A stretch of DNA of 64,000 nt, from positions 40,854 to 104,853 of the IMG/VR virus record IMGVR_UViG_3300046459_000427; one strand, 5' to 3'. A program made the position numbers and the translations under genes. Shown one piece after another: positions 1 to 64,000 of this stretch. Each line of letters starts with the position of its first letter. Positions within the stretch are counted from its first letter, which is position 1. The DNA comes from a virus. The notes under the pieces were generated by a model. The model was not told where the DNA came from. It did no database searches and was given only the letters and a program-made list of their open reading frames with translations.

Positions 1-713
1 TGAGAGTCCATGGCGTTCTTCCAGGCCGGACTGTTCTCGACTGTCTGGGCGGCCTGGGAGCGCAGGAGGCCGTAGCGCTTGACGAGGAGTTCAGCCTGCT
101 TCTGCTCGTCCTCGACGGCGGTCTTCCACTCGGCCGGGTAGAGGCTGCGGGGGTCGTCCGGCAGCTCGGGCGGGGTGATTTCCCAGCGGTCGGTGGTGAG
201 GTTGTACGCCGCGTAGGGGTGAATTGCCGCGATGCTGTGGGAGGTCGTGCCAGGGTTCAGGTAGTAGGTGACCTCGTACGTCTGGCCGTGGAAGTCGGTA
301 TTGGCGGTGGACGGCCACAGATTCTGCTTGAGGTCGTTGTTCAGGAGGTCGGCGAATTCCGATTCGGAGATCCCCTGGAAGGTCGGGTTGGTCTCGTAGA
401 ACTTCGGGAAGTCGACGCCGAAGAGGACATCGAGGTCGCCGTTTCCACGGTCTCCGGCCCACTGGTAGGAGATGCCGGATCCAGCGAGCCAGGCCGCTGA
501 CCAGGTACGGGAGCCCTTGTAGCGGGCGTCGAGGAAGTTGTTCAGGATGCCGAGGATGTGGTCGCGCACGTCGGGCTTGATGTGCTTGCCGTCGAAGATG
601 TGCGGGTCCAGTCCGCGCTGCGGCGTGCTGAAATAGCCGGATGCCCCCGAGTGAATGTCGGGCTGCGCTCCCTGGCTTACTGCTCGATTGAGGTAGAACT
701 CGTATCCGGCCAT
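1..713 (-). CDS. Pol-beta superfamily nucleotidyltransferase-like protein (partial, runs off window start)
   Basis: Own translation from ATG 713: MAGYEFYLNR...AWLAGSGISYQWAGDRGNGDLDVLFGVDF; GS...DxD catalytic signature; missing from ORF track because no stop lies in the window. Confidence 0.7.
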   Translation of the reverse strand, partial: MAGYEFYLNRAVSQGAQPDIHSGASGYFSTPQRGLDPHIFDGKHIKPDVRDHILGILNNFLDARYKGSRTWSAAWLAGSGISYQWAGDRGNGDLDVLFGVDFPKFYETNPTFQGISESEFADLLNNDLKQNLWPSTANTDFHGQTYEVTYYLNPGTTSHSIAAIHPYAAYNLTTDRWEITPPELPDDPRSLYPAEWKTAVEDEQKQAELLVKRYGLLRSQAAQTVENSPAWKNAMDS

Positions 714-738
714 GGTTTCGATTCTAGCTGGAATAGGG

Positions 739-773
739 AAAGCCCCCGATTCTGCAATTGAATCGGGGGCTTT
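739..773 (-). terminator. Rho-independent terminator-like hairpin
   Basis: AAAGCCCCCGATTC-N7-GAATCGGGGGCTTT inverted repeat just downstream of the 791..1177 gene. Confidence 0.7.
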
Positions 774-790
774 AGTAGTTGCTATTTCTC

Positions 791-1177
791 TCAGATCTTG
801 AGAGAAGCGCGGAGTTGTGCCTCCTGCGCCTGCCGCTGCATCGCCTGGCCGACCGCCATCATCTGCTGCTGGGTACGCTGGGCCGTCTCCATGACGGTCA
901 GGTCCTTCTGCACCACGGCGACGGCGCCGAAGATGTCGTCCGGGGTGGCTCCTCGCCGGGGGACGAACTTCTGGGTCAGGTCGCTGGTGGCGACGACTGC
1001 GCCGTCCAGGCCGACGGCGACGAGGAACGCGGTGGTGACCGGGGTGCCGATCTCGTCCTCGGCGGGCGGGTTCTCCTCCGCCATCTTGGCCAGGGCTGCC
1101 CGCTGCTCGTCGGTGAGATCGGTATGAAGCGCGTCGTCGTTCTTCGTGGGGGTCTGGCCGAGGATCGGGATGCTCAT
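791..1177 (-). CDS. Hypothetical protein
   Basis: Start trimmed to MSIPILGQ (ATG 1177, GGAG upstream); GC3-biased codons. Confidence 0.7.
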   Translation of the reverse strand: MSIPILGQTPTKNDDALHTDLTDEQRAALAKMAEENPPAEDEIGTPVTTAFLVAVGLDGAVVATSDLTQKFVPRRGATPDDIFGAVAVVQKDLTVMETAQRTQQQMMAVGQAMQRQAQEAQLRASLKI

Positions 1178-1205
1178 GAGTGCTCCAGGTGTGTGTCGGG
1201 TGGGG

Positions 1206-1691
1206 TTACTTGTAGAGTCCGGCCTTTTCGCGGGCGCTCTGTACGACCAGCGAGTGGACCGGGCAGAACTCGCAGAGGTAGCGGTCCTGGGCGGACTTGT
1301 ACCTCGGCAGGCCTGCCGCCTTGCGCTCGGCTGCGGTGTCCGGCGTGAGGCGCTTGGAGCCGGTCTTGTAGTCCGAGCAGCCGGGGTTGCGTGCGTGGGC
1401 CTTCCAGCAGGCGTGTGCGTCTTCCTGGAAGGTGTTCTTCGCCTCGTAGAAGGAGGTGTCGAAGCCGGTGTGGCCGGTCTTGTCGCGGATCTGGGAGATG
1501 ATCGCGTCGCGGGTGCTGGGGCTGTCCCAGTGCTTCTTCTCCACACGCAGCATCGGGTGCGCGATGTGGTTGGGGTGCTTCTGTACGAGCGCTTCCAGGA
1601 GGAAGTCGGCGCGGGGGTCGCCCTCGTAGTCGGGCAGTTCCTCCATAGACCCGCAGGTCTTGCAGAGAAGAAGCCGTATGTGCTCGGCCAT
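1206..1691 (-). CDS. Hypothetical Zn-binding protein
   Basis: CKTC, C..H...C, CEFC motifs; AAGGGA RBS. Confidence 0.75.
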   Translation of the reverse strand: MAEHIRLLLCKTCGSMEELPDYEGDPRADFLLEALVQKHPNHIAHPMLRVEKKHWDSPSTRDAIISQIRDKTGHTGFDTSFYEAKNTFQEDAHACWKAHARNPGCSDYKTGSKRLTPDTAAERKAAGLPRYKSAQDRYLCEFCPVHSLVVQSAREKAGLYK

Positions 1692-1705
1692 GGTGTCCCT
1701 TCGAA

Positions 1706-2311
1706 TCAGTACCAGTTAGTGGCCTGGGAGTGTGCCCAGGCGGTGCAGGGTGTCCCGTATACCGCCTTGATGTATCCGAGTCCCCATCGTATCTGGGTTA
1801 TTGCATTTGTTTGCCAATCCGAACCGGCGGAAGCCATCTTCGAACCGGGCAATGCCTGCGGGATTCCGTAGGCGCCGGAGGAGGGGTTTGTGGCGGTGAC
1901 TCGCCAGTTCGACTCCTTCTCCCAGAGCAGTTCCAGGCAGGAGAACTGTGCGGGGCCGACCTGTGCGAGGGCGTAGGCCTTCGGGGAGGTCGTGGCGACG
2001 ACGGCGCGTGTCGGGGTTGGTGACGCCCGGGGGGTCTTTGTGGGTTTTGGCTGGTGGGTCGGGGTGCTGCTCGGCTTCGGCTTGACGGTCTTGGTGACCT
2101 TGGGCGTAGGCGCCGGGGTGGTTGGGGGCGCCAGCTTGGGGCGGGTCATGGACCGGTTGGCGGTGTCCGGAGCTGATCGGGTGACGGCGGGTGCGGCGGC
2201 GATGCCGTTGTAGTCGACGGGCTGGTCCTGGCCGGTGATGGAGATGGCCGAGACGGCAGAAGCCGTAACAAGGATGGCGGACGCTGCTGCTGCGGCTACG
2301 CGGTAGCGCAT
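1706..2311 (-). CDS. Secreted lytic transglycosylase (SLT/lysozyme-like) with Pro/Thr linker
   Basis: N-terminal signal peptide; C-terminal LWEKESNW...SSGAYGIPQALPGSKM...QIRWGLGYI...YG typical of actinobacterial transglycosylases. Confidence 0.85.
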   Translation of the reverse strand: MRYRVAAAAASAILVTASAVSAISITGQDQPVDYNGIAAAPAVTRSAPDTANRSMTRPKLAPPTTPAPTPKVTKTVKPKPSSTPTHQPKPTKTPRASPTPTRAVVATTSPKAYALAQVGPAQFSCLELLWEKESNWRVTATNPSSGAYGIPQALPGSKMASAGSDWQTNAITQIRWGLGYIKAVYGTPCTAWAHSQATNWY

Positions 2312-2404
2312 GCGGTTGCCTCACGTTCGGGGACGTTCTTGCTCCTAGAACGTAACATCCCCACTACGGCATTGGAAGCCGTAATGAGGATGACGTTATT
2401 CAGA

Positions 2405-3295
2405 TCACGCCTTGACGGTGAACAGGCCGCTGGCCGTGGCCAGCTTCGTCAGGGACTGAAGGCCCGGGGCGCCCTTGGCGTCGTTGCCCTGGTAGCCCTT
2501 CTTCCGGCGGAAGAGGTCGTAGGCGTCCTGCGTCTTGGTGCCCCAGGAGCCGTCCACCCACCTCGCGTCCAGGTAGCCCAGCGCCGACAGCGCCTTCTCG
2601 ACGAGCAGGACATCGGCCTTGTGGGTCGTGTGGCCCGTGGCCGCCGGGAGATCGGCCTTGCGGGCCGCCACGACGTTGGAGACGTCCACGACCGGCTTGG
2701 CCGCAGGCTTCGGAGCGGGCTTGGCCGCAGGCTTCGGAGCGGGCTTCGGGGCGGCCGGAGTGGCCGAGGTATGAAGCGAAGGGTTCTGCGACTTCCACGC
2801 CGGGTCGGCCGACTCGATACCGCCCGGGTATTCCGGGTAGCCGTAGCCGTAGACGTGCGCATCGGTCCGGATATGGGTCTTCGAATAGACCCCGTCGCCT
2901 TCGGCTGAACCATTCACGTTCGTATTGCCTTCGACGGAATACACGTGAGTCGCGTCGAATCCGATGACGACCCCGGTGTGCTCACCGCCGCCCGGACCGT
3001 AGAAGACCTGCGCACCGATGGCGGGGTACTCGGACCAGCGCTTGCGGGCCTTGTACCAGGAAACGCCGGTAGCGCACGAGGCGGTAACCGGGTAGGAGCC
3101 CTTCGGCAGGCCCGCCGTCTGGAAAGCCCACGCCGCGAATACGGCGCACCAGGCACCCTCGACGTTGTCGACCCATTCCAGGCCGGGGACCTTGTCGGCG
3201 TACTTCTCGTGGTTGTTCCAGTGGCCGTTGGAATAGCCCTCGTGGTACCCCACCTCGGCCTTTACGACCTTGCTGAGAGTGTCGGTCAAAGACAT
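2405..3295 (-). CDS. Endolysin: CHAP peptidase plus C-terminal peptidoglycan-binding domain
   Basis: WCAVFAAW...EHTGVV...VEGN CHAP motifs; PAPK linker; VDGSWGTKTQDAY PG-binding motif. Confidence 0.85.
   Translation of the reverse strand: MSLTDTLSKVVKAEVGYHEGYSNGHWNNHEKYADKVPGLEWVDNVEGAWCAVFAAWAFQTAGLPKGSYPVTASCATGVSWYKARKRWSEYPAIGAQVFYGPGGGEHTGVVIGFDATHVYSVEGNTNVNGSAEGDGVYSKTHIRTDAHVYGYGYPEYPGGIESADPAWKSQNPSLHTSATPAAPKPAPKPAAKPAPKPAAKPVVDVSNVVAARKADLPAATGHTTHKADVLLVEKALSALGYLDARWVDGSWGTKTQDAYDLFRRKKGYQGNDAKGAPGLQSLTKLATASGLFTVKA
2694..2746. repeat. 24-bp tandem repeat (about 2.2 copies) encoding the endolysin PAPKPAAK linker
   Basis: GGCTTGGCCGCAGGCTTCGGAGCG repeated at 2694 and 2718. Confidence 0.85.
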
Positions 3296-3297
3296 GT

Positions 3298-3546
3298 TCA
3301 GAATCCTGCCTGCGATGGTGAGGTCTCGACGTAGTTGGGGGTGTGCACCGGCTGGCCGTCGGGACGGATCTTGACCTCGTCCTCATGGCGCCCGTACCAC
3401 ACGTCACTGAGGTCCAGGCGGGCCCGGGTCGTTGCGGAGGTCGTCACGCCGATACCGCCACGGTCGACGATGATCTTCTTGTACTTGCCGTCCGTCGCGC
3501 CCTCGTTGAGTTCCGCGTTCATGGACCGGGACTGGGCGTAAGCCAT
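3298..3546 (-). CDS. Hypothetical protein
   Basis: 82 aa ORF tightly packed in operon. Confidence 0.7.
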   Translation of the reverse strand: MAYAQSRSMNAELNEGATDGKYKKIIVDRGGIGVTTSATTRARLDLSDVWYGRHEDEVKIRPDGQPVHTPNYVETSPSQAGF

Positions 3547-3711
3547 TTACTTCGCTCGCTTTCCGTTACCGTTCGCGCCCCGGCGATCGTTGAAGATGGC
3601 CAGTGGCTTAGCGGCACCGGTCGAACCTTCTTGGACCGTGCGCTTGCTGTTGTCAGACATTCCAGGGCGCCGCTTGTCGTCGGCGCGGTGCGGCTTTCTG
3701 TGCTTGGCCAT
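3547..3711 (-). CDS. Small basic hypothetical protein (54 aa)
   Basis: Own translation MAKHRKPHRADDKRR...FNDRRGANGNGKRAK; start overlaps upstream stop (TGATG), fills gap exactly; below ORF-track cutoff. Confidence 0.65.
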   Translation of the reverse strand: MAKHRKPHRADDKRRPGMSDNSKRTVQEGSTGAAKPLAIFNDRRGANGNGKRAK

Positions 3712-4001
3712 CAAAAGCCCCCAAGGGTCGGCCTTGAACTTCCAGAATAGCCACCTATGCTGCCCACTCCGTTAGTCGGAGCCGGGAACTGGCTATTCAC
3801 TGAGAGCACGTCCTCTATTCCGAGGGCCGTGGTCCGGTATCCGTACTTCGGAGGAAACAAAGGACGGACGACAGGGGCGGGCGCTGCCTGCATGGCGAGC
3901 ACGTCGCCCGGGATATCGGCGACGCCGAGCGCGTCCGTGAGAATCCGCTCAGGAAGAGAGGCCCACGGACGCGTCCGGTCGTATATGGAATCCGCTTGCA
4001 T
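3711..4001 (-). CDS. Hypothetical protein
   Basis: 96 aa; stop/start overlaps on both sides. Confidence 0.7.
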   Translation of the reverse strand: MQADSIYDRTRPWASLPERILTDALGVADIPGDVLAMQAAPAPVVRPLFPPKYGYRTTALGIEDVLSVNSQFPAPTNGVGSIGGYSGSSRPTLGGF

Positions 4002-5257
4002 CAGAACAACTTCTGCTGGCCCGGGTGGACCTCGGTATGAAGCCCGTTCTTGCCGTAGGTGTTCAGCGAGGAGTCGTGGTTGTCACCACGGCGCCGCTTC
4101 TCCTCCGACCACTGCGCGGACTGCATGTTGGTCAGGGAGTTCAGTCCGCGCTCCTGCATGACGTTGCGGGCGACGTGGTCGTGGAAGGCGTGGATGCCCT
4201 TGATACCCATGTACGCCTGCTGGCTGCCGGAGCCCTTCTTGTCCTCCAGGTGCGGCGCGAAGGCACCACCACCGGAGTGCGTGTCCGACACCCAGAACTG
4301 TGAGGAGCCGTGCGGGTCCACCCACGAGTTGTGATAGGCGCCGACCTTCTCACCGGCCGTCGGCTTCCATGCGTTCGACAACTGCTTGCCGTTGAGGACC
4401 TGGTGCGTCACGTCGATCGCCAGGGCGTGGTTACGGGGGTACCCGTTGGCCGGGTAGGCGCGGGTGTCGCCTTCCTTCTTCACCAGTTGCGTGAACTGCT
4501 TGCCCGACTTCGAGGTGACGGTCTTCTCCACCTTGTCCTCGCGCGGGACGTAGTAGTCCTTGTGGTAGTGGTAGTCCTCGCCGGTCTTGCCGGATTTGGC
4601 CCACTGGATCGCGTGGCTGGCCGCCTGGTCGTTGGGGTAGACCGCCTTGCCCGTCTCCTTGTCCGGCCGCACGAACACGTTCTGCGGGGACGTGATGGCG
4701 TTCGCAGCGGCCTGAACGCCGAAGGGGACACCGTTCTCCTTGGCCGAGGTCTTCAGACGCGCACGCGGGCTCAGGGAACCGTCCCGGGTGTGGTCGTCGG
4801 CCGGGCTGTAGAACGAGTCGTGGTGCCCGCCCTCGTGCGCGTACGCACGGTCGACCTGAGAGGCCAGGGCGCGGTGAGCGGAGTCGGGGGTAACACCGAA
4901 CTTGGCGGCCGAGCGCAGCACGCGGGACTGCTCGGCAGGTGTGTGGTCCTCCCACCGACGGTTGACCGGCATCATGTCCCTGACCGGGTTCATGGTGTGC
5001 TGGCCGTGCCAGACATCAGACCCCTTCGGGCCCTCCAACTCCATCTGCCCGTGCAGGTTCGGAGCCTTGTCGGTGTTGCCCATCAGCCGGTACGACTGGC
5101 GGGGACTGGCTCCGGCTCCGGGCTTGTCCTGGATGGTCGTAAAGCGCTGCGGGTTGGCGGCCTCGTAGGACTGCCGCTTGGCCGAGGCGTCCTTGACGGT
5201 CTTGTTGTAGGCGCGGGTATCCGCAGCCTTCTGTGCTGGGGTCTTGCTCGCAGCCAT
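4001..5257 (-). CDS. Hypothetical phage protein (418 aa)
   Basis: GGAGG RBS, phage-like codon bias; C-terminal VSDTH...MQSAQW pattern; function unknown. Confidence 0.8.
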   Translation of the reverse strand: MAASKTPAQKAADTRAYNKTVKDASAKRQSYEAANPQRFTTIQDKPGAGASPRQSYRLMGNTDKAPNLHGQMELEGPKGSDVWHGQHTMNPVRDMMPVNRRWEDHTPAEQSRVLRSAAKFGVTPDSAHRALASQVDRAYAHEGGHHDSFYSPADDHTRDGSLSPRARLKTSAKENGVPFGVQAAANAITSPQNVFVRPDKETGKAVYPNDQAASHAIQWAKSGKTGEDYHYHKDYYVPREDKVEKTVTSKSGKQFTQLVKKEGDTRAYPANGYPRNHALAIDVTHQVLNGKQLSNAWKPTAGEKVGAYHNSWVDPHGSSQFWVSDTHSGGGAFAPHLEDKKGSGSQQAYMGIKGIHAFHDHVARNVMQERGLNSLTNMQSAQWSEEKRRRGDNHDSSLNTYGKNGLHTEVHPGQQKLF

Positions 5258-5261
5258 CGGG

Positions 5262-5816
5262 CTACCTCCACTGGTCTGGGGAGTTGTGGGGAGACGCCGA
5301 CGGCAGCAGCTTCCGCAGCCGTTCGGAGCGCACGGGGTCGATGTCGGCCATGACCTCGGCGATGCCGTACTTCTGCTGGAGAGCGGCCATCTCGGACGGG
5401 GACAGGGCGTTGACCTTGCCGCCGTGGGCGAGGCGTTCGGTGACGTCGCCCTTCTGTGTCCACTTCAGGCCCCGGGCCTGGTAGACCAGACCGGCCTGCG
5501 GGTTGACGGAGCCGACGTCAGGCCACGAGTAGTCGCCGGAGTCGATCTTGTCGCCCTTGTGGACGCCCCTTTGATAGGAGCGGTCGGTAAGGCGCTTCTG
5601 GACGCCCTTGAGCAGCCTGTCCTGGCGCCGGTCATTGATGGTGCCGAGATACCCGTCGGGATATTCGGCGGAAGGAACGCGACCACCCATGGCAGCGCGC
5701 CGGGCGTCCAGGGAATCGCGGAAGGAAAGAGCGTCTGCGCCTGCTCCGCCATTCGCACGAACCGGGGCGCCCGGCTGACCTATGCCCATAGGTGGCATGT
5801 ATTGCCAGTTAGACAT
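5262..5816 (-). CDS. Hypothetical protein
   Basis: 184 aa, operon packing. Confidence 0.75.
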   Translation of the reverse strand: MSNWQYMPPMGIGQPGAPVRANGGAGADALSFRDSLDARRAAMGGRVPSAEYPDGYLGTINDRRQDRLLKGVQKRLTDRSYQRGVHKGDKIDSGDYSWPDVGSVNPQAGLVYQARGLKWTQKGDVTERLAHGGKVNALSPSEMAALQQKYGIAEVMADIDPVRSERLRKLLPSASPHNSPDQWR

Positions 5817-5829
5817 GGCTGCCTACGAC

Positions 5830-6171
5830 CTACATTCCCTGTCGGTACTGACGCCGGAGGTAGAAGTCGCGGTTTCCGATAGCGGAGGGGACCACCACGG
5901 TGTTGCGCTGGACGAGTCCAGCCTCGGCAGCATTCGCCTGGTAGAGAACTGCGGTCGGGCGCAGGGAGGCGCCGTTCCGCTCCAGGATGTTCGGGCGGTG
6001 GGAAGCGGTAGCCGCCTCCAGGAATCCACCCTTGGACTGGTTCTTCTTCGGGACGGACCGGCCCTTGATGGGCTTGGCCACATTCCCGACCCGGGACGCT
6101 GCGGTACCCATGGTCGGACGCAACGACGGGTCATTCGTCGTCACGAGGTTGTCGCTCTTCTTCTTCGCCAC
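5830..6171 (-). CDS. Basic hypothetical protein
   Basis: Start trimmed to GTG 6171 (AAGGAG RBS upstream). Confidence 0.7.
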   Translation of the reverse strand: MAKKKSDNLVTTNDPSLRPTMGTAASRVGNVAKPIKGRSVPKKNQSKGGFLEAATASHRPNILERNGASLRPTAVLYQANAAEAGLVQRNTVVVPSAIGNRDFYLRRQYRQGM

Positions 6172-6181
6172 TTCTGGCTCC

Positions 6182-6460
6182 TTAGCCGCCGAGGGTTCGG
6201 TACGGGTTCTTGTCGATCCACAGCCGCTTGTCGTACGTCTGGGAGGAGGCACCATTCGCTGATGGCATTGATCCCCCGCCTATACGCCTTCGGTCGTAGT
6301 CCTGAGAGCCCAGACCGTTGGCGGAACCACGTACCTGGGTCTCGTCAAAGACTGAGGTCGGTGTGAATCGCTGGGTATGGACCGGCTGGGCCGACGGGTA
6401 CTTTGTTTCCATGGCACCAGTCGAAAAGGACCCATTTCGTCCGTCCGATACACCATTCAT
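6182..6460 (-). CDS. Hypothetical protein
   Basis: GGAGG RBS, 92 aa. Confidence 0.7.
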   Translation of the reverse strand: MNGVSDGRNGSFSTGAMETKYPSAQPVHTQRFTPTSVFDETQVRGSANGLGSQDYDRRRIGGGSMPSANGASSQTYDKRLWIDKNPYRTLGG

Positions 6461-6518
6461 TTCGCCTCCGTGGGATCCTTCCCAGTGTAAAGACGGAATG
6501 GCGGCGGTTTAGAACTCG

Positions 6519-6821
6519 TCAGTGGACGAGGATCCGCAGAAGGATCGCGCTGATTTCTCCGGCGTCGGGGGTGTTCACCGTGGTGAATCCGGGCCGGGTG
6601 TCGAGGACGATTCCCCGGGGTGCGACGAAACTGTTGGCGATAGCGATTGCCTTGACGCCCTGATTCACCGCTCCGGCACCGATGGCTCGCAGGGTCACAC
6701 GCTTACCGTCATAGACGGCGTGCGAGATGGCGCTGGCCACACTGGCGGCGGACGACGAACTCTTGACGCGGAGGATGACCTCGTTACCGGCCCCCTCGTC
6801 GGCGTCGAACTGAACTCCCAT
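6519..6821 (-). CDS. spoVS: Stage V sporulation protein S (SpoVS) family protein
   Basis: ILRVKSSS..SVASAI...RAIGAGAVNQGVKAIAIANSFVAPRG...PGF...SAI closely matches the SpoVS signature (AIGAGALNQAVKAVAIARGFVAPSG). Confidence 0.9.
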   Translation of the reverse strand: MGVQFDADEGAGNEVILRVKSSSSAASVASAISHAVYDGKRVTLRAIGAGAVNQGVKAIAIANSFVAPRGIVLDTRPGFTTVNTPDAGEISAILLRILVH

Positions 6822-6895
6822 TTGTGTCTCCTGTTGCTCCGATTTGCATCACATTTTGAGAATACGGAGCAGCAGGAATCTTGTGTTAATGACAA

Positions 6896-6929
6896 CAGGC
6901 CCCGAGGTGTCGTCTTCACCCGGGGCCTG
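6896..6929 (-). terminator. Terminator-like hairpin
   Basis: CAGGCCCCG...CGGGGCCTG inverted repeat after the Endo VII gene. Confidence 0.6.
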
Positions 6930-6944
6930 CTGCGCTTCTAGTTG

Positions 6945-7352
6945 TTACTTCTGGGAGATCCAGCGACCGATTTCCTGCGCCGGGGGGTTTTCGAGGTAGA
7001 CCTTGGCGCGGGTGAAGAACTCCGGGTCGTCGCGTGCGTGGCCCAGCAGGTCATTGCACGGCCGACACAAAAGGCCCCGTACGAGCAGCGTTTTGTGGTC
7101 GTGGTCGACGGACAGCCGTCGGGTGGCGCCGGTTGCTCTGCGGCAGATGGCGCACCGTCCGCCCTGGGCCTCGTACAAGGCGGTGTAGTCGCCCTCGCCG
7201 AGCCCGTAGGTGGTCTGTACGCGCTTCTCGTGGGCGGCCTTGCTGCGGCGCTTCTTCTCCTCGCGCCAGTGCGTGGCGCACCGTGGGCCGGGGTTGGGCG
7301 CTGGGCGCTTGCTCCCCGGCTCGCAGTCCTTGCAGACCTTGGTGTCGGTCAC
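6945..7352 (-). CDS. Recombination endonuclease VII family (HNH-like) protein
   Basis: YEAQGGRCAIC...LSVDHDHKT..VRGLLCRPCNDLLG; start GTG 7352 overlapping upstream stop. Confidence 0.9.
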   Translation of the reverse strand: MTDTKVCKDCEPGSKRPAPNPGPRCATHWREEKKRRSKAAHEKRVQTTYGLGEGDYTALYEAQGGRCAICRRATGATRRLSVDHDHKTLLVRGLLCRPCNDLLGHARDDPEFFTRAKVYLENPPAQEIGRWISQK

Positions 7353-7957
7353 GCGAAGGCCAGGATCTCCCTGACCTTGGTATGAAGGTCTTCGAGGGTG
7401 CCGTCGTTGACCAGGCGGACGTCGAACCACTTGTCCGGGAGGGGCTTCTCCGACTTGTGGTCGTTGACGGCGCCGATGCCGGGCCGGTCGATCTTGATGA
7501 GCAGGCCGAGGCGGGAGTCGATGGCGTGGTGCTCGTTCTCGAACCGCAGGTCGGTGAAGACGTACTTCTTGTTCTCGTCGAGGTTCTTGAAGGCGGCCTT
7601 GACCCACACGTTCTGGTCGATCATCTCGCGGCCGACCTCGGTGCCCAGGACCTGGAGCATCCGGCGGATCTCCTCGTACTGGCGCTTGGCGTCATCCCAG
7701 CCGAGGTTGTCCACGAGGTCCTGGACGCGGAGGTGGTAGCCGTACTCGTCGGTGATGATGATCGGGTTGAGGACGTACAGGGCCTCGCGGAGGTTGTCGG
7801 CGAAGGCGACGGCGGTGTAGCCGTAGTCGGCGAGGATCTTGGCGACGGTGTCCTTGCCTGCGCTCGGGTAGCCGTGGAGGCCGACGAACTGCGGGAGCCA
7901 GGACTCGATGATGTCGTGGCCGTCGGTGGCGGTGGCGGTGGCGGTGGCGGTGGTCAC
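7349..7957 (-). CDS. Deoxynucleoside monophosphate kinase
   Basis: GLHGYPSAGKDTVA P-loop; FADNLRE; RMLQVLGTEVGR; TDLRFENE. Confidence 0.9.
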   Translation of the reverse strand: MTTATATATATDGHDIIESWLPQFVGLHGYPSAGKDTVAKILADYGYTAVAFADNLREALYVLNPIIITDEYGYHLRVQDLVDNLGWDDAKRQYEEIRRMLQVLGTEVGREMIDQNVWVKAAFKNLDENKKYVFTDLRFENEHHAIDSRLGLLIKIDRPGIGAVNDHKSEKPLPDKWFDVRLVNDGTLEDLHTKVREILAFA

Positions 7958-8012
7958 TGGTTTTCTCCGTTGTTCGTGCTGCGTTCGACGGGGAGGGCGG
8001 TACGCGGGTTCA

Positions 8013-8168
8013 TCAGGGCATCAGGCACCGGGCGGGTACTTCCTTGACGGGCGCCCATCCGAACCAGGAGCAGGGTGCCTCGGCCCTGAATACGAGGCTG
8101 CCTGCCACGAGGACGGCGACGGCGATGCCGAAGAGGAGGCCGATGACGGAGTCGGTCTTTCTGCTCAT
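8013..8168 (-). CDS. Small membrane protein
   Basis: MSRKTDSVIGLLFGIAVAVLVAGSLVF: one TM helix; start overlaps thyX stop. Confidence 0.65.
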   Translation of the reverse strand: MSRKTDSVIGLLFGIAVAVLVAGSLVFRAEAPCSWFGWAPVKEVPARCLMP

Positions 8169-8875
8169 CAGGGGGCCACTCTTCCGTTGTTGGTGTAGGC
8201 GATGTAGGTGAGCGGGAAGTGCTCGGCGAACGCCTCCTCCATGTCCTGCGCGACCTTCTCGATCTCCTGCTGGGGGAAGGAGGGGAACGTGGCGGAGGGG
8301 ACGCGGGTGCGCAGGCCGAGGAAGTGCATCAGCGAGCGCGGGTTGCAGGTGGCGTAGAAGGAGGTGAACAGGCCGACCGGGAGGACGTCGCGGGCGATCT
8401 CCTTGGCGACTCCGGCCTTGAGCATCCGCTGGTACGAGGACCATGCGGTGCGGTAGGCCTGCTCGTGCTCCGCGCGGGTGATGCCGTACTGCTCGTCTGT
8501 GCCGTCCACGAAGGTGTAGGCGCCGGGCTTGCCCTCCTGCACGAGGGGGCGCGTGCGGTCGGGGACGTAGAAGACCGGCTCCAACTCCCTGTACCTTCCG
8601 CTGGTTTCGTTGTAACTCCAGCCGGAGCGGTGGCGCATGAACTCTCTGGCCACGAAGATCGGTGCCTCCACGAGGAAGGACAGTTGTCCGTGCTCGAAGG
8701 GGCTGCCGTGCCGGTCCCGCATCAGGTAGTTGATCAGGCCGGAGGCCTCCCCCGACTCCGCCGCAGCAGAGCCGAGGGTGGACACGCGGGCCGCCTGGCA
8801 GATCTTCGCGTCGGACCCGGCGAGGTTGTCCAGGTCGAGTGTCGCGGTGATCTCGGAGCGCTGGGAGATCGTCAC
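8168..8875 (-). CDS. thyX: FAD-dependent thymidylate synthase
   Basis: RHGSPFEH, REFMRHRSGWSYNETSGRY, EIARDVLP, QQEI motifs; start GTG 8875. Confidence 0.95.
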   Translation of the reverse strand: MTISQRSEITATLDLDNLAGSDAKICQAARVSTLGSAAAESGEASGLINYLMRDRHGSPFEHGQLSFLVEAPIFVAREFMRHRSGWSYNETSGRYRELEPVFYVPDRTRPLVQEGKPGAYTFVDGTDEQYGITRAEHEQAYRTAWSSYQRMLKAGVAKEIARDVLPVGLFTSFYATCNPRSLMHFLGLRTRVPSATFPSFPQQEIEKVAQDMEEAFAEHFPLTYIAYTNNGRVAP

Positions 8876-9552
8876 TTGGCGGACACCTTGCTCTTCGGCG
8901 CCTCGTCGTTCTTGATCGTGGCCTTGAAGAAGGCCCCGGCCGCGTCGTGCCAGACGACGACACCTTCGGGGTCCTGGAAGCCTGGGGCGATGAAGGAGCC
9001 GTCCGACTCCAAGGTATGAAGCGCGATGTTGACGGCGTAGTTCAGGTCGTTGCCGTTGGCGACCAGGATGACCGGGACGACGGTGACCTCCGGCGGGGCC
9101 GGTACGGCCTTGGGGAAGGTCGTCAGGTACTGGTCGGTGACCTCGGGGTCGCGGATGTCGTACCAGCGGTTGACGTTGAAGAGCGCGAATCGCTTCTCGT
9201 CGAGGCCGTAGCCGGACTGGATGCCCTTGCCGAACCACTCGCCGTAGTGGCGGCCGGGGCCGAGCGCGGTCAGCGCCACGGAGTTGTCGAAGACCCAGTT
9301 GGCGAAGCCGAAGTTGTCGTTGTTCCGGTCCAGCCAGCGGTTGCGGCTGCCTGCTCGGACGATGAAGGGTTCGTTGTCGCGGTAGGCGAGGACTCCCTGG
9401 GAGACGTCCTGGGTGTCGGCGTCGAAGTCCGCGAGCGGGGTGATCTCGATCAGGCCGTTCGTGCCGTCGACCTTCTCGGTAAGCACGACCTTGCGGTGCA
9501 GGCGGGGGATGGGGCGGAACTTCGGGTAATCGCTGGCCTTGAGGATGGTCAT
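8872..9552 (-). CDS. RNA ligase (Rnl2-like adenylation domain)
   Basis: TEKVDGTNG (motif I KxDG), YGEWFG, FALFNV, PEGVVV, FFK; start ATG 9552. Confidence 0.8.
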   Translation of the reverse strand: MTILKASDYPKFRPIPRLHRKVVLTEKVDGTNGLIEITPLADFDADTQDVSQGVLAYRDNEPFIVRAGSRNRWLDRNNDNFGFANWVFDNSVALTALGPGRHYGEWFGKGIQSGYGLDEKRFALFNVNRWYDIRDPEVTDQYLTTFPKAVPAPPEVTVVPVILVANGNDLNYAVNIALHTLESDGSFIAPGFQDPEGVVVWHDAAGAFFKATIKNDEAPKSKVSAK

Positions 9553-9559
9553 GTGGTGG

Positions 9560-9985
9560 TCAGTCCCCTTCGTAGGACGAGTAAGCGCTGAGTGGGATTC
9601 CGAAGCGGGGGCCGTAGGGGGTCTCAACCGTTCCTCCGGCCGCGAGCGCTTCCTTCTTGGAGATACGAAACACCATCTCGTGGTGATTGTCAACGTACTC
9701 GATCCAATCCGTTGACAAGCGTATTCCAGGCATCTCGGTGTCCAGGTCGTACAGGACGTAGCCCTCCCACCGGACGGACTGAACCGAGACGCCGACGTGC
9801 TGGTACAGCCGCAGCATCCAGTCGAACTGACCGACCTTGTAGACGTGCTCGCCCTGACGCACATAGACCGGATCGCGGTAGTTGGACAGGCACGTGCGGG
9901 GCGCCCCGGTGTGGAAGGAGTTACGCCACTCCCACGGCGGCCGGGGCTGCTCCACGCGTGTCGCCCTGCGGAGTACGTACCTCAT
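9560..9985 (-). CDS. Hypothetical protein
   Basis: 141 aa, ATGA overlap with upstream gene. Confidence 0.65.
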   Translation of the reverse strand: MRYVLRRATRVEQPRPPWEWRNSFHTGAPRTCLSNYRDPVYVRQGEHVYKVGQFDWMLRLYQHVGVSVQSVRWEGYVLYDLDTEMPGIRLSTDWIEYVDNHHEMVFRISKKEALAAGGTVETPYGPRFGIPLSAYSSYEGD

Positions 9986-10491
9986 GCGTTCATCCGTCCG
10001 GCGCGGTTCTCCCGGTCGCCACGGCCGACCCTGCGGGTCAGTTCACGGCTCAGGAGGGTGTTCTTGCGGTCGGCGCTGTCGTAGACGGCCTGGAGCATCT
10101 TCCGGTAGGCGTAGGCGGCTGTCTTGGCCTCCTGGGCCGCCACGTACTCCGGGTCCTCGTAGGCCATGGCCTTGGCGGCCGTCACGGTCTTCTGGTTGGA
10201 GTTGCGGACGGCCGACAGGGCCTTATGCGCTTCGAGTGTGTCGACGGACGACTTTTCGTCCACCTCCGCCGCTGCCAGGCGCGCTCCCGTGTACTCCACC
10301 CACGACGTCGTCCTGGCGAACAGGCTCATCAGTTCGCCGTCGCTTAGAGCGGTGGGATCCTCCGGCAGTTCGGGCACGTCGCCGTCCGGCTTCGGGGGCA
10401 GGTACAGATCCTCGCGCTCCAGTTTCCTGGTCGCCTTCTGGCTGGGCGTCTGTACCGCTTCCCAGCCCTTCCTCGCTACCGCTCGCGTCAT
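9982..10491 (-). CDS. Helical protein, possible UvsY-like recombination mediator
   Basis: GGAG RBS; helical C-terminus (AKAMAYEDPEY...AYRKML...LSRELTRR); sits in the recA/nuclease cluster; function is inference. Confidence 0.6.
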   Translation of the reverse strand: MTRAVARKGWEAVQTPSQKATRKLEREDLYLPPKPDGDVPELPEDPTALSDGELMSLFARTTSWVEYTGARLAAAEVDEKSSVDTLEAHKALSAVRNSNQKTVTAAKAMAYEDPEYVAAQEAKTAAYAYRKMLQAVYDSADRKNTLLSRELTRRVGRGDRENRAGRMNA

Positions 10492-11440
10492 CGGTGGTGG
10501 TCTCCCAGCAGGTGTTGAAGAACGGACAGTCCTTGCAGGTCTTCTTGTCCTGGCCGCAGAAGTCCGGCCGTGGTGGTGGCTTGCCCTTCTTCAGGGCGTA
10601 TTTGATGTCCAGAGCGGACTCGAACAGCGGCTCGGCGATCTCCGGGTTGTACTTGACGACGAATTCCTTGTGGGCCTGCGTCGCCTTGTACTCGTAGAGG
10701 AAGATCACCTTGTCGAAGGGAAGGCCCATCTCCTTGCACAGGCGCAGGTAGATCTGGGTCTGGCGTATGTGGCTGCCGAACGGGCGCCGCAGGGACTTCC
10801 ACAGGCCGTCTGTGTCGATGACGGTCTTGCCGTCCTCGGTCTTCACGGTGAACTGCCGCAGCAGCTCGGGCTGGTCGAAGCGGACGGTGCCGTTACCGAT
10901 GGACTTGACCTCGACGAGCGCGTTCAGGTCCTCAATGGCGCCGTCCTCGTGCCCGGCGATCAGGAACTCGCTCTCCGCCTGGAGGGGCACCTCGCAGTAC
11001 TCTAGGTAGACCGGGAGGGCGGCGAGGTCAGTGCGGTTACGGCAGGAGGGGCAGGCGATGCGTCCGGCCGTGCCCGTCTCCCAGTAGTCGCAGACAGGGC
11101 ACTTCCACTTCCCCCACAGGCGGCCCATCTGCTGGAGCCACGTCTGCCACTTCGCGTGGATCGCGTGACCCTCCATGAAGACGGTCTCCAGTTGCGCGGA
11201 GAAGTTCCGGCTCTTCTCGGGGGAAGCCCCCGCCAGCCTGTAGTAGGTCTGACGGGGGCACCAGTCGCTCTTGGCCATCTCCGACGGATGGATGATGTCC
11301 TGCCGACGGTCGGTCGGCTTGTCGTGCTCTTCCAGGAGGTGCTTGTGGATGTCGCCGAGGAGGACGGAATTACTCTTCTTCGTCTCCGCCAGCGACGCGA
11401 TCCGGCCAGATGGCTTCAAGGGTTTCTTTGCTCGGGGCAC
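10223..11440 (-). CDS. Cas4-like / PD-(D/E)XK exonuclease
   Basis: IHPSE..WCPR, GHAIH, GHEDG..VEVKS, QTQIY, C-x6-CKDCPFFNTCW Fe-S-type cysteines; start GTG 11440. Confidence 0.85.
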   Translation of the reverse strand: MPRAKKPLKPSGRIASLAETKKSNSVLLGDIHKHLLEEHDKPTDRRQDIIHPSEMAKSDWCPRQTYYRLAGASPEKSRNFSAQLETVFMEGHAIHAKWQTWLQQMGRLWGKWKCPVCDYWETGTAGRIACPSCRNRTDLAALPVYLEYCEVPLQAESEFLIAGHEDGAIEDLNALVEVKSIGNGTVRFDQPELLRQFTVKTEDGKTVIDTDGLWKSLRRPFGSHIRQTQIYLRLCKEMGLPFDKVIFLYEYKATQAHKEFVVKYNPEIAEPLFESALDIKYALKKGKPPPRPDFCGQDKKTCKDCPFFNTCWETTTDDASGSEEGLGSGTDAQPEGDQETGARGSVPAPEAGRRRARTAGGSHRSKRRRTDEPVRQDDVVGGVHGSAPGSGGGGRKVVRRHTRSA

Positions 11441-11750
11441 GGTCGAAACTCCACTCGTTCTTGGGCACGAACCTCCTGATGTAGGCCCGCTCCAGGACGG
11501 TGAGTCCGCCCCAGATTCCGTAGTGCTCGTTGTTGACGAGCGCGAATTCCAGACACTGTTCCCGGAGGGGGCAAACCCTTTCGGTATAGGTGCCATTGCA
11601 GATGTGCTTGGCCTGGGCCTCGCTGCCGCTGCCGTCCCCGAAGAAGTCGTCGTGTTCCCGCGTCGGCCGGAACTTGCGGCACGAGGCTTCCTTTTCAGGA
11701 TTACCTCCGCCGTCCCACTCCGGGGCATTCAGTCGGAGGTGCATTACCAC
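11370..11750 (-). CDS. whiB: WhiB family transcriptional regulator
   Basis: C...FF...AKHIC...CPLREQCLEFAL...YGIWGGLTVLER. Confidence 0.92.
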   Translation of the reverse strand: MVMHLRLNAPEWDGGGNPEKEASCRKFRPTREHDDFFGDGSGSEAQAKHICNGTYTERVCPLREQCLEFALVNNEHYGIWGGLTVLERAYIRRFVPKNEWSFDRAPSKETLEAIWPDRVAGGDEEE

Positions 11751-12088
11751 GGCAGTATCTCCTCGGCGTCCATTTCCGGATGCGCCAGGGCATGAAGCGC
11801 CAGGAAAGTCTCTTCGGACATCGTGATCCAGTTCCTTCCACCGGACATCTGAGTCCCGAAGAGCATTTCCCTGCCATCGATCAGGGCTTGCTTCTCTGCG
11901 GTGATCAGTTCTTTTTCTTTGAGCGAGTACGAGCCCTTACTGGTGACCTTGTACTCGATCGAGTAATCCGGAGTGCGGACGTCGTTCTTTCGCACCCAAC
12001 CGTTGCCGCTACCCGCGTTCACCGTCCCGCCGAGGAGTTCCGCTCCCCGCCGCTCCTGCCTCTGGCTCTTCTTGAGCATGTCCGCCAT
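11744..12088 (-). CDS. PD-(D/E)XK nuclease, probable Holliday junction resolvase
   Basis: QERR..GSGNGW..KNDV...IEYKVT; start ATG 12088 with GGAGG RBS. Confidence 0.7.
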   Translation of the reverse strand: MADMLKKSQRQERRGAELLGGTVNAGSGNGWVRKNDVRTPDYSIEYKVTSKGSYSLKEKELITAEKQALIDGREMLFGTQMSGGRNWITMSEETFLALHALAHPEMDAEEILPW

Positions 12089-12221
12089 ATGAGGCCTCCA
12101 GGAGTGTGGCGAGGAGATTGAACTTCTCGTGGGACCGGCCCTGGCGCCGGGAGTACCGGACGCCAAGGGCCAGGATGTAAACGGCTGCTATGACCAGCAG
12201 CGCGGAGAGGATGGCCACCAT
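12009..12221 (-). CDS. Small membrane protein
   Basis: N-terminal TM helix; start overlaps recA stop. Confidence 0.5.
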   Translation of the reverse strand: MVAILSALLVIAAVYILALGVRYSRRQGRSHEKFNLLATLLEASYGGHAQEEPEAGAAGSGTPRRDGERG

Positions 12222-13405
12222 CAGGCGGCCTGGGTATGAAGCCCGTCGGCCTCTTCCGGCTTCGGCCGTCGGCTGACCTTCTTGGTGCCCGAGTTCTCGG
12301 CGGCCGTCAGGTCGTCCTCGGAGATGGAACGCTCATCCGCGTGCTGCGAGGCGGCGAGGACCTTTTCGTAGAGGAATTCCTGGAGGTCCAGGTCCTCTCG
12401 AATTGCGGCGAGGGTGTTCTCCTTGCTGTGCCAGCGAAGGACGGGCTTTCCCCTGTCGTCGTATTCGCCGTTGTCGACCTCGTAGTAAGCGCCCGCGCGC
12501 TTGATGACGTCGAAGAGGATCCCCATGATCATGATTTCCTTTGTGGTGTCGAAATCACCACGGGTGAAATTCAGATAGGGAGCGGAGCGGAAGTAGGCGT
12601 CGATCGTGGCGATCTGCTGCGGGGCCGCCGACTTGTTCTTGATGGTCTTCACCTTGATGACCTGGCCGACGTTCACCTTGCCCTTTCCGGGCCGAGGCTC
12701 CTGAATCCACTCGTCGCGTCGGACTTCCACCCTGGTGTAGAACGCATAATTCTTCGCGTTTCCGCCGGGGGTTGTGGTCGGCGTGCCGTGCGGGGAGAAC
12801 TTGCCGATGGCGTCGCGGTACTGGTTGATGACGATGCCGAGCAGCGGGCGGTCCTCGGGGTCGGTCATGCTGCGCTTCGTCGCGGCGCCGGACTTCCGGA
12901 AGAACTTGCCGGTGAGACGGGCGCCCAGCGCCATGGTCGCCTCGTCCATGTCCTTCTCGGACTCCTCGTCCGGTATGAGCGCCGGGTAGGAGTCGAGGAC
13001 GATCATGTCGACCGAGCGGGACGTCGCGAAGTCGAGCATGGTCTGGTAGGCGAATTCCATGGCCTGGGTGGGGACGACGATCACGCGGTCGTTGTCGACG
13101 CCCAGCGCTTCGGCCTGGTCGGTGTCGTAGTGCTCTGCGGCGATCCACAGGCACGTGAAGTCGGGGTCCTTCTTCTGGTTGGCGGCCAGCGTCTTGTAGA
13201 CGATGAAGGTCTTGCCGTGGGACTCACGGCCGATGACCTCGACCCACTGGTTGCCCGGCCAGCCACCGCCGAGGGCGATGTCCAGGGAGAGGGAGCCGGA
13301 GGTGAAGCGCTTGGCCACGCGCATGTCCGAGGCGAAACACACGGCACCCGGATGGGTCTTGTTGATCTTGGCGAGAAGTGCGAGGGCGTCCTTGTTCACG
13401 CTCAA
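12221..13405 (-). CDS. recA: RecA/UvsX-like recombinase
   Basis: SGSLSLDIALGGGWP, EVIGRESHGKT Walker A, IVLDS, INQYRDAIG, TPGGNAKNY, IKNK; start likely TTG 13405 or GTG 13399. Confidence 0.93.
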   Translation of the reverse strand: MSVNKDALALLAKINKTHPGAVCFASDMRVAKRFTSGSLSLDIALGGGWPGNQWVEVIGRESHGKTFIVYKTLAANQKKDPDFTCLWIAAEHYDTDQAEALGVDNDRVIVVPTQAMEFAYQTMLDFATSRSVDMIVLDSYPALIPDEESEKDMDEATMALGARLTGKFFRKSGAATKRSMTDPEDRPLLGIVINQYRDAIGKFSPHGTPTTTPGGNAKNYAFYTRVEVRRDEWIQEPRPGKGKVNVGQVIKVKTIKNKSAAPQQIATIDAYFRSAPYLNFTRGDFDTTKEIMIMGILFDVIKRAGAYYEVDNGEYDDRGKPVLRWHSKENTLAAIREDLDLQEFLYEKVLAASQHADERSISEDDLTAAENSGTKKVSRRPKPEEADGLHTQAA

Positions 13406-13434
13406 CAGGGGCCCCCGTAGGTATGAAGTCGCAT
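13402..13434 (-). CDS. Putative leader mini-ORF MRLHTYGGPC coupled to recA
   Basis: AGGAG RBS upstream of ATG 13434; TGA stop overlaps recA TTG (TTGA); contains the CTTCATACC motif. Confidence 0.5.
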   Translation of the reverse strand: MRLHTYGGPC

Positions 13435-13480
13435 GTGTGGTGTTACTCCTGATCCGATAGCGCGGAAGCGATAACGAAGA

Positions 13481-13521
13481 ACCGGTAGTCCCCATACCAT
13501 AACGGTGAAGGGACTACCGGT
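13481..13521 (-). terminator. Terminator-like hairpin after nrdJ
   Basis: ACCGGTAGTCCC...GGGACTACCGGT inverted repeat. Confidence 0.65.
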
Positions 13522-13564
13522 CCACTCATGTATCAACTAGTCCAGCGAAGAACTTTGAGAACTT

Positions 13565-15526
13565 TCAGGCAGTCACGAGGTCGACGTCCTCGCAGCCACC
13601 GGCCGCCGAGCAAGCCAGCGCCTGGGAGCCCACGGTCTGGTCGTAGGTCTCGTAAAAGGCCAGGTCCGACCACTCGACGCGGTGCTCCTGGGTGATCAGA
13701 GCCTCGTACTCGGCCTCCGTGATCTCCTCGTACGGCGCCTGCACGTAGGTGTGATCGCTGTACGGAAGGAAGGAGACTCCCGAGATCTCGCCCAGGTGCT
13801 CCCAGACCCACTCGCCGACCTCGTCCCACTCGTGCTCGCGCACGCTGATGGTCACCGACGGCTTGTGCTCGCACCAGAAGCGCTGATAGGCGAGCCAGAT
13901 CTTCAGGTGCTCGATCGCGGAGACGTCTTCACGCACCAGCGCGGTGTTGCTGGCACGCTGGGCGAAGGTGAACACCCACGCCGAGGAGTTGTAGGCGTCC
14001 TCCTCGTGCGGAATCCCCCCGTCGATCATCACGAACGAGATGGGGTCCTTCTTGTCCACCCGCACGCGCCGCTTGTAGAAGCGGGCGTGCTTGGTATGAA
14101 GCCCGCTCTCGCAGTCGACCAACTGGGAGACGGTCCCGGAGGGCTTCACGCAGGTGATCGCGTCCGAGGACGGGATGCCGATGCGCCGGGCCTCCTTCTC
14201 GTTGGCGATGCGGGCCGTCAGGCGAAGGTCGGTCAGCGTGAGGGACGTGAGGCCGTCACCCTTGCTGCCGTCGGTGTTCTGGTTGCCGAAGACCCCGGTG
14301 AGGGAGACGCCCAGCAGCCGCTCCTCCTCCGCGTTCTTGCGCCACTCCTCACGCAGGTACGGGTAGTCCGTCAGCGTGCTCTGCCAGGTGCCCAGGGTGG
14401 CCGCCAGGCTCACCTTGCGCTCCAGGTCCTCGACGGTGTCCTCCGGCCGCACGACGACCTCGGACAGGTTGCAGAACGAGAACGGCCGAAGAATGATCTC
14501 CGAGCACGGGTTGGTCCCGTAGTCGGTGTCGGCCGAGCGGTGCCCGTACTTCGCAGCCTGACGCTGGGCCGCACCACGGTGGAAGATGCCACGCTCACCC
14601 GAGCCGCTGGCTACCAGGGAGCCCCACTCGGCGCGGAAGTCCTCGTGACGCATGCCGTCGTAGTAGACGGCCGAGTTGTTGGCCAGCGCACGGTAGCCGT
14701 GATCCTTCCACCACTCCCCAGCCTTCGCCTGCGCCATCTCCTGGTCGTCCAGATCGGACAGGGAGATCATCGCGGACCGCCGGACACCACCGACCACGAC
14801 GACGCTGGCTATCTTGCAGGCGATGTCGTGGACCTCGATCGGCCGGAACTTCCGACCGGCGGCCTGGTGGAACTTCTCCACGGTGAACGCGAACAGTTCG
14901 TCCAGCGGACCCGGGCCGGAGGCACGCCCACCGAAGGTACGAAGGCGGGCACCGGCAGGCCGGATCCCGGACAGGTCCCACTGGTGTACCTCGCCCTGCC
15001 ACAGGCCTTCCAGCAGGGCCCGGAACGCATAGCCCCAGCCCTCCTTGGAGTCCTCGACGACGATCACGTCGGCAGACGCCCGAAGGGTGTCCGGGACGGC
15101 AGGCAACTGGTCGGTGTACTGGCGCTCGACCGAGTAGCCGACGCCCGTGCCGTTCATGAGGATGTAGAGGAGTTCGTCCAGGGCGCGCGGGTCCTGGAGC
15201 GGCAGGTACGAACAGTTGAAGCCCGCGATGTTCGAGCGGTCCAGGGCGGCACCGGCCGTCATCACCGCGCGCATCGACGGCATGACCTCGTGGTTGAGGA
15301 CCGCCTGGCGGACGGCCGCGACGACCCCCTGCTCGGGGATGTAGTCGTGCTTGTCCTTCAACTGGCCGAGCATGAAGTCGACGTAGCGGTCGACGGTCTC
15401 GGTCCAGGTCTCGCGGCGGTTGCGCTCCTCGTCCCAGCGGGCGTACCGGGACTTGGCGATGAAGGAGCGGTAGGGGTCGGCGATGTCGCCGGTCGGAGTG
15501 AGCAGGGAGGTCACCAGGAGGTCCAT
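13565..15526 (-). CDS. nrdJ: Class II (adenosylcobalamin-dependent) ribonucleotide reductase
   Basis: MPSMR, FNCSY, GTGVG, VVVGGVRRSA, TNPCSEI, CNLSE, TCVKPSGTVSQL, C-terminal CSAAGGC. Confidence 0.93.
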   Translation of the reverse strand: MDLLVTSLLTPTGDIADPYRSFIAKSRYARWDEERNRRETWTETVDRYVDFMLGQLKDKHDYIPEQGVVAAVRQAVLNHEVMPSMRAVMTAGAALDRSNIAGFNCSYLPLQDPRALDELLYILMNGTGVGYSVERQYTDQLPAVPDTLRASADVIVVEDSKEGWGYAFRALLEGLWQGEVHQWDLSGIRPAGARLRTFGGRASGPGPLDELFAFTVEKFHQAAGRKFRPIEVHDIACKIASVVVVGGVRRSAMISLSDLDDQEMAQAKAGEWWKDHGYRALANNSAVYYDGMRHEDFRAEWGSLVASGSGERGIFHRGAAQRQAAKYGHRSADTDYGTNPCSEIILRPFSFCNLSEVVVRPEDTVEDLERKVSLAATLGTWQSTLTDYPYLREEWRKNAEEERLLGVSLTGVFGNQNTDGSKGDGLTSLTLTDLRLTARIANEKEARRIGIPSSDAITCVKPSGTVSQLVDCESGLHTKHARFYKRRVRVDKKDPISFVMIDGGIPHEEDAYNSSAWVFTFAQRASNTALVREDVSAIEHLKIWLAYQRFWCEHKPSVTISVREHEWDEVGEWVWEHLGEISGVSFLPYSDHTYVQAPYEEITEAEYEALITQEHRVEWSDLAFYETYDQTVGSQALACSAAGGCEDVDLVTA

Positions 15527-15549
15527 TCAGTAGGTAAGGAGGGGGGCGC

Positions 15550-16005
15550 TCAGACGGAGCCGTCAGACCGGATGAACGCGCCGGGGTTGTAGTTGCTCTG
15601 TCCGCCTCGGCCGCCAGCGGCGGTCTGCTTGGCGGGGGTGGCCGGTCCGTCTCCGGTGCTGCCGGACGGAAGGCCTGCGGTGCTCTGCGTGAAGCGCGGG
15701 TTGTATCCGCACGTGTAGCACTGAGCCATGGCATTGGGCTGGCCGATGGGTTTGAAGTAGTCGTTGCCACCACAGTCGGGGCAGTGGGTGTCCTGCTTGG
15801 CGACCATCGCACGGGCCGGAGCCTTGCCCTGGGGCTGCTCTGGCACTGTCTGCGGGGCCTGCGCCGGGGTGGGGTAGGGCTGCTGTCCGGAGGCCCACCA
15901 GGGGCTGCCGGACTGCTGCTGTGGTTGCTGCTGCGGCACCGGGGCCGGGGCCGGGGCGGCCGGTCGAGCAGCCGCCCCCAACTTGTTAGCCCAGAAGTTG
16001 CTCAC
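15550..16005 (-). CDS. Hypothetical protein with Zn ribbon
   Basis: Pro/Gln-rich N-terminus; CPDC...CYTC. Confidence 0.75.
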   Translation of the reverse strand: MSNFWANKLGAAARPAAPAPAPVPQQQPQQQSGSPWWASGQQPYPTPAQAPQTVPEQPQGKAPARAMVAKQDTHCPDCGGNDYFKPIGQPNAMAQCYTCGYNPRFTQSTAGLPSGSTGDGPATPAKQTAAGGRGGQSNYNPGAFIRSDGSV

Positions 16006-16456
16006 CGAACTGCACTCCTTCTGCGTACGTGATGATTCCCATGTCGAAGAGGTTGGCGAGAATTGCCACGACCCCAGCGCGCAGAACAGAGGAGTGATGC
16101 CGCTGGAGAGCGACAGCCGTTTCCTCGTCCGCTGAAATACCCGAGTTAACCAGCATAGCCGAGGCAGTAATGCCGGAAACTAGTGGAACGAGGAGGTCCA
16201 ACATTTCCTTGACGTCCTGGACCTCGTTGAGCCTTTCGTGGCTGGCCCGGTGTTCCATTGCGGCGACGTCCGGGCTGTCCGGGGTCAGTTTCATGAGCGG
16301 GATCATGGCCGGGACGTCGGGGCACGGAATGATGTCCCAGAGCAGCCGCTTGACGAGCATCTGAGGGGTGAAGATATCGATCCGGGGGGTCTCCTCTTCC
16401 TCCTACTCGAAATCCGCCTCGTCGCTATTGCCCTTGTTTCGGTTGAAGAATCCCAT
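15986..16456 (-). pseudogene. Hypothetical gene interrupted by an in-frame TAG at 16403-16405 (or shorter CDS 15986..16360)
   Basis: ATG 16456 coupled to the polA stop gives MGFFNRNKGNSDEADFE*EEEETPRIDIFTPQ, in frame with MLVKRLLW... Confidence 0.55.
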
Positions 16457-18435
16457 TACTTTGCCTCCGACCAGCGGTCCACGATCTTCACGTCGGAAGA
16501 CAGCGGAACCTTGAGCAGTTTCTGAATGTCGTCGCCGAGCATGGCTTCCTTCACCAGAGCGGCGGCTTCCTCGGCGCGGTCCTCCGGAGCGAGCACCACG
16601 AGTTCGTCGTGCACGGAGAGGATCAGCCGGATCTCGTCCGGCAGGATGTTGTTCAGCCGGATCATCGCCAACTTGATCAGGTCGGCAGCCGAGCCCTGGA
16701 TGAGGCTGTTGACTGCCTGGCGCTCGGCACCCATGCGCAGGCCGTTGTTCTGCGACAGGATGAGCGGCAGGCGCCGCTTGCGGCCGAGCAGCGTGCGGAT
16801 GTACGGGGGTCGGCGCGACCGGCAGACCCGGACGACTTCTTCCTTGAAGCGGTAGATCTCGGGGAACAACTTCTGGTGCATCTCCATGAAGCGCTTGGCT
16901 TCCTTGACGGAGATCTTCGCCATCGATGCGACCTTGTCCGGGCCTGCACCGTAGACGACTGCGAAGTTGATTCCCTTGGCGACCTGGCGGAAGTCGATGC
17001 ACTCCCGGTCGCCCGCCTTTACCCGCCGGATGAATTCCTGCGGGTCCACTCCCATAAGAGCGGCAGCGGTGGCCGAGTGAGGGTCGACGCCGTTGTGGAA
17101 GCCCTTGTACAGATCGCCTCGGCCGATGAAGTGCGCGAGCACGACCAGTTCGATCTGTCCGTAGTCCGCGACGACCAGTTTGTATCCGGCCGGTGCCACG
17201 AACAGTCCACGGATTCGCTTGCCGAGTTCCGTGTCCGGGCGCGGGATGTTCTGGAGGTTGGGTTCCCGGCAGGAGAATCGTCCGGTCACCGTTCCGTACT
17301 GGACGAAGTCGGCGTGGATCCGGCCGCCGAATATCCGGCAGGGCTTCTTCGGGTCATCTTCGACCCCGAGGTAGGACACCGGGTAGTCGATCAGCTTGCT
17401 GACTTCGGAGTACTCCAGCAGCTTCTTGACGACGGCGTTGTTCTCGTGCTTTTCCAGGCTGGCGGCGTCGGTGGAGTAGTCCTTCCACTCCAGCTCCTGC
17501 CCGGCCTCGCGCTTCTTCTTGCCGCCGTCGGTCGGCTTGGTGGGGCGCAGGCCCTGGCCGCCGTCCTTCTTGGGTGCGTACAGCACCTCGGCCTTCTGGG
17601 CCGGGGCGTTGAGATTGAACTGCTTGCCCGCAGCGCGGTAGATGTCCGCCTCGATGTCCACCAGGCGCTCGGACATGTCGCGGACCAGCTCGCGCATGGC
17701 CTGCTCGTCGACCGGTGCCCCGGTGATGCCCATGTCGAGCAGTACGCCGAGGACGTCCTCTTCCAGTCGCCGGACGTTGATCAGGTGCTGGTCGTCGATC
17801 CGCTTCTGGAACTTCTTCCAGAGCAGGTAGGTGTACTTCGCGTCCATGTAGGCGTAGTGGCCCACCTTGGAGAAGGGGTGTGCCTCGACGCACTTGCCGA
17901 CGTTCTCAGTGTCGTAGTCGACCTTGTAGTAGCGCTTGACGAGTTCCTTGAGGCCCTTCTGTTTCATGTTCTCGTCGAGGAGCCACTGAAGGACGATGGT
18001 GTCCGAGTACTTCGGGGGTGCGATCTCGCCCCAGTACTTCGCCGTGGAGATGAGGTCGAAGGTCGCGTTGTGCGCGATCTTGATCTTGTCCTCGGCGAAG
18101 AACAGCGGCTTGAGGATGGAGAACACCTCGGAGGGGAGCATCTGCTCCGGCGGGGCGTCGTAGACGGCCGGGATGTTGTCGAACTTCCCGGTGATCTTGT
18201 TCTTCTTCTTCGTGGCCTTGCTCAGCAGGACGTCGCCGTTGGGGTGGCCGAACGGAATGGCGTAGGCCTCACCGTCGGTGGCCAGGCTCATCCAGTTGGC
18301 GACGTTCTGTGTCGGGACTCCTCGGTTGGCGCCGAAGGTCTCGATGTCGAAAGCGAAGGCCGGGCGCTCCATGAAGCGCTCGACCAAAGTATGAAGTCGG
18401 TCGGGGGTGAGGATGACGCTGTTCCGGATGGTCAC
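16456..18435 (-). CDS. polA: Family A DNA polymerase (3'-5' exonuclease + polymerase)
   Basis: FDIET, AHNATFD, YAYMDA exonuclease motifs; TGRFS, NLQNIP, ADYGQIEL, RQVAKGINFAVVYG, VHDEL. Confidence 0.95.
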   Translation of the reverse strand: MTIRNSVILTPDRLHTLVERFMERPAFAFDIETFGANRGVPTQNVANWMSLATDGEAYAIPFGHPNGDVLLSKATKKKNKITGKFDNIPAVYDAPPEQMLPSEVFSILKPLFFAEDKIKIAHNATFDLISTAKYWGEIAPPKYSDTIVLQWLLDENMKQKGLKELVKRYYKVDYDTENVGKCVEAHPFSKVGHYAYMDAKYTYLLWKKFQKRIDDQHLINVRRLEEDVLGVLLDMGITGAPVDEQAMRELVRDMSERLVDIEADIYRAAGKQFNLNAPAQKAEVLYAPKKDGGQGLRPTKPTDGGKKKREAGQELEWKDYSTDAASLEKHENNAVVKKLLEYSEVSKLIDYPVSYLGVEDDPKKPCRIFGGRIHADFVQYGTVTGRFSCREPNLQNIPRPDTELGKRIRGLFVAPAGYKLVVADYGQIELVVLAHFIGRGDLYKGFHNGVDPHSATAAALMGVDPQEFIRRVKAGDRECIDFRQVAKGINFAVVYGAGPDKVASMAKISVKEAKRFMEMHQKLFPEIYRFKEEVVRVCRSRRPPYIRTLLGRKRRLPLILSQNNGLRMGAERQAVNSLIQGSAADLIKLAMIRLNNILPDEIRLILSVHDELVVLAPEDRAEEAAALVKEAMLGDDIQKLLKVPLSSDVKIVDRWSEAK

Positions 18436-18471
18436 GGGCGGTACCTCCAGGTGGTGTGGTGGGGAAGCTGA

Positions 18472-18506
18472 GGGGGAGGTCCCGGCGCGGTGCCAGAACC
18501 TCCCCC
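18472..18506 (-). terminator. Hairpin between the SSB and polA genes
   Basis: GGGGGAGGT...ACCTCCCCC inverted repeat. Confidence 0.5.
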
Positions 18507-18515
18507 GGAGGCTGA

Positions 18516-19325
18516 TCAGTCGTTCAGGATCTCGCGGGCGATCTGCTTGAGTTCGTTGCGCGTGTTCACCTGGAGGACGTCCTCGTCGTACGCCTTGTCG
18601 TCGAACTCCTCCAGGTCCTCCTCGGTCAGGGGCTCGACGTCCCAGTCATCGAGGAGGTCCCGCTCCTTCACGGGGGTGATGTAGTAGGTCGTCTTGTTGT
18701 TCTTGGACTGCTTGGAGACGGAGAAGTACAGGTCGTCCCGGTTGATCGGCGCCGTCTTCTTGTCCTTGGAGTAGTTCTTGAGGATGTCCGCGACCATCGG
18801 GCCGAACTGCCAGATCTTGACCTGCGGGTCCTCGGGGTCGGTGAAGTCGACGACGTTGAAGCAGACCTGCTGGGAGGGCTTGTCGCCTGCGTCGTCGCAC
18901 AGGGGGCAGCGGGACTCCAGGCACGTCCAGGACCGCTTGCCCTTGCGCTCGATCCAGTGCTGGAGGAAGACCAGGAACGGCTCCTCGTCGAGGATCTTCA
19001 CGACCACGGCCTCGCCGGTCACCTTGAAGTTCTCGGGGAAGCCGGACGTGGCGCTCTTGGTCTTCTCGTACGAGCCCCATCCCTTGCCGCCGACCTTCGG
19101 GGTGGGCTCGTCGTCCTCGTCGTCCTCCTGGGAGCGACGCGAGCGACGGGAGGAGGTGTCGGCCTCCTCGGTATGAAGCGACTGGCGGCGCGAGCCACGG
19201 CGGGAGCCCCGGGCCGGACGCTCGTCCTCGTCGTCCTCCGGGAGGTTGTTGTCCTCCGGCTCGTCGGCGGGGGTGTAGGCCTCGGTGGACGCGGCGGTGC
19301 GGCGGCGGGTGAGGGTGCGGGGCAT
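18516..19325 (-). CDS. Probable single-stranded DNA-binding protein (T4 gp32-like)
   Basis: Disordered N-terminus then QHW...CLESRCPLC...FNVVD...KIWQFG...TTYYI; next to polA; start ATG 19325 with AGGAG. Confidence 0.65.
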   Translation of the reverse strand: MPRTLTRRRTAASTEAYTPADEPEDNNLPEDDEDERPARGSRRGSRRQSLHTEEADTSSRRSRRSQEDDEDDEPTPKVGGKGWGSYEKTKSATSGFPENFKVTGEAVVVKILDEEPFLVFLQHWIERKGKRSWTCLESRCPLCDDAGDKPSQQVCFNVVDFTDPEDPQVKIWQFGPMVADILKNYSKDKKTAPINRDDLYFSVSKQSKNNKTTYYITPVKERDLLDDWDVEPLTEEDLEEFDDKAYDEDVLQVNTRNELKQIAREILND

Positions 19326-19564
19326 CAGGTGTTCTCCTGCTGGTAGAGGTGTACGTACGACTTGTTCTCGGCGGTGTTCAGCCGGGCCTCTTCGATGTCG
19401 GCCGCCAGTGAGGTGACCAGGTACTCGGAGGCGATCGTGTCCAGGTCCCCGAGCGTCTTGGCTGCGGGGAACTCCTCGGAGTCGACGGTGATCTCGGCAC
19501 CGAATTCGACCCACTCGAAGTTGCCCATGGACACGTGGTGCTTGGCACTGCGGGTGATCTTCAC
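19325..19564 (-). CDS. Hypothetical protein
   Basis: 79 aa, overlapping stop/start coupling. Confidence 0.75.
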   Translation of the reverse strand: MKITRSAKHHVSMGNFEWVEFGAEITVDSEEFPAAKTLGDLDTIASEYLVTSLAADIEEARLNTAENKSYVHLYQQENT

Positions 19565-20022
19565 TGCTCGGCCAGCCGCTTGAAGAGGTCGATGACGCGG
19601 AGGGTGAAGTTGGTGCCCTTGATCGGCTTCTGGTGGGAGACCAGGACGCCTTCCTCGTACGCGATGCGGACGATGCCCTCGACCTGCTCACGGGTGTAGA
19701 GGCGGCGTCGCCCGCGTACGTCGTCGTCCCGGCCGGGCGACTGGAAGGTGGACTTGGGGATAATCCCCTCGCGCTCCCACTTGCGGATGGTGACCGGCTG
19801 GCGGCCCAGGGCGCGGCCGAGCTGGCCGACGGTGAAGAACTCGGTCTCGACGCCGCCCACGTTGTACTTGCGGGGCTTGGCGTCCCAGTCGGCCGCCGAG
19901 GTGGCGGCCTGGGTATGAAGCCCGTTGCGGTTCTGGTGGCGGACGATCGGCTTGGTGGATCCGGGGTAGAACTGCTCCCCGATCTCGGCGAAGTCCTGCT
20001 CGATGCTGGCGAGGGTGCTCAT
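19561..20022 (-). CDS. MerR-like helix-turn-helix DNA-binding protein
   Basis: FTVGQLGRALGRQPVTIRKWEREGIIP...RRLYTREQV. Confidence 0.85.
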   Translation of the reverse strand: MSTLASIEQDFAEIGEQFYPGSTKPIVRHQNRNGLHTQAATSAADWDAKPRKYNVGGVETEFFTVGQLGRALGRQPVTIRKWEREGIIPKSTFQSPGRDDDVRGRRRLYTREQVEGIVRIAYEEGVLVSHQKPIKGTNFTLRVIDLFKRLAEQ

Positions 20023-20034
20023 GTGGTGGTTCTC

Positions 20035-20511
20035 CTAGCCCTGGAGCGGCTTGAACGCGTACGAGATGTTCTCGGTGAACAGGGCGTCGAGTTCCTCATC
20101 CGAGATGAGGCCCTCCTGGTTGAGGACGTACAACTCGTCCTGGTCCAGGACCGTGGTGGTGACTTCCTTGTAGACGCGGTCGCGGATGCCCTTCTCGTTG
20201 ACCAGGGTCTCGACGGCGTCCTCATCCAGGCCGACGGAGGTGCGCTTCTCGCGCTTGACCTCGGTGAAGCGCTGGCCGTTGACCTCGATGGGGGCCGGGA
20301 GTTTCCAGAACTTGGAGCCCTTCTCGTCGGTCTCCCCGGTGGCGTCCACGTAGGCGCTGATCTCGTCGCGCAGGTGGTTCTTGCGGGTGACTACCTGGGT
20401 CTCCTGGAACTTCAGGATCAGGAACTGTCGGACCTTCTCGATGGGGTTCTCGGGGTCGAGGTTGATGGGCTTCTCGACCCGGCGGGTGGTGCGTCTCTGG
20501 ACGGTAGCCAT
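20035..20511 (-). CDS. Hypothetical phage protein
   Basis: 158 aa, first gene after a promoter. Confidence 0.75.
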   Translation of the reverse strand: MATVQRRTTRRVEKPINLDPENPIEKVRQFLILKFQETQVVTRKNHLRDEISAYVDATGETDEKGSKFWKLPAPIEVNGQRFTEVKREKRTSVGLDEDAVETLVNEKGIRDRVYKEVTTTVLDQDELYVLNQEGLISDEELDALFTENISYAFKPLQG

Positions 20512-20559
20512 AGAGCGTGGGCTCTCTTTCTTCCGGAGTAGTTGGTCGATCGAGTAGTG

Positions 20560-20588
20560 ACTCTACACTACCGATTCGAAGTTGTCGA
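20560..20588 (-). promoter_or_regulatory. Putative sigma70/HrdB-type promoter
   Basis: Minus strand TCGACA-N17-TAGAGT upstream of 20511. Confidence 0.55.
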
Positions 20589-20595
20589 TTCTTGA

Positions 20596-20949
20596 TTACG
20601 CCTTCTTGAAGGCATCCCGGAACGCCTGGCGGGCAGCGTAGCGGCGGGCCGCTTCGTCCTTCTGGTCACGGCGGAGGACCGTCTCGGCCACGTCCTGGTA
20701 GACGGTGACGACGCGCTTCTCTTCCGGGTCGACGACGGCCACGAGGTCCCCCCGGATGTGCCGAACCTGTCCAGGAACGCGGCCCGAGGGGTAGGTATGA
20801 AGCGGCTCGTTTGCCGCGAGGAGAACGTCCGCGCTGCTCCAGCCCTTGGCGGCGGCCTGCTGCTGCGCGTGGTGGGTCAGCCGGTAGGTCGGTGCGTCAG
20901 TGACGGCTGCGGACCAGGTGATGCCAAGGGTCTCTGCGATGGTGGCCAT
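20596..20949 (-). CDS. DUF4258-like (RelE/BrnT-fold-like) small protein
   Basis: YRLTHHAQQQAAAKGWSSADV...VAVVDPEEKRVVTVY pattern. Confidence 0.6.
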   Translation of the reverse strand: MATIAETLGITWSAAVTDAPTYRLTHHAQQQAAAKGWSSADVLLAANEPLHTYPSGRVPGQVRHIRGDLVAVVDPEEKRVVTVYQDVAETVLRRDQKDEAARRYAARQAFRDAFKKA

Positions 20950-20994
20950 CTCGGTCTCCTCTGTTCGATGTCTTGTTCGAACCTTGTGAGGAAG

Positions 20995-21023
20995 ACACTA
21001 CGTAGCCTCCTGGCATATGTCAA
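20995..21023 (-). promoter_or_regulatory. Putative sigma70/HrdB-type promoter
   Basis: Minus strand TTGACA-N17-TAGTGT upstream of 20949. Confidence 0.65.
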
Positions 21024-21050
21024 CGACTTTGCGTCATCCGATTGACAAGT

Positions 21051-21185
21051 TCACCAGCGGTCGGCGACGGCACCACGACGAGCGAGCCGGACGGGGGTCA
21101 GATCCCAGTCGTCCTGCTCCTCGGGAGGGCGTATGACGTCCTCCAGCCCCTCACGGAGCAGGACGTCGAGCGGTTCTTCTCGCAT
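21051..21185 (-). CDS. Small hypothetical protein (44 aa)
   Basis: Own translation MREEPLDVLLREGLEDVIRPPEEQDDWDLTPVRLARRGAVADRW. Confidence 0.4.
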   Translation of the reverse strand: MREEPLDVLLREGLEDVIRPPEEQDDWDLTPVRLARRGAVADRW

Positions 21186-21250
21186 AGCTTGATATTGCCA
21201 TGGAGTTACGGCTTTAGAACCACTCGACGTCCCTCATGAGATCCTGGAAG

Positions 21251-22894
21251 TTACGCCGCTTCCAGGCACTGCGTCAGCGTCACCAGGTCGTTCTCGATGC
21301 GCCCCTTGCCATCCGCACCACGGCCGTCGGTGATGGCCGAACCCACCCGCCTCTTGTGCGCGAGCATGGCGTACTTCCTGGGCTCGGTGGTGCCCTGCGT
21401 GATCGCGTTCAGCACGTAGATGTTCTTGAACCCGCTGCTCGCCCGGTTGTGCCTGGCGTTGATCTGGTCCTGTTTGCCGGACGACCAGGCGAGGTCGTAG
21501 TTGATCAGGTAGTTCGCCATCCACAGGTCCGTCCCGAAGGCTCCGGCGTGGCTGGACAGGAACACCCGGCAGCCCTCCTCCGTCTCGAACCGGCTCGCCG
21601 CGTAGGCCTTCGCTCCGGCGCTCATCCGGCCCGTGTACGTGACGGCCACACCCTCCGGCAGACGCTCGGCGATCAGGTCGAGCATGTCCGGGTTGACCGA
21701 GAAGACGATCACCTTGTTCTTCGGCGTGGCCAGGATGTCCGTCACTGTCTCCACGACCGCGTCCAGTTTAGGGGTAGAGGTGACCTCGTCGAGCACGCCG
21801 TCCTGCCACACCTCGTAGGCGTACTTCGAGCCGGGCCAGGTCTTCTTCTCGGCCCCTCCCTGCCTCGCCGTCTCGCTCTCCTCATACCGCTGCCCGGACA
21901 TCACAATGAGGTCCGGGTGGTTCAGCAGCATGTCGAGCGCCTGCATGCGGGACATGATCTTGCCCTGCTGGCTGTTCTCGTTCGGGGTGTCCCCTCCGTG
22001 GTAGTGGGCGAACAAGTCGAAGTCCGTCGTGTTGGGTCCGAGCGCGTGCAGCTCGGCCAGCAGGTCGGCGGAGATCCGCTTGTAGGCCTTCTTCGTCTTG
22101 GCGTCCAGCGTCACCGGGATGGCGCTCTCCTGGACCTGCGGCAGGTACGGCTTGACGTCCTCGTCCATGCGGGTCTTACGCACCATGGCGTCGGCCAGTT
22201 TCGCGTGCAGGACAGGCAGGTTCTTGTAGTGCTGCACTCCCCCGAACTTGTTGCGGACGATGTAGGTCTTGTCGTACAGGTCGAACCGGCCCAGCACCGT
22301 CTCGTCGACCCACTGCATGATGCTGAACAACTCCTCCGGCCGCCCGTTCTCCACCGGGGTGCCGGTCAGCGCGTACCGGTACGGCGCGGTCAGCCTCTTG
22401 ATCTTCCGGGTGCGCTGCGCCTTGAACGTCTTGATCGCGGTCGCCTCGTCCAGGACGATGCACTCCGGCTTGATCCGGCGGACGTAGTTCCAGTCATTGA
22501 CGACGTTCTCGTAGCCCATGATCACGAAGTCCGGCCGGTACGTCTTCACCTTGACGTACTGACCGGCCCGCTTCTTGGTGTCGCCGTCGATGAGGATGCA
22601 GTAGTCCTCCGTCGGCACGGTGATCTCCTGGGTCTGGCCGTCCTCGCGCACCTTGATGACCCGGGTGGGCACGTCGGTGAGTTTGGCGATCTGCTTGGCC
22701 CACTGGTACTTCAGCGAGGCCGGGACCACGATGACGGCGGTCTCGACCTCGCCCTCGGCCAGCAGCTCCTCGATGGCGGCCAGGGCGATGGGTGTCTTGC
22801 CCAGGCCCATCTCGTAGGCGATGAGGAGCGACCCGCGCTCGACGGCGCGGGCCACAGCATCCTCTTGGTACGGGTGCAGGTCGATGTTCAGCAC
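21251..22894 (-). CDS. SNF2-family (DEAD/H-like) helicase
   Basis: LHPYQ, EMGLGKT, VLDEAT, LTGTPVEN, HelicC region (AGAFGTDL, QINARHNR); start GTG 22894. Confidence 0.9.
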   Translation of the reverse strand: MLNIDLHPYQEDAVARAVERGSLLIAYEMGLGKTPIALAAIEELLAEGEVETAVIVVPASLKYQWAKQIAKLTDVPTRVIKVREDGQTQEITVPTEDYCILIDGDTKKRAGQYVKVKTYRPDFVIMGYENVVNDWNYVRRIKPECIVLDEATAIKTFKAQRTRKIKRLTAPYRYALTGTPVENGRPEELFSIMQWVDETVLGRFDLYDKTYIVRNKFGGVQHYKNLPVLHAKLADAMVRKTRMDEDVKPYLPQVQESAIPVTLDAKTKKAYKRISADLLAELHALGPNTTDFDLFAHYHGGDTPNENSQQGKIMSRMQALDMLLNHPDLIVMSGQRYEESETARQGGAEKKTWPGSKYAYEVWQDGVLDEVTSTPKLDAVVETVTDILATPKNKVIVFSVNPDMLDLIAERLPEGVAVTYTGRMSAGAKAYAASRFETEEGCRVFLSSHAGAFGTDLWMANYLINYDLAWSSGKQDQINARHNRASSGFKNIYVLNAITQGTTEPRKYAMLAHKRRVGSAITDGRGADGKGRIENDLVTLTQCLEAA

Positions 22895-23181
22895 TGGCTG
22901 TACTGCCGGTCGAACTGGCCCCGGGTGCGCGGGCGCCTCGCGAAGGGGACGCCCGGGGTGTAGTGACCCTCCTGGATGTGGTCCGGGTTGGCGCACATCC
23001 GGCGGGTGCACGCGCGGTGCTTCTGCCCGGCCCCTCCGGTGATGAACGACAGCAGGCTCTGGCCCCGGTAGGTGGGCCGTGTCGCGGTCGACTGGAAGAT
23101 CAGGCAGGTGGAGTCCGGGTCGGCCTCGACGCGGTCCCAGAAGGCCTGTCCCAGGTGCTCGTAGCCGTCAGGCGCCAGCAT
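22888..23181 (-). CDS. Small HNH-like protein
   Basis: FWDRV...CLIF...HRACTRRMCANPDHI resembles HNH_3 endonucleases, degenerate. Confidence 0.55.
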   Translation of the reverse strand: MLAPDGYEHLGQAFWDRVEADPDSTCLIFQSTATRPTYRGQSLLSFITGGAGQKHRACTRRMCANPDHIQEGHYTPGVPFARRPRTRGQFDRQYSQC

Positions 23182-23365
23182 TCGCGGCCTCCTGGTGCGT
23201 CATGTGGAAGCCGTGGCACTTGGGGCACTCGTAGACGCGCACCGGCAGGAACTCCCGGGTGCTGTCCTTCTTGCGCTGGATCCGCTGCATGTCAAGCAGC
23301 GCGGAGACGCGGTCGGGGAAGCGGCGCTTGCCGCAGGTATGAAGTCGTCGCTTGTTGTAGGGCAT
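23168..23365 (-). CDS. Small Zn-binding hypothetical protein
   Basis: CGKRRF...RVYECPKCHGFHMT, a common actinophage family. Confidence 0.75.
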   Translation of the reverse strand: MPYNKRRLHTCGKRRFPDRVSALLDMQRIQRKKDSTREFLPVRVYECPKCHGFHMTHQEAANAGA

Positions 23366-23375
23366 GACGGGCTCC

Positions 23376-24332
23376 TTAGAACCGTGCGAGCACGGATGAG
23401 TAGGCGTTGTCGACGGCGTAGGTGATCTCGCTGTCGGTCATGTCTCCGGGGTCCTTGGCGGACGTCTTGGAGTAGTCGAGGAAGCGCAGGGTCAGGCCTC
23501 GGCCGGTCCACTCCTTGCGCAGCCGGGCGCAGGCCTCGGTCCCGGCCTTGTCGTTGTCAAGGGCGATGACGACGGTGTCGAAGTGGTCGCGGATCAGGGA
23601 CATCTGGGCGTCGGAGACTCCGGCGCCGAAGGAGGCCAGCCCGGCCTTGTATCCCGCCGCGTGCAGCCGGGCCACGTCGAGAGGCGACTCGACCAGGATG
23701 GCGAGGTCGTCCTCGTAGGTATGAAGCCCGAAGAGGGTCTTCGACTTCGTCATGGAGTTGGGCCGGTTGCGGAAGTAGCGGGAGTTCTTCTCCTGCCAGC
23801 CCCAGAGCATGCCCGTCTCCGGGCAGCGGACCGGGACGATCCACATCTCGCGCTTGGCGTCCCACAGGACCTCGCAGGCGTCCGCGCTGGCGGGCCAGAA
23901 CTTCCGCTCTACGCACTCCTCGTAGGGCGGGGAGACGAACAGGGCCAGGGAGGCCTCATTGATGTGCTTGGTCGTGTCGACCTGGCTGGGCTGCTTCTTC
24001 GCCAGGAACCGCTTCACCCGCTCGATGCCGCCACGGGAGCGGACCCAGGCGACTGCGTCGGCGTGCGGGATGTCCAGGACGTCGCGGACGAGGACGACGA
24101 ACGGTCCTCGGTATCCGCAGGAGAAGCAGTTGAAATATCCTTCGTCGGATCGAATAGAAAATGATGGGTGCTTGTCTTTCTTTCCGGTGCGCGCCTCATG
24201 CATGGGGCACGGCATGTGAATCTCGTACTCCTGGACCTTGTAGTCCAGGCCGATCTCGTCCAGGCAGGCGATTACGTTGCCGGGAATGGGGGTGCCTACG
24301 GCATCCCATCCCTTGGCCTTCGCTCGAACCAT
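23376..24332 (-). CDS. dnaG: DNA primase (CHC2 zinc finger + TOPRIM)
   Basis: CPMH...PSFS...FNCFSCG; LVESPLD; ALDNDKAG; KDPGD. Confidence 0.9.
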   Translation of the reverse strand: MVRAKAKGWDAVGTPIPGNVIACLDEIGLDYKVQEYEIHMPCPMHEARTGKKDKHPSFSIRSDEGYFNCFSCGYRGPFVVLVRDVLDIPHADAVAWVRSRGGIERVKRFLAKKQPSQVDTTKHINEASLALFVSPPYEECVERKFWPASADACEVLWDAKREMWIVPVRCPETGMLWGWQEKNSRYFRNRPNSMTKSKTLFGLHTYEDDLAILVESPLDVARLHAAGYKAGLASFGAGVSDAQMSLIRDHFDTVVIALDNDKAGTEACARLRKEWTGRGLTLRFLDYSKTSAKDPGDMTDSEITYAVDNAYSSVLARF

Positions 24333-24337
24333 TACTG

Positions 24338-24580
24338 CTACCTCATTCCCAGTCGGGCACGCATTGCCCAGTAGATATCCTGCGAATCCCGGCGATCCCA
24401 GAAGGTGCCATAGATGGTGTAGTCGAAGCCGTGCATTCCCCGGAGTTTGTACGCCTGTTCCACGTACGTGAGATTCCAGTCACGGGGATTTCGGTCGTTC
24501 TCGCGGCACCAGAAGAGGAATTCCCGGTAGTTCCCGGCGAGGACCACCAGCCGGGGCTCAGAAGGCGCCGACGTATCCAT
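24338..24580 (-). CDS. Hypothetical protein
   Basis: 80 aa between dnaB and primase. Confidence 0.6.
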   Translation of the reverse strand: MDTSAPSEPRLVVLAGNYREFLFWCRENDRNPRDWNLTYVEQAYKLRGMHGFDYTIYGTFWDRRDSQDIYWAMRARLGMR

Positions 24581-25823
24581 CGGTGTTCTCCTCGTCCATG
24601 GCGAACGGGTCCTCGTTCAGTTCCTCGAACTTGCCGGTCTCCCAGTCCCACTGGCAGTAGGTCTCCAGGGGCGGGCAGTTTCGGGCCAGGACGACCTTGA
24701 TCTTGTTGATGTTCGCGTCCTCGGTGGACTCGACACCGAGGATCACGTCGGAGTCCTGGGCGAAGGAGGACGAATACCCGATGGAGTCGGATGTGATGCC
24801 CTTCTTCTTGTTCATCTTCCATTCCAGGACCTGCGTGGAAATGACGATCGGGAGTTGCAGGTTCTTCGCCATGCGCTTGAATCCCCGGGTGAGGTTAGTG
24901 AGCGCCTGACTGGATCCCTGAGCCTCGCCGAGTTCGTCCTGCATCATGTAGATGCCGTCCACGAATACGATCGTCGGCCGGATGTTGTCGATCTTCGACT
25001 GGACACCGGTAAGTGTCGTCGCACTCATGGAGTCCGAGGAAAGGAAGAACGAGGGCATGGCCTCGATTTCCCGAAGAGCCCTTTCGAGTTTGTCCCACTC
25101 GGCTTTCTTTAGCGTGCCGTTCCGCAGCCGGGCGTGAGAAATCCCCGCGCGGATGGCGTCGAAGCGCTCCTCCTGCTCCTCGTTGCTCATCTCGAAGCCG
25201 ATGAACAGCGGGCGCTCGCCGTGCAGGTGCGCAGCCATGGCGGCCAGCAGCAGCAGGGTCGACTTACCGGCCTTCGGCGGGCCGACGAAGGTGACCAACT
25301 GTTCCTTCTGGAGGCCCTGGGTGGCCCTGTCGATCGTGTTGAAGCCGGTGGGGATGCCCCGGAGCCCGTCGGGCAGGTCCTTGAGCGTGAGGTAGCGCGC
25401 AAGGCGTGCCTGGCCGGTCTCGGTCAGGTCGGTGTCGCGGGCGTTGGGTACTGCCGAGGCGATGGAGGCCAGCGTGCGCGCGAGCGCTTCCATGGCGCCG
25501 TTGGCGTTGCCCTCTTCGTGTGCGTCGACCGAGTCGGCCAGGCCCTGCTCCAGCAGGGCCAAAGTATGAAGTTCCCGCAGCCGGTCAGTCAGCACGTTCA
25601 TGCTGTCCTCGACCTTGACGAACCGGTAGGTCGGGAAGTCCGTCTTGATCGTGGCCAGGGACGGGACCTCGCCGTAGGTGCCCTTGTGCCGCAGGATCGC
25701 CTTGAAGACGGCCTTGTTGTCGGGGTCGCCGAAGAAGTCGGGGGTGATGCCCGCGTCCGCTACGTCGGCCAGGTCCTTGTCCTGGATGACGCGGGAGACG
25801 AGCAACCGCTCGAAGTCCGCCAC
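24558..25823 (-). CDS. dnaB: Replicative DNA helicase (DnaB-like)
   Basis: GIPTGF, GPPKAGKS, FEMS, FVDGIYMM, ISTQ, QDSDV; start GTG 25823. Confidence 0.92.
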   Translation of the reverse strand: MADFERLLVSRVIQDKDLADVADAGITPDFFGDPDNKAVFKAILRHKGTYGEVPSLATIKTDFPTYRFVKVEDSMNVLTDRLRELHTLALLEQGLADSVDAHEEGNANGAMEALARTLASIASAVPNARDTDLTETGQARLARYLTLKDLPDGLRGIPTGFNTIDRATQGLQKEQLVTFVGPPKAGKSTLLLLAAMAAHLHGERPLFIGFEMSNEEQEERFDAIRAGISHARLRNGTLKKAEWDKLERALREIEAMPSFFLSSDSMSATTLTGVQSKIDNIRPTIVFVDGIYMMQDELGEAQGSSQALTNLTRGFKRMAKNLQLPIVISTQVLEWKMNKKKGITSDSIGYSSSFAQDSDVILGVESTEDANINKIKVVLARNCPPLETYCQWDWETGKFEELNEDPFAMDEENTDGYVGAF

Positions 25824-26266
25824 TACATTGCTCCGATCAGGGTGGTGGGTACGGCCGGGAGCATGCGTCCCTTGCTGCCGTAGATCAGGTGGTTTTCGTT
25901 GTCGAAGATCGCGGCGACGTCCGGCATGTGCGCCAGGCGGCGGGCCAGCTTCTTCGGTTCGTCGGCCCAGATGCGGCCGATGGGCAGGCCCTCGATGTCC
26001 AGGCGCCATTCCAGGGCCTCGGCGAACTCGTCGCCCAGGTAGGTGATGACGTCGACCGAGTACCGGTGGCGCCAGACCGTGTCCCAGATGACGTGGGCCA
26101 GCGGCTCGTTGATCTCGTAGGCCTTCACCGCGCGCTTCCACTGGTGTGCCCGCCGCGCCACGGCTTCGCCAGCTCGGGTGCGGGAGGTGGGCAGGTTGCC
26201 CAGGAGGCCTTCGAAGACGACGACCAGGCGCGGGGAGACCTCGTTGCTTATGTCCCCGCCCTGCAT
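25823..26266 (-). CDS. Hypothetical protein (possibly degenerate HAD-like fold)
   Basis: 147 aa, coupled to dnaB. Confidence 0.7.
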   Translation of the reverse strand: MQGGDISNEVSPRLVVVFEGLLGNLPTSRTRAGEAVARRAHQWKRAVKAYEINEPLAHVIWDTVWRHRYSVDVITYLGDEFAEALEWRLDIEGLPIGRIWADEPKKLARRLAHMPDVAAIFDNENHLIYGSKGRMLPAVPTTLIGAM

Positions 26267-26511
26267 CAGGTTCGCTCCGCGTCCGCGCGGAGCCAGATAT
26301 GAAGCCGGTTGCCCCGGACCTCGCGCCGGTCGCTGTAGCGGAAGGGCCGGAAGCCGAGGCTCTTGGCGCGGGCCCAGGCCAGTCGCTTCAGCAGGCTGAC
26401 GGTGTGCTGCTGTTCGGGGAACCGTCCGGTCGCCGTACCCGGGATCTCGTCTTTGTAGACAACTGACAAAACCTCGTCCTCGAAGGGGAGGACCATCTGC
26501 TCATGCTGCAC
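26266..26511 (-). CDS. Hypothetical protein
   Basis: 81 aa, operon packing. Confidence 0.65.
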   Translation of the reverse strand: MQHEQMVLPFEDEVLSVVYKDEIPGTATGRFPEQQHTVSLLKRLAWARAKSLGFRPFRYSDRREVRGNRLHIWLRADAERT

Positions 26512-27160
26512 GGCGGTCTCCTCCGACGATCGTGAGGTGGGTGAAGGCCTCCTGGATGAAGGAGCCCATCGTGGGGTTGTAGACGGCGCCCCACTCCCGG
26601 GGCGGGAGGTTCGAGGTCACCAGGGTGGGCAGGGCCTCGCGGTGGCGCTGGCGCAGGAGGGTGTCGAGCAGGCCCTCGGCGTAGCCGGTCTTGGTGCGGT
26701 GCTCCTTGCCGACGTCGTCCAGGAGGAGGACGGGGGCCTTCTCGGCCGCGACGATCTTGTCCTGGATCTCCCACCAGCGGGCGACGGCTTCGGGCTCGTG
26801 CCGGTCCTGGAGGCCCATCTTCTCGATGGAGTCCTTCACGAAGTCGGCGTAGGCCAGCCAGTGGACCGGCAGGCGCTTCTCGAAGTAGACGTCCAGCAGC
26901 GTGGCGGTGGCCAGGGAGGTCTTGCCGGTGCCGGGCGGGCCGACGAACAGCAGCCCCTTGCCGATGGCGCTCCAGTCCTCGGGGTACTGGTCGAGCGGGC
27001 GCTTGTCGGTGACGTAGTGGTCGCGCAGGTCGTCGAGCCAGGTCTGGCAGACGGCGCGCTGCGGGGCGTCTCCCAGGGCCTTGAGCCGCAGGTGGCGGTA
27101 GTGCGCCGGGATGCCGTACTCCTTCAGCCGCAAGGCGTGGACGCGGGGGTCTGTCGCCAT
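26501..27160 (-). CDS. DnaC/IstB-like AAA+ helicase loader
   Basis: GLLFVGPPGTGKT, LLLDDVGKE, RQR, TLVTSNL; start ATG 27160 with GGAGG. Confidence 0.9.
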   Translation of the reverse strand: MATDPRVHALRLKEYGIPAHYRHLRLKALGDAPQRAVCQTWLDDLRDHYVTDKRPLDQYPEDWSAIGKGLLFVGPPGTGKTSLATATLLDVYFEKRLPVHWLAYADFVKDSIEKMGLQDRHEPEAVARWWEIQDKIVAAEKAPVLLLDDVGKEHRTKTGYAEGLLDTLLRQRHREALPTLVTSNLPPREWGAVYNPTMGSFIQEAFTHLTIVGGDRRAA

Positions 27161-27243
27161 GGTGGGTACCTCCTGTGGTGGTGGGTCAACGCTCAGCAGG
27201 CTACCACAGTTATTGCTTCTTGAATACGGCTTCGGAACGAGTA

Positions 27244-27273
27244 AGGGGCGGACCGCCGTAGCAGCCCGCCCCT
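27244..27273 (-). terminator. Hairpin downstream of initiator gene
   Basis: AGGGGCGG...CCGCCCCT inverted repeat. Confidence 0.5.
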
Positions 27274-27282
27274 GTAGGTCGG

Positions 27283-28290
27283 TCAGGACCAGTAGTCCTC
27301 GTTGAACCGGTTGTCTTCCATCGCGCTGGCGGCCTTGCCCAGCCTCTGGGCCAGCAGCCCACGGGCGGCCAGGAAGTCCTTCCAGGCGACCACGTTGTCC
27401 GAGCGCTGCCAGGACGACGACCAGTAGGTGATGATCATCTGCCGGATCTCGTCCCGCTCCATGCCCTGCGCCATCCACCGGCCGAAGTTGCCGGTGAGCG
27501 CCGAGAGGTTGGTCGTTCCGGGTACCGGATGGCCGACCTCCTGGGCTCTCTTGTCGAAGAACAGCGCCAGTTCCTCTGAAGGCCTCTGGGAGCGCTTCTT
27601 GGGAGGCCGCCGGACCGGAGGGGCCGGGGAGTCCTCCGAGGCCGGGAGATCGCCGTAGAGAGTGAACGACGGGGTGTTCTCTTCCAGAGCCTGCGAGACC
27701 ACGTAGGCCGGGTCGAGTTCCATCTCCGCCTGAGCCTGCTCCTCGGCCACCTGCTTCCGGGACTTCTTCCGGCCGCCACGCTTAGGTGCCGCGACCGCTC
27801 CCCAGCCCTTGGCTCCCGGCCTGGTCACAGGTTCCTCTTCCAGGGCGTCGCCCTGGAGATACGAAGTATCTCTATTACTTCTAGTAGGGATATTGGGGTT
27901 GGATGAAAGATCTGCACCCTGCAAATTTTGCAGGGGGGTCTTGTCCTGATTTGGACCATGCAAATTCTGCATGTCAACTACTCCCGCAACCGGCGCTTCG
28001 AGCCACTCCTCCACGGGGCGAATCCTGCGGACCACGGACGCGTACAGCGCGGCCTCGGGCGGCGCTTCTGCCTTCGGCACGGCCTCGATGATGCTCCGCT
28101 TCTCCAGGTTCCGCAGACAGTTGTAGACGCTGCGTTCGGACATGCGGGTGCGCTTGGCCAGGGTCTTGACGGACTCCCACATCATGCGGTGGTCGTCTCC
28201 TGCCGCGTCTGCGATACGCAGCAGCACCAGCAGGTCTCCATTGCCGACGGGGGCGTACTGCCACACCTCGGACATGATCAGGATGCTCAC
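27283..28290 (-). CDS. Replication initiator with N-terminal winged HTH
   Basis: LLVLLRIADAA...SVKTLAKRTRMSERSVYNCLRNLEK (HTH_36-like); lies upstream of the DnaC-like and DnaB genes as in lambdoid O-P modules. Confidence 0.8.
   Translation of the reverse strand: MSILIMSEVWQYAPVGNGDLLVLLRIADAAGDDHRMMWESVKTLAKRTRMSERSVYNCLRNLEKRSIIEAVPKAEAPPEAALYASVVRRIRPVEEWLEAPVAGVVDMQNLHGPNQDKTPLQNLQGADLSSNPNIPTRSNRDTSYLQGDALEEEPVTRPGAKGWGAVAAPKRGGRKKSRKQVAEEQAQAEMELDPAYVVSQALEENTPSFTLYGDLPASEDSPAPPVRRPPKKRSQRPSEELALFFDKRAQEVGHPVPGTTNLSALTGNFGRWMAQGMERDEIRQMIITYWSSSWQRSDNVVAWKDFLAARGLLAQRLGKAASAMEDNRFNEDYWS
27850..27975. other. Putative replication origin inside the initiator gene
   Basis: AT-rich patch plus two near-palindromes CTGCAAATTTTGCAG (27919) and ATGCAAATTCTGCAT (27958). 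Confidence 0.55.
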
Positions 28291-28334
28291 TCGGCGGCTC
28301 CGAGCAAGCGATAAGTATGAAGCGATATCCCCAT
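28287..28334 (-). CDS. Putative leader mini-ORF MGISLHTYRLLGAAE coupled to the initiator
   Basis: ATG 28334; TGA overlaps initiator GTG (GTGA); contains the CTTCATACT motif. Confidence 0.45.
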   Translation of the reverse strand: MGISLHTYRLLGAAE

Positions 28335-28385
28335 GCTAGGGTCTCTCTCATCTCGGGGTTTGTGGTGGGCCTCGGGGTGTGGTGG

Positions 28386-28445
28386 GCAAAGGCCCCCGGC
28401 AGTGGCTTGAAGGTCTTGAACCTCGCCAGCGCCGGGGGCCTTTGC
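28386..28445 (-). terminator. Long hairpin / terminator
   Basis: GCAAAGGCCCCCGGC-N30-GCCGGGGGCCTTTGC perfect 15-bp arms directly after the 28451 stop. Confidence 0.65.
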
Positions 28446-28450
28446 GTTAC

Positions 28451-29680
28451 TCACTCCGTGTCGAAGTCGAGGCCCTTCTCCTCGATCTCCGCCCGGGTCA
28501 GGTGGACGACCTTCTGTCCGGCCGGTATCCGGCCACGGCCGCGACGGCTGTAGTTGCCCTTGTCGTCGACCAGGAATGCGAACGTCTTGGACTCGTCGCG
28601 CGGACGGCCACGGCGGCGCGGCTTGTCCCCGGACTCCTGCTCCTCGGACTGCTCGGGCTTCTTCGCTTCCTCGTCGTGGACCTTGTCGGCCACGATATGA
28701 AGCGCCTTGGCGAGCAGTTCCGTCAGCGGGCGCTCACGCACCTCGTCGGACTGGTTGGCCAGCGCGTTGCGCTCGTCCTCCAGGCGGAGGTACTTGTAGG
28801 CACCCTCCAAAGCGGAGCCGATGAGCAGCAGGTCGATCTCCGGTTCGGCGACCGGCTTGGTCTCCCGCTGGGCCTTCTGTGCGGCCTGGTTGACCTGACG
28901 CTCCAGGTCCTCGTCCTTCTCCTGCTCCGCGATGTCCTGCTCGACCGGGTCCGCCTCGGGCTCCGGCTCGGGCTGGGTCTTGCGGCGCGAGCGGCCACGC
29001 TTCGGCTCTTCGGGCTCCGGCTGCGGTTCCGGCTTCGGTTCGGGCTTGACCTCGTCGTCCTCGGTCAGCGGCTCCTCTTCCACCTCGACCGGCTCGGGCT
29101 CGGCGCGGCGACCGCGACGGCGGCCACGCTTCGGCGCCTCCGGCTCGGGCTCCGGCTCCGGCTCGGGAGCGGGGGCAGCCTCGGGCTCGCTGGCGAAGGA
29201 GATGTCGTCGAGTCCGGCGGTGAGGTCCTTGGCCTTGATCCCGGCGGCCTCGGCCGCGTCGAGGAGGAGTTCGGCTTCCTCGCTGCCCTCGTCGCCCCAC
29301 AGGAGGATGACGTGGGCGTCGCCCTGGGTGTCGGCGTTCTTCAGCAGGTCGACGATCCCGGCGGTGACGTTGGCCGTGCGTACGACTTCTTCGGCGTCCT
29401 TGAGGATGCTGTCCACGGCACGGCTCTTCTCGCCGTCGGTGACCGCGATGAACGGGATGTCCGCGTACTCCGACCACTCCAGCACGGCCTCCAGGCCGTC
29501 GGACAGGTGCTTCTTGGTGATCGGGAGGATGAGGGTGACTTCGCGCTCGGTGGGCTCGGGGAAGCCGTCGGCGTCGTCCTCGCCGAGGCCCACGAAGTCG
29601 TTCAGCAGGCCCTTGATGTTGTCGATGTCGGTGTCGGCGGAGCCAGCGAAGGCAAGGGCGATGGGGTCGATGCTGCTCAA
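28451..29680 (-). CDS. Acidic Pro/Glu-rich protein with AT-hook-like RGRPR/RGRGR motifs
   Basis: Start TTG 29680 with AGGAG; EPEPEP and KRGRRR repeats; RRRGRPR. Confidence 0.75.
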   Translation of the reverse strand: MSSIDPIALAFAGSADTDIDNIKGLLNDFVGLGEDDADGFPEPTEREVTLILPITKKHLSDGLEAVLEWSEYADIPFIAVTDGEKSRAVDSILKDAEEVVRTANVTAGIVDLLKNADTQGDAHVILLWGDEGSEEAELLLDAAEAAGIKAKDLTAGLDDISFASEPEAAPAPEPEPEPEPEAPKRGRRRGRRAEPEPVEVEEEPLTEDDEVKPEPKPEPQPEPEEPKRGRSRRKTQPEPEPEADPVEQDIAEQEKDEDLERQVNQAAQKAQRETKPVAEPEIDLLLIGSALEGAYKYLRLEDERNALANQSDEVRERPLTELLAKALHIVADKVHDEEAKKPEQSEEQESGDKPRRRGRPRDESKTFAFLVDDKGNYSRRGRGRIPAGQKVVHLTRAEIEEKGLDFDTE

Positions 29681-29801
29681 GTCTGCTCCTGGTGTGGTGT
29701 GTTTGCCGCCTCGATCGGCGACGAGGAAGACGTTACCGGTTACGGCTTCTAAAAGCAAGAAATCCCCGCTTGTCTAGCGAGGATTTCAAGTGGCTTGACA
29801 A

Positions 29802-30086
29802 TCAGGGCAGGTCAGGAACCCGCCTGCCGGTGGCCGGGTGCCGTCGGGGAAGCCGCAGCGGTGGGGCCTCCGTCCCCCCGCGCACCTGGAGATGCAGCCA
29901 CGCCACCGCTCCGGCAGCCGCCACGGCCGCGAGCCACGGCACGGGAAGCCGCTGGGCCTCGTAGGCCAGGCCGACCACCGCGAGCGGCTGGAGACCGGCA
30001 GGCAGGGAGAAGGGCAGGACCACCAGCAGCCACTCCCACGCGGTGAACGTGGCGAGGGCGATCAGCACGAAACGCAGCCAGTCCAT
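29802..30086 (-). CDS. Membrane protein (possible lysis accessory)
   Basis: 2-3 hydrophobic segments; follows holin. Confidence 0.65.
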   Translation of the reverse strand: MDWLRFVLIALATFTAWEWLLVVLPFSLPAGLQPLAVVGLAYEAQRLPVPWLAAVAAAGAVAWLHLQVRGGTEAPPLRLPRRHPATGRRVPDLP

Positions 30087-30089
30087 GAC

Positions 30090-30587
30090 TCAGACCGTCC
30101 TCGTGCCGAGTCCGCCGACCTTCGGCAGCACCGTGGTCGGTGGCGCCGGGTGCGCGGTGCGCAGCAGGACACCCTCCAGGGCCGTGACGATCTGCTGGAC
30201 GGCTTCGGGGCTCAAGGTGCTGGTAGGGGCGGTGACAGCCTCTTCGGTGTACTCCTCGACCGTCCCCGCCGGGATATGAAGCCGGGCCTCCGCCTCGGCG
30301 ACCAGCGTGTTCTGGAGCCGGGCGAACCAGGAGTACTTCTTCAGCAACGAGTGGTAGAAGGTCGTGCCCGACACCCAGGCCAGGAACGCCGCGACGACCG
30401 CTGGCGCCCAGTAGAAGTGCTCGGGGTGGGCCTGGTAGACGGCCCAGAAACCCGTGGCGACCGCGAGGACGGCATGTGCCGCGCCCTTGACCGTGCTGTT
30501 GGTGGACGGCTTGGAGAACAGGGCGACCACGGCCGGTAGGCCAAGGCCGACGACGAGGGATGACACGTCGGCGTAGTTGGTGAACAT
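30090..30587 (-). CDS. Putative holin
   Basis: Three TM segments in the first 80 aa (GLGLPAVVAL...KGAAHAVLAV...), actinophage holin-like; at end of tail operon. Confidence 0.7.
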   Translation of the reverse strand: MFTNYADVSSLVVGLGLPAVVALFSKPSTNSTVKGAAHAVLAVATGFWAVYQAHPEHFYWAPAVVAAFLAWVSGTTFYHSLLKKYSWFARLQNTLVAEAEARLHIPAGTVEEYTEEAVTAPTSTLSPEAVQQIVTALEGVLLRTAHPAPPTTVLPKVGGLGTRTV

Positions 30588-30610
30588 GCTTGTCCTTTAC
30601 GGGTTCGCGG

Positions 30611-31834
30611 TTACTGGGTGGGAAGTACGGCAAATTGGGGAAGCGCGGCACTGATTCCCAAAGGCGTATTCTCGTCGAGCAGCGTGCGGATGAGGTAACT
30701 CCGCTCGACCCGGTTCTCGTAGTAGTAGGAGCGGGACAGGTTCGTCGTACCGCCGGTCTCCCACAGGTAGTCCGCGCCCATCGAGCCGTCGAAGTACGGG
30801 CGGACGGTGTCACCTTCCTCGACGAGGACGCCGTCGATCCAGTAGACGCTGGGCTGGTTGGGCGTCATCTTGTCGTAGGGGACGCTGAAGCCCATCCACA
30901 CCGTGTCGATGTTGGCGGTGAAGGTGACCCACAGGCGCCGCCAGCGCTTGTTGCGCGGGTCCGGCGTGGCGGTGTCGAAGGTGTTGCGGTCCACCAGCGT
31001 GGAGCTGGACCCGGACGTCCACGCGTAGGTACGCCCGCAGTACTGCGCCTGGTAGGCGTACGCGCTCATGGTGTAGCGGCGGCCGGGGATCAGGCCGGTG
31101 ACCTTGAAGTTGAATCCCCCGTTGACACCTTGCAGGTTTGCCGGGACGGTCACCTTGCAGGACTGTGTACCGCCCCAGTGGACAGAGTCGGCCGCTACGG
31201 TCGCGGTGTTGAGGACGCTCATCCCCGAGACGCCGCTCTCGAAGTTCGGGTTGGGGGCGTAGTTGAGCCGGGTCGGTTTGATGATGACGTTGATCGTGCG
31301 CGCGTTCTGGTAGGCGCTCGGTCCCGTCGCGGCCAGCGGCAGCGGCTCGAACTGCACCGCGTCGAGGATCTGGTGCTTGTTCGCCGACATGTTGTTGAAC
31401 TTGAACCCTACAGCCGCGTAGGCGGCCCTCTTCCAGGCGTAGCCGCCCCCGGAGACCAGGTAGCTCCCCGGGCCGGTGAACGCGGCGTACGGGCGCGTGT
31501 AGGTGCCCGTAGCGCCCGAGGTGAGGGCGCCGCTGGTGATGCCGATGCGGGCCATGGCCGGGTCGACACCGAGGTAGGGGTAGTGCGCGAAGTCCTTGAA
31601 CGCTGCGGCCGGTGACTTGACGCCCGCCTTGAGGTGGCCCTGTACCACCATCTGCCCGGCCTGCGGCTGGAGCGGACCGGAGCGCGGGATCTTGATGACC
31701 ATGCTGCCCTGGATGCTGGCGTCGCCGGTCAGGGTTGGCGCGTACGTCCTGAACTGCTTGATGACGACGCTGCCGGAGACCCCGAAGACGGGTGCGAAGT
31801 CGTCATCGTTCACGAAGATGATGTTGTTCGGCAT
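30611..31834 (-). CDS. Minor tail protein with carbohydrate-binding (CBM4/9-like) domain
   Basis: NYAPNPNFE...YTMSAY...IDGVLVEEG..PYFDGS. Confidence 0.75.
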   Translation of the reverse strand: MPNNIIFVNDDDFAPVFGVSGSVVIKQFRTYAPTLTGDASIQGSMVIKIPRSGPLQPQAGQMVVQGHLKAGVKSPAAAFKDFAHYPYLGVDPAMARIGITSGALTSGATGTYTRPYAAFTGPGSYLVSGGGYAWKRAAYAAVGFKFNNMSANKHQILDAVQFEPLPLAATGPSAYQNARTINVIIKPTRLNYAPNPNFESGVSGMSVLNTATVAADSVHWGGTQSCKVTVPANLQGVNGGFNFKVTGLIPGRRYTMSAYAYQAQYCGRTYAWTSGSSSTLVDRNTFDTATPDPRNKRWRRLWVTFTANIDTVWMGFSVPYDKMTPNQPSVYWIDGVLVEEGDTVRPYFDGSMGADYLWETGGTTNLSRSYYYENRVERSYLIRTLLDENTPLGISAALPQFAVLPTQ

Positions 31835-33816
31835 CAGGTGACCGCCATTCCGACCTTGGTGGCGGTGCTGAGGTTCGAGTCAGTGATCGAGAGCACCTGG
31901 GTTCCGTTCCTTTTCACGATGATGTTCGCGCCGGAGTACGCGGCGGTGATCCGGTCACCGTCGGCGAAGGTCTGCGAGTAGGGGAAGGTCGACGCAACCG
32001 CGCCGGAGGCCACGCGGTACAGCGCGGTGCGCCCGGCCCGCCAGTAGTTGGAGGCGTCCTGGAGCCGGAAGACGACACCCTGCTTGAGGGTGTTGCCGGG
32101 GTTGGTCAGGAACGTCGCCGACACAGTGCCGTCCGCATGGCCGGGGATGGTCGCGATGGAGGCCGTGGCTCCCACTGGGTAGGCGGAGCCGCCCCCATAG
32201 CCGCCGGAGGTCCACTGCCCCAGCGTCTCGGTCCACGAGGCCGCACCGTAGTCCGTGGTGCGGGTGGTCCAGTCGGCCCAGCCCTGGGTGAAGGAGTCGA
32301 AGACGTTGTAGGCGGGGAGCGCGTCGGAGTACAGAGCGGTGATCAGCGCGCCGTGGTCGTCGTAGTACTCGACGAACGGGTACACCGCGACCTGCTCGCC
32401 GGAGTAGGCCTGTGCGTAGCCGGACAGGCACATCTGGACACGCTCGTCATACGCGAGCGGCTGCCACTGTGTGTTCGCGGTTGCCGTGGCTGGCGGGGAG
32501 ACGTTGATGCTCGTCGTGAGGGCCCGATAGGTGCGGCCGTGGAACAGCACCAGGTCACCGGGCTGGTAGTAGACGTCGTTGTCCCAGTCCTGGTAGGCGT
32601 ACGGGAGCGGGATGCCCCACAGCACGGGCTGCTGGGGGTCCATCGAGGACTGGCCGGAGACGCGTCCCACCGAACGCACGGCCATCGTGGCGACCGAGCT
32701 GCCGGAGTTGGTGTTGCGGACCCACAGGGCGTTCCCGGCCTTGTCGTCGGGGTTGGTCGGGTTCTGCACGCCGATGCCCACCAGGACGCCGTTACTGCCC
32801 GGGGAGACGCCCGTGGTGAAGGAGATCTCCTCCCACCCCGCCACGTGCCCGTTGCTGTCTACGAGGGTCGTGTCGGTGCCGTAGGTGACGGCGTTCCAGT
32901 AGGTGTTGTTCGTGGCCGTGCCGGAGGGCTTCTGCGCCGTGCCGTAGGCGCCGCTGCTGTTGGCCTTGTAGAGGTAGGTACCGAACGCGACGATCTCGCC
33001 GGAGGCGTAGTTCACGCCGGAGTCCCACTGCGGGAACGTGGGGTGGTCGAAGTCTGCCTGGTCGTCGGACAGCATGAGGTTGCTGCCCAGACTCAGGTCG
33101 GCGTCGTAGCCGGTGGTCTCGGAGATGATCGAGCGGATCTGCTCCAGGGTGCCCTTCTGCCGCCCGAGGGTGGCCGCGTCCCGCACGCGCTGGCGGAAAA
33201 GGTACGCGGGTGTGGATGCTTCGTACTGGATACCGAACTGCTCAGCGATCTGCGCGACGTTCTCGTAGCGCGTGTGCATGGCGTCGTTGGTGTACCGGTT
33301 GGAGTCGTAGTAGCTCTTCACCATGTCGAAGCCGAAGCCGAAGATGGCGAGGAACGGCGCGAGGTAGGGGTTGAGCGTGTTGGAGTCGTCGGTGACGTTG
33401 TTGCCGGGGGCGACGTCGACCTTGTAGTAGTCGGGGACCAGCGAGTAGAGCAGGTCGGTGTAGCCGTTGTCCTTCGGCATGAGGGTGGAAACGGTGCCTG
33501 CACGGCTCCACAGGCCGGAAGCCTTGATGAAGATGGTGTAGTACAGCCAGTGTCCCCCGACAACTCCCTTGTCGATGAAGGAAGTTGCGGTGTGCGTCTG
33601 GTCGAGGAGGATCTCACCGTCGTTCTCGTTCACCGCCCAGCCGTAGCGGTTGCGGATCAGCCGCAGGGTGTCCCAGGACCCGGCCGGTGCCTTCCAGTCC
33701 AGGAGCACGGTGGAGTAGTCCACGGGCATGGCTGTGAACGGGCTGACGTCGAACTCGGGATGGACGTCCGTCCCGTACTTCGAAAGCCCGTAGAAGTTGA
33801 TTCCGTAGGTCGCCAC
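31834..33816 (-). CDS. Baseplate wedge / tail protein I-like with two CBM5/12-like repeats
   Basis: LYSLVPDYY...KGTLEQI; WDSGVNYASGEIVAFGTYLYKA and WDNDVYYQPGDLVLFHGRTYRA. Confidence 0.75.
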   Translation of the reverse strand: MATYGINFYGLSKYGTDVHPEFDVSPFTAMPVDYSTVLLDWKAPAGSWDTLRLIRNRYGWAVNENDGEILLDQTHTATSFIDKGVVGGHWLYYTIFIKASGLWSRAGTVSTLMPKDNGYTDLLYSLVPDYYKVDVAPGNNVTDDSNTLNPYLAPFLAIFGFGFDMVKSYYDSNRYTNDAMHTRYENVAQIAEQFGIQYEASTPAYLFRQRVRDAATLGRQKGTLEQIRSIISETTGYDADLSLGSNLMLSDDQADFDHPTFPQWDSGVNYASGEIVAFGTYLYKANSSGAYGTAQKPSGTATNNTYWNAVTYGTDTTLVDSNGHVAGWEEISFTTGVSPGSNGVLVGIGVQNPTNPDDKAGNALWVRNTNSGSSVATMAVRSVGRVSGQSSMDPQQPVLWGIPLPYAYQDWDNDVYYQPGDLVLFHGRTYRALTTSINVSPPATATANTQWQPLAYDERVQMCLSGYAQAYSGEQVAVYPFVEYYDDHGALITALYSDALPAYNVFDSFTQGWADWTTRTTDYGAASWTETLGQWTSGGYGGGSAYPVGATASIATIPGHADGTVSATFLTNPGNTLKQGVVFRLQDASNYWRAGRTALYRVASGAVASTFPYSQTFADGDRITAAYSGANIIVKRNGTQVLSITDSNLSTATKVGMAVT

Positions 33817-33820
33817 GGGA

Positions 33821-34456
33821 TCAGGCCTCCCGCAGCATCGCTGCGCTCAGTTGCAGACTCTGGAGCGAGAGCGTCTTGCCCTTGAGCGGGTGGAAGACAG
33901 ACAGGTCGATGGTCTTGCCTGCGGAGACCCACCCCTGCCAGCCGATGTGCATGTGGCTGTTGCCATCGGAGATCGGCGGGAGGTCCTGGGACATGATCGT
34001 CGACTTGTTGACCGCGATGTTGATCTGCCGGTCGGCGCCGGTCGCGAGGGAGCCCTTGGCGTTGAACCACATCACGCGGCCGAAGACGATCCACCAGCCG
34101 GTGCGGTTGGCAGTGATCGAGTGCCCGTTGAACAGCCCCTCGGGGTCGGACGCGGCGGCAGGCTTCGCGAAGGTGATGTACTTCGTCGCGTCGCCCTTGA
34201 CGGAGTCGGCCGACTTGGAGAGATAGCAGGCTGGCAGGCCCTTGCCCCGCTGGATCGAGTCGAGCCGGGAGGCGACGGAGGCCCAGGAGTTGGTCTTCAT
34301 CTTCAGCGCCGTGTCCTGGTGCGGGTTGATGCCCAGGGTCTGCTGAATGGCCACGACCTCGTCCTGGAGGTTGTTCACGTGGCTGGCGTCGATGTCCTCG
34401 ACGAGGTTCTTGTGGACGGTGAACGACTTGTACTGGTGTGGGTAGACGGCGGCCAT
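33821..34456 (-). CDS. Minor tail/fibre protein
   Basis: Start ATG 34456; DASHVNNLQDEVVAIQQTLG coiled segment plus beta-rich C-terminus. Confidence 0.7.
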   Translation of the reverse strand: MAAVYPHQYKSFTVHKNLVEDIDASHVNNLQDEVVAIQQTLGINPHQDTALKMKTNSWASVASRLDSIQRGKGLPACYLSKSADSVKGDATKYITFAKPAAASDPEGLFNGHSITANRTGWWIVFGRVMWFNAKGSLATGADRQINIAVNKSTIMSQDLPPISDGNSHMHIGWQGWVSAGKTIDLSVFHPLKGKTLSLQSLQLSAAMLREA

Positions 34457-35934
34457 CAGCCGATCCCTCCGGTCATTGTGATGTTGGAGATGTTTCCGAC
34501 CTTGGGGATCTCCCAGGCGCGGAAAACAACGTCGGCGGTGCCGGTCTGTGCGGCGTCGGCTCGGGCGATCATCGGGATGCTGGCGTAGCGCACGCCGTCG
34601 ACCGCGAGCAGGGCCTTGTAGAAGTCGGAGAGGGTCAGGCGCATACCGAAGTCGACGTTGGCGAACGACAGCATGTTCTTGAGCGCCTGCTGCGCGTCGT
34701 AGAGGACGGAGGCCCGGGAGTAGCGGGGCCAGCACTCGATGACGATGGGCGCGGAGGAGGTGCCGATGTTCACGCCGACCACGGTGGGGCCCGCAACGGT
34801 GACGTTGGCTCCGGCCAGCGCCTTGGACTGGAGTGTGCTCTGGACGTTCTGAAGGTTGGTCGTGCTGGGCTGTCCGCCGTCGGAGCCGATGACGTAGACA
34901 GAGACGCTGGTGTAGGTCGAGGCGACCGCGTTGGCGCGCACGATGCCGGGGATGGTCAGTGCCAGGTCGGAGAAGTCCTGGAGGGTGACACAGCGGTCCT
35001 GGGTGCGGAAGATGCGCGGGGCGTTGGCTCGGATCTGATCGTTGGTCTCGGGGTCGGCACCGCCGGTCATGACCGAGGAGATCGCACTACCGTCCGTGTC
35101 CTGGGCGATGGTGACGCCCGGCAGGTTGGAGGCAGACAGGGCGTTGACCACGCCTGCATTGACGTTGCCGATCGCTCCTCCGCCCACGCGGTAGGTCGCG
35201 TAGACGGTCAACTGGTTCGTCGGGATGGCACCGTTGAGGTTGTCGCCGAAGCGGACCCACGTGGCGCCGGAGTCGTCCAGGAACGTCGTGAAGACACGGT
35301 CGGAGGGGTCGGCGTCGACCAGGTACGTGATGTACGTCCACTCGGTCAGGGTGCCGACGTCATCCACGAAGACCTGCACGGTGCCGTTGATGACGGGCAC
35401 GTCGGGCAACCGGAACTCCTGCACGGGCAGGCCCGAGCTGGTGCCGATGTTGACCTGGGTGCGGGTGACGCCCTGGGTGACCGGGACCGTGGCCTTGCCA
35501 CCGTTGACGGGCACGAGGATGTCCGAGTCGGTCTCGTACGTGATCGGGGCGTCGATGGACTCGATGTAGTCCGTGACGACCTGGGTGCCCGCAGGCACGA
35601 GGACGGCCGGGCCCGGGTTGGACGTCTGGAGGGTGACCGTGCCGGTGGCCGGGACGCCGTTGCTCGGGGTGTAGCCGAGCAGGTCGGCTATCTGGAGCAG
35701 CGAGAGGCGCTGCGTAGCGGTCGGCAGGAACGCTTCCTGCTGGAGCCGGTCGCCGTAGTAGGACAGGCTGTCTCCGAGGTAGGAGAACAGCTCGATGAGG
35801 AGCACACCGAAGTCGCCTTCGGAGCTGGGCACCCACTGCGGGAACTTGCGGGCGGCGTAGTCCAGCAGGGAGGCCTTGAAGCCTTCGTAGTCCCTGCTGG
35901 TGTAGTCGATCGCCGGGACGTCTGGGCTAGCCAC
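34456..35934 (-). CDS. Baseplate J / T4 gp6-like wedge protein
   Basis: IDYTSRDYEGF, DFGVLLIELFSY, EAFLPTA, FGD..G.IP, GGADPET, RCVTLQDF. Confidence 0.9.
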   Translation of the reverse strand: MASPDVPAIDYTSRDYEGFKASLLDYAARKFPQWVPSSEGDFGVLLIELFSYLGDSLSYYGDRLQQEAFLPTATQRLSLLQIADLLGYTPSNGVPATGTVTLQTSNPGPAVLVPAGTQVVTDYIESIDAPITYETDSDILVPVNGGKATVPVTQGVTRTQVNIGTSSGLPVQEFRLPDVPVINGTVQVFVDDVGTLTEWTYITYLVDADPSDRVFTTFLDDSGATWVRFGDNLNGAIPTNQLTVYATYRVGGGAIGNVNAGVVNALSASNLPGVTIAQDTDGSAISSVMTGGADPETNDQIRANAPRIFRTQDRCVTLQDFSDLALTIPGIVRANAVASTYTSVSVYVIGSDGGQPSTTNLQNVQSTLQSKALAGANVTVAGPTVVGVNIGTSSAPIVIECWPRYSRASVLYDAQQALKNMLSFANVDFGMRLTLSDFYKALLAVDGVRYASIPMIARADAAQTGTADVVFRAWEIPKVGNISNITMTGGIG

Positions 35935-36346
35935 TGATGACCTCGCTTACGGTGCCGCCCACACGCACTACAGCGGTGTTGGTCTGGAGCGACAGGCTGG
36001 ATGGGGACGACCCGGACTCGCGGCGCATGTAGTCGACCTCGATACGTGCGAGGGACAACTGGGAGGCGTCCGGAATCGGAGTCGCCTTCTGGAGCACCAC
36101 GCCGGGCTCATACGTATTGAACGCGCCCGTCACGGCGCGGCTGATTTCCTGAGCGACAAAGGACGCATCAGGGTCGAAAAGCAGATCAGCCACGGGAACC
36201 CCGTAATCCGGGAGCATGACCCGCTCCCCCGGCTGAGTGCCGACGAGTGCGTGTACATGCTGGGCGATCTGCCTGTCCGGACTCGTCTCGACGGCGATAG
36301 TCCCGTCGGACGCTAGGCGAAATGGAACTGCAATCTCGGTAGGCAT
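35927..36346 (-). CDS. GPW/gp25 family baseplate protein
   Basis: TQPGERVMLPDYG..DLLFDP..YEP. Confidence 0.9.
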   Translation of the reverse strand: MPTEIAVPFRLASDGTIAVETSPDRQIAQHVHALVGTQPGERVMLPDYGVPVADLLFDPDASFVAQEISRAVTGAFNTYEPGVVLQKATPIPDASQLSLARIEVDYMRRESGSSPSSLSLQTNTAVVRVGGTVSEVISG

Positions 36347-36396
36347 GCTTGCATTCTCCCAGGAATGCCTACCGAGATTGCAGTTCCGGTTTCAGG

Positions 36397-36696
36397 TCAG
36401 AAACCGGGGAACGCTACAGCGGCGTCCGCGAGCACCTGGTCGTTCTCCGCCGCGATGTCGGCGTCGACCTGCTGCCGGGCTGCGTTGTAGTCCTGTGCGG
36501 CCTCGTTGTATCGAGGAGCAGCCGCGTTCTGGTTGACGTTCTGCTCCCACGAGATCCAGTTGTCTCGCACGTATGCCGTGAAGGCGTGCGCCACCAGTTC
36601 TGCGTCGCCCAACTGGCTGTCCGGGTAGGTGCCGTGGAAAGCGGCGGCGATACGCAGCCAGTACTCGTCGGGGACGGTGATCGTGATGTCTGCCAT
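36397..36696 (-). CDS. Hypothetical tail-associated protein
   Basis: 99 aa downstream of spike/fibre. Confidence 0.65.
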   Translation of the reverse strand: MADITITVPDEYWLRIAAAFHGTYPDSQLGDAELVAHAFTAYVRDNWISWEQNVNQNAAAPRYNEAAQDYNAARQQVDADIAAENDQVLADAAVAFPGF

Positions 36697-36708
36697 GAAG
36701 GAAGGTCC

Positions 36709-39700
36709 TCACTTGCTGTATGTGATGCGCAACTGCGGCGGGTGGGCGCCTCCGAAACCGTCGAAGCCTCCGTAATAGGTTTTGTTCGTACTAGTACCGA
36801 GGTCGCCACCCAGAGTAATTCCACGATACGGGGTTGCCGCGTTCCAAGATGAATTCCAGGACGAAGGCAGCGTGACCCACTTACCCGCGCCTACCGGCCA
36901 CGAGGCGACTGTGAGGTTGCCGCTGTATGTGGACGACGTCTGGGCGGATGTCTGCGAGTGCGCGCCGATATGCGCGGTACCGCCAGCGTTGTAGTACCAG
37001 TGGTTGGCGTAGAGGTACACCTCGACCTTGGACACTTTCGCCGTGGATCCCATATCGGTGTACGGCTGAGTACCGAATCCCACCATCGACTTCTGTGTGC
37101 CCCAGGTGTCGGAGTAGTAGCCCTGGTACATTGCGCCGTCGGTGTATCCGGCGTTTCCGTACCTGCGGGACCAGAGCGCCTTGTATGTCTTGGTGTACGT
37201 CTTGACCGCCGTGACTGCCGCTCCGCCTGTGTTGTAGATGCCGCCCTCGTGCTGGGCTGGGCCGACGTCCTCGACGTAGAAGTCCGAGGATTGCGCGATG
37301 CTGTAGTTGCGCAGTCCCCAGCCCGTGGCGTTGCCCGAGTGCTTGGCGCCGACCCACAGGAGTCGGTGATCGCCGGGTGCCAGAGCCGAGGTCGCTCCGT
37401 AAAGGGCACCTGCGTCGGATGAGCACACGATGATGCCTTCGACCGCACAGGTGTTGTCCGTGCCAGCGCCGTCGTAGAACGTGTAGATGTGTCGGGCAAT
37501 GGTCGGGTCGGTGACCTTCGGGCTTGCCCCGTTCGGTGTGACGGTCGTGCAGCCGTTCACAGACAGCGTCGTGCCGGAGGCGTTGATGTAGTTCTCCATC
37601 GTCTGCAAGCCAGTTCCGCCGTTCATGTCGAACTGCGAGCGGGCGACGATGCGGTACATCCGCCCCTCGACGGCCGTGAAGGCCAGCTCGATGATGCCGG
37701 TGTCGGTCGTGTAGTAGGTCGTCGAGGTCGGCTTGTTCGTCCAGCCGCGCTCGTAGGTGACGATGCCCCACGGCATGTTCCACAGCAGGTCGGACAGTTC
37801 CTTGCCCTGGTACCAGATCTGTCCGGTGGGGTCGTCGGACACCGCCGTTTCGGGTCGGGGAGGTGTCCAGATGGAAGTGAAGGTGCCCACACCGTTGGGG
37901 TCGATGGCGGCTGCTCCGGCCGCGAACGTGGCGTAGGAGTTGGCCGTGGACAACTCGGTAGTCAGGTTGCCGTCGGGGCCGTACAGGCGAAGACCACCCG
38001 GGGAGATGTCCGTGGCGCCGTAGCCCTCCCGCATGACGAGGATGTCGTCCACGGTCAGCCAGGACCAGAGCGTCGTCGACCCTCCGAACGATCCGGGGTT
38101 GATCTGGGTGAAGGAGACCCTTCCCCACAACGCGCCGGTCGGGATGATGACCTCGGCCTGGTCCTCGGTGTACGGGACGGCGGAGATGGAGACATCGTTG
38201 GCTCCGGCGATCTGGTCGGTCCAGGTGACCTTGTCCACGCTCGTCTCGAAGTTCACCTTGAGACGGCCGGAGCCGGAATACCAGTAGCGGCACATGTAGG
38301 TGTCGCCCGCGACGACCGGGAAGGGGTCGCTGGTGACTGTCGCGGTGCCGGTGTTCATCACGCCGAGCGATGCCTTGCCCTGGCCGGTACGCGCTGCCGC
38401 CGAGCCTTCCCCGACCTCGATCTTGGCGGACGTTGCGGCTCCGCTGGAGTCGCTCTGGGTGAGCGTCCAGCCCTTCTTGGAGGTGTCCTCGAAGCCGGGG
38501 TTGGTGACCAGGTTGCCGGACACCGTGCCCAGGGTCAGGTGCGAGGCGTTGACGTTGCCCAGGCTGATGTTGCTGGAGTTGACCTGCCCGGTCTCGACTA
38601 CCTCGATGGTGAACATGTCCATCTCCGCCGTGCCGGTACCCCCGCTGTAGTTCAGGTACAGGCAGGGGCTGATGTACTTCACGTTCTGGTGCAGTGTGCC
38701 CGGGGCGGTCGGGTTGGGGTACGGGCGGTTGCTGGTCACGGTACTGGAGGTGCCCTTGATGTAGCCGGTGTACAACGCCCACCCGGAGCCCGTCGTGAGA
38801 GTGGTACCTTGCGCGGCGACGTAGAACTGGCTGGATACGGTGTTCAGCCCGGTGGCGTTGACCAGGGTCACGCCGTCGGCTGCGATGCCCGTGACACCTG
38901 CGTAGAAGCCCTGAGCGCTGCCGGGTGTGGCGTTGTTGACGGTCTGCCTCACACGGCAGGTGACGCGGTAGGTGACGCTCGGGTCGAAGGGCACGAGCAG
39001 GTCCGGGCGGTAGGCACCCTGGATGTATCCGGTTGCGCGCATGACGGCGCCACCGGAGGCCGCGTCGGTGACGCTGACCGAGGTCAGGGTGCCGGTGCTG
39101 TTGCTGTTCTTCCACTTGCTGGCGTTGGCGCCGAAGTCGTAGAACTTCTGGCCGACCATGCCCTGAAGCCCAGCCGACAGCTTGTCGACGGTGAGTGTGC
39201 CGACCTTGATGGATCCGGCGTCCAGGTTGGTGACGTTGACGAGGCTGGCGTCGAGCGTGCCGGTCTTCATCTTGGACGCGTCCAGGGAGGCGATGATGCC
39301 GGACTCGGCCGTGAGCGTCCCGACGGCCATTTGGTTGGCGGTGACCGAGTTCGCGGCAATGTCGGCGGTGCCAGCCTGCTTGGCCGTACCGGAGTTCGCT
39401 GCGGACGGCGCCGAAGCGATGGCGACCTTGGAGTAGGAGACCAGCCGGTAGTTGTAGGCGGAGGCGTAGTTCTGGACGGAGTCGTAGAGGAAGTCCGGTC
39501 CGGGCAGGGTGCCGACGACGACCGGGTTGGAGAATGCCGGGTCGGTGTCGCGCTGCACCTGTACGTGGGAGAAGATCGCGGGCATCGCGAACCCGGAGGC
39601 GTCCTTGCCATCCCAGGTGACCCGCAGGCCGCCGAGCACACCGGTAACCCCCGGCGCAGAGGGCACTGGGGGCGGCGTCGAGGAGGAGGCGCTGGTGATG

Positions 39701-40290
39701 TTGCCCGAGGCCCACAGGGAGGCGTTGCTGGAGTTGTCGACTGCCTGCACGCGGACCGTGACGTCCACGCCGGTATGAAGCCCGTCGAGGACGACGAGGG
39801 TGTCCTGGGTGACCTGTCCCCCGGACCAGTTCGTGCCGTCGTAGGACACCTGGAGGACGTAGTGGGAGAGGTCGGTGAGGTTGGTACCGTCCTGGTTCTC
39901 CGTCGGCGCGGTCCAGCTCGCCTGTATGCGTGCCAGGGTCGAGCCCTCGGTGGTGACGTACTGCACCGTGGTAAGGGTCAGCGCGGTCGGTTCCTTGGGC
40001 GGCAGACCGTCCAGGGTGTCGCCGGTCGGCAGGCCGTCGACTGCGTCCTGAACGTCCTTGATGCCCAGCGGGGAGTAGACCGGCTTGGTGAGGTCACCGC
40101 CGGAGAACTGAACCCACAGGGTCTGCCCGACCGGGGGCACCGTGTTCGTCGGGGATGCCGGGACGGCCCAGGCGCTTTCCGCGCTTCCCAGGACCTGGGG
40201 AATCAGCAGGGTAACCCGTGCCTCATTCAGCGGGTCCTGGTTATTGGAAACACTTCCCCGGTACATGCCCAGTATCGGCTCAGCCGACAT
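36709..40290 (-). CDS. Baseplate spike (gp5/VgrG OB-fold) fused to a long central fibre
   Basis: N-terminal YRGSVSNNQDP...WAVP..PPVGQTLWVQFSGGD..PVY OB-fold; then FN3-like, low-complexity beta repeats and CBM-like NPGFE domain. Confidence 0.8.
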   Translation of the reverse strand: MSAEPILGMYRGSVSNNQDPLNEARVTLLIPQVLGSAESAWAVPASPTNTVPPVGQTLWVQFSGGDLTKPVYSPLGIKDVQDAVDGLPTGDTLDGLPPKEPTALTLTTVQYVTTEGSTLARIQASWTAPTENQDGTNLTDLSHYVLQVSYDGTNWSGGQVTQDTLVVLDGLHTGVDVTVRVQAVDNSSNASLWASGNITSASSSTPPPVPSAPGVTGVLGGLRVTWDGKDASGFAMPAIFSHVQVQRDTDPAFSNPVVVGTLPGPDFLYDSVQNYASAYNYRLVSYSKVAIASAPSAANSGTAKQAGTADIAANSVTANQMAVGTLTAESGIIASLDASKMKTGTLDASLVNVTNLDAGSIKVGTLTVDKLSAGLQGMVGQKFYDFGANASKWKNSNSTGTLTSVSVTDAASGGAVMRATGYIQGAYRPDLLVPFDPSVTYRVTCRVRQTVNNATPGSAQGFYAGVTGIAADGVTLVNATGLNTVSSQFYVAAQGTTLTTGSGWALYTGYIKGTSSTVTSNRPYPNPTAPGTLHQNVKYISPCLYLNYSGGTGTAEMDMFTIEVVETGQVNSSNISLGNVNASHLTLGTVSGNLVTNPGFEDTSKKGWTLTQSDSSGAATSAKIEVGEGSAAARTGQGKASLGVMNTGTATVTSDPFPVVAGDTYMCRYWYSGSGRLKVNFETSVDKVTWTDQIAGANDVSISAVPYTEDQAEVIIPTGALWGRVSFTQINPGSFGGSTTLWSWLTVDDILVMREGYGATDISPGGLRLYGPDGNLTTELSTANSYATFAAGAAAIDPNGVGTFTSIWTPPRPETAVSDDPTGQIWYQGKELSDLLWNMPWGIVTYERGWTNKPTSTTYYTTDTGIIELAFTAVEGRMYRIVARSQFDMNGGTGLQTMENYINASGTTLSVNGCTTVTPNGASPKVTDPTIARHIYTFYDGAGTDNTCAVEGIIVCSSDAGALYGATSALAPGDHRLLWVGAKHSGNATGWGLRNYSIAQSSDFYVEDVGPAQHEGGIYNTGGAAVTAVKTYTKTYKALWSRRYGNAGYTDGAMYQGYYSDTWGTQKSMVGFGTQPYTDMGSTAKVSKVEVYLYANHWYYNAGGTAHIGAHSQTSAQTSSTYSGNLTVASWPVGAGKWVTLPSSWNSSWNAATPYRGITLGGDLGTSTNKTYYGGFDGFGGAHPPQLRITYSK

Positions 40291-41428
40291 TGATATCCTC
40301 CAGAAGGCTCGACTCCCAGAACTGCTTGTTTCTCAGAACAGCCGGGACGCTGTCGAACTTGAATCGCTTGTTCGCATCGCTTCGGAATGTTACCGCGTAG
40401 GGCTGGTCCCTTTCCGCATCCACCGTGGTGGTGAACATCAATCCGGAGTTGCTCTTGTCCCGGTTGATGAGGTGCTTCGTACCAGTCACCATCCAACGGC
40501 CCGCACGGTCCGAAGACAGCGCACTTCCGGTGACGGTCACCAGCGTTCCCGGCGCAACCTTCGCTGTGCCGTACAGCGTGGCCTCCATGGTGATCCAGCC
40601 TCGTGAAGCAAGCGTGCGGGCTTCCATCAGCGCCTGCGCGTCCGCGTAGTTGTCGACCGCTCTGGCGGTGGTTATGGAGTTGAGGAACGCAGCCGTTCCC
40701 GTATTCGCCGCAGACGACGCCTTGACGACCCGCCCCGTCTTCGCGTCGAGGCCGGAAATGCTGCTCGTTCCCGCTGTCCCGTTCTCGCGGGGAATCATGG
40801 TGCCGGTAAGGATCGACAAATCCCGGAGGGTGTCCAGCACTCCCGGCTTCTGGTTCTTGTAGAACACGGGAATGTTCTGCGTGCGCTGGCCCAGCAGAAG
40901 AATGCGCGGGTCGAGGAAGTACAGCGTCGTCCCTTCGACCCAGAACCGGAAACCTACTTCGTTCGCCAGATCCTGGAGGAGTTTGAAATCACTCTGCCCG
41001 CTCTGCGCCCAGTAGGTGAGCCTGCGGGTGGACGGAGAGATGACGGTGCGCAGTCCGTTCTGGCGACCGACCTGGCGGGCGATGGAGGTGGGGCTTACGT
41101 TCTTCCACGACCGTGTGCGCTGGATGTTCAGCGGCAGGCTGGTGCCGATGCACACGTACCGCGTAGTGACCGACGTGGTGCCATGACTGGCCACGACGCT
41201 GGAGTGGTGCACGTAGCCGTACCAGCGGACGATGTCGTTGGGGCTGCGGCCGTAGTCGAGCACGACGGGAGCCAGCTCGGGGTAGGCGGTGCTGGCCGCG
41301 CCGGTCGTCACGTCCACGATCGCCATGGAGTGCGTGCCGTAACTCTCGCGGACTTCGACTCGGTTGATGAAGTTGTTGATCCGGGTGCCGGAGATGGTCA
41401 GGGCTGTGAAGGGGGTCGGCTCAGGCAT
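40280..41428 (-). CDS. Baseplate hub protein (gpD/gp27-like)
   Basis: AQSGQSDFKLLQDLANEVGFRFWVEGTTLYF; position between LysM-like gene and spike. Confidence 0.8.
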   Translation of the reverse strand: MPEPTPFTALTISGTRINNFINRVEVRESYGTHSMAIVDVTTGAASTAYPELAPVVLDYGRSPNDIVRWYGYVHHSSVVASHGTTSVTTRYVCIGTSLPLNIQRTRSWKNVSPTSIARQVGRQNGLRTVISPSTRRLTYWAQSGQSDFKLLQDLANEVGFRFWVEGTTLYFLDPRILLLGQRTQNIPVFYKNQKPGVLDTLRDLSILTGTMIPRENGTAGTSSISGLDAKTGRVVKASSAANTGTAAFLNSITTARAVDNYADAQALMEARTLASRGWITMEATLYGTAKVAPGTLVTVTGSALSSDRAGRWMVTGTKHLINRDKSNSGLMFTTTVDAERDQPYAVTFRSDANKRFKFDSVPAVLRNKQFWESSLLEDINVG

Positions 41429-41693
41429 TCGGGATCCTTATGACCTGCCCCGGGATCAGGACGGACCAGTCGAGCACCTCGGGGTTGGCGTCCGCGATGC
41501 TCCACCACAGCCGGGCGTCGCCGAAATACTGCACGGCCAGCAGGTCGATGCGGTCGGAGCCGGTCAACTGGTGGTAGGTGAACTTGAACGACCACTCCCG
41601 CTGCTGCGACGGCACGACGGTGAGGTTCGTGCCCCGCCCGGAGGCGATCAGAGCGAGAGCGGAGTCCGCGTACCGGGAGTTGGCGGAGATCAT
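41421..41693 (-). CDS. LysM/tail X-like baseplate protein
   Basis: DRIDLLAVQYFGDARLWWSIADANP...PGQVIRIP. Confidence 0.85.
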   Translation of the reverse strand: MISANSRYADSALALIASGRGTNLTVVPSQQREWSFKFTYHQLTGSDRIDLLAVQYFGDARLWWSIADANPEVLDWSVLIPGQVIRIPNA

Positions 41694-42448
41694 CGGCCAG
41701 CCTTTCCGTTTGCCCCACTGGCGAAGTCGTCCGGGGTCATCCCGGCGGGAAGCCTTCCGAAGGCCACGAATTCCCCGCCACCCTTCGGCTTCGGAAGGAG
41801 TTGCATGGTGATGCCTACCTGGCAGCGGGAGGGGATCATCTGCTGGTTCCAGTGGGTGTACTGGATATCGAGTTCCTGGATGACGCCGTAGTAGTTCAGG
41901 GTGTCGCCGACGACCAGGTAGACCGGGACGTACAGCATGGGCCCGGACGCATCGAAACTGAACTGCCCCTTGCGGAACGAATCGGTGGAGTCACCCTTGG
42001 CGTCCGTGCCGTCCCCGCTTACCTTTACGGACGCGGAGATTCCCGTGATCTTGTAGAGCATGGAAATATCCCAGCCCACACCGAGAGCAGGCACGAATAC
42101 ATTCTCCGCTCCGTACACCCGGGAGGAATCCCACATCTCGTAGGTACGGTCGAAGAGCAAGTTGAACTGAACCGTCTGCTGCAACGGCATGAGGAATTCC
42201 CCCGCCGTCACGTCGTTAGGGTTGACGGCGTTCTCGTCCGCCAGCAGCCCCGGATTAACGGAGTGCGACACATTGAGGACGCTCGGGTTGTAGAGGAAGT
42301 TGCACCGGTAACGAATTCCGTCAACCGGCTTTTCCTGGATGATGAATCCCCGGCTCAACTTCTTCCCGCCGCCAACAAGTGACTGAAGGCCAGGGAGTTT
42401 CGTTATCCGGGGGTCGAAGGAACCGTTGTCCTGGATCCTGGTAGCCAT
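41690..42448 (-). CDS. Tail tube initiator-like protein
   Basis: FLYNPS...FNLLFDRT...GVIQELDIQYTHW...P.RC; position after tape measure. Confidence 0.7.
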   Translation of the reverse strand: MATRIQDNGSFDPRITKLPGLQSLVGGGKKLSRGFIIQEKPVDGIRYRCNFLYNPSVLNVSHSVNPGLLADENAVNPNDVTAGEFLMPLQQTVQFNLLFDRTYEMWDSSRVYGAENVFVPALGVGWDISMLYKITGISASVKVSGDGTDAKGDSTDSFRKGQFSFDASGPMLYVPVYLVVGDTLNYYGVIQELDIQYTHWNQQMIPSRCQVGITMQLLPKPKGGGEFVAFGRLPAGMTPDDFASGANGKAGR

Positions 42449-45400
42449 TAGTTACCTGCCGCGATGAGATTGATTCGATTGTCCTCGGCGATAGCGGTGA
42501 TGATCTGCTGCGCAGCATCACGGGCCGACTGGGAATTCATAGCGCCCTGCACCTGCACGGTGATCGCACCGGCATTGAAATGCAGGGAGGCCGGACCGCT
42601 CTTGGAACCGAGGCCACCGACCCCATTGGTCAGCGGCGTGTTACCCGACAGCGCGGCACGCACAGCCTCGGCCTGGTAGGCCGGAATGATCATCTCGCCC
42701 TTGTGGACGCGGGCCGTCTGGTCGACGTCGATGTTGGCCGAGCCGACCGCGTACCCCCTGTAAGCACCACCGTTCGCCATGGCCTTGATGCCCGGCACGT
42801 TGTCCAGGGTCTTGTAGCGGGACTCCGCGTAGCGCACACCCGCGATGATGTTGTCGACAGGGTTCCAGATGTCCTTGTGGCCCTTGAGCGAGTACGCGTT
42901 GAACGTCGAATCGATGGTCTGCATGATGCCCTTGGACGGGTGGCCCGCCTTGGCGTTGGAGTCCGTCTTGTTGATCGCGCGAGGGTTGCCGCCGGACTCG
43001 TACTTGATCATCGTGTTGACGATGGACTCGTTGTGCTTGGAGTCCTGCTTCAGGATCCCCAGCGCGCTCTTGATCCACTTGGCGACGTTGCCCTTGGGCA
43101 TCGCACCCGTAGGCACACCACCGCTGGAGTCGTCGTCCGAGGACTCCTTCGACGTGGTCGATGCACCCGCTGTCTGGGCCGAGGAGATGCCCGACGCGAT
43201 GGCATCGGCTTCCTCGACGGATCCGTACGAGCCGGTGTCCCCGCCGAAGCCCATGGTGGACAGCCGGTTGGAGCCGGACCCGGCGGTGTCCTCGGTGTCG
43301 CTGCCCACGTCGCTCATGCTGCCGACAGAGCCAAGGATCCGCACCGCGTTGGTGAACTCGCTCGGCCTGAAGGAGCGGACACGCACCACCGCGCCCGTGT
43401 GCGGGGCCTCGATGACCTTGCCACCACCTATGCACATCACGACGTGGTGCGCAGGGTCACCGTTGAACAGCAGGTCACCAGCGCGCACGTCGCTCAACTT
43501 GACCCTCTTACCCGCCCGCTGCTGCTGCGCGGCCGTGCGGGGCAGGCTCACACCGATCTGCTTGAACGAGTACATGAGCAGGCCGGAGCAGTCGAAGCCC
43601 TTCGGCGTCGAGCCACCCCAGACGTACTTCACACCCAAGTACTTCATGGCGACCTTGATGACGGCGGAAGCCGTCTTTCCTGCGCCCGACGTACCCGTGG
43701 CCTTCGCACCGGACGTCTTGCTACCGGTCTTCGCAGCGGCGCCACCAGCCGTAGCACCACCGAAGAAGTTGCTGACGATGCCAGTGCCCGCGCCGATCAC
43801 TCCGCCGACCGCAGCACCCACACCGGTACCGATGACGGGAACGATGGAACCGATGGCGGCACCAGCGAGCGCACCAGTACCCGCGTCCACGGCTACATGG
43901 CCCCACTTGTTGCCGGTCGAGTCCTTCTTGCTGACCTTGTCGACTACCTTCGAGCCGAAGTGGTGGGTGAGGTACGCGCCAATACCGAAGCCACCAGCAG
44001 CACCCAGCGCGGCACCGGACAGGTCCAGTGCACCCATCGCCGCGCCACCCATGCCACCCAGGCGGCCCAGCATGCCGCCAGCACCCGCTGCACCGCCTGC
44101 GCCACCACCTCCGCCCAGCAGTCCGCTGCCGAGCCTCGCAGCCCCCGTGAGGCCGCGTACAGCGCCCCAGGCACCGACACCGGCACCGAGGCTGGAACCG
44201 AGCACCGAACTGGCACCACCGAGCATCCCCATGCCGGTTGACGCCCCGGTCGCCTTGAGGACTCCCTGGAGCGCGGTGGAGAACATGTCCAGGTACTTCG
44301 TCGCCGTCTGAAGGCCTTCAGTGAAGCCGTCATTCTCGTTGACGTCCTGGTTGCGCAAGGTGCCAGCGCGGGTCATCAGGGTGTTGGCCGTGGACCCGCC
44401 GATGCCCATCTTCCCGAGCGCCGACTGCGCGGAGTTCTTCTCCTCCTGCGTCTTGCCGTTGTCACGCTTGTTGGCCAGGCTGACGTAGGTCTGAGCGGAA
44501 CCGCCGGAGACCTGCGCCAGCATCATGCCCTTCAGTTCACCCCGGACAAGTTCGAGGGTGTTGGGGTCAAGACTCTGCGCCAGCGACTGCATGATGCCGG
44601 ACTGGTTGTTGTCGAGCGTCCCGGCGATCTGGGCCTTGGTCTTCAGTTTCTTCAGGTCAGGCCACCGCGCCAGCGCCTGCTGGGCGATCTGTCGCGGGGA
44701 CTGCTTCTGCCCGTTCTTGATCGTCGAGATGCCGATGGCCTGCATGCCGTAGTACGAGCCTGCCGACCATGCGGCGGCCGTTCCCTGGGCGCGCTGCGTC
44801 TCGGTCATGCCCGGGTTCATGTAGCCCGAGGTGCCCTTGACGTAGTTCCACTGCTGGTTGAACGAGGTCGAGCCAGCCGACAGACCGCTACGGGTCATCA
44901 AGCCATAGGCCGTCGAAGCATCCTGCGTCGACTGGGCGGTGAAGTTGTTCTTGAAGGCCTGGTCCCGCAACGTGTGCCAGGACGAGGAAGAGCCCTGCGC
45001 GGCCTGGTAGGCGGTCGTCTGCATGACCACCTGGTCAGGCAGCTTCTTCTGACCCCACGCGACAACGCTGGACAGCGTGCTCTTGAGGCCGCCATTGTTC
45101 GAGCGCGTGCCACCGTTGTTGGCCGAACCACCGCCCAGACGCGGGGAGTTGGAGCCAGAACCGCCGTTGCTACCGCCCTGGTTACCGCCTTGGCCACCGT
45201 TGTTGGCTGCGCCACCACCCTGGGATCCGGACGTCGAGAAGCGGGCTCCACCTCCGTTGCCGGTAGGCGAGCCCAGACGACCCTGACCCGGCCCCTGACC
45301 ACCGTTGGTGCGGCCGAAGGAGTAGTTGCTGGTTCCGTTCCAGATATCGCCCAGCGCAAGGCCGAGACCCCGGGAGCGGGACATCTGCCCGACCCCGGTG

Positions 45401-45519
45401 TTGACGCCCTTGAGACCCTTATTCAGGTCATTGATGGTGCGCGTAAGGGCAGAGATCGCATCCTGGGCATTGTTCCAACCCAAGAGCGGTCCCTGCCCCG
45501 CCACGTTGTTGCTAGCCAT
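42448..45519 (-). CDS. Tape measure protein with NlpC/P60 peptidase and SLT transglycosylase domains
   Basis: Gly/Ala-rich body; YVWGG..FDCSGL..LPRTA..HHV; YESGGNPRAIN..SKGIMQ; VHKGEMIIP tail; start ATG 45519. Confidence 0.9.
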   Translation of the reverse strand: MASNNVAGQGPLLGWNNAQDAISALTRTINDLNKGLKGVNTGVGQMSRSRGLGLALGDIWNGTSNYSFGRTNGGQGPGQGRLGSPTGNGGGARFSTSGSQGGGAANNGGQGGNQGGSNGGSGSNSPRLGGGSANNGGTRSNNGGLKSTLSSVVAWGQKKLPDQVVMQTTAYQAAQGSSSSWHTLRDQAFKNNFTAQSTQDASTAYGLMTRSGLSAGSTSFNQQWNYVKGTSGYMNPGMTETQRAQGTAAAWSAGSYYGMQAIGISTIKNGQKQSPRQIAQQALARWPDLKKLKTKAQIAGTLDNNQSGIMQSLAQSLDPNTLELVRGELKGMMLAQVSGGSAQTYVSLANKRDNGKTQEEKNSAQSALGKMGIGGSTANTLMTRAGTLRNQDVNENDGFTEGLQTATKYLDMFSTALQGVLKATGASTGMGMLGGASSVLGSSLGAGVGAWGAVRGLTGAARLGSGLLGGGGGAGGAAGAGGMLGRLGGMGGAAMGALDLSGAALGAAGGFGIGAYLTHHFGSKVVDKVSKKDSTGNKWGHVAVDAGTGALAGAAIGSIVPVIGTGVGAAVGGVIGAGTGIVSNFFGGATAGGAAAKTGSKTSGAKATGTSGAGKTASAVIKVAMKYLGVKYVWGGSTPKGFDCSGLLMYSFKQIGVSLPRTAAQQQRAGKRVKLSDVRAGDLLFNGDPAHHVVMCIGGGKVIEAPHTGAVVRVRSFRPSEFTNAVRILGSVGSMSDVGSDTEDTAGSGSNRLSTMGFGGDTGSYGSVEEADAIASGISSAQTAGASTTSKESSDDDSSGGVPTGAMPKGNVAKWIKSALGILKQDSKHNESIVNTMIKYESGGNPRAINKTDSNAKAGHPSKGIMQTIDSTFNAYSLKGHKDIWNPVDNIIAGVRYAESRYKTLDNVPGIKAMANGGAYRGYAVGSANIDVDQTARVHKGEMIIPAYQAEAVRAALSGNTPLTNGVGGLGSKSGPASLHFNAGAITVQVQGAMNSQSARDAAQQIITAIAEDNRINLIAAGN

Positions 45520-45700
45520 TTTCCGCCTCAGCACTTCGCCTATGTCGCTGCGCCCTGAACCACTTCACCCAGTGAAGACGCTCGCGCACGGTCAACCGGC
45601 GAATCTCGCTGAGGCTCCACGCCGGACTTAGTTCGACTAGTTGCTCGTATTCGAAGTACGTGTCGTGGTAGTTACAGGCCCTGAAACAGGTCCCCCGCAC
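45512..45700 (-). CDS. Tail assembly chaperone, second ORF (possibly frameshift-expressed)
   Basis: YEQLVELSPAWSLSEIRRLTVRERLHW typical of the small pre-TMP ORF; only an overlapping GTG is available as start. Confidence 0.6.
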   Translation of the reverse strand: MRGTCFRACNYHDTYFEYEQLVELSPAWSLSEIRRLTVRERLHWVKWFRAQRHRRSAEAENG

Positions 45701-46535
45701 TGATGAAGAGGGGGACCTCCTTTCCGCACGTATCGTGCGTGAACTTGACATCATTGTACTGAGGGCCCGGCTGCTTTTCCTCAATGGCATCGAGGATGCG
45801 CTTTCGGTCCACGATGCCCAGGGAACGCGCGAAGTCCGGGTTTCCACTGACGGCGTTTTCGCTACCATCGGCCTCGACCACGGAAATGAGGCAGCGGGAA
45901 ATCAGGAGCGTGTTCTGCTCGGATTCCGTGGTGCGCTCGACGATGGCGAGGATTGCGTCCTGGTCGGCGCCGATGGGAAGTCGGGCGTATGCCTTGCGGC
46001 CCTTTCGGAGTTCGACTTCGAAGACGCGGTCGGACGGGTTTGCCAGTCGGCGGACGGGGATCTCGTCGAGGGTGACGGACAGGCGGAACTCATCACCGCA
46101 GTGCGGGCAGGAGTAGCGGTCCCAGACGATCTCCTCGCCGTAGGTCGCGCGCCGGATCTCCAGCAGCAGCGTGTCGCGGTCGCCGAGCAGGAGGTTGCTG
46201 AGCAGCGCGGGGCTGGACTTCTGGTCGCCCACGGAGACGGTGCCGCTGTCGAGCAGGGTGGAGATGAACTTGCCGATGCCGCCGTTGCGGGCCTTGGTGA
46301 TGGCCTCTTCATCGGCGCCGGTCAGTTCCCGGACCTCGGCGTCGTAGCGGGCATTGGTGAAGTCGTTGTCCGAAACGAAACCGCCCGGCAGGCGGAACTG
46401 GCCACCTGCCGGGACGGCTATCTCGGGCTTGGCGACCTCGGCCCCCTGGGAAAGCAATGCCGCGATGGCAGCATTTGCCTGACCAGGGTTGGAGAGAGGG
46501 CTGGAGAACCCCTCGGTATGAAGGTCGTTTGCCAC
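45672..46535 (-). CDS. Tail assembly chaperone / T4 gp26-like hub assembly protein
   Basis: EVRELTGADEE, LLLGDRDTLLLEIRRATYG, CPHC; between tube and TMP. Confidence 0.75.
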   Translation of the reverse strand: MANDLHTEGFSSPLSNPGQANAAIAALLSQGAEVAKPEIAVPAGGQFRLPGGFVSDNDFTNARYDAEVRELTGADEEAITKARNGGIGKFISTLLDSGTVSVGDQKSSPALLSNLLLGDRDTLLLEIRRATYGEEIVWDRYSCPHCGDEFRLSVTLDEIPVRRLANPSDRVFEVELRKGRKAYARLPIGADQDAILAIVERTTESEQNTLLISRCLISVVEADGSENAVSGNPDFARSLGIVDRKRILDAIEEKQPGPQYNDVKFTHDTCGKEVPLFISAGDLFQGL

Positions 46536-46571
46536 TGGTTTTGCTCCTAGTCGAGTCGGTCGATTCCGCTA

Positions 46572-47123
46572 TTAGAAACTAACGGAAGACGAGCCGACAC
46601 TGTTAGCCAACTTGAACTCGAAACCCTCATGGGCGAGGGTCATCTGCTGGACGATGATCGCATTGGCGCCAGCGTCCAGGTCCGAGAAGGCGACCGCCGT
46701 GGGCCACGCGTTGTAGACGCGGAATGCGGCCTTGGCGGGAGTGGTGCCGGAAGTGACCGGGTGGTCGAGCACCTTGATGTCGATCATGTGCCGGAATTCC
46801 GCACCGGCCTTTCCGTTTCCGGTTCCCTGGAGCACGGTGAACAACTGCCGCATCCAGTCCATCATCTGGGAGTCGCCGACGGCGAGGCCCTTGGAAAGGG
46901 TGATCGGTGCGAAGTCGCTCTGCCCCGGCATCTTCTGGGTCGTTGTGTTCATTCCGCCCTCGCGGTACGGAATCACCTCGGTCGTGACGTTCAGACCCGA
47001 AACGGACATGAAGCCCATGCGGGCGAAGCCCTTGATGTCCGGGTGCTGGATCTGGACCTGGAACTTGAAGTTCCGCAAGGGATCCGTGGCGATGTGTCCG
47101 ACGGTGGACGTAGTCGTAGCCAT
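46572..47123 (-). CDS. Tail tube protein (T4 gp19 family)
   Basis: DPLRNFKFQV, FMSVSGL, YREGG, KMPG, ITLSKG, NAWP, LAHEG. Confidence 0.93.
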   Translation of the reverse strand: MATTTSTVGHIATDPLRNFKFQVQIQHPDIKGFARMGFMSVSGLNVTTEVIPYREGGMNTTTQKMPGQSDFAPITLSKGLAVGDSQMMDWMRQLFTVLQGTGNGKAGAEFRHMIDIKVLDHPVTSGTTPAKAAFRVYNAWPTAVAFSDLDAGANAIIVQQMTLAHEGFEFKLANSVGSSSVSF

Positions 47124-47137
47124 CAGTGGGTTACCTC

Positions 47138-48682
47138 TCAGGAAGTGGTCGTCGAGTCAGAGGCGGAGGAACCGCCGCTGAACTGGCCGATCTCGATGAC
47201 GATGAACTCGGCCGGGGTCTGGAGAGCGACGCCGACGGAGATGTTCACGACGCCGTTCGCCACCGACGCGGCGGTGTTGTTCGTCGAGTCGCAGACCACG
47301 AAGAACGACTGGTCCGGGGTGGTTCCGGCCAGCACACCCGTCTGCATCAGGGTGAGCAGGTACTGCGAGATGACGGCGTTGACCTGGTCCCACAGGATCT
47401 GGTCGTTGGGCTCGAACACCGCGAAGCGGGTGGCGTCGAGAAGGCCCTTCTTGACCAGCATCAGCGACCGGCGCACGGAGACGTACCGGTCAGGCATGCC
47501 CTGCGACAGGGTGCGGGCGCCGTAGATGACGAAGCCGGTGCCCGGCAGGGACTTGATGACGTTGATGCCCGCGACGTTCAGCGCATCCTGGTCCGCGTTG
47601 GAGAACCGGAACTGCACGTCGAGTACGCCCTTGAGGACGGTGTCGATACCGGCCGGAGGCTTTTGCACACCGCGCGAGGCGTCGGTGCGGCTGTACTGGC
47701 CGAGGACCGCGCCACCCGGGGGCAGCAGACGGGCCGAGCCGGAGGCGGAGGTCGCCGGGTCGTTGACGATCAGCCACGGGCCGTAGACGGCCGCGTAGGA
47801 CGACGTGCTGATCGCGGAACCACCCGTGGACATGCCCTGGAGGCTCAGCGCGTAGGAGTGCGCGTTGTCGGCGCTGGTGGCCTTCTCGCCGTCCACGACG
47901 ACGAAGACGGTGCCCTGCCCCTCGGCCCACTCGATGATCGGGTTGAGCACGATGGAGTCGTTGACGCCCGGCAGGTTCAGCACCAGGTTGTCCTCGACGA
48001 TCTCCAGGCGCTGGGTGGCCGTGGCCAGGTCGACCGGAGCCACACCGTCGGAACCACCGGCCAGCGGGACGCCGGACTGGATCTCCGGAGCGTGGGTGGC
48101 GTCCCAGGCGGTGGAGAGCAGGCCCTCGACCTGGATGAAGGCAGAGCCGGTGACCGGGGAGTTGATCAGCGCCTGCGCGTTGCGGGAGTCGGACGGGTCC
48201 AGGGAGACGTCGGTGAAACGCTCCTTGAGGTAGGCGGCCGTCTCTCCGCCGACGTAGACGTACAGGTCGAACCGGCCGGAGCCGGAGGAGCCCGCCGTGA
48301 TATCGATGAAGACGTTGTTGCCCCAGGTGCCCGGGGAGATCGCCTTGACCTTGAGGGTGGGCTGCGGGGACGCCTCGGTGTCGTCCAGGGTGACGGAGGC
48401 CGCGACCGCGTCAGCGGCAGCCGCACGCACGATGTAGGCGCTGTTGCCACCGTTGTTGAAGAAGGAGTAGACAGCGAACGGGAGCAGGTCGGAGGTGTCC
48501 CCGAAGCCGCCGTAGGTGGCCACGTACTGAGACCAGGACGACACCAGCGTGGGGGCGAGTGGGCCGCCCTGCTTCGAGGTGCCGACGAAGGCCCCGACCG
48601 AGTCGCCTGGGGTCGTCGCCGTCTGAGCCAGCGGCGTCAACGTCTCGCCGATGTACACACCGGGACGCTTGTAGACAGTCAT
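47138..48682 (-). CDS. Tail sheath protein
   Basis: YKRPGVYI, AAVYGPW, RGVQKPPAG, GINVI, YGARTL, YVSVRR, FEPND, PAEFI. Confidence 0.95.
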   Translation of the reverse strand: MTVYKRPGVYIGETLTPLAQTATTPGDSVGAFVGTSKQGGPLAPTLVSSWSQYVATYGGFGDTSDLLPFAVYSFFNNGGNSAYIVRAAAADAVAASVTLDDTEASPQPTLKVKAISPGTWGNNVFIDITAGSSGSGRFDLYVYVGGETAAYLKERFTDVSLDPSDSRNAQALINSPVTGSAFIQVEGLLSTAWDATHAPEIQSGVPLAGGSDGVAPVDLATATQRLEIVEDNLVLNLPGVNDSIVLNPIIEWAEGQGTVFVVVDGEKATSADNAHSYALSLQGMSTGGSAISTSSYAAVYGPWLIVNDPATSASGSARLLPPGGAVLGQYSRTDASRGVQKPPAGIDTVLKGVLDVQFRFSNADQDALNVAGINVIKSLPGTGFVIYGARTLSQGMPDRYVSVRRSLMLVKKGLLDATRFAVFEPNDQILWDQVNAVISQYLLTLMQTGVLAGTTPDQSFFVVCDSTNNTAASVANGVVNISVGVALQTPAEFIVIEIGQFSGGSSASDSTTTS

Positions 48683-48723
48683 CTGTTATCTCCTGTAAGG
48701 GGGTGAATTCCTGGGGCTACGAT

Positions 48724-49374
48724 TCAATGTCCCGGTGTCTGTGGTTCGGTTACGTCTTCCAGGTAGTACTCGAAGTCCAGCGCCACGGACTGGGCCTGCG
48801 CATACTGCGTGGCCGTATCCGGAAGCATTTCGCTGGAAACAGAAATCAGGTACTCGCGACGGAACAGTCGCTTTCCGTCCTCGTCGCGGGTGTCGACCAG
48901 CTCGGGGCCGCCGAGCAAGTCCAGACGTCGTACCGTCCCGTCTTCGGGAATCGTGAGGAATCCGAAGCGGGAGGGAATCCGGTCGTGCTGTGCGAGAGCC
49001 GCAGCGAGCGCCATGTCGTGCCAGTAGGTGCGGGTGAAGACGACGATCCGGTACCGCAGGTCGTAAGGGATGGGGTACTCGACGATGTACGGCGACTTGG
49101 TGACGTCGTAGGACGGTGCGTCGGGGTTCCACCACTTCTCGGCGCCTTCTGGCGCGTAGGGAAGTCGTACGTGGCCTCGGTGTTCACGCTCGTCGGCCTT
49201 GTCGATCCCCGCGTGCTCGATGACGATCAGAGGGAACGTCTGCTTGGCCAGCTCGCTCTCCGGCACGCGATAGCGCACCGCGACAGCACGGCCGTCGGGT
49301 GCGTTCACGTCGGTGACGGTGAGGCCCTGGAGTTTCGCCTTTACGGCGCGGTCCTCATTGATGAGCCATGGCAT
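48724..49374 (-). CDS. Neck / tail terminator protein
   Basis: Synteny immediately before sheath; FPLIVIE, PYDLRYRI. Confidence 0.65.
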   Translation of the reverse strand: MPWLINEDRAVKAKLQGLTVTDVNAPDGRAVAVRYRVPESELAKQTFPLIVIEHAGIDKADEREHRGHVRLPYAPEGAEKWWNPDAPSYDVTKSPYIVEYPIPYDLRYRIVVFTRTYWHDMALAAALAQHDRIPSRFGFLTIPEDGTVRRLDLLGGPELVDTRDEDGKRLFRREYLISVSSEMLPDTATQYAQAQSVALDFEYYLEDVTEPQTPGH

Positions 49375-49452
49375 GCAGCAGGCCTCGCGGGATCTCGGAA
49401 TGCGGAAGTCTTCCGCAATTCAGGATCTCAAGAAGGATGCCGAAGTTTGTAG

Positions 49453-49971
49453 TCAGGACTTCTGGGACCATCGAACGAACTGGGCATCGTTGACCAGCTC
49501 GTCCGGTTTCATCTGGACGCATTCCAGGCTGACGATGATGTCCCGGTTCTGGATCTGACCGAGGACGGAAATCGACGTGACCCGAAATACCTCGTCGTCG
49601 TAGACGATCCGGTCGGTCAGGTACTTCTCGTGGTCGATGTCCTGGTCGGAGAATCCCATCTTCCGCAGCGCGTCGAAGGACGCGGTGACGGAGAGGTTGT
49701 CCACCGTGTACAGGCCCTGGGTCGTGTCGTGCGCCGGGCCCTGGTTGTGGATCACGTGCAGGGCGGGGATCCGGTACGGGCCGACGAAGATCCGCCCCTG
49801 GCCGGTGCCCTCGTCGTAGAGGTCGTCGCCGTTGGGGTCGGAGTGGGAGAAGCGGTAGTAATCCACCCGCTCGCCGATCTCGCTCTGGCGCCCGCGCAGG
49901 GTCGCCATGATGTCCGTGGTCTCGTAGTTGGCGTTGAACCTGCCGTGCGTCTTCCAGTCAAGGCGTCCCAC
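49453..49971 (-). CDS. Head-to-tail stopper-like protein
   Basis: Synteny; DRIVYDDEVFRV motif. Confidence 0.6.
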   Translation of the reverse strand: MGRLDWKTHGRFNANYETTDIMATLRGRQSEIGERVDYYRFSHSDPNGDDLYDEGTGQGRIFVGPYRIPALHVIHNQGPAHDTTQGLYTVDNLSVTASFDALRKMGFSDQDIDHEKYLTDRIVYDDEVFRVTSISVLGQIQNRDIIVSLECVQMKPDELVNDAQFVRWSQKS

Positions 49972-49973
49972 GA

Positions 49974-50789
49974 TCAGTACCCCCAGGATCCGAAGACGCT
50001 GGAGGGGATCCCGGACTCGTCGTCGTTCTGGTGGCCGGGTCCGATGGGCGGCAGGATCCGCTGCGGCAGGGTGTGCTCGTCGTACTCACGCTCACGGAAC
50101 AGCGGCACGAGACGGCCGGTCGTACGAGAGACGCGACGCAGGTTGGTGACCTCGATCGAGTACAGGCCGACGCCCAACTTCTCGCAGAGGGTCTTGTACC
50201 GCTCGGTGAGCATGCCGATCTGTGTCTGGATCTGGGCGAAGCGCTGGCCCCGGTCGACAGAGGTGCCGTCCGAGGTCTGGACGTTGATGTCGGTGGCCGC
50301 ATCGGTGGACAGCGCCCACATGGCCTCGGTGCACGCGAGGAGAACCACGAGGGCGTCCTCCTCGGCCGGGAGGTTGTCGACGCTCACAGGCACCTGGTCG
50401 TACTGGAGGAAGCCGTTGGCGTCCTTGTAGCGGGTGGAGACGGTACGGCCCCGGGTGTGCTGGGCCACAGCGTCGTCCAGGTAGATGTCCAGCTCGTCGT
50501 CGGAGAACAGCCCGTACGAGGATCCCGACACCAGCAGCAGTGCGTCGAGCGCGAGAGGCTGGGTCAGGTCGAGGATGCCGCTCAGGTCGTCGATGACGTA
50601 GTCGGTGGGGGTGCTCAGCGTGGTCTGCTGGCCCCCCGAGATATGAAGTACTTCGAGGCCGGTCACGTTGTTCGCGCTCAGTTCGTACTGTGCGACGTCC
50701 CCTGTGCCACGGATGGTGTCGCGGAACGGCTGGAGCCGGTCGCCCAGCTCGCTGCGTACCCGCGTGCGCAGTTCTTGGAGAGTTGCCAT
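49974..50789 (-). CDS. Head-to-tail adaptor-like protein
   Basis: LRTRVRSELGD...FSDDELDIYL; synteny. Confidence 0.65.
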   Translation of the reverse strand: MATLQELRTRVRSELGDRLQPFRDTIRGTGDVAQYELSANNVTGLEVLHISGGQQTTLSTPTDYVIDDLSGILDLTQPLALDALLLVSGSSYGLFSDDELDIYLDDAVAQHTRGRTVSTRYKDANGFLQYDQVPVSVDNLPAEEDALVVLLACTEAMWALSTDAATDINVQTSDGTSVDRGQRFAQIQTQIGMLTERYKTLCEKLGVGLYSIEVTNLRRVSRTTGRLVPLFREREYDEHTLPQRILPPIGPGHQNDDESGIPSSVFGSWGY

Positions 50790-50802
50790 CCCGCGACTCC
50801 TA

Positions 50803-51222
50803 TCAGGCGTTCAGGGTGAGTGCGCCAGCAGCGATCTGGAGCGATTCGTTGGTGGCGGCTTGCAGCGGGTCGTCGATGGGCCACACGTAGATGACCTCTC
50901 CGGTCGTGCCGGACGCCGTGGTGACCAGGGCTGCGAACTGCGCGGCGTCGACCATGTCTGCGGTGAACGGGCCGAAGAACAGCAGCGCGTTGTTAGCCGT
51001 GGTCATCGGGGAGCCGTCCGGGACGGTCCACACCACCTGCTGGCGCGCGTAACCGGCCGTCGTGATCTCCGGCAGCGTGGTCATGTCGATCGTGTCGGTG
51101 TCACCTCCCGGGTCTGCGATGAGCAGCGCGAGGTAGGTGCTGCGAGGAGCGGTGTAGGACACCGCCCGGCCGGTGAGGAAGTCGAGGGCCCTACCGGCGT
51201 AGATCGCGGTCGTACCGGCCAT
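50803..51222 (-). CDS. Virion structural protein (fibre/decoration-like)
   Basis: YLALLIADPG...EITTAGYARQ...IAAGAL, a widespread phage structural family. Confidence 0.65.
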   Translation of the reverse strand: MAGTTAIYAGRALDFLTGRAVSYTAPRSTYLALLIADPGGDTDTIDMTTLPEITTAGYARQQVVWTVPDGSPMTTANNALLFFGPFTADMVDAAQFAALVTTASGTTGEVIYVWPIDDPLQAATNESLQIAAGALTLNA

Positions 51223-51521
51223 CAGGCATCAACCTTCTTGAACATGCGTGTGAAGTCGGACAGGTGGAGGGAGAAGTGCCGAACGGCCTTGCCGGGCGCG
51301 TGCGTGCCGCCTTCGGCGAGGACGTGGGTGTCGTGCTCGTAGGAGAGCAGGACGGAGTCCTCACCAGCGTGGCCAACACCAGCGGTACCAGCCGGGTGTA
51401 CGTCGACCACGGAGACCACGGAGCCGGTGGGAACGTGCCCCAGCCCGGCCCCGTGGCCCTCGGCGTTCTCCAGCACGTACGACTCGCCCGAGGTCGGGCT
51501 GAGCAGGGCGGGAGTAGTCAT
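51222..51521 (-). CDS. Hypothetical protein
   Basis: 99 aa, AAGGAG RBS. Confidence 0.7.
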   Translation of the reverse strand: MTTPALLSPTSGESYVLENAEGHGAGLGHVPTGSVVSVVDVHPAGTAGVGHAGEDSVLLSYEHDTHVLAEGGTHAPGKAVRHFSLHLSDFTRMFKKVDA

Positions 51522-51542
51522 GGGATAGGTCTCCTTGGACCG

Positions 51543-51920
51543 TCAGTGCCAGATGTAGCCGAGGCCGTCGAGGTGGTCGTAGAGAGCCTTCGGCGCCTTG
51601 TAGCGCACGCCCTCCTCGAAGTCGAAGTGGTTGCCGTGGCCGAAGGTCATGTTCTCCAGCGAGGTGTTCACGCGGAACTCTCGCATGGGGGTCTCGACCT
51701 CGACGGCGTCGGACACCGCGATGGGCGCCGGAGCGGGGGCGGGGCGCATGTCCTTGGGGACGACCTCGTGGACGGTGTCGTCGCGCTCGGCTGCGGCCTG
51801 GGCGTTGATGAGGGAGATCTCGTTCTCGCGCGCCTTCAGTTCCTCGGCGTGCTCCTTGGCGAGGGAGGCCTTGTTGCGTCCGGTCAGGTCACCGGGACGA
51901 GCGACATTGCGTGCAGGCAT
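51543..51920 (-). CDS. Hypothetical virion-associated protein
   Basis: 125 aa after MCP. Confidence 0.75.
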   Translation of the reverse strand: MPARNVARPGDLTGRNKASLAKEHAEELKARENEISLINAQAAAERDDTVHEVVPKDMRPAPAPAPIAVSDAVEVETPMREFRVNTSLENMTFGHGNHFDFEEGVRYKAPKALYDHLDGLGYIWH

Positions 51921-51977
51921 TATGAATTCTCCGGGTTCGGGACTCGTTTACGTGAAGCGGTACTACTCTAACGAGGA

Positions 51978-52015
51978 AGGGGAGCGGTTCTGGTAATCCA
52001 GAAAACCGCTCCCCT
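51978..52015 (-). terminator. Terminator after major capsid gene
   Basis: AGGGGAGCGGTT...AACCGCTCCCCT inverted repeat. Confidence 0.75.
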
Positions 52016-52081
52016 AACCACGTGGACTAGCCGGTTGCCGCGACTACCAACTCAACTTGCATTCCTTTCGGAATGGCAGGC

Positions 52082-53074
52082 TCAGTTGGTCTCCGCGATC
52101 AGGACGGCCTGGTCGGTGATGAGGCCGAGGCCCCAAATCGCGTACCACGCCAGGGCGTGCTCTCGGCCGAAGTCGAGAATTCCGCCGTCACGCAGTTCGA
52201 CCGGAAGCGAGATCGCGTGGCCGAATGCGTTGTCGCCCAGGAAGATGGACTGGTAGACCGTCTTGCCGGTGGCGTTGGTGACCTGCTTGACCTGGGTCGT
52301 CTCGATGAAGACGACGTCGTTCAGGCGGCCGATCTCGCCCAACATGAAGTTCCCCGGCGCGGCGTACTTGGTGACCTCGATGAACTCAGGGTCATCGCGC
52401 AACTTGCGGGACTGGTGCGGGTGGACGAAGCAGACGTAGGTCTCGCCCAAGCGCGGGACGTTCTTCGTCGCCAGGGTCTCGACGGCGTCCTTGACCAGCG
52501 CGGCGGTGAAGTCGAACTGACCGGTCAGGCCGTCGGTGGAGGTGGCAGCGGTGCCGTGGTCGTACGGCGACAAGATGGTACGGGTCGCGTTCGCCGTGGT
52601 GTCGAACTTGTTGTAGCCCCAGATCTTCGAGGAGGCCTGGAGCAGGGTGTCCCTCGCGGAGGCATCCAGGTAGAGAGCCATGTTGCGGCCCAGCAGGCGG
52701 GAGGCCGACGCCATGACGTCGTCGAAGGAGGCGTTGAGCAGGAGTTCGGAGACGGCGACGGCGTAGCCGTGCTCGGCGACCGTGATGGAGAACTGAGAGG
52801 CCGACAGGGCGTTGGTCTGCATGCGGACGCCTTCGACCAACTGCGAGGCAGCGCCGAGGTTGTTGTAACGCATGAAGTTGATCGTCAGACCGGGCTGAAC
52901 GCCCAATTCGGTCTTCTTCACCGCGAACTGCTCGAAGCGGAGAATCGGCATGGACTGGAACAAGATCTCCTTGCTCCAGATGGTCTGGATGGCCGCACCG
53001 AGAGTGCTGTTGGCGCCCGAGTAGTTCGTCGGGGAAGCCGACAGGTTCGGGGTACCAGTGATCGCGCTTGGCAT
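52082..53074 (-). CDS. Major capsid protein (N4-gp56-like family)
   Basis: LRFEQFA, GLTINFMRY, EHG..V.VSE, FVHP, GEIGRLNDVVFIET; follows scaffold; strong RBS and terminator. Confidence 0.9.
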   Translation of the reverse strand: MPSAITGTPNLSASPTNYSGANSTLGAAIQTIWSKEILFQSMPILRFEQFAVKKTELGVQPGLTINFMRYNNLGAASQLVEGVRMQTNALSASQFSITVAEHGYAVAVSELLLNASFDDVMASASRLLGRNMALYLDASARDTLLQASSKIWGYNKFDTTANATRTILSPYDHGTAATSTDGLTGQFDFTAALVKDAVETLATKNVPRLGETYVCFVHPHQSRKLRDDPEFIEVTKYAAPGNFMLGEIGRLNDVVFIETTQVKQVTNATGKTVYQSIFLGDNAFGHAISLPVELRDGGILDFGREHALAWYAIWGLGLITDQAVLIAETN

Positions 53075-53109
53075 ACTGTGAATTCCTTAGTTACGGGTAC
53101 TCGACCGAA

Positions 53110-53976
53110 TTACGAGTACAGTCCACGCTGGTTCTGGGCTGCCTGACCGACGCCCAACTGGCCCCGAATCTTGGCGTACTCCGACATCGGCATGTTCTGA
53201 AGGTCAGAAAGGGAGTACGACTTGTGCCCCGGATCAGTGTCCATAGGTCCGGTGGTGGAATAGCCGGTGGGGCTCACACCACGCATGGAGGCTCGCTGCT
53301 GAATAGCGGCCTGCTGGACCGACTCCAGGATAGCCTGGGTCTTCGCCTTGACTGTATTGAGCGAGTTCTCGACTTCCTCCGGCGTATTACCGCCGACGAA
53401 ATCGAGGAGTTCCGGAGCGATATTCTCGCTCTCCTCGCCGACACGTCGCTGGATGTACGTCTGGAGGTTGTTGAACTCCTGCTCCTTCTGGAACAGAAGA
53501 CGCTCCTGCTCGCGCTCCGTCTCGAACTGCTGGAGACGGGAGTTCCACTCCTGCTCCTTGACCGCGAGGAGTTCCTTGGCCGACAGGTCTTCCTCGGCCT
53601 TGGCCTTGGCGACCTCCTGGGCCTGGCGCTGACGCTCGGCCTCCTGAGCCTGCGCGGCCTCACGGGCCTTGCGCTGCTCTTCGATCTCGGCGAGGAACGT
53701 CTTGTTCTGCTCCTCCACGTTCTGGAGGCGCTTGTACAACTTGTCCTTCTCCTCCTGCCGCGCCTTCTGGATGTCCTCGGCAGTGAAGCGAGGCTCGGCG
53801 GGCGGGGTCGCAGGCGGCTCGACGACAGCGGCCGGGACGACGATGACGGGGTCGCCACCCTCACCGGGCTGCGGAGCACCACCTGCGATGGAGTAGATCG
53901 GGCGGCCGTCCTTGCGGTGGCCGAGGATCTCGTGGTTACGGGCCTGCTCGGAGAGGCCGGAAGTATGAAGCGTCAT
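53110..53976 (-). CDS. Capsid scaffolding protein
   Basis: Coiled-coil Glu/Gln-rich; C-terminal MPMSEYAKIR; between portal and MCP. Confidence 0.8.
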   Translation of the reverse strand: MTLHTSGLSEQARNHEILGHRKDGRPIYSIAGGAPQPGEGGDPVIVVPAAVVEPPATPPAEPRFTAEDIQKARQEEKDKLYKRLQNVEEQNKTFLAEIEEQRKAREAAQAQEAERQRQAQEVAKAKAEEDLSAKELLAVKEQEWNSRLQQFETEREQERLLFQKEQEFNNLQTYIQRRVGEESENIAPELLDFVGGNTPEEVENSLNTVKAKTQAILESVQQAAIQQRASMRGVSPTGYSTTGPMDTDPGHKSYSLSDLQNMPMSEYAKIRGQLGVGQAAQNQRGLYS

Positions 53977-53989
53977 GAAAGACGAACTC

Positions 53990-55708
53990 CTAGTCGGTAC
54001 TTTTGTCCGGGTCGCGGCGAAGTCCAGCCCGTGGGCCGTACGCCTGTGTCACGATTTCGTTAGTCATCTTCTGAATCTCGGGGGCTGTGATGTTGCCGAA
54101 GTCGACACCACCGGGAAGCGTCACCGGATTCGGACCCGCAGCCTGATTGACGGGGTTTCCCTCCGCATCAGATTGCGGTGCAGGCGCATCCACCCCTTCA
54201 GGCGGCATTCCCGTCAGTTGCAGAATAGTCGAGTCGATCTGCGTCTTTAGCATTCGCAGAGCGCCCTGCTGTTTGGCATCCTCGATCTGCTCTTCGAAGA
54301 TCTCTCGGACCTTCTCGTCCGGGAACTCCTCGCCCAAGTCGTGGAGGGCTCCGCGCATGGACTCAAGGCCCATGGACATCTTTGCCTGGATCTCGTTCAA
54401 CTTGATAAGGGTGTCGACCGGCAGAGGGGCAGGCCATTCGCACTCGGTGAAGTAGGCCATGGGGTCGAGAACGTCGATCATCGGCGGCTGATCGTCCTTC
54501 ATGATGCCCTCGGTGCTGGGGTCATACAGCCGGGTTTCCGGCTCGAAGGTGAACAGCGTCTTGAGGATCAGTTCGTTGACCTTCTGGAGGCCGACGGAGT
54601 ACTGCATCTTCTTCTGGTCGTACCGGGACATCATCGGCCGGTACATGATGGCCAGGGCCACGCCGGACGTATTGGAGGCGGGCTGCATCTGACCGAGCGC
54701 CGTTTCCGGAACACCCGTGAGTTCGTGCATGGAGCGCTTGATCATCTCCAGGTACTGGAGCGGTCCCGCGAGGTCGACGCCGTTTTCCAGGTTGAACACT
54801 TGCGCGTCTTTGGGAAGTCCGCCCCACACCTTGCGTGGGCCCTTCTCAAGGTTGCTCGCTTTCGCGCCCGTGATGATCGTTACGGGTGCTGCGTGGTAAT
54901 TGATGATGTCGCTGATGTCGGTGGCCTTCTCGTTGTATTCACGATTCAGGCTGATGATGTCGGCGATATCGGAAAGACCCCACGGTGAGCCGCTGACCTG
55001 CGAGTTTGCGATGTGGACCACGGGTATGAGGCCCAGCGGGTTCGGGCGGGAGTCGATCAGTTCGTCATTGAGATATTCCTCAATGGTGGAATCCGTGAGG
55101 ACCTCGACGTAGGTGTAGACGGAGCGTGTGCCGTCTTCGCCGGTGGCCCAGAAGCGGTACTTCAACTTGAAGCGGATCAGGCGGTCCCGGTCGTGCGGGT
55201 GCCATTCCGGGAAGCAGAAGGAACTGTTGAGCGGAAGAATGCGTACCTTGCCTGGCTGTGTTTGTCCCAGGTCATCTTCGAATGCAGGCTGATACGCGAC
55301 CTTCACAAAGACGTCGCCGGAGACGCCGCCTTGCTGGCCCATCTCCCAGAGCAACTGCTCCTTGCGGTTGTCGATCTCCCAGGCCCTCTTCAGAAGGGAC
55401 GGGAGAATGTGCTCGTACTGCTTCACGCTCTTGAAGTGGACTCCGCGTCCGAACGTGAAGTTGTTGATGTAGTCGGCGAATGCCTTCACGTAGTTGAACG
55501 TGATCTGGCTTTCTCCAGCCTCGCGGCGGTATCCCCAGTGGTGACCCAAGTAGTATGCGAAGTTCTGGGAATAGCGGTTGAGGCGCGGGCCGTGTACTTC
55601 AAACTCCTCGTCGGCCAATTCGACCAGGCCGAGAGGCGAGATCGACACAGTGAGGTCAGATCCCGAAGCCCGCATGCTGGGGCTAGCGAATGAAATGGCA
55701 CCGCTCAT
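53990..55708 (-). CDS. Portal protein (SPP1 gp6-like)
   Basis: 572 aa; NPLGLIPVVHI, GLSDIADIISL, SGVAL; position downstream of terminase. Confidence 0.88.
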   Translation of the reverse strand: MSGAISFASPSMRASGSDLTVSISPLGLVELADEEFEVHGPRLNRYSQNFAYYLGHHWGYRREAGESQITFNYVKAFADYINNFTFGRGVHFKSVKQYEHILPSLLKRAWEIDNRKEQLLWEMGQQGGVSGDVFVKVAYQPAFEDDLGQTQPGKVRILPLNSSFCFPEWHPHDRDRLIRFKLKYRFWATGEDGTRSVYTYVEVLTDSTIEEYLNDELIDSRPNPLGLIPVVHIANSQVSGSPWGLSDIADIISLNREYNEKATDISDIINYHAAPVTIITGAKASNLEKGPRKVWGGLPKDAQVFNLENGVDLAGPLQYLEMIKRSMHELTGVPETALGQMQPASNTSGVALAIMYRPMMSRYDQKKMQYSVGLQKVNELILKTLFTFEPETRLYDPSTEGIMKDDQPPMIDVLDPMAYFTECEWPAPLPVDTLIKLNEIQAKMSMGLESMRGALHDLGEEFPDEKVREIFEEQIEDAKQQGALRMLKTQIDSTILQLTGMPPEGVDAPAPQSDAEGNPVNQAAGPNPVTLPGGVDFGNITAPEIQKMTNEIVTQAYGPRAGLRRDPDKSTD

Positions 55709-55725
55709 GGAAAAGGTTCTCCGAC

Positions 55726-56016
55726 TCAGATCTCGATGACGCGAGTGGGCTTGATCTGCCGCGTCTCACGCTTGGCCTTTGCGCGGCTCTCGAAAGCCTC
55801 TCCGCGCTGGACGACGTTCCCGCTGGGCAGGACCTCATGAAGGACGTACTGTCGTGTGCGGTCGCCTTCCTCGGTCTCCACGGGGATTCCGCGAACGAGG
55901 TAGCGCCCGTCGATGAGGCTCTTCCCGACCGTGTCGCCCTTTTCGAGCGGAAGGCGAGGAAGAACCTCATCGATAGAGGTGCGAGGGGACCTGCGACGGT
56001 CGTTGAAGGCGACCAC
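55726..56016 (-). CDS. Hypothetical protein
   Basis: 96 aa between terminase and portal. Confidence 0.7.
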   Translation of the reverse strand: MVAFNDRRRSPRTSIDEVLPRLPLEKGDTVGKSLIDGRYLVRGIPVETEEGDRTRQYVLHEVLPSGNVVQRGEAFESRAKAKRETRQIKPTRVIEI

Positions 56017-56021
56017 AGGAA

Positions 56022-56423
56022 TCAGTCCTCGACGACAGCCGGGGACAGTCGCTCGTACCGGCCGCCGTTGCGGACGACCTCTTCGTAGCGAACCGCCGCG
56101 TAGTCGGTGAACGAGCCCTGAGCGAACTCCCCGAGATAGGTCGGCGCCTCGACCCAGGAAGCGGAGCCGACGTGGGCCCGCTCCGCCATGGTCTCCTGCG
56201 GCGACTTCTCGTAGACGTTGGCGTTGTGGTTGGGGCGGCCCGGCGCGGTGATGTAGCCCTGGAGCGCACCCTTGGTGAACTCGTTGGGGACATCGGTGTC
56301 CGTTGCCACGCCCTCCTCGAACCGCAGAGGACCACGCCGCACAGCGTTGTCGGCGATCTTTCGCTCGTAGACCGTGCCGACGCGCTCCTGGAACTGCGGG
56401 TCGGGTGCGAGATTTCCAGCCAT
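56022..56423 (-). CDS. Hypothetical protein
   Basis: 133 aa, AGAGGA RBS. Confidence 0.75.
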   Translation of the reverse strand: MAGNLAPDPQFQERVGTVYERKIADNAVRRGPLRFEEGVATDTDVPNEFTKGALQGYITAPGRPNHNANVYEKSPQETMAERAHVGSASWVEAPTYLGEFAQGSFTDYAAVRYEEVVRNGGRYERLSPAVVED

Positions 56424-56486
56424 TCCGTAATCCTCTTCTGATAGCGAGGTTGCGATACCAGCGTATGAGGAATGCGGAATCGATTG

Positions 56487-56912
56487 TTAACTAGCGATAG
56501 TCCGAAGAGAGAACAGGCTCACCGGGGAAGTCGTAGCGGCCGGGACGCTGATGTCGTACTCCTCGCCCCCGGGGAAGCACTCCTTCACGCGCCAGATAAA
56601 CGCGGGAGTTACTTCGGGGACATCAGTCGCCAGCAGGCTGATGGTGAGCACGCCCTTGTCGATGCGCTCGTGAACCTCGTGCAGCCACACCACGGTGTCC
56701 CCGTCAGTTACCCGGCGTACCGACGGCGTGAATCGCACCATGGAGCCATTGAGCGCATTGCCCTGGTCGTCCACGTATTTGGCCGTGACGGTGACGGCGG
56801 TGAAGTTGGGGGGAAGCGTAGGGGGCGGCGTAGTGGGGCCTGCCACGGTGGAGGGCTGCTGAGCAGTCCAACCCGGGGCATTCCATTCGTCGCCGTACCA
56901 GTCGTCAGCCAT
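56487..56912 (-). CDS. Beta-sandwich protein resembling the N-terminus of actinophage fibre proteins
   Basis: VTVTAKYVD..G...VRFTPS...G.LTISLLATD...WRVKE. Confidence 0.6.
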   Translation of the reverse strand: MADDWYGDEWNAPGWTAQQPSTVAGPTTPPPTLPPNFTAVTVTAKYVDDQGNALNGSMVRFTPSVRRVTDGDTVVWLHEVHERIDKGVLTISLLATDVPEVTPAFIWRVKECFPGGEEYDISVPAATTSPVSLFSLRTIAS

Positions 56913-56920
56913 GCCGGTCC

Positions 56921-58492
56921 TTAGTGGAAGGGAGAATTGCTCTGCTCGATCTCGGGCATTGTGTAGTCCTTGGTCAGCACGCAGGCGAGCGCCAGGGAAT
57001 CCGCGTAGTCGTCGTGCGCATCGGCAGCGCGGGGAGCGGCTGCGAGTACGTACGGGCCCTCGAAATGCTTCTCCAGGTCTTCCATCTGCTGCCGGAAGCG
57101 CTTGTACGACTTGAGGCGGCGGGTGTAGGCGTGTGCGGGCCAGGAGATCAGCCCACGGTTCATGAGTTCCATGAGGTGCTTCCAGCGCTTGGACTGCTCC
57201 GGGCGCTGGGAAGAAAGAGGCACGATGTCGATGTCAGGCATGAGGACCTTGAGCCGGGATATGACGACGTCGCCCACACCGCCCTCGTCGACCGCGATGG
57301 CCATGACGTTGTAGTTCCGGACGAATTCGACGATGCGGAAGTACTGGGCTTCCCAGTCCATGCCGCCGAGGTCCATCCAGTTCAAGACGCGGTGCTCGTA
57401 ATTGCCGAACTCGTCGGGCTGGTCCCAGCGGACCCACACGGCCGTGACGATGGTGGAGTCCTGCTTGCGCGCGGGGTCGATGCCGATGACGATGGGGCTC
57501 TTGTGGTAGGCCGGGACGACCTGCATGGACACGTCGCCGAGTTCGTCAAGGCGCTCGGTGGTGGTGAACATACCCTTGTCGAGCAGCCACATGAGGCGGT
57601 ACGAGAGTTTGAATTCGTCGGAGTCCTCACCGATACGGAGGAGTTCCTTCTTGACGAACTTGGCGTAGTTCTCGTTCCACTTCGAGACTTCTTTCCAGTC
57701 CGCGTCGAAGTGGTTCTGCCGGGCGCCCCGCTTTGTCGCGGTCCGCCGGTTGATCTGGATCTGGTTGTAGAAGACGCCCTTTTCGTATGTGGGCGTTCCG
57801 GTGAACACCATCGTCGCGTTGGTCGAGGCGCCCATCGGGCCGATCGACTTGTTGACCATCTTCTCGTCGGCGCCCTGGCACTCGTCGATGAGGATCAGGT
57901 GGTAGGTGCGGCCTTCGATGGTGGCGCGAGGGTGGCAGGTCTGCTTGCGGACGAGGGATCCGGAGCGCTTGAGGGAAATGGAGCGGCCCTTGCCCTGTAC
58001 GGTGTCGTCGATTTCCGGGTCCGCCATGATTTCCAGGGCGTGGTCACTGGTGAGGCGGGCCACGATTCGGCCGTAGAGGTTGTCGGCCTGCTCCTCGACC
58101 GGCGCGAATGCTCCGACCCACAGACCCTCTTTGAACTTGTCCATCAGGTCGGGGAAGATCCTCGCCAGCCTGGGGAACATGATCATGCAGGCGGCGACCA
58201 CGTTGGCCACGGTCTCGCTCTTGCCGGACTGGCGGGAGAACAGGGCGGTAAGGGTGGCGCCGTCGTTGATGATCAGCGACTCGATCAGACGGGCCGCGAA
58301 GGGGCGCTGGTACCCGTACAGGGGGTGGCCGGATACCTCGTCAACGATGACGAGCATCTTCGCGACGATCTGGTCAACGAATGCCTGCGAGGTCTGGTCC
58401 AGGACCACCTCGGTGTCAATCCGCGCCTGACGTTCTTCATCGGTCTCGTCGCTGATGAACTCGTCGTACTCGACGTCCTCCGTAACAGACAC
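56921..58492 (-). CDS. terL: Terminase large subunit
   Basis: LYGYQ, SRQSGKSET Walker A, LILIDECQ Walker B, TGTP, IGIDPA nuclease, HDDYADS; start GTG 58492 or TTG 58504. Confidence 0.92.
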   Translation of the reverse strand: MSVTEDVEYDEFISDETDEERQARIDTEVVLDQTSQAFVDQIVAKMLVIVDEVSGHPLYGYQRPFAARLIESLIINDGATLTALFSRQSGKSETVANVVAACMIMFPRLARIFPDLMDKFKEGLWVGAFAPVEEQADNLYGRIVARLTSDHALEIMADPEIDDTVQGKGRSISLKRSGSLVRKQTCHPRATIEGRTYHLILIDECQGADEKMVNKSIGPMGASTNATMVFTGTPTYEKGVFYNQIQINRRTATKRGARQNHFDADWKEVSKWNENYAKFVKKELLRIGEDSDEFKLSYRLMWLLDKGMFTTTERLDELGDVSMQVVPAYHKSPIVIGIDPARKQDSTIVTAVWVRWDQPDEFGNYEHRVLNWMDLGGMDWEAQYFRIVEFVRNYNVMAIAVDEGGVGDVVISRLKVLMPDIDIVPLSSQRPEQSKRWKHLMELMNRGLISWPAHAYTRRLKSYKRFRQQMEDLEKHFEGPYVLAAAPRAADAHDDYADSLALACVLTKDYTMPEIEQSNSPFH

Positions 58493-58576
58493 GCCTAACC
58501 CCAATCCCGTTTTCTCTACGGAATTGAGGTTAGGCGTTTTTAGCTACCGCTTTGTAATTATCGCTTCTGAAGCCGT

Positions 58577-58837
58577 TCAGCGGTTACGGCGAATGTCCCT
58601 GCCGGAGATGATCTGCTGCGCCCGCTGTCGGCTGAAGCCGAACATCCTGCCCAGCACGTCGTAGGTGTACCGGCCCTTCGCGTAGACCGCTGCCACCAGA
58701 GCGTCACGGGCCTCCGTCGTCACCGCCGGGTAGTCCTCGTAGCACGCCGTGTCGCAGTACACCGGGGCGTCCTTCTTGGCCACACCCAGCAGTCTTCGGC
58801 AGCCCCGGCAGCGGACCTCAGCCAGCAGATCGCTCAT
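58577..58837 (-). CDS. Zn-ribbon + HTH DNA-binding protein
   Basis: CRGC...CDTAC; YTYDVLGRMFGFSRQRAQQII HTH; start ATG 58837. Confidence 0.75.
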   Translation of the reverse strand: MSDLLAEVRCRGCRRLLGVAKKDAPVYCDTACYEDYPAVTTEARDALVAAVYAKGRYTYDVLGRMFGFSRQRAQQIISGRDIRRNR

Positions 58838-59126
58838 TGACCTGCGCCTTTCCCGACAGCCGGTCCTCGGTCTCGTCGTTGTCGCTTCCGGATCCGTTTT
58901 CGTGCCAAGCGCTCTCGACACCCTGGAGGAACTCGTCCATCAGCCCGACCGGAATGGTCAGACCGCGCCCGTAGGCCTCCAGCGACGGGATGAACTCCCG
59001 AAGGTCAAGGAACAGACCATCCTGGGGGCTCTGAACTGTGGAGACGTGGATCTCCTTGTCGTGCACGTACGCAACCCGGGCGTGGATCTTCCTGCCGTCT
59101 TCGAGGTCATCCATGGTTTCCTCCAT
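58818..59126 (-). CDS. PC4/YdbC-like ssDNA-binding protein
   Basis: IHVST...FLDLREF...RGLTIP resembles the PC4 signature. Confidence 0.6.
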   Translation of the reverse strand: MEETMDDLEDGRKIHARVAYVHDKEIHVSTVQSPQDGLFLDLREFIPSLEAYGRGLTIPVGLMDEFLQGVESAWHENGSGSDNDETEDRLSGKAQVNERSAG

Positions 59127-59227
59127 CGCTCTATGTGAAGCAGCCTACACCCGCGCAAGCGGTATCGACAACCCGCTTGACGTGGGAGTAGAGTAGGCAT
59201 CCTTGACAGGCAGACGAGGAGCACACC

Positions 59228-59446
59228 ATGGGCATGTACCCGATGCAGGACCCGGAGAAGTGCCCAAAGTGCGGACGGGACCTTAAAGAAGATCCCAAGC
59301 CGGAGAGGGTGCAGGTCAAAGACTTTCCGGCCGAGGTAACGTACGCAATGGATCCGGTCTGTGGGGGGCGCTGGCACGTATGGGACAAAACCTCTCCGCT
59401 GCGGAAGCAGGCACAACCCTTCGTGGATGGAGACCCTGATGACTGA
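59228..59446 (+). CDS. Small Zn-binding hypothetical protein
   Basis: GAGGAG RBS; CPKC. Confidence 0.65.
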   Translation: MGMYPMQDPEKCPKCGRDLKEDPKPERVQVKDFPAEVTYAMDPVCGGRWHVWDKTSPLRKQAQPFVDGDPDD

Positions 59447-59696
59447 CAACTTTCACATCACCAGCGCAATACACCAGACTGCCAACGCGCTCAACCCGCC
59501 CGAGGGCTACGACCCGACGATGGACGCCATGCAGCACCAGTTGATGCGCGAGCAGCACGACTTCTACACCAACCAGCAGTCCACCCAGTCCTTCGAGGGC
59601 TTCGGCGGCTTGCAGGGCCTCAAGGAGGCCGCGACGGGCTTTGCGATCCTCATCATCATCGGGCTGTTCATCAAGTTCGTCCTCGGCTGGAGCTGA
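59439..59696 (+). CDS. Small protein with C-terminal TM helix
   Basis: ATG 59439 with GGAG; FAILIIIGLFIKFVLGW. Confidence 0.65.
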   Translation: MTDNFHITSAIHQTANALNPPEGYDPTMDAMQHQLMREQHDFYTNQQSTQSFEGFGGLQGLKEAATGFAILIIIGLFIKFVLGWS

Positions 59697-59702
59697 TCAG
59701 CC

Positions 59703-59749
59703 CAGCACAAAGCCCCACCTGCTCAGTGAGCAGGTGGGGCTTTGTGCTG
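59703..59749. terminator. Perfect 47-bp palindrome between convergent genes (bidirectional terminator or recombination site)
   Basis: CAGCACAAAGCCCCACCTGCTCA-G-TGAGCAGGTGGGGCTTTGTGCTG. Confidence 0.8.
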
Positions 59750-59751
59750 TC

Positions 59752-60828
59752 CTACTGCGCCCGGCGCAGCGGGACGACGTTCTCCTGGCTGACCATCGCG
59801 GTCAGGAAGGCCCTGCCCTTCATCGTCTCGTCACGGCGCTTGCGCTCCGAGGACAGTCCCAGGTAGCGCTCGGTGGTGGCCATGTTCGAGTGGTGCAGCA
59901 GGGCCGAGACCGTACGCAGCCCTGCGTCGTAGCCCAGCTCTGTGGACAGCGAGTCGAAGTACGCCCTCGCCACCGCACGCCGGATGGTGTGGGTGCCCTC
60001 GTACCGTGTCGGCAGGCCCACCGATCCCAGCGCGTGCTTGACGATCTTCTCAGTGCGCTGCACCGGCCGGTCCGGGTGCCACACGAACGGTGTGCGGACG
60101 TAGACCCTCTGGCCGGTCGCCTCGTCGAGGTAGTGGGTGGAGATGGTGTTCCCCGTCCGGGCCGGGAACAGGTAGTCGTCTGCGCGCAGCGGTCGGCCCA
60201 GCAGCTCGGCGTACTCGACCAGCCACAGGCGCAGCTCGCGCTCCAGGTCGGCCGTCAGCGGCATCTCGTCCTCCTCCCGCGTCTTGACCACGGTCACGAA
60301 GACCTCCGACCGCGCGAAGTCGACGTCCCCGACCCGCATGCCCGTGATTTCTGAGGCGCGGCAGGCGGTGTTGATCGCGGTCGCGAGGTAGGCCCGGTGC
60401 ATCGCGCACTCTGCCTGGTCCAGGAGCTGGAGCAGGATCGAGGGTGGGGGCTGCTGGCGGCTCTTCTTCGGTTCCGGCAGGGGTTCGATGCCGGTCAGGT
60501 AGTTGTCCAGGGCGGTGAAGCCGCTGTTCTTGCAGTAGGTGAAGAACACCTTCAGCCGGGCGCGGTAGTTGTTGTGGGTGCTGGGGCCGACGGCCTCGCG
60601 GATCGGCTGGCCCTTGATGCGGGTGGAGTGGGTGTCCATGATCCCGCCCGGCCCGTAGAAGAAGTCGCGGACCTGCTTGGCGGAGAGCTGGGAGAAGTCG
60701 GGGTTGCCCAGGTGCTCGGCGAAGCGGGGCAGCAGGGTGGTGTCGACGCGCATGGTGTTGTCGGCCTTGCCGGAGCGTTCCCTGGTCTCCAGGTACTCCT
60801 CGACGGCGCTGCGCAGTGCGATGGTCAC
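59752..60828 (-). CDS. Tyrosine recombinase/integrase
   Basis: TACRASEI (R), VKTR (K), HTIRR (HxxR), LLHHSNMATTERY (H, Y). Confidence 0.92.
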   Translation of the reverse strand: MTIALRSAVEEYLETRERSGKADNTMRVDTTLLPRFAEHLGNPDFSQLSAKQVRDFFYGPGGIMDTHSTRIKGQPIREAVGPSTHNNYRARLKVFFTYCKNSGFTALDNYLTGIEPLPEPKKSRQQPPPSILLQLLDQAECAMHRAYLATAINTACRASEITGMRVGDVDFARSEVFVTVVKTREEDEMPLTADLERELRLWLVEYAELLGRPLRADDYLFPARTGNTISTHYLDEATGQRVYVRTPFVWHPDRPVQRTEKIVKHALGSVGLPTRYEGTHTIRRAVARAYFDSLSTELGYDAGLRTVSALLHHSNMATTERYLGLSSERKRRDETMKGRAFLTAMVSQENVVPLRRAQ

Positions 60829-60909
60829 GCTTCCTCCTTGTGCGGGGTGTCTGCGTGCTCGAATGTACCCACGTCAAGGACTTTCCGCAAGCCTCTTCAC
60901 AAGGCCCGA

Positions 60910-60938
60910 TAGACGTAACTAAGAAGCCGTAGTATGGT
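60910..60938 (+). promoter_or_regulatory. Putative promoter for a leaderless transcript
   Basis: TAGACG-N17-TATGGT ending 7 nt before ATG 60946. Confidence 0.55.
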
Positions 60939-60945
60939 TCGCGTT

Positions 60946-61110
60946 ATGGACAACGCAGAGATCATCGACATCACGTCGCTTCATACCGACTCCCATGCGG
61001 AGCGCCCCAAGTCGACCCTGACCATCACCCGTCGCTCCTGGAGCACCGAGGACCGTCGGCGCCTCGCCACCCTCCTCTTCGGCCCCCGCCCGGGGGAGGA
61101 TGCCGCCTAG
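60946..61110 (+). CDS. Small protein upstream of serine recombinase (54 aa; RDF candidate)
   Basis: Own translation MDNAEIIDITSLHTDSHAERPKSTLTITRRSWSTEDRRRLATLLFGPRPGEDAA; promoter upstream; carries the motif in sense orientation. Confidence 0.6.
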   Translation: MDNAEIIDITSLHTDSHAERPKSTLTITRRSWSTEDRRRLATLLFGPRPGEDAA

Positions 61111-61160
61111 AGAAACAAGCTGCACAAACAACTTGACATCCGATAGTCTCCAGGGCAGTA

Positions 61161-61199
61161 AGAAACCCCAGCAGGGATTGGGCCCTGCTGGGGCTTTCT
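61161..61199. terminator. Hairpin upstream of serine recombinase
   Basis: AGAAACCCCAGCAGGG...CCCTGCTGGGGCTTTCT. Confidence 0.6.
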
Positions 61200-61223
61200 C
61201 AGTACAGTCTCGGGAGACTGACC

Positions 61224-63254
61224 ATGCGTAAGTCAACACTGCCCAGGCAGCGCCGTGCAACTCTCCGCATCGCGATCTACCTGCGGGTATCCACCGTCAA
61301 GCAGCTCGAAGGCTACGGGCTCTCCACGCAGGACGCTCTGTGCCGGGCCACGGTCGGCCTGAAGTTCGCGAGCCAGCCCTACGAGATCGTCGAGGTCTTC
61401 ACCGACGGGGGCGTCTCCGGCAAGCTGGCCTCCCGCCCCGAGTTCGACCGCATGAACGCGATGATCGCCGCCAAGCTGATCGACGTCGTCGTGATGGCCA
61501 AGCTGGACCGCGTCGGCCGCACGATGGAGGACATCCACCAGTGGGTGTTCGACACCACGAAGACGCACAAGGTCCGCGTCATCACCGCAGACAGCCGACT
61601 CGACAGCCACGACGACATGTTCAAGCTGATGCTGTCCATCCTGTCCTGGATGGCCGACATGGAGCACATCCTGATCAAGGAGCGCACCATGTCCGGCCGC
61701 GAGGCGAAGCTGTCCGAAGGTAAGTGGGCACTCGGCGTCCCGCCGTTCGGCTTCTCCCTGAAGGGCAAGGGCCGCGACGCGGAGCCGGTCAAGAACGACG
61801 AGGAAGCCCGCACCCTGGAACTCGCCGTCGAGTACCTGGTCGACATGGGCAAGAACCTCGCCGAGACCTGCGACGAGCTGAACAAGACGGGCAGGCCCAC
61901 GCGTATGGGGCGCCCCTGGAACAGCACCTCTCTCCGCAAGATCATCATGGGCAACGCCATTCAGGGCTTCGTGCGCTTCCGTGACCCCGACAGCGGCCTG
62001 TCCGAGGCGGAGCGGGACGAGGAAGGCAACTTCGTCCACGGGGATACCCACGAAGTCAAGATGCCGCAGATCCTGCCCCCGGAGCGCGTCAACGCCGCCC
62101 GTGCGGCCGTCAAGCGGATGTCGTGGCACAAGGCGAATGCGACCAGCCGGGATTACCTCCTGACCAAGCGGATCATCTCTCGCTGCGGGTCCACATACAC
62201 CGGGGCCCAGAACACCTTGGCTGAAAGGGCAGCCGCTTACCGCTGCAACGGCTCCGTCGGCCACGACACCCGGGGCAAGGCGAAGTGCGGCTGCACACAG
62301 ATCCAGGCAGAAGCTATCGAGAAGTTCGTGTGGGACGCCGTCGTAATCGGCTTGAAGGACCGCGAGAACCTGCGGGGGCTCGCCGACCAGTGGCTCGGTG
62401 CTATTCCCGAGCGCTCGGAGTCCTACCGAAAGAAGATCGACGAGCTGGAACGCCTGATCGATAAGAAGCGAAAGTCCCGCAAGTCGAAGCTGCTGGCCAT
62501 GCTCGCTTCCGACGCCTTCACCGACGACGCTGGGAACGTCGACCAGGAGATGCTGAACGAGATCAAGGAGACCCTGACCAAGCAGGAGCAGGACCTCGAA
62601 AAGGAACTCAAGTCAGTGCGGAGCTGGCTGGCCGAGGCGGAATCCGAGGAGCAGCGCGTGGCAGACGTTCTCTCCCTGGCCGACCAGATTTCCCCGCGCC
62701 TGGAAGAGCTGACTTCGAGGCAGCGCCGGGATGTGGTCGAGCTGTTCGATGTGCAGGTGTACGTCAAGGAGTCGGCGCATACCGGAGTCCTGCGCCCGAG
62801 CGTCGTGGAGAAGTTCTTCACCGAGAAAGGGAAGCTGGTGCCGGACAAGCTGACGGACGAGCAGTGGGAGCGGATCGCTCACGTCATGCCGCAGCCGAAG
62901 GACGCGCGGGACGAGAAGCGGTGGCTGTCGCGGAGGCTGGTGCTCGACGCGATGTTCTACAAGGCACGGCACGCGCTGCGGTGGCCCGAGCTGCCGAAGG
63001 AGGTCCTGCCGACAACGGTGGCGAACCTGAAGCTGATGGCCGCGAAGCTGGTCGAGGAGGGCTACCTGGAGAAGGCCGTGGACCTGCTCGGGGACTACCC
63101 CGGTACCCCCGTGGGAGACCCTGTGCGGCTGCCCTCCCTGGACATCCGGCTGGCCCTGGCGGAGCAACTTACTTTGGATGAGTTGACCGTACCGACTTCT
63201 TGGATCCGGTATGGCTGCGAAGCTGAAAGTAAGTCTCAGCTTCTGGCCGCTTGA
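61224..63254 (+). CDS. Large serine recombinase (integrase) with extra C-terminal IS5-transposase-like HTH domain
   Basis: IYLRVST (catalytic S), DGGVSG..RPEF, KLDRVGR, recombinase domain, CG..Y...YRC...C Zn ribbon, coiled coil; LTDEQWERI...RLVLDAMFY..R....WPELP tail. Confidence 0.92.
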   Translation: MRKSTLPRQRRATLRIAIYLRVSTVKQLEGYGLSTQDALCRATVGLKFASQPYEIVEVFTDGGVSGKLASRPEFDRMNAMIAAKLIDVVVMAKLDRVGRTMEDIHQWVFDTTKTHKVRVITADSRLDSHDDMFKLMLSILSWMADMEHILIKERTMSGREAKLSEGKWALGVPPFGFSLKGKGRDAEPVKNDEEARTLELAVEYLVDMGKNLAETCDELNKTGRPTRMGRPWNSTSLRKIIMGNAIQGFVRFRDPDSGLSEAERDEEGNFVHGDTHEVKMPQILPPERVNAARAAVKRMSWHKANATSRDYLLTKRIISRCGSTYTGAQNTLAERAAAYRCNGSVGHDTRGKAKCGCTQIQAEAIEKFVWDAVVIGLKDRENLRGLADQWLGAIPERSESYRKKIDELERLIDKKRKSRKSKLLAMLASDAFTDDAGNVDQEMLNEIKETLTKQEQDLEKELKSVRSWLAEAESEEQRVADVLSLADQISPRLEELTSRQRRDVVELFDVQVYVKESAHTGVLRPSVVEKFFTEKGKLVPDKLTDEQWERIAHVMPQPKDARDEKRWLSRRLVLDAMFYKARHALRWPELPKEVLPTTVANLKLMAAKLVEEGYLEKAVDLLGDYPGTPVGDPVRLPSLDIRLALAEQLTLDELTVPTSWIRYGCEAESKSQLLAA

Positions 63255-63268
63255 CCTGCGGAAACACC

Positions 63269-63308
63269 GAAGGCCCCTCTCCCGACACCAGGGACTGAGG
63301 GGCCTTTC
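63269..63308. terminator. Hairpin between convergent genes
   Basis: GAAGGCCCCTC...GAGGGGCCTTTC. Confidence 0.65.
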
Positions 63309-63569
63309 TCATGCCTCGCGCTTGCTCAGGACGTCCAGGACCCCGAGGAGGCTCTGTGCCCCCTGGTGGGCCTCCAGCAGGCTCTCGGGGGTCGACTGCT
63401 TGCGGTAGTCGTCCAGGGCCTTGGCGAGGCCGCTACCGACCGCGTCGGCCCAGTTGAGCACGTCGACCGTGGGGAGCCTGTCCAGCCGCTTGGCGGCCTT
63501 CGCGCGGACCGGGTCGATCTTCTCCTCGCCGCCACGGAGAAGTGCCCTCACATCAGTCCAAGAGCGCAT
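63309..63569 (-). CDS. Hypothetical protein
   Basis: 86 aa, GAGGAG RBS. Confidence 0.7.
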   Translation of the reverse strand: MRSWTDVRALLRGGEEKIDPVRAKAAKRLDRLPTVDVLNWADAVGSGLAKALDDYRKQSTPESLLEAHQGAQSLLGVLDVLSKREA

Positions 63570-63650
63570 AGTGCGTCGTACTCCTCGTCCATGTCGTCGG
63601 TCTTCTGGGCCACCATCCGGCGGGCCGCTGCCTTCTCTTCGTCGGTGTTC

Positions 63651-63956
63651 TCAGATGGCGAGTTCATCGAGTTCCTCCGCGTCGAAGCGGTGGGCGTGGT
63701 CGCGGATGTCGTCGGTCGAGAGGGCATTGCCATATCCCTGGAGGGCGGTGTAGAGAGCGTCGTTCTCATTCCGGTAGGTATTGCGCCATCGACCGAAGAC
63801 GATTCCCTTTCCGGCCCACACCTTGAGGATGAGGGACTTCGAGCGCCGGTATGGCGGTTCGATTTCGTCGGTCGGCGCGGTATGAAGAAGCGGCGTATGG
63901 GGGCGCAGGTTCACCGCGTGAACGAAGAAGGGCCCCACCCCATGTGTATTCGGCAT
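63651..63956 (-). CDS. Hypothetical protein
   Basis: 101 aa; carries the genome-wide motif in LHT frame. Confidence 0.65.
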   Translation of the reverse strand: MPNTHGVGPFFVHAVNLRPHTPLLHTAPTDEIEPPYRRSKSLILKVWAGKGIVFGRWRNTYRNENDALYTALQGYGNALSTDDIRDHAHRFDAEELDELAI

Positions 63957-64000
63957 GGGATGGAGCCTATTCTCCGGGCGGCCGGAAATGGTAAATCAGT

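Follow-up and report, generated by a model that had tools for sequence, protein, structure and literature searches.

The rep gene of this phage, located on the minus strand of the window analysed (64,000 nt of a 104.9-kb temperate phage genome), leads an operon in which the next genes encode IstB_IS21/AAA (dnaC-like) and DnaB_C (dnaB-like) proteins by Pfam assignment. Given the HTH_36 domain of its product and these two neighbours, both the label of initiator and the GTGA overlap between the rep start and the stop codon of a short upstream reading frame (mini-ORF) are reasonable (Table 1). This mini-ORF and its overlap had been described in an earlier note on this DNA, and the sequence was confirmed on the minus strand. 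At two related loci (L001 and L018), rep offers no ATG further inside the gene, which leaves the overlapping codon as its start. The Shine-Dalgarno (SD) sequence of rep lies within the mini-ORF and is enclosed, together with the GTG, in a predicted hairpin that a ribosome translating the mini-ORF would melt. Other haplotypes are also predicted to fold a GC-rich hairpin over the rep SD with differing registers, hence it is not one conserved structure. The mini-ORF itself is preceded by a weak purine-tract SD, replaced by GGAG or GGGAAG in relatives.

Table 1. Features of the rep and recA mini-ORF regions and the reversed motif copy (window positions)
Feature	Position	Strand	Details
rep (335-aa HTH_36 protein)	27283..28290	minus	GTG start (28290-28288); Pfam HTH_36 E=6e-7
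rep mini-ORF	28287..28334	minus	15 codons, MGISLHTYRLLGAAE then stop; ATG 28334-28332, TGA 28289-28287; TGA overlaps rep GTG as GTGA; codons after ATG: GGG ATA TCG CTT CAT ACT TAT CGC TTG CTC GGA GCC GCC GAG; read from sequence
GTGA overlap	28287-28290	minus	4 nt; mini-ORF stop and rep start
Polar motif copy	28311..28322	minus	CTTCATACT + TAT; mini-ORF codons 5-8; core 9-mer 28314-28322
rep SD, GGAG	28298..28301	minus	7 nt before GTG, within mini-ORF; read directly
Predicted 10-bp hairpin	28285..28309	minus	encloses rep SD and GTG; RNAfold
Purine tract GAGAGAG	28343..28349	minus	weak mini-ORF SD, 8 nt before ATG
TAGCAT (conserved TAnCAT)	28333..28338	minus	overlaps mini-ORF ATG; fits -10-like hexamer
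Two direct copies of CCCACCACA	28361..28386	minus	each followed by CCCCGAG; between hairpin and mini-ORF
Strong hairpin	28390..28440	minus	-47 kcal/mol, without U-tract; after upstream 435-aa gene
recA	12221..13405	minus	TTG start at 13405; Pfam RecA E=1e-41
recA mini-ORF	13402..13434	minus	MRLHTYGGPC then stop; ATG at 13434, TGA at 13402; SD AGGAG; TTGA overlap; motif 13420-13428
Sole opposite-strand motif copy	60979..60987	plus	in-frame L-H-T; in 58-aa ORF 60934-61110, upstream of serine integrase

The direct copies of CCCACCACA upstream of the mini-ORF are conserved almost without change among all relatives. Neither promoters nor terminators were found by scanning the two intergenic regions; a sigma-70 scan upstream of the rep mini-ORF found neither a full promoter nor a -35 element, no terminator was found between the mini-ORF and rep, where the sole hairpin covers the rep SD, and an Rfam search of the 64-kb window gave no match. 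The hexamer at the mini-ORF ATG raises the question of whether it is the -10 element of a rep promoter, with the ATG conserved only as part of it, transcription starting a few bases before the motif and the mini-ORF left untranslated. It reads TAGCAT, TACCAT, TATCAT or TAACAT across all 10 haplotypes, its third base taking all four values and the rest being invariant, and the strong upstream hairpin could end the preceding transcript. On the other hand, a -10 element has no need of the invariant C at the fourth position or of the equally invariant G that follows the hexamer, no -35 accompanies it, and the same ATG opens a long ORF in one haplotype (L014). Moreover, the three comparable units elsewhere in the genome, described below, have good SDs and no TAnnnT at the corresponding position. 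We consider this promoter reading rather improbable.

Conservation of the mini-ORF was assessed at 18 related loci, which represent 10 haplotypes. The ATG, the frame and the 4-nt stop/start overlap are kept in 9 of them; in 8 of the 10 the mini-ORF has 15 codons and ends in GTGA, TTGA or ATGA. One mini-ORF (L016) is exactly 9 nt shorter, in frame and with the GTGA end retained, and another (L006) has 10 codons changed with the overlap retained. In the tenth haplotype (L014), the same ATG, the three codons after it and the motif open a long ORF, so this ATG must be transcribed there. The peptides differ by haplotype (MGISLHTYRLLGAAE, MPLPLHTYRLGRAGN, MSSRLNINGGFGAAE), with only L-H/N-T/I constant. 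A frameshift from the mini-ORF into rep was rejected as a conserved feature, since the motif of the sister lineage (B-type, see below) reads TAA in that frame.

Could the mini-ORF be a chance ORF without a function of its own? ORFs of 16 codons are common in a 160-nt GC-rich spacer, and that no haplotype has an in-frame stop carries no significance by itself (about 0.74 per haplotype, an estimate). Nevertheless, chance does not predict a 9-nt deletion that keeps the frame, fusion with a long ORF (L014) or with recA (B-type phages), or four parallel units in one genome, and it is given a slim probability. Judged from the comparative pattern and the motif statistics, the rep mini-ORF exceeds chance, although a 16-codon ORF alone could be chance. 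Termination-reinitiation coupling, by ATGA or GTGA overlaps and the unmasking of a hairpin-held SD, is found in many phage operons. The rep mini-ORF resembles such coupled upstream ORFs in its stop overlapping the next start, in the predicted hairpin over the downstream SD and start, and in a frame and overlap conserved through indels; because the recA copy behaves alike, translational coupling of the mini-ORF and rep, proposed in the earlier note, is well supported by these comparisons. That note had made its proposal depend on conservation of frame and overlap in homologues, and this conservation was found. Unlike ordinary coupled ORFs, the unit recurs four times here with the same 9-12 nt word fixed a few codons after the start, and sister lineages use this start for the gene itself.

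The earlier note counted two motif-bearing mini-ORFs; the genome has four (rep, recA, 19382 and 18785). Its other case, an LHTY mini-ORF joined to recA by a TTGA overlap, stands as described. Five A-type haplotypes (those with the motif of this phage) with differing last codons all keep the 10-codon ORF and a TTGA or GTGA overlap, and in B-type phages the SD and ATG that belong to the A-type mini-ORF serve as the start of recA itself, in frame (MPLNTC...). The two further units have strong SDs (GGGAGG at 5 nt and GGAGGT at 9 nt) and finish on, or at most 8 nt from, the next start. In relatives, one of these two takes the form of a 6-codon mini-ORF or else of the upstream gene's C-terminus, with CTT-NAT-ACC-TAG in every case. 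At one site the word forms part of an inverted repeat whose partner co-varies (CATACC..GGTATG versus AATACC..GGTATT). A mini-ORF scan also found small coupled ORFs without the word, mostly with weak SDs, so the association between word and mini-ORF is not exclusive.

The motif belongs to a nucleotide word, CTT-CAT-AYC (wider form g-CTT-CAT-AYC-ta), with 39 copies in the 104.9-kb genome. CTTCATAC is the most over-represented 8-mer in the window, with 20 copies on the gene strand versus 1 and about 50 times the expectation. All 39 copies run along their gene, and all are in frame 0, for which codon usage predicts 0.025 (0.12 and 0.03 for frames 1 and 2). Long ORFs contain 35 of the copies and SD-led mini-ORFs the other 4; none is plainly non-coding. 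Counted per gene, 26 copies are distributed among 55 genes with one gene carrying two, and under random placement only 5e-5 of trials had no doubly hit gene. Copies concentrate near gene boundaries: 9 of the 39 fall in the 8 codons that follow a start (P=5e-6) and 10 in the last 14 codons ahead of a stop (P=7e-5). About 24 lie deep within genes. A specific link to replication or lytic commitment, as the earlier note suggested, is not supported by these 39 places, whose carriers include capsid and tail genes and a small gene beside the integrase. The word is absent from a 17-kb early region (19.4-36.4 kb), where 9 of the 14 sigma-70-type promoters lie and a separate dyad, TGTCAA-N18-TTGACA, occurs at the promoters. 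A rule of hairpin followed by motif was rejected (the word follows only a few of 44 strong hairpins), as was an anti-motif guide RNA (GGTATGAAG occurs in the sense direction only opposite the reversed copy).

The signal resides in the nucleotides and not in the peptide. The LHT peptide is 7-fold over-represented solely through CTT-CAT, both codons being rare in this phage, and at one orthologous genic site relatives read CTT CAT ACC TAC where this phage has CTG CAC CCG TAC, which keeps L-H-P-Y with common codons and loses the word. The repeated unit is thus the nucleotide word, with a varying peptide, and not the LHTY peptide of the earlier note. Its idea of leader-peptide control fares no better: such a leader would stall the ribosome through nascent LHTY or by sensing the His codon and so attenuate rep, for which a short ORF upstream of, and overlapping, a key gene and the rare codons CTT and CAT would be suitable. 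Attenuators and arrest peptides are marked by a conserved peptide or codon run, or by a terminator alternative, and the mini-ORF has none of these: variation is unrestricted in the residues flanking L-H-T, L-N-I takes its place in the sister lineage, His (or Asn) is encoded only once, neither a terminator nor an alternative pairing was found downstream, and the same word lies inside about 35 ordinary proteins. Peptide-specific attenuation of rep is very unlikely.

A strand-specific DNA function (Chi-like hotspot, primase start site, nick or packaging signal) would account for the presence of 38 copies on one DNA strand, and 14 primase residues are fixed in different states in the two lineages, 11 of them within or beside the zinc-binding region. 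However, the single reversed copy follows a reversed gene, and relatives carry CTTAATACC at the same spot and in the same orientation, with the same base switch. Neither the frame lock nor the near one-per-gene rule is explained, and the word is neither over-represented nor skewed in the host chromosome, as a Chi sequence should be. Such a function seems quite improbable.

Comparison with relatives and the host indicates a word restricted to this phage family. A sister lineage (B-type) carries CTT-AAT-AYC at the same positions, a C-to-A change of the fourth base, which turns the codon for His into one for Asn; at the position orthologous to the rep mini-ORF motif it reads CTTAATATC. In the rep region, 7 of the 9 copies of one B-type phage (L009) sit at CTTCATA sites of this genome and read CTTAATA. 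Each of 70 related loci has essentially one word type (CAT or AAT); the comparison of the two types covered about 60% of the genome. All clade members encode tRNA-Asn(GUU), and tRNA-His(GUG) is found only in CAT-type phages, a correlation that rests on one evolutionary event. A Streptomyces lysogen has 40 copies in a prophage of about 118 kb versus about 32 (both strands) in the other 10.6 Mb; of these 32 control copies, 13 could be assigned a clear frame, and sense frame 0 is not among them. A blastn search of phage records gave no close relative, and the nearest named phages (BRock, GiJojo and others; terminase about 60%) do not have the word. It is missing as well from metagenomic relatives at greater distance (RecA at most 64%), among which L058 has a different junction word (TTCTAGAC) and L057/L061 a weak GAGAAGTTGG signal. 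Among public sequencing runs, those returned were of rhizosphere or soil DNA, with none of RNA. A literature search on four 9-mers of the word returned unrelated primer matches only; the word was not found in the literature and is phage-specific in the lysogen comparison.

The stoperators of Cluster A mycobacteriophages, bound by the L5 gp71-type repressor, are asymmetric 13-nt sites present in tens per genome, in one orientation to transcription and with a consensus that co-varies by lineage (PMC6550527, PMC9283540). By analogy, the word could be a duplex DNA element at which a phage DNA-binding regulator such as an immunity repressor modulates RNA polymerase in an orientation-dependent manner, the mini-ORFs being irrelevant relics of gene N-termini. 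In favour of this, the phage is a temperate actinophage, with serine and tyrosine recombinases and an integrated relative in Streptomyces, and its roughly 39 asymmetric sites share a single orientation to transcription and a word that switches by lineage. The co-varying inverted repeat could be a dyad operator. In addition, the B-type word in the other two frames gives a TAA stop or TTA-ATA, codons almost unused here, and the frame lock could be inherited from these constraints. On the other hand, stoperators would be expected between genes and at the early lytic promoter, where the word is not found; it has 9-12 nt instead of 13, lies almost only in ORFs and in one frame, occurs twice in a single gene and never more than once in the others, and has no copy in plainly non-coding DNA, the cheapest place for a DNA site, or in the promoter-rich early region, where another dyad marks the promoters. 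Neither the near one-per-gene rule nor the clustering just after starts is predicted. No repressor for the word was identified in the phage with which its co-variation could be compared. The stoperator-like reading, the strongest competitor of the one preferred below, is possible but rather unlikely.

Other known systems share single traits with the word. The start-associated sequences (SAS) of Cluster K mycobacteriophages are repeated words at the translation starts of a subset of genes, located upstream of the start and including the SD (PMC3203893). The present word is likewise repeated, phage-specific and tied to the start regions of some genes; unlike SAS, it lies downstream of starts or anywhere in ORFs, in frame. 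The bldA/TTA control of Streptomyces uses an in-frame rare codon, usually one per gene and often near the 5' end. It acts in the same host genus and shares with the word an in-frame rare-codon signal at about one per gene, whereas here 8-9 bases are fixed instead of one codon, CTT and CAT are rare and not near-absent like TTA, and no dedicated tRNA for CUU is present. In translational repression of the T4 RegA type, a single phage factor targets the start regions of numerous replication-gene mRNAs; such a factor would suit the copies near starts but leave those deep in genes unexplained.

Several searches were directed at a factor that could read the word. No RegA homologue was found. Profiles PF00940 and PF04542 had no match in the genome, although the PF00940 control missed all control genomes, and neither a T7-like polymerase nor sigma-70 region 2 was found by profile search, from which divergent sigma factors would escape. 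Twenty early-region proteins gave only three Pfam matches (DUF2786, DUF7168 and a sub-threshold GNAT), none nucleic-acid-binding, and SpoVS showed no lineage-specific change. The best reader candidate is a 64-aa protein (L075, 7299-7490) with a helix that differs between the two lineages and a predicted beta-beta-alpha-beta fold (pLDDT 82); fold searches gave weak matches only (Foldseek E no better than 0.18, Z at most 5.3) and an Atlas search nothing.

The interpretation we tentatively prefer, at somewhat less than even probability, is that the mini-ORF is a translated adaptor that places the word in the ribosome-loading region of rep, and that a lineage-specific phage factor reads the word on the mRNA. 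Ribosomes would initiate at the ATG at 28334, making the upstream frame the entry point for rep, pass 15 codons through the hairpin enclosing the rep SD and GTG, terminate at the TGA inside GTGA and reinitiate on rep. The conserved cargo of the mini-ORF would be one copy of a phage-specific cis element and not a peptide, and rep, like recA and two more genes, would come under this element without adding Leu-His-Thr to its protein. A factor specific to the phage lineage would recognise the element on the mRNA, where ribosomes initiate or translate, or close by; the genome-wide change of the fourth base at the same positions in the sister lineage leads us to infer such a reader. The 64-aa candidate may be that factor, and its effect could be repression or activation. 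The tRNA-Asn and tRNA-His distribution was counted for the adaptor reading as circumstantial. Several observations argue against it: rep has its own GGAG and the mini-ORF SD is weak, so coupling may be dispensable, and the conserved ATG falls inside the conserved TAnCAT, a possible -10 element. If the B-type word is ancestral, which the tree does not exclude, the frame lock would simply be inherited, without translation. An initiation role for the roughly 24 copies deep in genes is also hard to picture. An extended variant, speculative and on the whole doubtful, would accommodate a reading unit of three codons: the ribosome would read CUU-NAU-AYC, at most once per cistron bar one case, under the control of a lineage-specific factor, as a context-extended counterpart of the bldA type that gates about 40 genes, with the mini-ORF adaptors extending it to rep and recA.

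A coupled upstream ORF before a phage initiator is ordinary; the word that this one carries is not. In a family of temperate Streptomyces phages of about 105 kb, the word marks roughly a quarter of the genes, almost always once, and its concerted one-base switch implies a dedicated reader co-evolving with about 40 sites. Its in-frame, near one-per-gene, start-adjacent and mini-ORF-borne anatomy favours the mRNA or the ribosome over DNA as the level of action, and the mini-ORF looks like an adaptor subjecting the initiator to a genome-wide control system. The system is testable: a related prophage appears to reside in a cultured Streptomyces strain, and a specificity control is available in the two natural variants. 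If reading at the mRNA or ribosome is true, it would represent a new layer of phage gene control.

The earlier note's observation of a mini-ORF before rep is borne out on the minus strand and extended here. The rep GTG is built from the G of the last sense codon of the mini-ORF and the TG of its stop, and it begins a 335-aa ORF whose product has a Pfam HTH_36 domain; IstB/DnaC-like and then DnaB-like genes come next downstream. Since the initiator gene of two relatives has no later ATG, the real rep start is the overlapping codon. A GGAG lies within the mini-ORF 7 nt 5' of this GTG, and RNAfold places both the SD and the GTG inside a 10-bp hairpin that leaves the word (CTT-CAT-AYC) unpaired; in other haplotypes the SD is likewise predicted to be covered by a GC-rich hairpin, but the register differs. 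Translation of the mini-ORF would melt this hairpin and bring ribosomes to the rep GTG. The copy claimed for recA is also present, with a TTGA overlap. Between an upstream hairpin and the mini-ORF, CCCACCACA...CCCCGAG is repeated in tandem; this repeat hardly varies in any of the relatives and may be a regulator site.

Coordinates of the features discussed
Feature	Location	Strand	Description
Mini-ORF before rep	window, ATG 28334-28332 to TGA 28289-28287	minus	14 sense codons after the ATG; peptide MGISLHTYRLLGAAE (sequence reading)
rep start	window 28290-28288	minus	GTG
rep SD/GTG hairpin	window 28309-28285		RNAfold
Tandem repeat	window 28361-28386	minus	
recA mini-ORF	window, ATG 13434 to TGA 13402		MRLHTYGGPC
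Further unit	genome part outside window		GGGAGG-5 nt-GTG, 17 codons; ends on GTG of 61-aa gene
Further unit	genome part outside window		8-codon ORF starting on upstream gene's stop; ends 8 nt before ATG of 254-aa HTH_17 membrane protein
Word, TAG and inverted partner	L075 18740-18790	minus	at start of 254-aa HTH_17 gene
Reversed copy	window 60979	plus	
DnaG-type primase	window 23376-24332	minus	
64-aa candidate protein	L075 7299-7490	minus	predicted beta-beta-alpha-beta
tRNA, GUG (His) anticodon	L075 9573-9659	minus	86 nt; G-1:C73 pair, long variable arm
c-di-AMP riboswitch	L075 (G000:C1) 10453-10586, outside window	minus	ydaO-type, full-length
SpoVS homologue	window 6519-6824	minus	
TGTCAA-N18-TTGACA dyad, examples	G000:C1 61900, 50570, 30154, 12972		
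L156 prophage	NZ_JBEOXO010000018.1, about 64-183 kb		

About 90 related loci were fetched from IMG/VR with the initiator, RecA, a 411-aa protein and the integrase as queries. Relatives with RecA identity of at least 80% form a single clade (support 99/98) that splits in two: A-type phages, this one included, carry CTTCATA[C/T]C and B-type phages CTTAATA[C/T]C, each with essentially none of the other and all copies on the gene strand. Neither word was found in more distant relatives or in the nearest named phages (genus Borockvirus). One such distant relative, L058 (IMGVR_UViG_3300012942_000038), carries TTCTAGAC six times, always on one strand, where genes join and an SD follows directly. In the rep region of the B-type locus L009, seven of nine copies sit where this genome has CTTCATA and differ in the fourth base. 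In the RecA tree B-type remains a basal polytomy, which allows either type to be ancestral.

The 18 initiator loci represent 10 haplotypes. In eight of them the ORF has 15 codons, of which 5-7 are the word, and overlaps the next start as GTGA, TTGA or ATGA; codons 2-4 and 8-15 diverge widely among these eight (MAVSLHTYRFLGAAE, MPLPLHTYRLGRAGN and, in B-type, MSSRLNINGGFGAAE). The ORF of L016 is 9 nt shorter (12 codons) and keeps the GTGA ending, and L014 has this ATG, three codons and the word at the head of a long ORF. In every B-type phage, the SD and ATG that begin the recA mini-ORF serve as the start of recA itself (MPLNTC...); A-type phages, set apart by an 8-nt indel, have a 10-codon ORF (five haplotypes), the TGA of which overlaps TTG or GTG as the start codon. 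Two further units were found in this genome (see table). At the second of them, relatives have either SD-led mini-ORFs of 6 codons or the upstream gene's C-terminus, ending CTT-NAT-ACC-TAG every time, and an inverted partner downstream co-varies with the word (CATACC..GGTATG in A-type vs AATACC..GGTATT in B-type); word, TAG and partner make up a hairpin or dyad that covers the membrane protein's start. From L014, recA and these sister units, the constant unit is therefore a start codon, a few codons and the word, followed by the gene itself or by a coupled short frame. The invariant TAnCAT that contains the mini-ORF ATG could be a -10 element, although the fusion in L014 and the three sister units speak against this as the sole explanation.

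The peptide is another matter. One orthologous word site reads L-H-T, L-N-T or L-K-A depending on the phage, and another is CTG CAC CCG TAC in this phage vs CTT CAT ACC TAC in relatives; on these alignments, the amino acids are not the conserved feature. The earlier note had proposed that mini-ORFs joined to recA and rep control replication commitment, by leader peptides or by translational coupling. Sequence comparison supports the translational coupling, ORF and overlap being kept across haplotypes with a parallel at recA, whereas a leader peptide is not supported, given varying amino acids at orthologous sites and widely different peptide codons, and neither is control of replication commitment.

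The word itself extends far beyond these units. The parent record is a complete virus of 104,853 bp (direct terminal repeats, 64.8% G+C, one strand carrying nearly all genes), and CTTCATAC is the top over-represented 8-mer in the window, with 20 occurrences on the gene strand vs 1 on the other (~50x expectation). Defined as CTTCATA[C/T], there are 39 distinct copies in the whole genome (consensus g-CTTCATACC-ta-s-g), all in frame 0 of the containing ORF as CTT CAT AYC (Leu-His-Thr/Ile); from codon usage, under 0.2 copies would be expected over all frames, most probably in frame 1. The tripeptide LHT is 7-fold over-represented, wholly via CTT-CAT, other Leu-His pairs being written CTG/CTC-CAC. 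The ORF that holds the lone opposite-strand copy, again in frame, is 58 aa long and lies upstream of a serine integrase, and three relatives have their own version at the equivalent spot in unchanged orientation; the word therefore goes with the gene rather than with the DNA strand. Where copies are dense (two regions, 26 copies in 55 genes), just one gene holds two copies, and random placement by gene length gave zero doubly hit genes in only 5e-5 of trials. Nine of the 39 copies follow a start codon by no more than 8 codons (binomial P=5e-6), and most of these starts have a good SD; ten precede a stop by no more than 14 codons (P=7e-5); with mini-ORFs excluded the values are P=0.006 and P=0.017.

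Gene-direction tracking, frame lock, at most one copy in all but one gene, boundary clustering and the lack of any of the 39 copies in plainly non-coding DNA make a reader acting at the mRNA or translation level the best fit, and an adaptor for this genome-wide polar element is the best description of the mini-ORF. Frame lock might also arise without translation. Out of frame, the B-type word gives either TAA or TTA-ATA, and about 28,500 codons include 7 TTA and 32 ATA; if B-type is ancestral, its word would thus have been forced into frame 0, and A-type would have inherited the frame. About 40 polar, lineage-specific sites in a temperate actinophage also match the published description of stoperators, the asymmetric repressor sites of Cluster A mycobacteriophages (PMC6550527). 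However, stoperator-like sites would leave the near one-per-gene rule unexplained; the word is absent from plainly non-coding DNA and from the 17-kb promoter-rich early region at 19.4-36.4 kb, and a separate dyad occupies the promoters there. Most sigma-70-type promoters cluster in this motif-free zone (20-36 kb), and the whole genome has about 10 copies of TGTCAA-N18-TTGACA that overlap -35-like hexamers.

Returning to the mRNA- or translation-level reader, the concerted one-base switch means that it must co-evolve with the phage. Protein comparison across A- and B-type loci covered about 60% of the genome. The DnaG-type primase is a candidate, with 14 residues fixed differently between types, 11 of them within residues 26-133, in or beside the zinc-binding region (zinc ribbon), but this role conflicts with the reversed copy. 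Another candidate is a 64-aa protein (at least 73% identity among A-type phages, 51-56% to B-type) whose type differences form a block on the predicted helix and whose SD is preceded, in every lineage, by the word at a distance of about 10 nt; neither fold nor family comparison gave it an informative match. tRNA-Asn(GUU) is present throughout the clade, and tRNA-His(GUG) occurs in part of the A-type phages only (8/12 CAT-type relatives, 0/8 AAT-type), an association that is suggestive and rests on a single event; in L075 its D, variable and T arms resemble the phage's own tRNA-Leu(CAA). The phage tRNA cluster also holds a c-di-AMP riboswitch (Rfam RF00379, 68.8 bits against a gathering score of 38, E=2e-15), and elsewhere this actinophage encodes a SpoVS homologue (PF04232, E=2e-21) highly conserved in both lineages.

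An integrated prophage of the clade (terminase 91% identical) was found in Streptomyces sp. NPDC002088 (L156). About 118 kb of one contig there holds 40 copies, 39 of them sharing a strand and 1 reversed, vs about 32 on both strands in the remaining 10.6 Mb; this marks the word as a phage feature and the clade as temperate. That the host lacks the word speaks against a host regulon element or Chi. Among the 13 host copies with a clear coding phase, nine are GGT-ATG-AAG on the opposite strand, four TTC-ATA-CC and none sense frame 0, which is thus not the product of the Streptomyces coding background. The L156 prophage names both the host genus and a cultured strain suited to testing the system.
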